Below, one piece after another: positions 1-38,850 of a DNA stretch of 38,850 nt (positions are counted from its first letter, which is position 1; each line of letters opens with the position of its first letter). Origin of the DNA: Macrostomum lignano (lineage: Eukaryota); NCBI GenBank assembly GCA_002269645.1, contig NIVC01004663.1, forward strand, positions 1 through 38,850. Reading direction: 5' to 3'. The position numbers and the translations under genes were made by a program. The notes beneath the pieces are model-generated. The model made no database searches, was not told the DNA's origin, and worked only from the letters and a program-made list of their open reading frames with translations.

Positions 1-1659
1 AGGAGCTGCGCCACCAAGTCACCACGTGCAAAGTCACTCAGACTAGTGACGCCGATGTTGCGCCGATTAGCTTCGAGCTTAGGGCAGGTCCAGAAATGAA
101 ATTGGTCCGGAACATCCAGGCAAGGTCGCAGGGGCCGCCTTCGGTGATGCCGGTGCGGTTGCGATAATAGTTGGAGTCAGGGCAGTGGCCTGCTCTGACC
201 TGCGCCACGAGGATTTGTTGGCGACGCGGTCCCTGATGGAAGGAGATCGTTTTACCATAGACCTCGGCCAAGTGCCCATGAAGGGTAGGGCGGTACTTGA
301 GATGATGGCGGATGCGCTCTTTAGCAGCTGCAAGGGTAATTTCTGACTCGTCTTGAGACAGTGTGGCCGCGAGCTTGGCCTCTGCGTCGACCAGTTCGTT
401 ACCGGGCCACCCGAATGTCCCGGAACCCATTGCAGGGTAATCTTTGTGTGCATGGCTGCGTTAGCGAGGAGATCTTTAACTTGCTCAAGCCGCAGGTTGA
501 GGGTTGGACGGTCAGTTTTGATGGCGGCGATGGCGCTCAGGCTGTCGTCAGTTTGACGGCATGGCGCGGTTCGGAGCTGATAATGTCTTCCAGGGCGAGC
601 TTGATGGCCATTAATTCGGCTTCGTAGGAGTTGCACCAGCGACCAGCTGCTGCGTGCCGCGGCGACGGCTGGTGCCATCATGATTGAGGAAGATCCAAGC
701 GGCTCCGCCGTTTTCGACCCCTCCGGTGGCCGAGCCATCGGTGTAGTAGGTGCAGGATCCTGGGCAGCGTTGCTCAATGGCTGCAAGAGTTTGTTCAGTC
801 GAAGTGGCTCCCAGGTCTGGCAGGTCGGTGAAACAGTTGATGCCCTGGTCGACGAGTGAGGTCCAGGGTGGACGGCGAGCAAGGTGGAAGGGCATACGCG
901 GGAGCGGCATCATGGAATCGCAGATGCGCCTCGCTTGTTCGCGCAGGCCTCTGTTGGCCGCGAGTCGGACGTTCGAGTGTTTTTCACAGATCTGGCGAAA
1001 CGGGTCACTGAGAGGGCGACGGATGGCTTTCTCGTAGGTGAGCAGAGCACGCCTGCGGGCCTCAACGCTGATAGGGTCAACCTGAGCCTCCAGGTAAATA
1101 GCTTCCGTGGGGGGTCGATCGTGGCAGGCCGGTGATGGTGCGCAGCGCCTCCCTTTGAGCGCGGTCAAGTTCATCCAGGCGAGTCTTGGACAACCAGGGC
1201 GTCCAGGCCGATGCAGCATGCCAGATCACCGACTCGACCAAAGCACGGTAGACTTTGAGGAGGAGGAGGCGATCCCATCCCCAATCCTGGTTTGCTAAAG
1301 CTTTGATGATGGCAGTTCGACGGAGCATTTTGTCCTTGATTTCGCTCAGATGTTTGTCGAAAAGAAGTCCGCGGTCAATCCAGACCCCGAGGAACTTCAG
1401 CGCCGGCTTACTGGGGATAGGACGCCCAAGCAACGAGAGATGAACGGTGGTGTCTCGATCGGCTCGGTTGCGAGAGAACAGGCAGTATTTAGTTTTTGAA
1501 GGGTTGAGTTCGATGCGAAGATTATTGGCCCACTCTTCGATAAGGTGGAGGGCCCTTTGAATGCGCTCACGGACATCTGTGATATTCCTGCCGGAGGCCC
1601 AGATGGCGAGGTCGTCCGCGTATCCACTGTAATCGACCTCTTGGACGATGTAGTCAGTA
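1..1659 (-). mobile_element. Non-LTR retrotransposon (LINE A), I-group (Ingi/Nimb-like), 5'-truncated or interrupted; RT C-terminal half + RNase H + C-terminal CCHC knuckle
   Basis: Minus-strand frames join into YADDLAIW (~1620-1597), KFLGVWID, WGWD...YRALVES, RNase H YYTDGS...YEAELMAI...TDSLSA...LQWVPGH..PGNELVD and CDL-CLDVPDQFHFWTC. At least 5 single-base frameshifts separate the track ORFs 1077..1433, 611..1219, 79..882 and 38..430. Confidence 0.92.
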
Positions 1660-1767
1660 CCCTCTGGGCTTTACGCCTAGACTGCGGGTATCCCGCAGCT
1701 CCTACTCGGCGCCGCGTTTTCGTCGCGGAGGGGACCCTCTTCCTTCGGGGGAGGTCGAAGAGCGCCG
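1660..1767 (+). ncRNA. HDV/CPEB3-like self-cleaving ribozyme fold (copy 1), probably the 5' leader of a non-LTR element
   Basis: P1 CCCUCU(1660-65)/GGAGGG(1727-32). J1/2 holds hairpins GGGC/GCCU and CUGCGGG/CCCGCAG. P2 CGGCGC-C(1707-13)/G[A]GCGCCG(1760-67). P3 GCG/CGC around L3 UUUUCGU(1717-23). P4 is capped by C(UUCG)G. J4/2 is CGAA with the putative catalytic C at 1756. Confidence 0.75.
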
Positions 1768-1800
1768 TAAATCGGACACCATGTCCCACGTGCAACTGTT

Positions 1801-2053
1801 GCTGCTGCTGTTGTTGTTGTTGTTGTTGTTGTTGACTGCGGACCGAGCTCGGAATAACCGGACCAGGTACCAAACCCCTACCGCTGACAGAGCCAGCGAC
1901 AAAGGCTGAGCACAGAGGGCCGGACCGAGCCACATCCACCGCCCCTGAGCCAGGAGCGGTGACCGATTCCCGGCGCTCTTCGCCGCCCGAAGAACGGGCG
2001 TTGCCTCCCCCCCGCGACAAAGACGCGGCGCCGGATAGGGCCTGCTGATTACC
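1801..2053 (-). mobile_element. Short (~250 bp) non-autonomous retroelement: ribozyme head, ~140 bp body, (CAA)8(CAG)3 tail
   Basis: Ribozyme-like core at 2034-1970. Microsatellite tail at 1834-1801 has the same composition as the LINE B tail. No RT coding between them. Confidence 0.55.
1970..2034 (-). ncRNA. HDV-like ribozyme core (copy 2; P1 5' strand missing)
   Basis: Minus strand reads CCGGCGCC-GCG-UCUUUGU-CGC-GGGGGGG-AG-GCAA-CGCCCG-UUCUU-CGGGCG-G-CGAA-G[A]GCGCCGG. This is the same P2/P3/L3/P4/J4-2 order as copy 1 and includes the genomic-HDV-like GCAA...GCGAA frame. Confidence 0.7.
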
Positions 2054-2189
2054 CTGCTGCTGTTGTTGTTGTTGTTGTTGTTGCCGGATCAAGCTGTGCC
2101 TATGCCATTCCTCTTCCACCACTTCCAGAAGGCGTGCGCCGCCTTCTCCTCCGTCCACCAGTCACCAAGAGTCTGGATGCCCAACTCCT
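2054..2189 (-). mobile_element. LINE B 3' terminus (ORF end + (CAA)n(CAG)3 tail), separated from its body by the copia insertion
   Basis: The frame from 6853 continues across the CTCCT TSD: QCPATFWKRQE|LGIQTLGDWWTEEKAAHAFWKWWKRNGIGTA*. Stop at 2091-2089; CAA tail at 2083-2062. Confidence 0.85.
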
Positions 2190-2447
2190 TATTAAGAAAG
2201 CCTTGTTAAGTTATAATGAATCGGCGTTTATTGAGTTTTGAGAAAGATAGCAAAAGAAGGGTTAACATGGAATTTAGCACTGGCGTAGCTCAAACAAAAC
2301 TTAGTGGTACAGGTAAGGGAGTCGAAAACCATAGATATAATTAAGCAGTCTGTTATAGAAAATTCTAGAAGGAAAACTTGGATTCACTTACTATAAATAT
2401 AAAGTTGACTATTTTAAGATAAACGATTACTTATAACATCTTTAACA
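2190..2447 (-). repeat. Copia 3' LTR (258 bp; TGTTAA...TTAATA)
   Basis: Direct repeat of 6595-6852; only difference seen is G/A at 2210 vs 6615. Confidence 0.97.
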
Positions 2448-2456
2448 CTCCCACTT
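2448..2456 (-). other. Polypurine tract (AAGTGGGAG)
   Basis: Purine-rich run immediately 5' of the 3' LTR on the minus strand. Confidence 0.85.
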
Positions 2457-2545
2457 AATGTTTAGCTTAAAACTAGTGCATACTGGTACAAACAGTTCAT
2501 ATTGTGTCTTGAATATCAAAGTTAGATAAAGAGTTAGCAGTCATA

Positions 2546-2812
2546 TTAACGAACAGGAATCAGTTCCTTGAGCACTTGAAACTTGGCATTAGACAGTGCT
2601 TTAGTAAGAATGTCAGCGATCATCTCCTCTGACGGACAGTAAATTAGCTTTAAAGTTCCACCGACCAACTTCTCACGCACGAAATGGTGACGGATATCAA
2701 TGTGCTTAGAACGACTGTGGAAGACAGGATTCCTAGCTAGAGCAATACAGCCTTGATTGTCTTCTAGGATAGTAACGTATTTGAGACTTTCTACGCGAAG
2801 ATCTAGTAGTAA
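2546..2812 (-). CDS. Copia RNase H C-terminal part (frameshifted from pol)
   Basis: EDNQGCIALARNPVFHSRSKHIDIRHHFVRE...MIADILTKAL motifs; frameshift near 2813 (WLQ-CA-QLLLDL). Confidence 0.93.
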   Translation of the reverse strand, partial: LLLDLRVESLKYVTILEDNQGCIALARNPVFHSRSKHIDIRHHFVREKLVGGTLKLIYCPSEEMIADILTKALSNAKFQVLKELIPVR

Positions 2813-5718
2813 CTGTGTTGTAACCATGTGGCTTCTTGGGTAGCAGCTGAGAGTGCCATGTACTCGGCCTCCGTCGTCGATAGGGCTACAGTTTGTTGCT
2901 TCTTGCTACTCCAGCTAATCGGACATTCAGCCAACTTGAATATGTATCCGGTTGTAGAACGTCGGTCATTGTGATCTCCAGCCCAGTCTGCATCGGAATA
3001 TCCAATTAGATCGATTGCACGCGAGTCCTTCTGAAAAACCAATCCTGATGAAATGGTTCCCTTTAGATATCTCAGGACACGCTTCACGCCACTCCAATGC
3101 TGTTCAGTTGGGTCTGAGCAATATCGCGCGAGAACTCCCACTGCAGATGACACATCTGGTCGTGTAGCTAGTGCTGCGTAGTTTAGACTTCCTATTGCCG
3201 CCTGATACATAGTCTTGTCCACCTTAGCATCACAGGTCTGTGTAGTGTAGAACTTGACACTTGTGTCCATTGGTGTTGATACCGGTTTGCAGTCCATCAT
3301 GTTGAATTTAGAAAGGATGGTATTTAGATACCGCTCTTGGTTTAGAAACAATGAACCATTCTTCCAGGTAGCTTGAATTCCAAGAAAATAGTGAAATTCG
3401 CCTAGATCCTTCATCTTAAATTTAGATTGCAGTTCTTGCTTCAGTACGGGCATGTAGTCGTCAGATGCTGTTAATAGAATGTCGTCCACATACACACCGA
3501 TCGCAGATTGAGAGTTAGCATAGATACACGGTTCTGACTTTGCCTGCACTAGGTTAAGACTTAAAAGTTCATCATGTAGAGTTTGATTCCAACATCTAGG
3601 AGCCTGCTTGAGTCCATATAGACTTCTTTCTAGTTTGCATACTAGTGTTTCCTTGCCTTGAACCACAAATCCTTCCGGTTGTTCCATGTAAATTTCTTCG
3701 TCTAGTTTGCCGTTTAAAAATGCTGTTACGACATCCATCTGGTGAATTTTCCAATCTCGTTGAACTCCAACAGTCAGTAGAGTTCTAATTGATGTAAATC
3801 GAGCTACTGGTGCATACGTCTCCTCATAATCTACTCCATGCTCTTGAGAGTATCCTTTGACTACCAATCTTGCTTTGTATCTGTCTACTGAGTTGTCTGC
3901 CTTATACTTGACACGAAATACCCACTTACAGCCAATAGTTTGACGTCCTTTTGGTAGCTCAACCAGTTTCCATGTCTTGTTCTCCATCAGTGACTCGTAC
4001 TCTGCGTTCGCAGCCTCTTGCCAGTCTTTAGAGAATGAGCTGTCTAATGCTTGCTGTAGAGTTTTCGGTTCGTCAATTTGTGTTGCGACGGATGCCACGT
4101 ACCTGTCAACGGGCTTCTTCTCTCGAGTTGATCTCCGAACTTCTTGCTTGTCGACAGTTTCAGGAACACATTTGAAATCAGACGATGCTGGTTCGGTACC
4201 TGCATTCAGTTGAAGTGTCTCCTGCTTCTCCACTAATTGCTTCACGAAGCACGACTCTTGGAACGTTACATCGCGACTGACGAAAACTGATCGTGTTTGG
4301 AAATCAAAACAACGATATCCTTTTGAGGTTTCCGAGTATCCAATAAATCTGACTTCCCGAGCTTTTGAGTCAAACTTGTGACGTTTCTCAGCTGGGACAT
4401 GCGCGTAGGCAACGCATCCAAATATTCGCAAATGCTGAACACTCGGCTTGCTGCCGGTCCAAATTTGATATGGTGTCGCTTTGTTGACTGCACTCGTTAT
4501 TGATCGATTACGCAGATATGCTGCCGTAGAGATTGCTTCTGCCCAGAATTCCTTGCCAATATGAGCATGTGCAATCATTGTTCGTGCTGCCTCCACCAAG
4601 GTTCGGTTCATTCTCTCGGCTACTCCGTTCTGTTTAGGAGAGTGTGGGACAGTAGTCTGGTGAATGATTCCGTTTCGGGCACAGAATGCCTCAAATTCTC
4701 CCGATGTATACTCTCCACCATTGTCAGTCCGAAGAATCTTGATAGACTTGCCTGTTTGATTCGTGACGAGAGCCTGAAAGATCTTGAATTTTTCTAAGAC
4801 TTCTGACTTGCTTTTAATGAAGTAAACTGAGCAATAGCGCGAATAGTCGTCAATAAATGTGACAAAATACTTTGATCCTCCAATTGACGTAGTTTTCATG
4901 GGACCGCACACGTCACTGTGAATTAGACCCAATAGTTCAGTTGACCTTGACGCTTCACCCTTTGCAAATGGCGTTCGATGTAGCTTTCCTTCCACACATG
5001 CTGTGCAGAAACTGATGCCTTCAGTTTTTACGTCATCCTTGCTAAGCTCAATTCCGTCCACTTGCTTTCCATTAATTAGAGATTTCAGGTCTTGCTCACC
5101 TAGGTGTCCATAGCGCTGATGCCATAGGTCGATGCTGTTGTTTCTCGCGACAGATGCAGTCTCGTTAGTTAGGTTAAAGCCTTTCAATTTGTACAGTCTG
5201 CCAACTTTTAAAGCTTCTCCAACAATCTTACCAGTTGCGCTCAAAATCTGACACTTGTCGTCGCTGAATTGTACACGGAAGCCTTTTCTTGTAACTGCTG
5301 ATACTGAGAACAAATTCTGTTCCATAAGTGGTACATATAGAACGTCGCTCAGCTCGCACAATTTCTTACCAGAACCAGTATTGATATACAACCGAACGGT
5401 TCCCTTTCCAGTGGCTTCGAGCTTATGTCCATCTGCTAGCGAAATGTTCTCCAGTACCGAAAAATCTTCAAATTCCTCAAAACTTGTCCGATCATTAGTC
5501 ATATGATTCGTTGCGCCTGAGTCCACAATCCATGTACTAGACTCGTTAGCTGTCGATGATGTGCCCATAGACAACGCCGGAAATGCAGAATCTTCCTCAT
5601 CTGAAGCTGAAAAGTCCTTTAAGTCTTTTGCTGGGGCGTCTGCAATCCTCGCCTGATGCCTTCTGTTGGATTTCTTCAAATCCTGTGGTCTTGAATTTGT
5701 GTTCGATCCACCTGTCAC
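2803..5718 (-). CDS. pol: Copia pol: aspartic protease, GAG-pre-integrase, integrase, reverse transcriptase, start of RNase H
   Basis: WIVDSGATNHM (PR); LWHQRYGH...CTAC and HSDVCGP...FIDDYSR...RTDNGGEY...QNGVAERMNRTL (IN); YKARLVVKGY, QMDVVTAFLNG, SLYGLKQAPR, VYVDDIL (RT); YSDADWAG (RH). Confidence 0.98.
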   Translation of the reverse strand: MTGGSNTNSRPQDLKKSNRRHQARIADAPAKDLKDFSASDEEDSAFPALSMGTSSTANESSTWIVDSGATNHMTNDRTSFEEFEDFSVLENISLADGHKLEATGKGTVRLYINTGSGKKLCELSDVLYVPLMEQNLFSVSAVTRKGFRVQFSDDKCQILSATGKIVGEALKVGRLYKLKGFNLTNETASVARNNSIDLWHQRYGHLGEQDLKSLINGKQVDGIELSKDDVKTEGISFCTACVEGKLHRTPFAKGEASRSTELLGLIHSDVCGPMKTTSIGGSKYFVTFIDDYSRYCSVYFIKSKSEVLEKFKIFQALVTNQTGKSIKILRTDNGGEYTSGEFEAFCARNGIIHQTTVPHSPKQNGVAERMNRTLVEAARTMIAHAHIGKEFWAEAISTAAYLRNRSITSAVNKATPYQIWTGSKPSVQHLRIFGCVAYAHVPAEKRHKFDSKAREVRFIGYSETSKGYRCFDFQTRSVFVSRDVTFQESCFVKQLVEKQETLQLNAGTEPASSDFKCVPETVDKQEVRRSTREKKPVDRYVASVATQIDEPKTLQQALDSSFSKDWQEAANAEYESLMENKTWKLVELPKGRQTIGCKWVFRVKYKADNSVDRYKARLVVKGYSQEHGVDYEETYAPVARFTSIRTLLTVGVQRDWKIHQMDVVTAFLNGKLDEEIYMEQPEGFVVQGKETLVCKLERSLYGLKQAPRCWNQTLHDELLSLNLVQAKSEPCIYANSQSAIGVYVDDILLTASDDYMPVLKQELQSKFKMKDLGEFHYFLGIQATWKNGSLFLNQERYLNTILSKFNMMDCKPVSTPMDTSVKFYTTQTCDAKVDKTMYQAAIGSLNYAALATRPDVSSAVGVLARYCSDPTEQHWSGVKRVLRYLKGTISSGLVFQKDSRAIDLIGYSDADWAGDHNDRRSTTGYIFKLAECPISWSSKKQQTVALSTTEAEYMALSAATQEATWLQHSYY

Positions 5719-5753
5719 TGAGAGGCTATTCTTGAATTTGTAACAGTGCTTCT

Positions 5754-6440
5754 TTAGTGACCAGGCTTATTGCAGAAAAAACATACTTTTGGTCTGACAC
5801 TCTGGTGCTGTTGCCTCTTGAATCCAACCAGAGCCTTTGAATTGCTGCTAGGTTCACAGCTTTCCTGTTCAAGTCGTTTTGACTCCTTGTGCAAAAGCCG
5901 CTCGAGTACGAAATTCATCGTCAAGTCGTCCGCTCGCGATTCCAGGGCAGTAATCAACCCGTCATATGACTTCGGCAAACTGTTTAGCAGAATCGTGACT
6001 TGATAGTCCTCGGGAACACCTGCCCCGATAGCCGACAGTCGTTTGACGATATCCTTGAACTGATTAACATGCTCCTGCATGGATGCACCTTCCACCATCT
6101 TGAGCGCTTGTAGTTTCCGATTAAGAAACAATTTATTTGCCAGTGAACTCCGCTCGAAATATGCTTGAAGCTTATCCCACGCTTCCTTCGGAGTTTCTGC
6201 ATCCTCAATTAGATGAATTTGACTATCCGCAACAGCCAATACGATAGTCGCTAGGGCTTTGTTCGCACGCCGCTTGAACTGAACTTTGACCTCGTTGGTC
6301 GCGTCCTCAGCAAGTGTCTCTGTACCATCAACAACTTCCCAAAGTTCTCGCTCCATCAGGACGTTCTTCATCTTGAACTTCCAGACAGTGTAGTTGGAAC
6401 TATCCAACTTCTCAACCAGTAGTTTGGCATCGAAAGACAT
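5754..6440 (-). CDS. gag: Copia gag (UBN2-type capsid + CCHC knuckle split by a 1-nt deletion)
   Basis: ATG at 6440: MSFDAKLLVEKLDSSNYTVWKFKMKNVL...LWEVVDG...LLNSLPKSYD. CFFCNKPGH continues as KKHC in the shifted frame (CX2CX4HX4C). Confidence 0.93.
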   Translation of the reverse strand: MSFDAKLLVEKLDSSNYTVWKFKMKNVLMERELWEVVDGTETLAEDATNEVKVQFKRRANKALATIVLAVADSQIHLIEDAETPKEAWDKLQAYFERSSLANKLFLNRKLQALKMVEGASMQEHVNQFKDIVKRLSAIGAGVPEDYQVTILLNSLPKSYDGLITALESRADDLTMNFVLERLLHKESKRLEQESCEPSSNSKALVGFKRQQHQSVRPKVCFFCNKPGH

Positions 6441-6567
6441 CGTGTCGATCCACCAGCACAACTGGACTGCTGAGCTTGAACTTTCTAAGAGACGGTAGAG
6501 CCTGACAATCACGCCGACTGACGCACTGCCACTGAAGCAGCTTTATTGTTCACACTGCAGTAGATCA

Positions 6568-6594
6568 CAGTGGAAGGGCGCAGGGCCCATAACC
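6568..6594 (-). other. Primer binding site complementary to the 5' half of initiator tRNA-Met
   Basis: GGTTATGGGCCCTG directly follows the 5' LTR. It resembles the Drosophila copia half-tRNAiMet PBS (GGTTATGGGCCCAG). Confidence 0.9.
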
Positions 6595-6852
6595 TATTAA
6601 GAAAGCCTTGTTAAATTATAATGAATCGGCGTTTATTGAGTTTTGAGAAAGATAGCAAAAGAAGGGTTAACATGGAATTTAGCACTGGCGTAGCTCAAAC
6701 AAAACTTAGTGGTACAGGTAAGGGAGTCGAAAACCATAGATATAATTAAGCAGTCTGTTATAGAAAATTCTAGAAGGAAAACTTGGATTCACTTACTATA
6801 AATATAAAGTTGACTATTTTAAGATAAACGATTACTTATAACATCTTTAACA
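6595..6852 (-). repeat. Copia 5' LTR (258 bp)
   Basis: Direct repeat of 2190-2447, adjacent to the PBS. Confidence 0.97.
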
Positions 6853-7440
6853 CTCCTGTCTTTTCCAGAAGGTGGCTGGGCACTGACATGCTCGATGCTT
6901 TCCTCCTCAAGCCCGCATTTTCTGCAGATGCCGTCCGTTTCTTTTCCAAGTCTTTTCCTGTAGCTCGCCAGTTCGAGCGAGTGGCCAGTTCTAGCTCTCC
7001 TGAAGCTGGTGGCGTCTCCTGTGCTTTCAAAGGTCGTCTTCTTAATGGTTGCTCGGTTGCCGCTGTAGGTCTTTTCACAGCGCGGGTGCGCCCCTCCAGC
7101 TTTTTTAGCTTTCTCAGCTTCTGCCGCCTCGATCGCCTGTCACACAGCGCTCTTGCCCACCGTCGCCTCTTGCTGGTCCTCCTCGCAGGCTGTCGCAGCC
7201 ACTTTGTCTGCCTCCTCGTTTCCCGGGAGCCCGCAGTGCGCTGGGATCCAGGCAAGCTCGACAATCTTTCCCCTCTCCTTCAACTCTTCCAGCTTCCATC
7301 TGATCTCTCCTGCGTGTTGGTGTTTGCTGTTTCCGAATATTACCTTCAGGGCGCTCGCGCTGTCTGTGAGGATAGCTGCCTTCTGCCAACTTCTTTCCTG
7401 CCTGCAGAGCCAGCTACAGGCCTCTTCCAGCTTTGGCTGC
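6853..7440 (-). mobile_element. LINE B body: RNase H C-terminal half and CCHC region, frameshifted, 5'-truncated
   Basis: AILTDSASAL...VELAWIPAHCGLPGNEEADKVA (RNase H). In another frame: RTGHSLELASYRKRLGKETDGICRKCGLEEESIEHV..CPA. Confidence 0.88.
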
Positions 7441-7579
7441 AGGCTAACACCTCGCGTGACGCAGGGTTGCGCGAGCCAGTGTGACCACACCGGCCGGTCC
7501 GAGCCCAGGACCGACAGTGGGGACCGTGGGGTGCCGAAGATCTGCGTAACGAGGCCCTCCACGGCCACCACCGTCTAAT

Positions 7580-8740
7580 GTTCAAGAACTCAAATTTCTT
7601 CAAGTGAACCTGCAGTCCGTGTTTGTAGGCGGTCCAAAACCTGTTCCAAATGCGAGTAGTGGTCTTTCCGAGTCCTCAAGAATATCAGGGTATCATCGAT
7701 GTAAGATATGATGAATGACAGTCCGTAAAAAACAGTCAATGAAGCGTTGAAATTTTGTGCTGCATTCCTCAGGCCGAAGGGCATGTGTGTACTCGAACAA
7801 TCCAAACGGTGTGGTGATAGCGGTTTTGCATATATCTTCTTCTGCGACTGGAATCTGATGAAGGGCGCGAACAAGGTCTAACTTTGAAAACACAGTGCTT
7901 CCGTGTAGGTACCGAGTGAAGGTATGAATATGTGGAACCGGATAGTTGTCCGAATTTGTTCGTTTGTTCAGTTCGCGATAGACACCGCATGGACGCCAGC
8001 CAGCTCCCTTGGGTGCCATGTAGAGGGGTGACGCCCAAGCGCTTGAGAATGGTCTGAGGTAGCCGGCATCAATTAACTGCTGAAACTCCTACTTTGCAGC
8101 CTGCAGTTTTGCAGGGTGCAGTTGCCAAGGTCGCAAGTGAACCGGTTCTCCACTACCAGTGTCTAGCCGGTGAACAGTCTCATGCTTGACCTCTGAATCT
8201 GGCGGAAGGGCTCCGCTTTCAACGAAAAAAAAACAATCTGCAAAATTTGTCAACAGCGTGCTCGTCCGAGAATCTAGGTTGGGTGGCAGTTCTACCGACT
8301 CAGTGAGTGGGCCACAATGAACATATGAAATTGACAAGGTAACAGTTGACAGTCCCGTTTCTGAGTCTCGAATGTGTTTGCGCTGGTAATCGACAACTAA
8401 CCCATGGTAAGCCAAGAAGTCGTAACCAATGATGGGTTTTACTACTGAAGGTCCACTGGAAGGTGCGATGCAAACCGGGGATTGAGAACATCCAGTAGGA
8501 CCGACCCGTGAATTTGTATGGCGGCTCCGGTAGCAGTAACTAAACGAATGTTTGCATAACAAGTGCGTTAACGAGGTGAGGTGGAACAATGGAAACCGAT
8601 CAGGCTCCGGTATCCACAATAAACTTGTAGGTATGTTTGATTTTAACATCCAACTCCAAACAGGTGGTCGACGGTGTTTCGGCACTGCGCACCGCGACCT
8701 CGAAAATCAACCAATTAGAGATAAGATGGAGGGAGATTTA
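7580..8740 (-). mobile_element. Degenerate Ty3/gypsy pol fragment (protease + RT N-terminal two thirds)
   Basis: FIVDTGA* at ~8620-8600; PIIGYDFL; SAWASPLHMAPK; [11 protein letters not shown]; [28 protein letters not shown]; [10 protein letters not shown]; SYIDD. Contains stops and frameshifts; no LTR seen. Confidence 0.92.
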
Positions 8741-10709
8741 CTCTTGCCACTTTGAATGCCAGTGCCACTTTTAATACCAGTGCCACTGTTATATGCCAGC
8801 GCCATTTTTTAATCTATTAGTCGAATAATCTTAACATGACAGAAAACTCTTTAATTTTAAACCTTGACATAAAAAGTCTTAGAAAAAAATTAAATTCACC
8901 TGTCCTTGTATGACCGCGCTTCTGCCAGCACAGCATCCTTCATCTCAAACATGGCTTTAATTTTCTCGCTGGTGAGCAGCTCACAGTTCTGGGCGGTCAA
9001 CCAGCCCGTCAAAGTATTCCGCCTTCCATCCAATGCCGTCCAATTCCTAGTGGGCTGCTTCAGGTAATGGTAGGTAATTAAAAATTACATTACTTTTTCA
9101 AGTGCGGACACCGTTTGTATTAACATTAAATAGGACAAACTGTCCAAGTGAGCGCCGATTGTGTCGCGCAGATCCTCGCTTATCAAACCCGGGATGTCGA
9201 GACACTGCATCAGCCGTTTCAAATAACAGCGGATTTCGCAGACCGTAGCCGGCTTTTTGCATCCACCGAGAGAGCCAGCTGTGATAGGACCCGCGGTCTG
9301 GCACTATGCGGAATTGGGCCAATCGTCTCGACCGCCCTAGAATTCTCCTGGGCTAATGGTCTCGCTATGAGTCTAGATTTCCGCTGGGCTACCTTTCCCA
9401 CGGTGTCTTTGTCTAACGGCAGACTATGAATCACCAGGACTTTTAACCGGTAATGACTAAGCGTCTGGCTCGGATTAACTGGGCTAAATGTCCCCGAACT
9501 CTTAGCTGACGGAGTGAGCGGTCTCTCTATTTCCGCTGACAGATATCCCAAATAACTTTAAATAGCGGTAGCTGCGATGCTTGGGCCTAAGGCAAAACTG
9601 CTTATTCTGCACCAGCTGAAGAGCGGTACCCTGAGATGGTCTGATAGAGTGCGACCGATAATTTCTTGATAAGTTGTGTTTCCTCTCAATTCGATAATCA
9701 ATCCCAATGCTATAATATAAATCACGAAATATAATAAATCACGAAAGGTAGTTCGCTGCCACCAATCAAAGCTATAAATTAAATTGACTGAGACAAGTCG
9801 CTTAGCAAAAGATTCAATTAGTTAAAACTTAATAACTTAAATTGTAAGTTCGAAACCGTAACTAACGAATATACATGTAACTATTAAACTGATAAATCAA
9901 CTAGAGCACAAGCAGAACTAAGATTAATAAACTTAATGATGGGTTTCGGCCTTTTCGGCCCCTTTCGGGAAGCCTTCGGGCCTCAAGTCTCAGAAATAAA
10001 TCTATTAGAGTCCTGGCCCCCCACTCCTGTCAGATGGTCAGCCCCATGGTAGCTTGATCTTGTGGCAAGCAGTCTAGGTCCTATAGCTAAGAGAGGGACA
10101 GCGAGAGACAAGCAGGGAGAATTTTGAAGGTAGAGATTAGCCAATCCGCAGATTAACTAACCCGCTGCCACCAGCCCGTGCGTTCAGGCTCACCAAACCG
10201 GGACTCTCGAAATCGGGCTTCCGACTAGAGGGGGCTTAGCACTTACCTGCCTGCCAACTAGTGTCTTTTTGCTGTCAATCTCGAAGTCATAGCCGATGTT
10301 AAGGGACACTGCTGGGACTTGATCGCATTGGCCATGCAGGTACAGAGGGGACTTGTGCAGGGGATTCTTGCAGTGGCGAGACTATGGGGTAGCTACATGT
10401 ACTATTACATTGCTAAATACGAGGAATTGTACTTTTGGCCTTCAACGCGCCAACTAGCCTCTCGTAGCGCTGATGATAGACTAACTCGAACTGCAGAGGC
10501 CGCATGATTCATTACAAGAGCCGCTTGGCGAATCTAGAGTGCACAGAGTATATCTCTAGCGCCGATTTGCTAACTGATTTGATAGATTGATCGACTGAGA
10601 ACTGCCTTGCCATTGGTCCACTGTAACCGGCGCCTACTAGCTTAGCTACTCATCTGAGGCTACTCATCTGAGCCATCGGCGAACAAAGAAATAAAACTGA
10701 TAAAAATAA

Positions 10710-10830
10710 CTGTCAGATTTAACCTTCTCCTTCAGGTTTAACTGTCAGATTGTCAGACTGTCAGATTTAACCTTCTCCTTCAGGTTTAACTGTCAGATTG
10801 TCAGACTGTCAGATTTAACTTTACACTTCA
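10710..10830. repeat. 48-bp tandem repeat, ~2.4 copies
   Basis: CTGTCAGATTTAACCTTCTCCTTCAGGTTTAACTGTCAGATTGTCAGA starting at 10710, 10758 and 10806 (partial). Confidence 0.85.
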
Positions 10831-12656
10831 GATTGAATTAGAGTTTCGGACTACTAACAGTATTATTGAATGATTTTTGCCTCGATAACAGCACTGCTGA
10901 ACAAAATGAGCAAAAGTGTGCGCCTAATCCAGCTACTGAAATAGGGGACAGGTAAGGAATCACCCAATCAAGCAAGTCTACGTAGCCTCTCAGCCAACCA
11001 ATCAGAAACTCAACAGCCGGAGACCAGGTAATCCACAGTGACCGAATCGGCTTAGTGCTTCGCAGCTGTAGGCCCGGGATGATGCTGATGTCACAATCTT
11101 CGCAGATAGCTAGCAGGTGATGTTCTTAATCTTGATGTTCGCTGCTGACGACCGGGGGATTCTTCCTTGATGATGATGGGGGGAGTCGCGATCCGGGGAT
11201 CAAGAGACGACGGTTGAGCTCCGGGAGGTCTAAGTTAGGCCAAAGTCCCAGGAGGCGGAGCAGGAGGGGGTGCAGGAGGTAGAGTCCGAGCGGGCCAAAA
11301 ACACCGGTTTAAATAGCCGCCAAGTGGACCGCAATTTGTTATAATGGAACACCTCGATGCTGATTGGCTGAGCCGATTTGTTATAACGCACGTCGAATTT
11401 TCTGATTGGCTGAGCTTGTTGTCACCCAAACTCACGTGACCAGAAGATCCTATCAGTTCCCTCGGGGCCATAAAAATACGACAGGTACGGTCATAAATCA
11501 CTAAAAATCGCTACATAATCATTTATGACCTTTTGCGTAGGAATGACTAAAATTATTGAAAAAATATACATTAGAAAGCTCTTATTAAGTAGAAAGTGAA
11601 TTAAGAAAAATCGCTAATCGCTAATCCCAACGTACTTTTAGGGGTAAAACGCATAGCTGTCAAAGCTGTCACACGCTTGGGTGAACACGAACAATAGGCC
11701 CTGACCTCATAAATCTTGATGACCTGTCAAAATGATGAGAAAAAAAGCTACCACCCGTATCCTCTCAGACTATCTGGCGCCAGTCTCAGCATTGAGTGAG
11801 GCGCAGGTGGCTGTCAGACCAGCTCGTTAGTAGGCTAGTAAGTTTGTAGCCAATGTGCGAGCGTGAAGTTTGGAAAAAAGTGCGTCCTCATCATTAACAA
11901 CCAAATAATTAGCAAAAACACATAAATAGATGCTCGGCCTCCTGTGTCCTTACCAATACAGTTTGTTAGAGCAAGTTAACGTTTAAGTCTGAGACCTAAC
12001 TATTCTCAATAATTCAGAGTTTCGATATCACTCGGACTCATGTCGAGTATTCGTAACTAGATATCTCACTAACTAACTATTCAAGGCCCGTGGTTGGACC
12101 AGGGTAACCACCAGCCAAATCTGTGGCAAAACCAAAAGGCCAGGGTAAAAGGGCGCGAAAATTCAAATTGGTGCGCGCGGTATTTTTACCCCGAAAGTTC
12201 AGTGCATTAAAACAAATAATTGTCACAACGTCGCGTAATTCCGGTACATTAATAATCGGCGCTTGTGCATGAATTTCAGTGAATAAACTTCCATGTATTA
12301 GTAATCCTATTTCTCAGTAGTAATTTTGCATAACTACGCATTATCCAAGGAGCCCTATCATACTTAGAAATACCGCTAGATGGGGGCGATATACGCTCGT
12401 ACACAGCTGCAAATATCACGCACACAGGCCCGCTACTCTTAGCATTTGTTGTAAAACCAGGGCGGAAAGCCAGGGGCCCCACGGATCAGCCCAAGTAGGG
12501 CTCTGCCGCTGGATCTGTCTGTGGGCCATACTACCAGGGGCATATAGCCCGAGAGGCCACGCTTGGGACCTGCAAAAACATTGGGACTACTAGCTCAAGC
12601 CTATGGACTAAGACACCGCCAACAACCAGAGTGTGAGCGCGAAAAATTTTGGAAAA

Positions 12657-12995
12657 GCGGTCCGAGAGTGGGGAAACTCCAAAGTCTACGGAAAAGGCTT
12701 TAGATTGGTGCCAGTCTGGGCAGCTATTTACCAAGTGCCAGACTCCTATCAGAAGACGAAAGGTACAAATTCCCCCTATAGGGCTGCTAGCCTCAAGGCT
12801 TTTTTATTCACCACCCAGCTCTAAACAATATTGGAGTATGCTTGAGCGGTCCGAGAGAGGGAATTTCCTAGTCTACGGAAAAGGCTTATCTATTGGAGCG
12901 AGTCTGGAAGCTTATTACCAGGGGCGAGTCTCCTGTCAGCAGAGCTCGAAATACCTATAGGGCTGCGAGCCTCAGGCTTTTTCGCTATCCAGCTC
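12657..12995. repeat. Diverged ~189-bp tandem duplication
   Basis: GCGGTCCGAGAG...AGTCTACGGAAAAGGCTT...AGTCTGG...CTCCT(A/G)TCAG...CCTATAGGGCTGC(T/G)AGCCTCA occurs at 12657 and 12846. Confidence 0.8.
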
Positions 12996-15689
12996 AATAA
13001 GGGCCAGGCCAAGGGGTTGGAGAGGGGCACAAGGAGCAAGAGGAATCCGTACTCAGCCGGTATTCCCCGATTCGGGACGAACTTATTCCCCAGGACTCCA
13101 ATCCACTGTCAGATATGAAAGCCGAGACATAAAAGCAGGGAACTTCCAGAGGAGACAGCAAGTGGACCAAGACTATAGTGCGCGCTCACCGAGGCGAGAT
13201 TGGCAACTCCAAATATTTGGGTGGCTCAAGTGCCAAGATAAAACAAGGGGAGATAAAACAAAGGAGGATCACACAACCTCAGCGACTCAGCCTCAGGGCT
13301 GGCATCAACTGGGCTCTACCGTACACTTTAGTGAATGGTCGTCTTTCCTGCGGGCGGGTGCGACCTGGGGGGCTCAAGTCCCGTTCTAGCCACACTGCAG
13401 TCCAGAATGCCAACCCACTCCAGGTACACCCCCCCCCCCTAAACCAAGGCCGAGGGCCGAAAATTGGAAATAAATGGGGTTATTTTTAGAATGAGTACAT
13501 TGTCTCCGGCAAGGACTCTTTTGATTGGGCTACCGAGAGATAGGCCAATTGGATTGCGTGCAACCCGAGAAATGCCACTAGAGAGGCAGCCGGGGTAAAA
13601 ACAGTCAGAGACCGTCTTTACTCTCAGCACTTTCTGACCGCCTTGACGCAGCACTGTCCCCTATAGAGGCTTCGGGGGTCGGAGTTTGCATTACGCTTCG
13701 TTTGATTTGCATTTATTTAATTTTTTCAATACTGGTTTTTATGCAGCTCAATCTAATAAATAAATACAATATAGATACACTTTAGCTCTTATAATAGTAA
13801 AATTAGACAGCTGCTGAAACTCTGAGCTGGTACGTAGTACCTTCCTTGCAGCAAATTTTAGCGGCTGGCAACGTTCCGGTTGGCAAATCTCCAGCTGTCA
13901 AAGTTCGTCGACCTTTCGATCTGAAATTTAAAGATAGGCCCAAGGGTTTTTGCCGTTTCGTTACTGCCAGTAGCAAGAAATGTAGCGATTTTCGCAAAAG
14001 ATTATAAATCAAGAAGAGAAAATTCGATGTTTTGCTTGTATTTTAAAACATTTTTTTGTTTTCTTGGACAAATAATAGAAAAACAAGTTAAAGTAGTGTT
14101 TTCAATTTAATAAAAGTGTTAAATTTGACCTTATTCATAAGGATTAAACGAGTTATTTACAACTTTTTTCAGCGTTCGGTTGATGATTTCTTCTTCGGTT
14201 TGATTTGAGTAGGCCATCCTGAACACGAACGTCACGAACAGAGCGAACAAAATCAAATCATTAACCGAACAGAGCTAGGCCTAAATTGTAAACAAATGAA
14301 AAAATTAAGGCACGTGTTTCATGCCTAATAAACAATAATTTTATACTGAATTCAACAAGTCTGAATTTAAAAATTAGTGTCAAAATAAAAATGTAATGAA
14401 ACTTTATTCAGACCCATGTCAATATAGACCTAACTTTTTGGTTAGGCCCCTAATGATGTTTTATAGGGGCCTACCCTACATAACCCAAAACCATTAAGTT
14501 CCCAATCCCCAATTAAATATATGGTAGCTTAACTTAAGTTCTAATAGGCACTTTTGTTGTTTAAAAATAGGCCCCCCTATAGCATTTTTAATAGCACATT
14601 AAGGGGACCTGCATAAGATTTCTACATTAAAACTTTTATTAAACAAGCCAAAGTAAAACAAGCATGTTTCTCCATATTTTAAACTTATAGACTATCATTT
14701 ATTAGTGTTTTTTAATTATACAAGACAAAGATATCTTGAGCATGGTCACCTTATCATAATATAATGGCAAATGCCAAAAATGCTAATAATCTAAAAATAC
14801 TTAAGTGAATTGTTTGTCTCTATGTGATAGATTTTTTAAAAAATGGCTCAATTAATTTTCTTCAAACTTACACTGTTTGATCAGAAATTTTCCTATAATG
14901 GTATATACATGCAAATTGCTCAATTTTAAAGGGATTAAATATTAAAAAAACATTTTTTTGCAAAGGTCAAATAGAATTTTCAACTTGAAATGCATTGAAA
15001 GAATGCTAAAGAAGAAATGACTAGCTGAATTCTGATTCTCAAAAATATTGCATCATATTTTTATTAGGTGCCCCAAAGAAGAGCATTAGATTGCTAGTAC
15101 TACTACTAAGTGCAAGAATATTAGGCCTTCTACTAGATGCAAGAAAGCAGTTAGATTTTTGTTCTTTATGATTATTAAGATAATAGTATTAGTTATAAAT
15201 TTATAAAATAAAATAAAAATCTTATATCTAAAGCTGAATGGATTGTTCAATTGACTAGCTAGGTTTAATGCATATCTCCTCTTAGAGGGCTACCAACTCA
15301 AATGAGTTGAAACAGGGAAATTAAGCTAAGTATACATAGCAATGTACATTGCAAACAGAGACTATAATAGATAGCTAGCACAGTGTCAAGCTTTAATTGG
15401 TTTTATTATTGTGCCTTTCAATAGGCAATAACTATAAGAAGAAAGACTTATATTGCTATAAAGATTGCTAAGTTTGGGGATATAAGTTGTTTGCTTTAGA
15501 TATAAAAACAAAAAGGCAGTATTCCAAAAACAATTTCAATACTTAAAAAAAATATGATCTCAATTGAACATTAAACAGAATCTTGAATTATTGCAATATG
15601 ATGGGGATGGGATAACTGATAATATTTATTGATAGATTGTAGCTTGAATGAAAGAGATGATATACAATGGATTGCAGTTTAATGGCAAG

Positions 15690-15986
15690 GATTTTGAAGA
15701 ATATCAGTTTCATGGAAAAGATGAAAAGTGAAATGAAAGGGAATAGAAGAAAGAGAAAAGGAAAGATGAAAGGAGACAAAAAGGAAAAGAAATATAATAT
15801 TAAAGGAAAGGGAACATGAGAAGAAAGAATTAAATTAAGAGATTAAATAGAAGAAAAGAGAGTAAGGCTAGAGAAAAGATAAGGGAGTTGAGAGGAAAGA
15901 AAAAAGGGGGAGCAGAAAGGTAAGATGAGGTAAAAAAGGAAAGGGTAAAGAGAATATATTGAGTAAGAGATATAAAAAATGATAGC

Positions 15987-16061
<75 letters not shown>

Positions 16062-16735
16062 CAGGATAGATGAGAGACAATAGATAAAAGAGTAGAGATG
16101 AGAAAAGAGAGATGAGAGACAAGAAAGGAAAGAAAAAGACAAGAGAAGAGAGAGGAGAAAAGTGAAAAGAGAAAATGGGAGAAATGAGATAGGAGAAAAG
16201 AGAAGGCAGATAAGAGAGCGGAGAGAGAAGAAAAATAGGAGAGAAGACGTGAGGGAATAGAGCCAAAAGATAAGAGAAAAGAGATAAGTGAGTAGAAATG
16301 AGAAATAAGAAAGAAAAATATAGAACAGGAGAGAAAGATGAGAAGAGAAATAAGAAAGCAGAGGAGAGATAAAGGAGAAAGTGGAGAAGAGGGAAAGATG
16401 AGATAGGAGAGAAGAAAAAGGGATAACAGAGGAGAGAGGAAAAGAGAGAGTAGAGCCAAAAGACAAAAAAGAAGAGAAGTGAGTATAGATAAGGGGAGAG
16501 AGAGGAGAAATAAGAGATGAAAGAGGAGAGAAGAAAAGGTAAAGAGGAAAAAGTAGTAAGGAGAAAGAAGAGAATAGATATAAGAGTACAGAGAGGATAG
16601 ATTAGAGATCAGAGAGTAGAGATAAGAGATAAGATAAAAAATGATAAGAGGGTAAAAATTGATAGAGGAGATGAGAGCAGAGAAGAGAGACTAGAGATAA
16701 GAGAGCAAAGAAGAGACAGGTAAGAGTCAGTCTAG
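15690..16735. repeat. ~1-kb purine-rich low-complexity tract with a pure (AG)~32 core at ~15995-16058
   Basis: Almost only A/G on the + strand. Confidence 0.95.
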
Positions 16736-17871
16736 ATGATGGCAATCAATTTTTGCAAATAGAAAACAAGATATGGTATTTGAGGTGTTATATTTAGAAT
16801 ATTTGGAAAGCATTTAGAAGATGAGATTTAGGTTATGGGATTCAGCTGATGGATTTCACAATGAAATTCTGGCAATGGGAGTTCTATTCCCTTATTCTAC
16901 TATTGGAGGAGTTGGCTTGTCATTATGTATAAATGTAAATTTTCCTAAACTAGGCCTATATTTCAATCATTTTTGTTTGTAAATGGAAACTAAATATATT
17001 TTAATTACAAACATTAGCATTATATAAAATATTTGCTAATAAGGCAAAGAAACATTTATCATTCAATGAATATCATACATATGCAACCCCTCTAGTTTAC
17101 ACTAAGTATGCAGCTTACTTTTTGACAAAAAATGCGAATCATCTGCAAAAGAAACCCTAATGCAAAAATTAACACAATTTGGATAAATGGCATGAGTAAT
17201 ATGATTGTCTTATTAGGGCTAAATGCCTAATCATCTAATTAGTACTATATCTATATTATTATTTTGTGGGTCATTTTTGCAACTTACCCCTGGTCTACCA
17301 TAATTTACCCTGGCCAGATTGGCCAGGTGGGCTAGCAGTTGCACATGTATAATAAATATTAACTTTCACTTGGTTTTCACTTGGTAAATAGTTTGTGGGT
17401 CATCATTTATTCTTAATTTTATTTTTAAGAATCTTTTCAATTGTTTCATGAAACAAAAACTAAGCTTGGTTGTTTTAATTATTTTTTGTTTTATTGTTCA
17501 CTTCTATCATTAAACATATATATCAAATTAAATTAATTCTACCAGTAATAATATTATATGAATTAGGATGAAATTAGTTTATGGAATTATTAAAGGCAAT
17601 TAAATTATTTGAATACTTGAAAATCTTTAAGATTTTAAAATATTTTTCATTGTTTTTCTATTAAATGTTATTTATCTTTAATACTTTTTGTTTTGATGGC
17701 TACAGCTATAGTAAATCTAAATTATGAGAGGACAGACTCCAAAGTGTTGATAAAATTTGGGTAATGTAGGTAAGATACTAATAGTGAAAAAAAATTCTGA
17801 TCATTATAAAATGTGTAACTAATATTTAGGATATGTTCTCTATTAAACTTATCCCTATTATGCAATCAAAT

Positions 17872-18781
17872 ATCCCCGATCTGCAACTACATATCCCCAA
17901 TCTGCAACCACATATCACCAATCTGTAACCACATATCCCAATCTGTAACCACATATCCCCAATCTGTAACTACATATCCCAATCTGTAACCACATATCCC
18001 AATCTGTAACCACATATCCGCCAATCAGCATTCACATATTCCCAATCTGTAACCACATATCCCAATCTGTAACCACATATCCGCCAATCAGCATTCACAT
18101 ATTCCCAATCTGTAACCACATATCCCAATCTGTAACCACATATCCCCAATCTGTAACTACATATCCCAATCTGTAACCACATCCCCAATCTGTAACTACA
18201 TATCCCCAATCTGCAACTACATATCCCCAATCTGTAACTACATATCCCCAATCTGTAACTACATATCCCCAATCTGTAACCACATATCCCCAATCTGCAA
18301 CTACATATCCCCAATCTGTAACTACATATCCCCAATCTGCAACTACATATCCCCAATCTGTAACTACATATCCCCAATCTGTAACTACATATCCCCAATC
18401 TGTAACCACATATCCCCAATCTGTAACCACATATCCCCAATCTGTAACTACATATCCCCAATCTGCAACTACATATCCCCAATCTGTAACTACATATCCC
18501 CAATCTGTAACTACATATCCCCAATCTGTAACTACATATCCCCAATCTGCAACTACATATCCCCAATCTGTAACTACATATCCCCAATCTGTAACTACAT
18601 ATCCCCAATCTGTAACTACAAATCCCCAATCTGCAACTACATATCCCCAATCTGTAACTACATATCCCCAATCTGTAACTACATATCCCCAATCTGTAAC
18701 TACATATTCCCAATCTGTAACCACATATCCCAATCTGTAACCACATATCCCAATCTGCAACCACATATCCCCAATCTGCAA
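17872..18781. repeat. 20-21-bp minisatellite (CATATCCCCAATCTGTAACTA)
   Basis: About 40 tandem copies; source of the spurious GICSYRL/WGYVVTD ORFs. Confidence 0.97.
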
Positions 18782-18867
18782 TCAAATTTCTTTCCAACTA
18801 TTTCAGAAACAGCGGCAATATTAGTAGCAGCCGTCGCTGTCGCCTCTCCCGTTGCTGCCAGTCGCCA

Positions 18868-19275
18868 ATGGCAACCAGATCAAAGCTGTTGCCGTCAGCA
18901 GGGACGCAGCCGCCGCCAAAGTCGCCATTATCAAGGAAACGACGTAGCCATCAGATAAACGACTCACCGTCTGCGCAGCGAACGTCTCCGAAGCCGGCAT
19001 CGCCTGGTCCGTCTCTTCGCAGGTCGAAGCGTCGCTGCGTTGTCCTGGGCAGCTTCCAGTCTCGCTTGGACTCCACTAGACAGTGCTCGCTGTGCGCTGA
19101 AGCTCTCACCGGGGAGCTGGCCAGCCCGGAGTCGTGTCCGGGTCACAATTTTCATCTGATCTGTCTCAACAACTGGCTGGATTTGCAACAGAAGTCCGGT
19201 GCCGGACCGCGCCGCCTGGCCTGCCCTATGGAGGCCTGCAAACGGGCCTTCACTACTATCTTCATTCGTAGAGAG
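18868..19275 (+). CDS. RING gene 1, exon 1 (RING-H2-like variant of the PHRF1/SCAF11-type RING)
   Basis: ATG 18868; CSLC..CPGHNFHLIC..CPMEAC; donor GAG|GTGAGC at 19276, phase 0. Confidence 0.8.
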
Positions 19276-19399
19276 GTGAGCGGTTTTTTCGTTTAATTCT
19301 TTAAGTCCTTAACTCCCCTTATCTCCCCCATCAACCAGTCAATTGTTGATTAGATATCACCTGTTATCTTTAATTACTAGATATCCACCATAATTAAAA

Positions 19400-19910
19400 A
19401 TCTCCATCACCATTGATTAGAATCCCCCTAAATCACCTGTCAATCATTGATTAGAACTCACCCAATCGCCTGTCAATCATTGTTTAGAACTCACCCAATC
19501 ACCTGTCAATCATTGATTAGAACTCACCCAATCACCTGTCAATCATTGATTAGAACTCACCCAATCACCTGTAAATTATTGATTAGAACTCCCCCAATCA
19601 CCTGTCAATCATTGATTAGAATCCCCCTATATCACCTGTCAATCATTGATTAGAATTCCCCCAATCACCTGTCAATCATTGATTAGAATCCCCCTAAATC
19701 ACCTGTCAATCATTGATTAGAACTCACCCAATTACCTGTCAATCATTAATTAGAATTCCCCCAATCACCTGTCAATCATTGTTTAGAATTCCCCTAATCA
19801 CCTGTCAATCATTGATTAGAACTCACCCAATCACCTGTCAATCATTAATTAGAATTCCCCCAATCACCTGTCAATCATTGTTTAGAATTCCCCCAATTAC
19901 CTGTCAATCA
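19400..19910. repeat. 33-bp intronic minisatellite (AGAACTCACCCAATCACCTGTCAATCATTGATT)
   Basis: About 15 copies inside intron 19276-19946. Confidence 0.95.
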
Positions 19911-19946
19911 TCTACAAGTATAAATCGATACCTACCCTATCCGCAG

Positions 19947-20510
19947 GTTGGCGGCAAGGTGATCCAGCAGCTGCCAGCTGATCGCAGTTTTGCCTGTCCA
20001 ATCTGCCAGGAGACCATAGTTGGCGAGTGCGCCAGCCCAGACTGCTGCGATCACTCCTACTGTCCCGCCTGCCTTCGGCAATGGTCTCGCAGCAGCGCCA
20101 CCTGCCCGTTGGATCGTCTGCCGTTCGATTCTATTCGAATCTGGCCCCGCATCGGATCTCGCCGACTACTGCGCACTATTCGCGTTGGTAATACGAATAC
20201 TAATAGTACTACTCATAGTAGTAATAATAGACAGCAACAGCAGCAGCCAGTTTTAACTGCCGCCGCCGCCGCTGCCGCTCAGTACTCCGGCCTTCTCGTA
20301 GATCAGCATCAGCATCGCAGACCATTGCGCCGTCATGCTACTGTCGACTCCGCCGGCGTCGCCGCCGCCACCGCTGACGAGCCTTCTCCAGCGCTACCAC
20401 TGGACGTAAACAGCCTGCTCGGCTATCTCAGATTTATGAGCATTCGTCGGCTGGCCGATGGCGATTTCTACGGCTATTGTTTCTACTCGAGTCTGCTGCG
20501 CATCATCTGA
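19947..20510 (+). CDS. RING gene 1, exon 2 (C3HC4 RING, PHRF1/SCAF11-like); spliced product ~323 aa
   Basis: Acceptor CCGCAG|GTT, phase 0. CPICQETIVGECASPDCCDHSYCPACLRQWSRSSATCPLDRLPF resembles the PHRF1/SCAF11 RING (from recall). Stop at 20508-20510. Confidence 0.82.
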   Translation, partial: VGGKVIQQLPADRSFACPICQETIVGECASPDCCDHSYCPACLRQWSRSSATCPLDRLPFDSIRIWPRIGSRRLLRTIRVGNTNTNSTTHSSNNRQQQQQPVLTAAAAAAAQYSGLLVDQHQHRRPLRRHATVDSAGVAAATADEPSPALPLDVNSLLGYLRFMSIRRLADGDFYGYCFYSSLLRII

Positions 20511-20539
20511 CTGAGCTCATTTTAGTGTTGCTTGTTTGC

Positions 20540-20945
20540 CGATTCTCACCCTCCGATTCTCACCCTCCGATTCTCACCCTCCGTCTGCTGATTCTCACCC
20601 TCTGTCTGCTGATTCTCACCCTCTGTCTGCCGATTCTCACCCTCTGTCTGCCCATTCTCACCCTCTGTCTGCCCATTCTCACCCTCTGTCTGCCCATTCT
20701 CACCCTCTGTCTGCCCATTCTCACCCTCTGTCTGCCCATTCTCACCCTCTGTCTGCCCATTCTCACCCTCTGTCTGCCCATTCTCACCCTCGTCTGCCGA
20801 TTCTCACCCTCTCCGATTCTGGAATCGGAGAGGGTGAGATTATTACTACTCCGGAGTCTATTATTACTCCGATTCTGGCACCCTCTCTGCCAGTTCTCAC
20901 CCTCCGATTCTCACCCTCTGTCTGCCGATTCTCACCCTCTCCCTC
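20540..20945. repeat. 21-bp minisatellite (CC(G/C)ATTCTCACCCTCTGTCTG-type)
   Basis: Tandem copies with one ~60-bp interruption. Confidence 0.93.
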
Positions 20946-21493
20946 CGCTTCGTTTCTTGTCCATCGCTTTTTCATTCACCCAGAATCCTTTCCCTTAACT
21001 AAAATCCCAAATCCCCAATTCCGTTTGTCGCTTCCCCTGCCATCCATTAATTGCTAACTCACTATATATTTTTATACAAGCTCCCAGTTCGCTGTTCTGA
21101 ATTCTGGCCTGATTCTCTGCGTGCCGACCTGGAATTTGCGATTTCTTATTTAATTATTTCATCTTCTGAGTAAACGAATTTTTTTTTAATTTCCATACTA
21201 GTTTTAAAATAGGCTTTCTCTCCTATTTTTCCCAATTATTATTAGCTAGCTTATTAGTTGCTTTCGGCTTATATTTTGCTTGTTATTTTAAATTTGCTAA
21301 TCATATACGATGCGTGCTCAGTCACGGGCCGATCGCGTACGCCTTTCAGTTCTGCAGGTTGCGCATTTACACCGCAGCTTCTTAATAGGTGCGTGCGTTG
21401 AGAACGGCTCTTTCTGTATGCCAGTAAATTCATTACTATGGATAAAGCATTTTCATTGCTATGCCTCTGTTTTATAAACTCCATTCTCTTTAA

Positions 21494-22125
21494 ACCTCTC
21501 TCTGATTCGATTGTCTCACCCCTGAATCTCTCTCAGATTCGATTGTCTCACCCCTGCATCTCTCTCAGATTCGATTGTCTCACCCCTGAATCTCTCTCAG
21601 ATTCGATTGTCTCACCCCTGAATCTCTCTCTGATTCGATTGTCTCATTCCTGGATTTCTCTAATTACATTGTCTCACCCCTAGATCTCTTTTATTACATT
21701 GTCTCACGCCTGGATCTCTCTAATTACATTGTCTCACCCCTAGATCTCTCTAATTACATTGTCTCACCCCTAGATCTCATTAATTACATTGTCTCACCCC
21801 TGGATCTCTCTAATTACATTGTCTCACCCCTGGATCTCTCTAATTACATTGTCTCACCCCTGGATCTCTCTAATTACATTGTCTCACCCCTAGATCTCAT
21901 TAATTACATTGTCTCACCCCTGGATCTCATTAACTACATTGTCTCACCCCTGGATCTCTCTAATTACATTGTCTCACCGCTAGATCTCTTTAATTACATT
22001 GTCTCACCCCTGGATCTCATTCACTACATTGTCTCACCCTGGATCTCATTCACTACCTTGTCTCACCCCTGGATCTCATTCACTACCTTGTCTCACCCCT
22101 GGATCTCATTAACTACATTGTCTCG
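21494..22125. repeat. 30-32-bp minisatellite (CTCTCTAATTACATTGTCTCACCCCTGGAT)
   Basis: About 20 copies; the 5' copies carry a GATTCG variant. Confidence 0.95.
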
Positions 22126-22825
22126 CTTATTAAAACCCCTTCAATCTGGCAATTTGTGTGCGCAAAAGCCATTTGAAAAGGAGTCTAATGTTAAAAAGAA
22201 ATTTTGTTCATTGCTAATATTTCTGCTAGCCAATAATTAATTAAGTTAATCATTATCTGTGAACTATGTTGCTTTTCGCTTTAATTGGCTCTCTGTTTTC
22301 TTTACTGCTATATTATATTATGTATTATTTGCAACTTCTCTAGCTCATCTGTTCTAGCCTGCCTGCCTGCTTGCTTGTAAGTTTTTTGCTTTGTATTTGG
22401 CTTGATCTGAATCTGCTTCTGTTATTTTGTTAATTAACCGTAACGCTTTCGGCTCAACTGCAAGTTGCGCGCGCGATCTATTTATATTTTTAAACTTCTC
22501 CCTACTGTAATAGGCGATATAGCTCTGTTTATTATTATTCAATCTGTATTTTAACCGCTTTTTAACTATTTTTTTACCTACCAACCTTAACTAAACCATC
22601 GTCGCTTTTTTAATTTATGAAATATATTGGTATTTAGCAGCTGGCTCAGTTCTTCTTGAAACAGAAGCAAAAAGTTATGGTTAATTCAGTAGGTTTTTTC
22701 AAATGTAATTTCATTTGTTTATATTCTAGTTTTTGCATGCTTATCCGCTAAGTTAAAACTAATTCTATTCAAAGTTTAGCAGCTAGCAGCCTAATTAGAA
22801 TCACTCTTGTAAGACTTTAAAATCA

Positions 22826-24200
22826 ATCGCCCCAAAACATCCGTGAGAATCGCCCTCAATCATCACCGAAAATTGCCCCCAATCATCCCTGAGAATCGCC
22901 CCCAATCACCGAGAATCGCCCCCAATCATCCCTGAGAATCGCCCCCAATCATCACCGAGAATCGCCCCAAAACATCCCTGAGAATCGCCCCCAATCATCA
23001 CCGAGAATCGCCCCCAATCATCCCTGAGAATTGCCCCCAATCATCCCTGAGAATCGCCCCCAATCATCCCTGAGAATTGCCCCCAATCATCCCTGAGAAT
23101 TGCCCCCAATCATCCCTGAGAATTGCCCCCAATCATCTCTGAGAATCTTCCCTAATCATCACCGAGAATCGCCCCCAATCATCACCGAAAATTGCCCCAA
23201 ATCATCACCGAGAATCGCCCCCAATCATAACCGAAAATTGCCCCCAATCATCCCTGAGAATCGCCCCCAATCATCACCGAGAGTCGCCCCCAATCATCCC
23301 TGAGAATCGCCCCCAATCATCACCGAAAATCGCCCCCAATCATCACCGAGAATCGCCCCCAATCATCACCAAGAATCGCCCCAATCATCACCGAGAATCG
23401 CCCCCAATCATCCCTGAAAATCTTCCCCAATCATCCCTGAGAATCGCCCCCAATCATAACCGAGAATCGCCCCAAAACATCCCTGAGAATCGCCCCCAAT
23501 CATCACCGACAATCGCCCCCAATCATCCCTGAGAATTGCCCCCAATCATCCCTGAGAATCTTCCCTAATCATCACCGAGAATCGCCCCCAATCATCACCG
23601 AAAATTGCCCCAAATCATCACCGAGAATCGCCCCCAATCATCACCGAAAATTTCCCCCAATCATCCCTGAGAATCGCCCCCAATCATCACCGAGAATCGC
23701 CCCAAAACATCCCTGAGAATCGCCCCCAATCATCCCTGAGAATCGCACCCAATCATCACCGAGAATCGCCCCCAATCATCACCAAGAATCGCCCCAATCA
23801 TCACCGAGAATCGCCCCCTATCATCCCTGAAAATCTTCCCCAATCATCCCTGGGAATCGCCCCCAATCATCACCGAGAATCGCCCCCAATCATCCCTGAG
23901 AATCGCCCCCAATCATCACCGAGAATCGCCCCAAAAAATCCCTGAGAATCGCCCCCAATCATCCCTGAGAATCGCACCCAATCATCACCGAAAATCGCCC
24001 CCAATCATCCCTGAGAATCGCACCCAATCATCACCGAAAATCGCCCCCAATCATCCCCAAGAATCGCCCCAATCATCACCGAGAGTCGCCCCCAATCATC
24101 CCCAAGAATCGCCCCAATCATCACCGAGAATCCCCCAATCATCACCAAGAATCGCCCCAATCATCACCGAGAATCGCCCCAAAACATCCCTGAGAATCGC
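22826..24200. repeat. 22-23-bp minisatellite (CCCCCAATCATC(A/C)C(C/T)GAGAATCG)
   Basis: About 60 copies ending ~160 bp upstream of the PHKB ATG. Confidence 0.97.
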
Positions 24201-24360
24201 ACAATTAGTAGTGCTAATAGTAGAAGTGAAAATAGTTTCTATAATATAAAGTTTAGCAAGTCAAAACATTGAATTGTCTCGAAAATTTTCAGCGCCGATT
24301 CTGCATCTCACTCACCAAAAGTGCTGCCATAAGATTGTATTGAATAATTTCATTTAGCGC

Positions 24361-24957
24361 ATGGCTAGTGCAGTTATTGCTGCAGCAGCAGCCGCAGTGG
24401 CTGGCGGGCCTCCAGCGCCGGCGTCCAACGCCAACACCTCAGTCGATGACGCTGTTTTCGCCATTCTAAGCAACGATCTGCCAAAATACGACGACGCGGC
24501 TCTAGAAGGATTCTATCGCCAGTGCGCTGATCACATTCTGGCTTATCAGCATCCCATTAGCGGACTGTTCCCATTGTATCCGGGATCCGGGGGGCCAGCC
24601 GGACACGCCAGGGATAATATTTACATTGCCACTAGCATCTGGGCCCTGGCCCAGGTCTATAGGAAAACTGACCGAGACAGCGGCCGGTGCTGGGAGCTGC
24701 GGCAGCGCGCATTAAAGTGCATGCGCTCCCTGCTAGCGTTTTGGATGTCGCAGACTGACAGGCTGGAAGCTTTTAAAGTGCAGCAGTGTCCGAAGAACTG
24801 CCTGTTGACGCTGTTCGATTACCGAACAGGTCGGGAACTGACCGACAGCGCATTCAGCACCTATCAGCATCATCAGCTGGACTGCATTGCGCTGTTTGTC
24901 CTCATGAGTGTGCAGATGATCAGCTCAGGAATGGAGATTGTGCACACTAAAACTGAG
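24361..24957 (+). CDS. PHKB: Phosphorylase kinase regulatory subunit beta, exon 1
   Basis: YQHPISGLFP...RDNIYIATSIWALAQVY...KCMRSLL...QLDCIALFVL..MISSGMEIVHTKTE; donor GAG|GT at 24958. Confidence 0.93.
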
Positions 24958-25015
24958 GTTTGTTGGCTTCTGTCTGAGATATCTCAGATAGCCTCTTCGT
25001 ATCGTGTGCGATAGG

Positions 25016-25655
25016 ATGTCCTGAGACAGTCTCCCTTCATCCCGTGTGCTCCCCCATGGAATGTCCTGAGACAGTCTCCCTTCATCCCGTGTGCTCCCCC
25101 ATGGAATGTCCTGAGACAGCCTCCCCTCATCCCGTGTGCTCCCCCATGGAATGTCCTGAGACAGTCTCCCTTCATCCCGTGTGCTCCCCCATGGAATGTC
25201 CTGAGACAGCCTGTCTTCATCCCGTGTGCTCCCCCATGGAATGTCCTGAGACAGCCTGTCTTCATCCCGTGTGCTCCCCCATGGAATGTCCTGAGACAGT
25301 CTCCCTTCATCCCGTGTGCTCCCCCATGGAATGTCCTGAGACAGTCTCCCTTCATCCCGTGTGCTCCCCCATGGAATGTCCTGAGACAGCCTCCCCTCAT
25401 CCCGTGTGCTCCCCCATGGAATGTCCTGAGACAGCCTGTCTTCATCCCGTGTGCTCCCCCATGGAATGTCCTGAGACAGCCTGTCTTCATCCCGTGTGCT
25501 CCCCCATGGAATGTCCTGAGACAGTCTCCCTTCATCCCGTGTGCTCCCCCATGGAATGTCCTGAGACAGTATCCCTTCATCCCGTGTGCTCCCCCATGGG
25601 ATGTCCTGAGACAGTCTCCCTTCATCCCGTGTGCTCCACCATGGAATGTCCTGAC
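25016..25655. repeat. 45-bp minisatellite in PHKB intron 1
   Basis: ATGTCCTGAGACAGTCTCCCTTCATCCCGTGTGCTCCCCCATGGA, ~14 copies. Confidence 0.97.
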
Positions 25656-25760
25656 AACCTGAGAAGTCCGGACGCTTCCTACTTTATCATTCATTCTTCC
25701 ATAAGCTGATAATTCTATCCCCTTATCCCGCCTAATAGAATCCCTATTCCGCCGATGCAG

Positions 25761-26167
25761 GTGAGCGTATTCCAGAACCTGATATTCTACCTAGAGCGGG
25801 CCTACCGCATCCCGGACTTCGGCATGTGGGAGCGCGGCACCAAGCAGAACACTGGCAGCGTAGAGCTGCACGCCAGCTCCGTTGGCTTCGCCAAAGCCGC
25901 GCTCGAAGCAGCCAACAGTTTTAACGTGTTCGGCCAGTCTGGCGATCACACCACCGTGATCCACGTTGACATTGATGCTCATTCTAGGAATCGGATCATT
26001 CTTACCAATCTGTTGCCAAGGGAGAGCGCCAGCAAGGGCTGTGACAGTGCCCTGATACCCACCCTGTGCTGGCCGGGGCACGCCACACACGAGCCGGTTA
26101 GGAAGACCGCTCTGCACAATATTTTCTCCAGATTTCGCGGCGAGTACGGCTTTAAACGGTTCTCGAG
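25761..26167 (+). CDS. PHKB: PHKB exon 2
   Basis: VSVFQNLIFYLERAYRIPDFGMWERGTKQNTGSVELHASSVGFAKAALEA...LLPRES...YGFKRFSR; closely matches the beta subunit as recalled. Confidence 0.96.
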
Positions 26168-26217
26168 GTGAGGCTCGTGCTGCGATTTTTCTCTGGGTTT
26201 TGTTCCGTTGCCTGCGG

Positions 26218-26620
26218 TAGCTTAGAGTTGGTAGGTTGAGTAGCTTAGAGTAGGTAGGTTGAGTAGCTCAAAGAGTAGGTAGGTTGAGTAGCTTAGAGTA
26301 GATAGGTTGAGTAGCTCAGAGTAGGTAGGTTGAGTAGCTAAGAGTAGGTAGGTTGAGTAGCTTAGAGTAGGTAGGTTGAGTAGCTCAGAGTAGGTAGGTT
26401 GAGTAGCTCAGAGTAGGTAGATTGAGTAGCTTAGAGTAGGTAGGTTGAGTAGCTTAGAGTAGGTAGGTTGAGTAGCTTAGAGTAGGTCGATAGAGTAGCT
26501 CAGAGAGTAGGTAGGTAGAATAGCTTAGAGTAGGTCGGTAGAGTAGCTCAAAGAGTAGGTCGGTAGAGTAGCCTAGAATAGGTAGAGTACCTCAGAGAGT
26601 AGGCAGAGTAGCTTGACTGT
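26218..26620. repeat. 22-23-bp minisatellite in PHKB intron 2 (AGCTTAGAGTAGGTAGGTTGAGT)
   Basis: Direct tandem copies. Confidence 0.93.
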
Positions 26621-26781
26621 AGATGACTATAGCTTGACACTGCAGCTAGGCTTCGGATCGGCTTTAACTTGCCTGTTTGTACCTGGAAATGTAAATTTAC
26701 CAAGGCCGCTAATATTATACAATAATTGTTTAATATCTGATTGATTAGCAACAATACATGAACAAAGTTTCTGATTGGCAG

Positions 26782-26988
26782 AGACGGCTACGGCACAGTG
26801 CTGGAGCCCAGCCGAGGCGCCCTATACAGTCACGGAGAGTTGAAAAGCTTCGAAGCAATCGAATGCCAATGGCCGATAATGTACGCTTTCCTGGTCATTG
26901 AGCACTGCCTGCAGGGCGATCGCACCACTGCCACGCTCTATAAACAGAAACTGGACGACCTGCGTGTTGAATGCGACTTACCGTTTGG
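26782..26988 (+). CDS. PHKB: PHKB exon 3
   Basis: AG|A GAC GGC TAC gives RDGYGTVLE...LKSFEAIECQWPIMY; phases consistent (2/2). Confidence 0.93.
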
Positions 26989-27039
26989 GTATGATATGAC
27001 TATTCATTAATCCGGTTTCCTGCTTTATTGCTAATCCAT

Positions 27040-27675
27040 TCAACTCCCAATCCACCAAGTCCCTAATCCACCCAGTCCCTAATCCACCAATTCCCTAAAC
27101 CCCCCAGTCCCTAATCCACCATTTCCCTAAACCCCCAGTCCCTAATCCACCCAGTCCCTAATTCACCCAATCCCTAATCCACCCTGTCCCTAATCTACCC
27201 TGTCCCTAATCCTTCCAGTTCCTAATCCACCTTGTCCCTAATCCTTCCAGTTCCTAGTTCACCCAGTCCCTAAACCCCCCAGTCCCTAATCCACCCAGTC
27301 CCTAATCCACCCTGTACCTAATCCACCCAGTCCCTAATCCACCCAATCCCTAATCCACCCAGTACCTAATCCACCCTGTCCCTAATCCACCCTGTCCCTA
27401 ATCCACCCTGTCCCTAATTCTTCCAGTCCCTAATCCTTCCAGTTCCTAATCCACCCTGTACCTAATCCACCCAGTCCCTAATCCACCCAATCCCTAATCC
27501 ACCCAGTCCCTAATCCACCCTGTCCCTAATCCACCCTGTCCCTAATCATTCCAGTTCCTAATCCACCTTGTCCCTAATCCTTCCAGTCCATAATCCACCC
27601 AGTCCCTAATTCACCCTCTCTTTAATTCACCCTGTCCCTAATCCACCTAGTCCTTAATCCACCCTGTCTTTAATC
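27040..27675. repeat. 16-bp minisatellite in PHKB intron 3 (CCCTAATCCACCCAGT)
   Basis: About 40 copies with variants. Confidence 0.95.
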
Positions 27676-27703
27676 CGTACTCCTCACCGTCCTTCAACTC
27701 CAG

Positions 27704-28088
27704 TCCCGACAGCTCGCAGCCTCCTCAGTCGAGCCGTTGGCTGCCAAAGTTCTACTTCGTGCCGCGCGACTATCTTCAAGAGGAGCGCGATCGGCCCGGT
27801 AGTCAAGCTCGGCGACCGAATTTCGAACTCAACGACACCGTCTTTCTATGGGGCGAAGCCGTAGCCCTCATAGCCGAGCTGCTGGAGTCCGGCTATCTCA
27901 TGGCGCACGACCTGGATCTGCTTAGGCGGTACAAATCTTTTCACGAACGCCCGTTGGATCTGTCTAGGCGGGTGCCATTTATAAATAAGCTACAGGATCT
28001 GGTTGTGCAAGTTGTGCTCATATCTGAGTCTGTGCGCCTGCAGCAGATGCTTGCTACGTTCGGCGTGCAGAGTCAGACCCCTACTCAG
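27704..28088 (+). CDS. PHKB: PHKB exon 4 (alternative in-phase acceptor at 27713)
   Basis: WLPKFYFVP..EERDRPGSQ...FLWGEAV...DLVVQVVLISESVRLQQMLATFGVQSQTPTQ; donor at 28089. Confidence 0.92.
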
Positions 28089-28164
28089 GTGAGGCTGCTC
28101 ACGACTCTTAGTACTATATTCTCAATCAGCACCTGCATTCTCCAAATCATCGCTCTCCAATCTG

Positions 28165-28490
28165 CTAAATAATCACCCTCCAATGTCCTAAATAATCGCC
28201 CTCCAATGTCCTACATGTAACTAATCCCCCTCCAATGTCTCACATGTAACTAATCGCCCTCCAATGTCCTACATTCAAATAATCGCCCTCCAATGTCCTA
28301 CATCTAAATAATAATCGCCCTCCAATGTCCTACCTGTAACTAATTGCCCTCCATTTTCCTTAATAATCGCCCTCCAATTTCCTACATATAAATAATCGCC
28401 CTCCAATTTCCTACATGTAAATAATTGCCCTCCAACGTCCTACGTGTAACTAATCGCCCTCCATTTTCCTTAATAATCGCCCTACACAAT
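28165..28490. repeat. ~29-bp minisatellite in PHKB intron 4 (TAATCGCCCTCCAATGTCCTACATGTAAC)
   Basis: About 11 diverged copies. Confidence 0.9.
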
Positions 28491-28501
28491 GTGCTTCGCA
28501 G

Positions 28502-28726
28502 TTTGAACCAATCACCCTTTGGCCGTCGAAGAACCTCATTAAAGTGCAAGAGTGCCTCGGTCAGTGCGAACGACTTGGCTTGTCCGGCCGGCCACTCCGT
28601 CCAATTGGCCAGCTGGGCACGGCGAAATTCTACAGGGTGCCCGGCCGCACTGTGCTGTGCTATCCGCTGCTATTTGAGATGCGCGACTTTTATCTGCTAC
28701 ACGATATGGACATGGTCATCGACGAG
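28502..28726 (+). CDS. PHKB: PHKB exon 5
   Basis: FEPITLWP...LGLSGRPLRPIGQLGTAKFYRV.GRTVLCYPLLFEMRDFY...VIDE. Confidence 0.95.
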
Positions 28727-28911
28727 GTGTGCGCTTGCTTTGTTTAACATTTCTTTTCGATACATATCGGCTAATGCGTCTGATGTCATTTCTAATATAT
28801 ATTAGCCGCAGGTACTATCAGAACTAGATGATGCTCACTTAGGACGGTTTATAAAAAGAAAAGAGGCAGTTGGCGTGACCTGCAGAAGTAAACAGCCCAC
28901 TATTCGTTCAG

Positions 28912-29500
28912 CCGTAATGTACATAAGCCAGCGCCGTTGAAAATGTACATGGCAGGCAGGTTTAGGCTAGAAGGCAATAAAAATTTGGGCCGGGGGTAGA
29001 GATTTTGTGGGGAAAGATGCGGCCGAAGGCTTCAGCTCGGGGAGAGGGGATGCGAGGGCCAATAAAGGAGCCTATGCAATGCAATGTACATGTACATTGG
29101 AGCTTTAGGCTGGAACACCCGAGGATGGCAATAAAATTGGGCGGCGGGGCGGGGGTAGAGATTTTGTGCGGAAAGACGCGGCCGAGGCTTCAGTGGAGGG
29201 GGGATGAGAATAAGCGAGCGTATATAATGTAGATTGCAGCTTTACCGTAGGCTGGAACACTGAGAAAGGCAATAAAAACTGGGCGGCGGGGCGGGGGTAG
29301 AGATTTTGTGGGGAAAGACGCGGCCGAGGCTTTAGTGGGGGATGAGAATAAGCGAGCCTATATAATGTACATTGCAGCTTTACCGGTAGGCTGGAACACT
29401 GAGAAAGGCAATAAAAACTGGGCGGCGGGGTGGGGGGTAGAGATTTTGTGCGGAAAGACGCGGTCGGAGGGGTTTAGCTTGGAGGTGAGAGGGCCAATAA
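28912..29500. repeat. ~140-160-bp tandem repeat (about 4 copies) in PHKB intron 5
   Basis: GGGGTAGAGATTTTGTG(G/C)GGAAAGA recurs at ~28992, 29152, 29294 and 29434. Confidence 0.9.
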
Positions 29501-29871
29501 ACGAGCCTTGTCCTAAAATATATTAAAATAACTTTTGACCCTCTACTTAAAGTAGCTTACATGGAAATGTGCTGGGTGTCCCATCTATGAATAGTTATTA
29601 TAGCATCTGATGAATCTGAGGTTTTCGCGGCCAAATTAATTTTTAGGGCCTGGTTTTTAGTGCAATAATGATGATAGAAAAACCAGGGCCGCTGTACACA
29701 GTACACCCTGTATGAGCGTGTGCGCGGGTCGACTGTCGCCTTGATTCGCGACGGTGCCCGAAGGCCGAAGCCTCCCTGCTAACTAATAGTAACCTCAAAA
29801 ATCTATCTTAGTATCTATAGCAGCCAATCTCAAGCCGATCTGTCAATCATTAATCTATTCCCTATTGTCAG

Positions 29872-30355
29872 GTGCGCACCAATCTGCAATTCCTATCCAC
29901 CTGGTGGCGCCTGCGCGGCCGCCCAACATTCTGCTTTCTACTCCGCGAGGACATGATCCGGGCGGCTGGCGCCAAGCAGCTCATCGCTTTCCTCACTGGA
30001 ATGCGCAGCGGCCGAGTTAATGGCGTCCGGGTGCTGCTTGGCCGAGCCCAGAACCTGCTAGCCAGCGCTTGCGTTGACCACCTGGACTATCTGCAGGACC
30101 ACGGCGACGCTTTCAAAGATCTGCCCAGCGTTGAAGAGCTCAGCGTTGAGAAATCGTTTCGCTCCCTGATGAACATTCAGGGCCACGCCGCGGTGGCCGT
30201 TGAACGTGAAGAATGGATCGATGTGAGGCGTGTGGAGTCCAGCAGCTCCGAGGACCTCTGCCAGCTCATTGACACGGCATCTTTGAATATGGGACCGAGG
30301 ACTCAGCTGCTGCACATTCTGCACGACAGACACGGACCGCTGTACGCTCTGTCAG
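29872..30355 (+). CDS. PHKB: PHKB exon 6
   Basis: VRTNLQFLSTWWRLRGRPTFCFLLREDMIR...GVRVLLGRAQNLLASACVDHLDYL; donor G|GT at 30356, phase 1. Confidence 0.92.
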
Positions 30356-30404
30356 GTGGGTTTGGGGAGATCCCTCACGGTAATGTTGTGGTCTTATATC
30401 CTAA

Positions 30405-30905
30405 CCCTGAAACTCCTGTACATGCTACCCTTGAATTCCTGTACATGCTACCCTGAAGTTCCTGTACATGCTACCCTGAAGTTCCTGTACATGCTACCCT
30501 GAAGTTCCTGTACATGCTACCCTGAAGTTCCTGTACATGCTACCCTGAAGTTCCAGTACATGCTACCCTGAAATTTCTGTAGTGTGCATGCTACCCCGAG
30601 ATCCCTGCACACGTGACCCTGAGATCCCTGCACACGTGACCCTGAGATCCCTGCACACGTGACCCTGAGATCCCTACACACGTGACCCTGGGATCCCTGC
30701 ACACGTGACCCTGGGATCCCTGCACACGTGACCCTGAGAACCCTGCACACGTGACCCTGAGAACCCTGCACACGAGACCCTGAGAACCCTGCACACGTGA
30801 CCCTGAGAACCCTGCACACGTGACCCTGAGAACCCTGCACACGTGACCCTGAGAACCCTGCACACGTGACCCTGAGAACCCTGCACACGTGACCCTGAGA
30901 ACCTT
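30405..30905. repeat. 23-bp minisatellite in PHKB intron 6, two successive variants
   Basis: CCCTGAAGTTCCTGTACATGCTA up to ~30600, then CCCTGAGA(T/A)CCCTGCACACGTGA. Confidence 0.95.
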
Positions 30906-31015
30906 GTAATCGCAAATATCTTGATGATATTCCTAACAACTTAACACCTCGAATACCTTGATTCGCAAATTTTGTGCTGTCTAACTCACCAGAACAACAT
31001 CGCCCCCCGCCGCAG

Positions 31016-31458
31016 GCGGAACCGAAACGGTCTCGCACCGGCTGGAAGACCTCAGTCGCACTGCCGGTGTCCAGCAGCGCTGGGCCATCGTGCGCTACGC
31101 TTCGGCCATCCTGCGCAAAGAAGTGGACAGCCTGGCTCCCTCCCTATCCAACGTTATCGTTGCCGGCAAGAAGATCATAATTGGCTCGGATATTGTCATA
31201 GACAGGCCGCTCACGCCTAAAGAGCTGTGTCAGATTATGTATGCCCAGTACCCGCCAGGACCGTCTGGCAAGGCGGTGCTGCTACAGGAGCTGATCCTGT
31301 TCCTGGGCTCGCTCATCAGCCGTGATAACTCGCTGTTTCGCGGTATCTACTATATCAGGCTGGACCCGCTGGTTGACGCTCTGGACATCGAATTGGAGAA
31401 TGTTGATGATGCCTTGTATGGCGGCTGCAAGATACTGCAGAATCTGTCCCCGTATAAG
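31016..31458 (+). CDS. PHKB: PHKB exon 7
   Basis: WAIVRYASAILRKEVDSLAPSLSNVIVAGKKI...AVLLQELILFLG...LFRGIYYIRL...NLSPYK. Confidence 0.93.
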
Positions 31459-31504
31459 GTGACAGCTGAGCGGGCTGGGCACGGGTGTCTCTGGGGGATC
31501 AGTG

Positions 31505-32060
31505 CACAGATTGGATCACTGACAGATGGGATCACTGACAAATGGGATCACTGACAGATGGGATCACTGACAGATGGGATCACTAGACAGATAGGATCAC
31601 TAGACAGATGGGATCACTAGACAGATGGGATAACTGACAGATGGGATCACTGACAGATGGGATCACTGGATTGATGGGATCACTGGATAGATGGGATCAC
31701 TGGATATATACGATCACTGACAGATGAGATCACTAGACAGATGTGATCACTAGACAGATGTGATCACTAGACAGATGTGATCACTAGACAGATGGGATCA
31801 CTGAAAGATTGAATCACTGACAGATGGGATCACTGACAGATGGGACCACTAGACAGATAGGATCACTAGACAGATGGGATCACTGGATTGATGGGATCAC
31901 TGGATAGATGGGATCACTAGACAGATGGGATCACTGGATAGATAGAATCACTGGACAGATGGGATCACTGGATTGATGGGATCACTGGATAGATGGGATC
32001 ACTAGACAGATGGGATCACTGGATAGATAGAATCACTGGACAGATGGGATCACTGGACTT
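31505..32060. repeat. 16-18-bp minisatellite in PHKB intron 7 (GACAGATGGGATCACT)
   Basis: About 32 copies. Confidence 0.95.
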
Positions 32061-32136
32061 ATAAAGTGAGAGGCTCAAAGGGCTTGATGGAGACGGTGCC
32101 AATACTCAACACAAAAATGCCGCCACACCATCGCAG

Positions 32137-32381
32137 ATCCAATCCCTGTTGGTGTCCATCCTTCGTCGGGACCGTCTCCGGGATCCCTACTGGCAGCGCC
32201 GGATCGACGGTTGCCTCTGTCGGGTGCCGCCCGGCTTCTACGAAGGCGTCTACGGCGTGCTGGAGGCCTGCACCGGCGGTGTGCGCATCGGCAGCACCCT
32301 GATAGAGCAGTACCCCTGCCTGAATGACATGTCCCGCAACGATGCCAACTTTGTGTTCGCTGTGCAGGCTATTCTGGCCAG
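32137..32381 (+). CDS. PHKB: PHKB exon 8
   Basis: YWQRRIDGCLCRVPPGFYEGVYGVLE...QYPCLNDMSRNDANFVFAVQ. Confidence 0.93.
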
Positions 32382-32405
32382 GTATACTGCTTTATATGCT
32401 GTTTG

Positions 32406-32770
32406 TGGGATCTGGATTGCGTGTGGATTCTGTTGGATTGGGTATGGGATCTGTTAGATTGGGTATGGGATCTGTTAGATTGGGTATGTGATCTGTTAGA
32501 TTGGGTATGGGATCTGTTGGATTGGGTATGGGATCTGTTAGATTGGGTATGGGATCTGTTAGATTGGGTATGGGATCTGTTAGATTTGGTATGGGATCTG
32601 TTAGATTGGGTATGGGATCTGTTAGATTTGGTATGGGATCTGTTAGATTGGGTATGGGATCTGTTAGATTTGGTATGTGATCTGTTAGATTTGGTATAAG
32701 ATCTGTTGGATTGGGTATGGGATCTGTTAGATTGGGTATGGGATCTGTTAGATTGGGTATGGGATCTCTG
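32406..32770. repeat. 21-bp minisatellite in PHKB intron 8 (GGGATCTGTTAGATTGGGTAT)
   Basis: About 17 copies; source of the WDLLDWV pseudo-ORF. Confidence 0.96.
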
Positions 32771-32909
32771 ATAGGTGTGGGGTTTACATTTTTTAAGATT
32801 CTTAGCGCTATTTTACGTTTATGTGGGATCTACGTCGATTTTGTGGGATTTCTATTGGTTCACTCAGTGCATATTTAATTAATAAATCCGTATTGCAACG
32901 CTTGTGCAG

Positions 32910-33237
32910 GGAGACGCGCAACCCGGCACTGCGCCAGATGCTAGTGGAAGCCCTGGTCATCATTGAGCTCATCCTGCAGCGCAATCCGGAACTGGCAGTC
33001 AAAGAGGAACTCGACGTATTGCGGATTATCGACGAGGCTTGGCGAGATTTCAAATCCGAGCGCGAGCTGACGGGCCCGGAGGCCGACAAGTCGATGGTGC
33101 TGTTCTACCAGACCGAAGCGGTCGTGTCCCGGGGCACGTCCAGCTTTATTGCCAAGGCTGCGCTCAACTTCCTGTTGAAAGGCGAGCTCAGTTTGAGTCG
33201 CAGTAAGCAGCTTAATAGCACCTGCTTGATGTCATGA
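32910..33237 (+). CDS. PHKB: PHKB exon 9 (terminal; ends in CaaX motif CLMS)
   Basis: PALRQMLVEALVIIELILQRNPEL...RGTSSFIAKA...STCLMS*. The nine exons total 3321 nt = 1106 aa + stop, with no frameshift. Confidence 0.94.
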
Positions 33238-33810
33238 GACTGACTGCTAACTGGAGGGCTTGTTTTACCGTCTTAAAGTACATGTTAGACTTGTCAAACA
33301 AACCCTCTGTCTTTTTATTAACTTTCCCTATAAAAATTGACATATTTTTGCCTGCACAATCCCCAGAATGCTACTGTTGGCATTGTCAGTACTATAGTAC
33401 GCAAATTATCACCCTTTCTTAAGGACGAAACCTGTTTTCAATTGCTTCAATCCTACGCCTTTTTAGATTTTATACCTAATATCTACCTGTAGCATATCTA
33501 CAGTGCCTCGGTACGAGCTGTATTATTGTTTTGCAGATTAGTTAGCATCCACAATTCGCTCCAATCAGCTTAAATATTGATTGAGTTGCTTGAACCTCTG
33601 CGACTGCAATGTAAATTTTAATCTATTCATAGATTTAGTCATTACTTGTATTTTCTTATCCAAGCCAGATTAAATACATTACTAAGGTACTTACATCTTA
33701 TTGTATCTAGTGACATTTTACGAGCTACCTGAAAATTTGCTTTCAATATTTTTTAGATTTAGAAGAATTTTTCATATCATATGAAAGCTTATGAATACAT
33801 TTACTTTGTT

Positions 33811-34575
33811 ACAGCTAACCACCCCACTCCAAATGTACATCCCCTCGTCCCGGACTAGCCAACCACCCCACTCCAAATGTACATCCCCTCGTCCCGGACT
33901 AGCCAACCACCCCACTCCAAATGTACATCCCCTCATCCTGGTCTGGCCAACCACCCCACTCCAAATGTACATCCCCTCATCCTGGTCTGGCCAACCACCC
34001 CACTCCAAATGTACATCCCCTCATCCTGGTCTGGCCAACCACCCCACTCCAAATGTACATCCCCTCATCCTGGTCTGGCCAACCACCCCACTCCAAATGT
34101 ACATCCCCTCATCCTGGTCTGGCCAACCACCCCACTCCAAATGTACATCCCCTCATCCTGGTCTGGCCAACCACCCCACTCCAAATGTACATCCCCTCAT
34201 CCTGGTCTGGCCAACCACCCCACTCCAAATGTACATCCCCTCATCCTGGTCTGGCCAACCACCCCACTCCAAATGTACATCCCCTCATCCTGGTCTGGCC
34301 AACCACCCCACTCCAAATGTACATCCCCTCATCCTGGTCTGGCCAACCACCCTACTCCAAATGTACATCCCCTCGTCCCGAACTAGCCAACCACCCCACT
34401 CCAAATGTACATCCCTCGTCCCGGTCTGGCCAACCAACCCATCCCAAATGTACATCCCCTCGTCCCGGTCTGGCCAACCAACCCATTCCAAATGTACATC
34501 CCCTCGTCCCGGTCTGGCCAACCAACCCATTCCAAATATACATCCCCTCGTCCCGAGCTCTCCACCACCCCACTA
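33811..34575. repeat. 44-bp minisatellite (CCAACCACCCCACTCCAAATGTACATCCCCTCATCCTGGTCTGG)
   Basis: About 17 copies with a homogeneous centre and diverged ends. Confidence 0.97.
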
Positions 34576-34994
34576 AAATTCACATCCATTTGTTGGTCAA
34601 TTCTTATTAATCAAGTAATTAAAAAACTATCGGATAAAGTCCACTCAAATTGCAAAGAAATACATAACCAGATCTTAGAACTCACTTTATAAACAGTATT
34701 CAAGCTAGCTGCGTCACTTTTTGTTTACCTTTGTAAAAATATTAGCAGCTTCAAAAAACAATTTTAATTTTTTAATAGCTGTTAGCTCTATCTTGTTTTA
34801 CCCTTCAACTTTCTCAGCTTTAGATAGACTTATGTGAGTATATTGCAGATTTTCTGCCTCTTAAATCTCGCCTGTCTGCTAGAATATTTTTCTTTGAAAG
34901 CTAACTGCAAAATAAACTCTTCAACCCATCATTATTTAACTTTTGTTTTTTGCAAGGCTTTCTTTTATAATAGATTGAGAAGTCTGGGATCAGC

Positions 34995-36315
34995 AATGCT
35001 CTGATTGGTCAGGAGTAGATTAGGGTCTGCTATGCTCTGATTGGTCAGGAGTAGATTAGAGTCTACTATGCTCTGATTGGTCAGGAGTAGATTAGGGTCT
35101 GCTATGCTCTGATTGGTCAGGAGTAGATTAGGGTCTGCTATGCTCTGATTGGTCAGGAGTAGATTAGAGTCTACTATGCTCTGATTGGTCAGGAGTAGAT
35201 TAGAGTCTACTATGCTCTGATTGGTCAGGAGTAGATTAGAGTCTGCTGTGCTCTGATTGAACAGGAGTAGATTAGGGTCTGCTATGCTCTGATTGGTAAG
35301 GAGTAGATTCGAGTCTGCTGTGCTCTGATTGATCAGGAGTAGATATTAGAGTCTTCTATGCTCTGATTGGTCAGGAGTAGATTAGGGTCTGCTATGCTCT
35401 GATTGACCAGGAGTAGATTAGGGTCTGCTATGCTCTGATTGACCAGGAGTAGATTAGGGTCTGCTATGCTCTGATTGACCAGGAGTAGATTAGGGTCTGC
35501 TATGCTCTGATTGATCAGGAGTAGATTAGGGTCTACTATGCTCTGATTGATCAGGAGTAGATTAGGGTCTGCTATGCTCTGATTGACCAGGAGTAGATTA
35601 GGGTCTGCTATGCTCTGATTGACCAGGAGTAGATTAGGGTCTGCTATGCTCTGATTGGTCAGGAGTAGATTAGGGTCTACTATGCTCTGATTGATCAGGA
35701 GTAGATTAGGGTCTGCTATGCTCTGATTGACCAGGAGTAGATTAGGGTCTGCTATGCTCTGATTGGTAAGGAGTAGATTAGAGTCTACTATGCTCTGATT
35801 GGTAAGGAGTAGATTAGAATCTACTATGCTCTGATTGGTCAGGAGTAGATTAGAGTCTGCTGTGCTCTGATTGAACAGGAGTAGATTCGAGTCTGCTGTG
35901 CTCTGATTGATCAGGAGTAGATATTAGAGTCTTCTATGCTCTGATTGGTCAGGAGTAGATTTGGGTCTGCTATGCTCTGATTGGTCAGGAGTAGATTAGG
36001 GTCTGCTATGCTCTGATTGGTCAGGAGTAGATTAGGGTCTACTATGCTCTGATTGGTCAGGAGTAGATTAGGGTCTGCTATGCTCTGATTGGTCAGGAGT
36101 AGATTTGGGTCTGATATGCTCTGATTGGTCAGGAGTAGATTAGGGTCTGCTATGCTCTGATTGGTCAGGAGTAGATTTGGGTCTGCTATGCTCTGATTGG
36201 TCAGGAGTAGATTGGGGTCTGCTATGCTCTGATTGGTCAGGAGTAGATTGGGGTCTGCTATGCTCTGATTGGTCAGGAGTAGATTAGAGTCTACTATGCG
36301 TTGATTGGTCAGGAG
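34995..36315. repeat. 36-bp minisatellite (CTCTGATTGGTCAGGAGTAGATTAGGGTCTGCTATG)
   Basis: About 36 copies; most carry an inverted GACCAATCAGAG. Confidence 0.97.
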
Positions 36316-36499
36316 TATAATTGTTAGGCGGGAGGGATTACAGACATAGGATAACTGACTAGATAAGCCACTCATCACATTTGCGTGTAAGCTACTTTCA
36401 GTTCAGTAGTAAGTTAAACAATATTTTAATGTATTTTTAAAGCTCATTTATCGGCTCTTACCCCCCAGCCTAAACCCTCCAACCCTCCAACTAAACTAT

Positions 36500-36610
36500 C
36501 CACACTAACCCCCCCCTCTCGCCCGCCCCAGTTTTTATTGCCTTCCTCGGAATTCCAGCCTAAAGCTGCCATGTACATTTCAGTGGACTGGCCAAAGTAC
36601 ATTACTGCTG
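36500..36610 (-). repeat. Inverted dispersed copy of the PHKB intron-5 repeat unit
   Basis: Reverse complement AATGTACATGGCAGCTTTAGGCTGGAATTCCGAGGAAGGCAATAAAAACTGGGGCGG aligns with 29080-29150 and 29370-29430. Confidence 0.8.
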
Positions 36611-36892
36611 AACCAATGAGCAAGTTGTTTACGCCTGCAAGCTTGGGTTCTGAACTTATCAAAGTCATTTCAGCTGCCTTTATTTTTATAAAATAGCTTA
36701 TGTATTCTTCATTGCTTCTGAACTGAAAGTAGAAAGCTGTTTTACTAAGTATATATGCCTGAGTGGCCATCTAGTTATTTTAAAATCTGTGGCAGGGATT
36801 AGGAAAGCAATTCTTAACTTAAGGACAAGTTTAGTCCAAGGCTAGCTGTGCAGCCGCGGTTATTCCAGCGCGTCTAGATTTTGTTAGCGTCT

Positions 36893-37980
36893 ATGGCACA
36901 AACCCATGCGTTAGAAGTCAACCCCAAGCTTTTAAGGCTCCTCTCTCATCCGACCTTTCGCTGCCCCGCAGCAGTCTCGTCAGTGCCAGATTTTGCCAAT
37001 CAGGCGACAGCGGCGGCTGCGGCAGCGTCGGTTGAACTGTGCCACCTGACCGGCTGCAGTCAGCACTGGTTTCACCCTGCCTGCCTGTTTGCCAGCCTTG
37101 CCGGCTCTGATCTGACTAGCTGTCCCGGACAGTGCTCTCCTAATAGCAGCAGCAGCAATGAAATCTGCTTTCACGAATACTTAGCCGGCTTGGATATTGC
37201 CTACTGCGGCGATCAGGTGTTGAAACTCGACCCGTCGCAGCATCGTTGCTCGGTCTGTTTCGAATATCCAGCTGGCGAAGTTGCCACGCCGGAGTGCTGC
37301 GATCACGCCTTCTGTCTGGCCTGCTGCGGCACTGGTCTGAGCAGTCGGACAGGTGTCCGGCCTGCAGGCGGCACTATCGGCTGTTGTTTTGCTACAGCCG
37401 GCTTGGCGGACCCCTGCTGAGGCGAGAGCGACTGTCTGCTGCTGACGTCCGGCCTGCCGCGGCGCCTGGCATGTCCTCAGGCTCCGGTCGGACCTGTTCC
37501 GTCGGTGCGGCAGGCGTCGGCTGCTCGACTGCGGCGTCTGCCGTCGCCCCGTAGCCGATCGGCTGGCGCGTGCAGTGCGCGACTGCTGAGGCCGCTTTCC
37601 ACGCCGACTGCTGCGGGCAGCAGCAGCCACCGTCGGCGCCGTCCTGGCTCTGTCCAGACTGTCGATCGGCAATTGAAAGGGCGTTGAAAATCTCGACACT
37701 GACAACTCCTCCTCCTCGTCCAGCCGATCGGCGCTCCCGTTCGAGCCGGTCGGAAACGCGTCGCCGCTTTCTCAGCTTCCTCGTCATCATCGTCAACCTC
37801 TTCGACTTCGCCGCGGTTACTCGACGACCGCGTGTCGTTCGACCGGCCGTGCCGGATTCGAGTTCGGCAGAAGACGCTGACGACTCCGCTGCTGCCGGAG
37901 CTGCCGCCGCTGTTCTCACGACCGCGCCTGCCGATGCGGAGGCGGTGGACCGTGGCGTGGAGGACTCGAGCAGCAAGTCG
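36893..37980 (+). pseudogene. RING/RING/PHD gene 2 (PHRF1-like), exon 1, with several frameshifts (pseudogene or assembly errors)
   Basis: CSQHWFHPAC..CPGQC; CSVC..ATPECCDHAFCLAC/LRHWSEQSDRCPAC (frameshift ~37325); PHD CGVC...C..(C)EAAFHADC...WLCPDC assembled over 2-3 frames; donor TCG|GTGAGG at 37981. Start uncertain (another acceptor candidate near 36970). Confidence 0.7.
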
Positions 37981-38029
37981 GTGAGGCACCTTGCTGATGC
38001 CTGTCTGATGGCTTTGTTCCCGCCATCTC

Positions 38030-38580
38030 CCAGATCCTCAGTTGCTGTGCCAGCCTCCCAAATCCCCAGTTGCTGTGCCAGCCTCCCAAATCCCCAGTTG
38101 CTGGGCCAGCCTCCCAGATCCCCAGTTGCTGTGTGCCAACCTCCCAGATCCCCAGTTGCTGGGCCAGCCTCCCAGATTCCCAGTTGCTGTGCAGGCCTCC
38201 AAAATCCTCAGTTGCTGGGCCAGTCTCCAGATCCTCCGTTGCTGGGCCAGCCTCCTAGATCCCCAGTTGCTGTGCAGGCCTCCAAAATCCCCAGTTGCTG
38301 GGGCCAGCCTCATGTGAAGTCTGGGTTTGCGTGCCGAAAAGGTGGCCTCTGTATGGCTCTGTTTACTCAATATATTTATTGGTCAATATTGTGGGGTGGG
38401 GTGCAGCGATGCGCGATTGGTCGAGAATTGGTAAACAAGTTTAGGCGAGAGAATGAGTCATGAACAATAATGTGGGCAGAGAGTGCCAGCGCACGGCCTA
38501 CGCCCTACACCTCCAGATCCTCAGTTGCTGGGCTAGCCTCCCAGATCCCCAGTTGCTGGGCCAGCCTCCTAGATCCTCAG
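38030..38580. repeat. ~28-bp intronic minisatellite (CCTCCCAGATCCCCAGTTGCTGGGCCAG), interrupted by ~200 bp of unique sequence (~38310-38510)
   Basis: Tandem copies on both sides of the interruption, inside intron 37981-38611. Confidence 0.88.
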
Positions 38581-38611
38581 GCTCTCCCCCTCTCCCTGTA
38601 CCTGCCCGCAG

Positions 38612-38850
38612 CCTGCGTGCGGCGACCGTCACTGCCGGCTGTGCAACGCCAAGTTCACCCGGTACGAGTTCGCCGAGTCCTGCCCGCGGCACCGATTCCA
38701 CCTGGCCTGTCTGCTCGCCTACGCTGAGCAGCGCCGCCGCGTTACGGATGAAGCCGCCGCCTCAGCCTCATCAACTTCATCAGCAACAGCGGCCGCCGCC
38801 CTGCCCTGCCCGGTGCCCAACTGCGGCATCCAGTTCGACTCCGTCACTCT
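38612..38850 (+). CDS. Gene 2, next exon: another RING-H2-like domain (runs off the window)
   Basis: Acceptor CCCGCAG|CCT, phase 0: PACGDRHCRLCNAKFTRYEFAESCPRHRFHLACLL...LPCPVPNCGIQFDSV. Not shown in the ORF track (no start codon). Confidence 0.75.

Follow-up and report, generated by a model that had tools for sequence, protein, structure and literature searches.

A truncated short retroelement of the flatworm Macrostomum lignano, headed by a putative HDV-like ribozyme

Mini elements in which a ribozyme is joined to a 3′ end are known as R2 SIDEs (Eickbush & Eickbush 2012, PMC3414825). In Drosophila these, and the R2/R1 hybrid SIDEs, are short and ORF-less, consist of a 5′ HDV-like ribozyme of LINE type and a structured 3′ end suited to a LINE reverse transcriptase, and spread by target-primed reverse transcription (TPRT) with variable 5′ junctions and truncations, the R1-type hybrids also having target-site duplications (TSDs) (PMC3414825). 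The mini-element considered here, from a flatworm, resembles them in these respects, its ribozyme being a putative one. There are nevertheless differences. SIDEs occupy the R2/R1 sites of 28S rDNA, and the R2 or R1 element with which they have a 3′ UTR in common has been identified; the flatworm element is found at CAA/CAG microsatellite-like sites, ends in (CAA)n, and has a 3′ module with no significant match in the LINE that was compared, LINE B. Neither of its two copies is at the R2/R1 site of 28S rDNA, both being instead at CAACAGCAGCAGCA. The trypanosomatid NARTc, RIME and SIDER are likewise non-autonomous and have at their first nucleotides the HDV-like ribozyme of an autonomous LINE (PMC3185411, PMC4035085). 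In them the head (Pr77 of L1Tc/ingi) doubles as an internal promoter and the tails are of poly(A) type, in contrast to the (CAA)n here; kinship in sequence between Pr77 and the flatworm head is not to be expected. The relationship to that group is one of analogy, membership being excluded because the host is a flatworm and the element is identical to sequence in its assembly, GCA_002269645.1.

At the level of the ribozyme itself there are two further points of comparison. For R2 ribozymes, large J1/2 loops and decayed internal copies of P1 have been described, and in the model of Eickbush et al. 2013 the 5′ end is extended with cleavage staying at the upstream P1 (PMC3774820). Just as in the R2 ribozymes with a large J1/2, the 5′ strand of P1 in the mini-element lies far from P2, beside which there is a substituted internal P1-like tract; the upstream P1 of R2 is often within 28S rRNA (PMC3774820), whereas that of the mini-element is formed by the end of the element itself, in an extension with two conserved hairpins. 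The Rfam family RF02682 (HDV-F-prausnitzii) has the same fold order, with AGGCAAC after P1 and G-C-[G/U]-A-A-G-A before the 3′ strand of P2, but the distal P1 (beyond what that model represents), the eukaryotic host and the retroelement context set the mini-element apart from it. By analogy, then, the mini-element would work as R2 SIDEs and NARTc/RIME/SIDER do, with a ribozyme head and a 3′ module that are mobilised in trans, while being a member of neither, and with its cleavage putative. It adds a new case to a kind of parasitic DNA that is already known. Beyond the rDNA-specific R2 SIDEs and the trypanosomatid NARTc/RIME/SIDER, we know of few non-autonomous retrotransposons that comprise only a self-cleaving ribozyme head and a 3′ module for recognition. 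In a literature search of incomplete coverage no paper was found that links Macrostomum with ribozymes, or HDV-like ribozymes with flatworms.

The stretch of DNA analysed, 38,850 nucleotides in all, is here termed the window. Close to its left end the segment running from 2053 to 1811 on the minus strand is a discrete short retroelement of M. lignano and, as judged from its sequence, a dead, 5′-shortened copy of a non-coding retrotransposon of about 250 bases. On the minus strand the order at that end of the window is an LTR-element pol fragment, an element termed LINE B, (CAG)3, the mini-element, (CAA)8, (CAG)3, an inverted ribozyme head termed copy 1 (whose reverse complement runs from 1795 to 1660), and a further element, LINE A. 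The ribozyme core of the mini-element is termed copy 2, and the second genomic locus with which it was aligned is L001. The features of the segment and its immediate flank are as follows.

2063 to 2189 (minus strand): 3′ end of LINE B (2084 to 2189) and its (CAA)7 tail (2083 to 2063)
2054 to 2062 (minus strand): 5′ copy of the TSD, (CAG)3, right after the (CAA)7 tail of LINE B
2041 to 2053 (minus strand): truncated 5′ end of the mini-element, from alignment with the full-length copy in L001
2033 to 2040 (minus strand): pyrimidine tract CCCUAUCC, a mismatch-bearing internal pseudo-P1, taken as P1 in the Rfam alignment
2027 to 2032 (minus strand): 5′ strand of P2, GGCGCC
2014 to 2026 (minus strand): P3 (GCG/CGC), an invariant helix, around L3 (UCUUUGU), whose first U and whose G at position 6 are kept
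2007 to 2013 (minus strand): 3′ strand of P1, a run of seven Gs
2001 to 2006 (minus strand): J1/4, AGGCAA by direct reading, fitting the Rfam consensus AGGCAAC
1984 to 2000 (minus strand): P4 hairpin, CGCCCG-UUCUU-CGGGCG
1972 to 1983 (minus strand): J4/2, GCGAA, and then the 3′ strand of P2, G-A-GCGCC, aligned to GCUAAGA of RF02682
1835 to 1971 (minus strand): non-coding body, identical in L001 and ending in GCAGU
1811 to 1834 (minus strand): (CAA)8 tail
1802 to 1810 (minus strand): 3′ copy of the TSD, (CAG)3

Of the two hairpins in J1/2, the second alone has left a remnant at 2041 to 2053, its loop and 3′ strand; relative to the full element this copy is without nucleotides 1 to 27 or 28, in which lie the 5′ strands of P1 and of hairpin 2 and the whole of hairpin 1. 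The putative catalytic C would be 1982, in J4/2, with 1977 the bulged A of the P2 3′ strand, and the first two bases of J1/4 (A,G) could form P1.1 with C,U of L3. A 30-bp exact repeat (2054 to 2083 is the same as 1802 to 1831) places a (CAA)n(CAG)3 string at both flanks.

A reading made earlier from the sequence alone, referred to below as the sequence-only reading, had the P1 5′ strand lost at the insertion of LINE B. The strand is indeed missing, but through truncation of the 5′ end as the mini-element integrated; the mini-element was not cut by LINE B, since the 5′ end of LINE B itself abuts the RT of an LTR element at about 7575. LINE B is itself 5′-truncated, encodes an RNase H domain, and is in two parts (7575 to 6853 and 2189 to 2084) divided by a copia-type LTR element.

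Several other features of the neighbourhood deserve recording. The copia-type LTR retrotransposon (2190 to 6852, minus strand) is young and is inserted in the C-terminal region of LINE B; its LTRs, at about 2190 to 2451 and 6596 to 6852, are identical at 260 of 261 positions, it is flanked by the TSD CTCCT (2185 to 2189 and 6853 to 6857), and its gag and pol ORFs have the Pfam copia-gag, integrase and RVT_2 domains. The LTR-retrotransposon pol fragment at 7580 to 8700 (minus strand), with RVT_1 and a YIDD motif, is broken at about 7575 to 7580 by LINE B. Far to the right, at 17870 to 38580, some 20 kb is taken up by adjoining minisatellite arrays, at least 15 different ones. Their units are of 16 to 45 bp, with a single one of 142 bp, the copy number reaches 60, and in most of the arrays one strand is strongly C-rich; ahead of them is an AG-rich low-complexity tract at about 15700 to 16700.

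Is the segment mobile, and where are its relatives? The segment and copy 1 were translated in six frames and joined as one protein query, which gave a single protein match, the M. lignano product BOX15_Mlig000306g3 (P0013), which has the exact translation of the segment within it and runs of glutamine on both sides; the DNA copy was reached through this protein match. It is at 10849 to 11095 in contig NIVC01002246.1 of GCA_002269645.1 (L001) and is identical to the window copy at 220 of 220 nucleotides (window 2054 to 1835), which suggests recent activity. The sample is thus two mini-element copies plus one paralogous head. With just two copies known, and these 100% identical, it might be supposed that there is no mobile mini-element at all, and that the segment is a 5′ fragment of a longer LINE or the product of segmental duplication or assembly redundancy, the more so as the M. 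lignano genome is highly duplicated. However, the identity ends exactly at the element ends and the flanks of the two loci are unrelated; the copies differ in 5′ extent, L001 having 27 to 28 extra 5′ bases (CCCCCTGGGATTTACTCCCAGCCTGCT), and in tail, (CAA)3–4 there against (CAA)8 in the window, so that the tail is of variable length; a 14-bp direct repeat, CAACAGCAGCAGCA, stands on either side of the L001 copy, at 10835 to 10848 and 11105 to 11118; and the type of tail is that of LINE B. An explanation without a mobile element is accordingly exceedingly improbable.

The marks of TPRT are present, namely a TSD, a 3′ repeat tail of variable length and, in one copy, 5′ truncation. Given these, and the L001 TSD in particular, the two (CAG)3 stretches that flank the window copy come from duplication of the target and are not tail. 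This bears on the sequence-only reading, which had a (CAA)8(CAG)3 tail: the (CAA)8 part, beginning 137 nt after P2, stands, and the (CAG)3 part belongs to the TSD. That reading also had the segment as a ribozyme-headed mini-element, and the L001 copy, TSD-flanked at an unrelated locus of the same species and with a C/U-rich P1 5′ strand and a CAA tail, bears it out. The pre-insertion site in L001 would have been a single CAACAGCAGCAGCAG; the search for a paralog of P0013 free of the insertion, i.e., an empty site, returned P0013 alone.

One insertion is beside a LINE tail (window) and the other is within predicted coding sequence (L001), and the same 14-mer is at both sites (window 1800 to 1813, L001 10835 to 10848), a hint of target-site specificity or of annealing of the tail to the target on CAA/CAG microsatellites. 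As an observation in its own right, the BOX15_Mlig000306g3 model reads through mini-element, tail and TSD, which lie in a region of glutamine repeats, in the sense direction and without a shift of frame; they amount to 270 nt (90 codons), and so part of that annotated protein is retroelement sequence. Since both insertions share the 14-mer, their sequences are identical and the one in L001 adds exactly 90 codons, one could envisage an active family of mini-retrotransposons which targets CAA/CAG (polyglutamine-type) microsatellites, lands sense and in frame in transcribed genes and cuts the host transcript, its expression coming from host read-through transcription plus self-cleavage. This is a tentative proposal, and a rather doubtful one.

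A separate matter is an open frame of 253 codons at 1397 to 2158 (minus strand) which spans the LINE B tail, the whole mini-element and the inverted head, and whose frame is that read in the L001 gene model. As a candidate for a 253-amino acid product it was set aside, being most likely a chance frame in GC-rich, CAA-repeat sequence.

The mini-element head was compared with copy 1, a putative ribozyme that is paralogous and complete, whose parts are listed here.

1660 to 1766 (plus strand): copy 1 as a whole
1660 to 1665 (plus strand): 5′ strand of P1, CCCUCU
1666 to 1678 and 1682 to 1698 (plus strand): the two hairpins
1708 to 1713 (plus strand): 5′ strand of P2
1714 to 1726 (plus strand): P3 and L3
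1727 to 1732 (plus strand): 3′ strand of P1
1736 to 1754 (plus strand): P4
1755 to 1766 (plus strand): UCGAA and the 3′ strand of P2

Positions 1958 to 2054 match 1780 to 1686 in inverse orientation with 73% identity over 100 bp (E=1.4e-10), so that the inverted paralog pointed out in the sequence-only reading is real; over the mini-element head the two are about 75% identical (95 of 127 aligned columns). As that reading also held, both cores have the same P2 (GGCGCC pairing with G-A-GCGCC, with its bulged A), the same P3 (GCG/CGC), the U....G. of L3 and CGAA, while P4 is replaced in sequence and yet fully paired, CGCCCG/CGGGCG in copy 2 and CCUCUUCC/GGGGGAGG in copy 1. The GCAA...GCGAA frame which it reported is present in copy 2. 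The active-site signatures are GCGAA or UCGAA in J4/2 and UCUUUGU or UUUUCGU in L3. P1.1, between C,U of L3 and A,G after the G-run as had been proposed, is of unambiguous register only in the mini-element and is ambiguous in copy 1. The order of a double pseudoknot, P1 5′, P2 5′, P3/L3, P1 3′, (P1.1), P4, J4/2, P2 3′, with all helices paired, is found in the L001 copy and in copy 1; copy 2 in the window falls short of the full HDV-like set by the missing P1 5′ strand. Despite the sequence difference of the two families, P1, P2, P3, P4 and both hairpins of J1/2 are fully paired in each, evidence of covariation that comes from two distinct sequences, there being just two mini-element copies and one paralogous head.

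Where does P1 lie? The mini-element in L001 has CCCCCU at nucleotide 1, and copy 1 has CCCUCU; these terminal hexamers pair perfectly with the six bases after P3, GGGGGG and GGAGGG respectively, a compensatory change of C-G to U-A between the families. Within about 68 nt upstream of P2 the terminal hexamer is the sole one that is fully complementary, at 10849 in L001 and at 1660 in copy 1, and in the same interval copy 2 of the window has one-mismatch candidates only and no fully complementary hexamer. The extra 5′ bases of L001 are homologous to 27 bases ahead of the previously recognised homology in copy 1, and the homology of copy 1 starts at 1660, exactly at its junction (1659/1660) with the RT of LINE A. 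With the TSD junction in L001 and the copy 1/LINE A junction at an equivalent nucleotide, two independent integrations begin at the same nucleotide. Between P1 and P2 there is a J1/2 of 43 nt which, despite sequence change, forms two hairpins in both families: GGGA/UCCC in the mini-element against GGGC/GCCU in copy 1 for the first, where there is a compensatory A-U/C-G change, and CCUGCUG/CAGCAGG against CUGCGGG/CCCGCAG for the second. The sequence-only reading expected intact copies to have a C/U-rich strand of 7 nt. The C/U-richness was right, and the length was not, the strand being a terminal hexamer that does not adjoin P2 but reaches across the structured J1/2 to form 6 bp. The usual P1 of HDV-like ribozymes has 7 bp.

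Alternatively the ribozyme might be real with its P1 formed by the proximal tract immediately before P2 (CCUAUCC, or CUCCUAC in copy 1), in which case the cut would be about 41 nt inside the element and the window copy would be complete. The Rfam alignment does pair CCUAUCC with GGGGGGG, the minimum free energy (MFE) fold of copy 1 pairs CUCCUAC with GGAGGGG and ties up some of the P1 5′ strand in a lengthened hairpin 1, and the tract is conserved in position and pyrimidine-rich in both families. Against this, the proximal pairing has an A.G mismatch in both families where the terminal hexamer is perfect, and mismatches in P1 tend to abolish or strongly reduce HDV-like cleavage (PMC3774820). 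Moreover, a proximal cut would strip a 41-nt leader from each new copy, yet this leader is present, and begins at the same nucleotide, in the L001 copy, a recent insertion, and in the head of LINE A. The proximal P1 is consequently very unlikely to be the functional one. A perfect terminal P1 together with a decayed internal P1 fits the R2 model, and on that footing the predicted cleavage site is put at nucleotide 1 of the element. The window copy, lacking the P1 5′ strand, should not self-cleave at the normal, terminal, site and is regarded as catalytically dead there.

How far is an HDV-like fold to be trusted in DNA of this composition? RF02682 matches 2039 to 1969 with 29.5 bits (E=0.002 in an 801-bp search) against a gathering score of 44; at gathering thresholds there is no Rfam match anywhere in the whole window, and copy 1 matches no HDV family in Rfam at E<=10. 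A generic HDV descriptor was also used. It asks for a 3-bp P3 with U....G in L3, a 3′ strand of P1 that adjoins P3, a hairpin for P4, C-N-R-A, and a P2 that pairs back to the six bases preceding P3. In 120 kb, both strands counted, its matches are confined to three sites (copy 1, copy 2 and the copy in L001), and 2000 dinucleotide shuffles of 1 to 2200 gave 27 core matches (0.0135 per shuffle), 4 of them with P1, a test whose independence is overstated since the descriptor was composed after the sequence was seen. The HDV-fold pattern is clearly not a product of chance. A metagenome scan with the P2-P3-P1 core pattern gave no matches; with a pattern of J4/2, P2 and downstream sequence it gave three, from one GC-rich, bacterial-looking locus and without an HDV-type Rfam match, and these were dismissed as chance.

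Even so, the head could be non-catalytic, a GC-rich structured 5′ UTR or promoter module of a LINE family and of its short derivative, with the HDV likeness fortuitous or vestigial; the 5′ end common to both would then mark the start of transcription. The sub-threshold Rfam match and the absence of copy 1 from the Rfam HDV families are in keeping with this, as is the ease with which GC-rich sequence forms helices, the MFE z-scores of the whole heads being only −1.1 to −1.9. It is nonetheless unlikely, for the complete set of HDV features is there in the right order, including GGCAA, P4, CGAA and P2; the descriptor finds nothing else and rarely matches shuffles; helices are kept through compensatory or wholesale change of sequence; and the predicted cleavage site is the terminus of the element.

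The mini-element ribozyme is, then, homologous to a head that is attached in inverted orientation to an RT/RNase H element, and the nature of that attachment needs comment. LINE A (1 to 1659, minus strand) has RT from just before YADD, and RNase H, with several frameshifts, and runs to the window edge; its best protein match is an M. lignano reverse transcriptase with 70% identity. It is joined head-on, in mid-RT, to inverted copy 1 at 1659/1660. Copy 1 is a 5′-terminal fragment in the opposite orientation to LINE A and without a tail of its own; it runs into CTGTTGCTGCTGCTG(TTG)n, with an ATG at 1781 downstream of it followed by CTG/TTG repeats. It probably is the ribozyme head of the LINE A family, captured by a 5′ inversion through twin priming. 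A free target end of (CAA)n type would have annealed to the UUG/CUG-rich stretch just past the start codon at 1781, and from there would have primed cDNA to the very 5′ end of the ribozyme-processed LINE A RNA. A nested insertion, with copy 1 as a separate element on the plus strand, was considered and rejected, because the DNA between the mini-element and LINE B contains nothing further of such an element or of LINE A; inversion by twin priming is the better fit.

What follows the head? Without its (CAA)n tail the full unit measures 247 nt, the ribozyme at nucleotides 1 to 110 being followed by 137 nt in which there is no ORF of note. This body has a 10-bp hairpin (1961 to 1937) and then a long imperfect hairpin of some 100 nt (about 1936 to 1840) just ahead of the tail, and its MFE of −74.6 kcal/mol (z=−4.09) was equalled by none of 200 shuffles. 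Between 1500 and 2300 ARAGORN finds no tRNA, and Rfam at E<=10 has no tRNA, 5S or 7SL match; lacking a head of any of these kinds it is not a canonical Pol III SINE, in agreement with the sequence-only reading. If stringent LINE/SINE pairs and R2 SIDEs (PMC3414825) are a guide, the 3′ hairpin and (CAA)n tail are likely a recognition module for a LINE reverse transcriptase.

Which LINE might that be? Mobilisation by the neighbouring LINEs had been proposed, and in that respect the sequence-only reading found no support. The comparison covered the 3′ end of LINE B, that of LINE A being outside the window. Local alignment of the LINE B 3′ region with the mini-element body gave no significant similarity, 182 of 500 shuffles scoring as high, and an 11-mer, AGCTYGRTCCG, near the tails of both has p of about 0.08. 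The (CAA)n tail repeat is common to the two. LINE B as a demonstrated partner was rejected, its 3′ alignment being no better than those of shuffles. Taken as a whole, what had been observed in the sequence-only reading is confirmed and its interpretation is in part supported.

The explanation that we consider probable is that the segment is a single 5′-truncated insertion of a non-autonomous non-LTR retrotransposon with an HDV-like head and terminal P1, copy 1 being the head of the LINE A family. The life cycle proposed for it is as follows. Having no promoter of its own, the element would be transcribed within a longer RNA, from the host or from a neighbour, and the ribozyme would cut immediately 5′ of nucleotide 1, thereby fixing where the RNA begins. 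A LINE whose own tails are (CAA)n would supply the reverse transcriptase; this enzyme would recognise the 3′ hairpin and tail, and by TPRT would copy the RNA into CAA/CAG-rich target DNA with generation of a TSD. In the case of the window copy, which integrated beside the LINE B tail, copying would have stopped 27 to 28 nt short of the 5′ end.

The architecture, a terminal P1, a structured J1/2 of 43 nt and a decayed internal P1, matches the R2 5′-extension model. M. lignano is a model flatworm in which transgenesis is possible. The mini-element provides a compact natural substrate for three issues: how ribozyme processing defines the 5′ ends of retrotransposons, how a 3′ hairpin and a microsatellite tail recruit a LINE reverse transcriptase, and whether the choice of CAA/CAG targets is driven by the enzyme or by annealing. 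There is also a consequence for annotation, as at least one predicted protein of M. lignano has 90 codons that really come from the mini-element.
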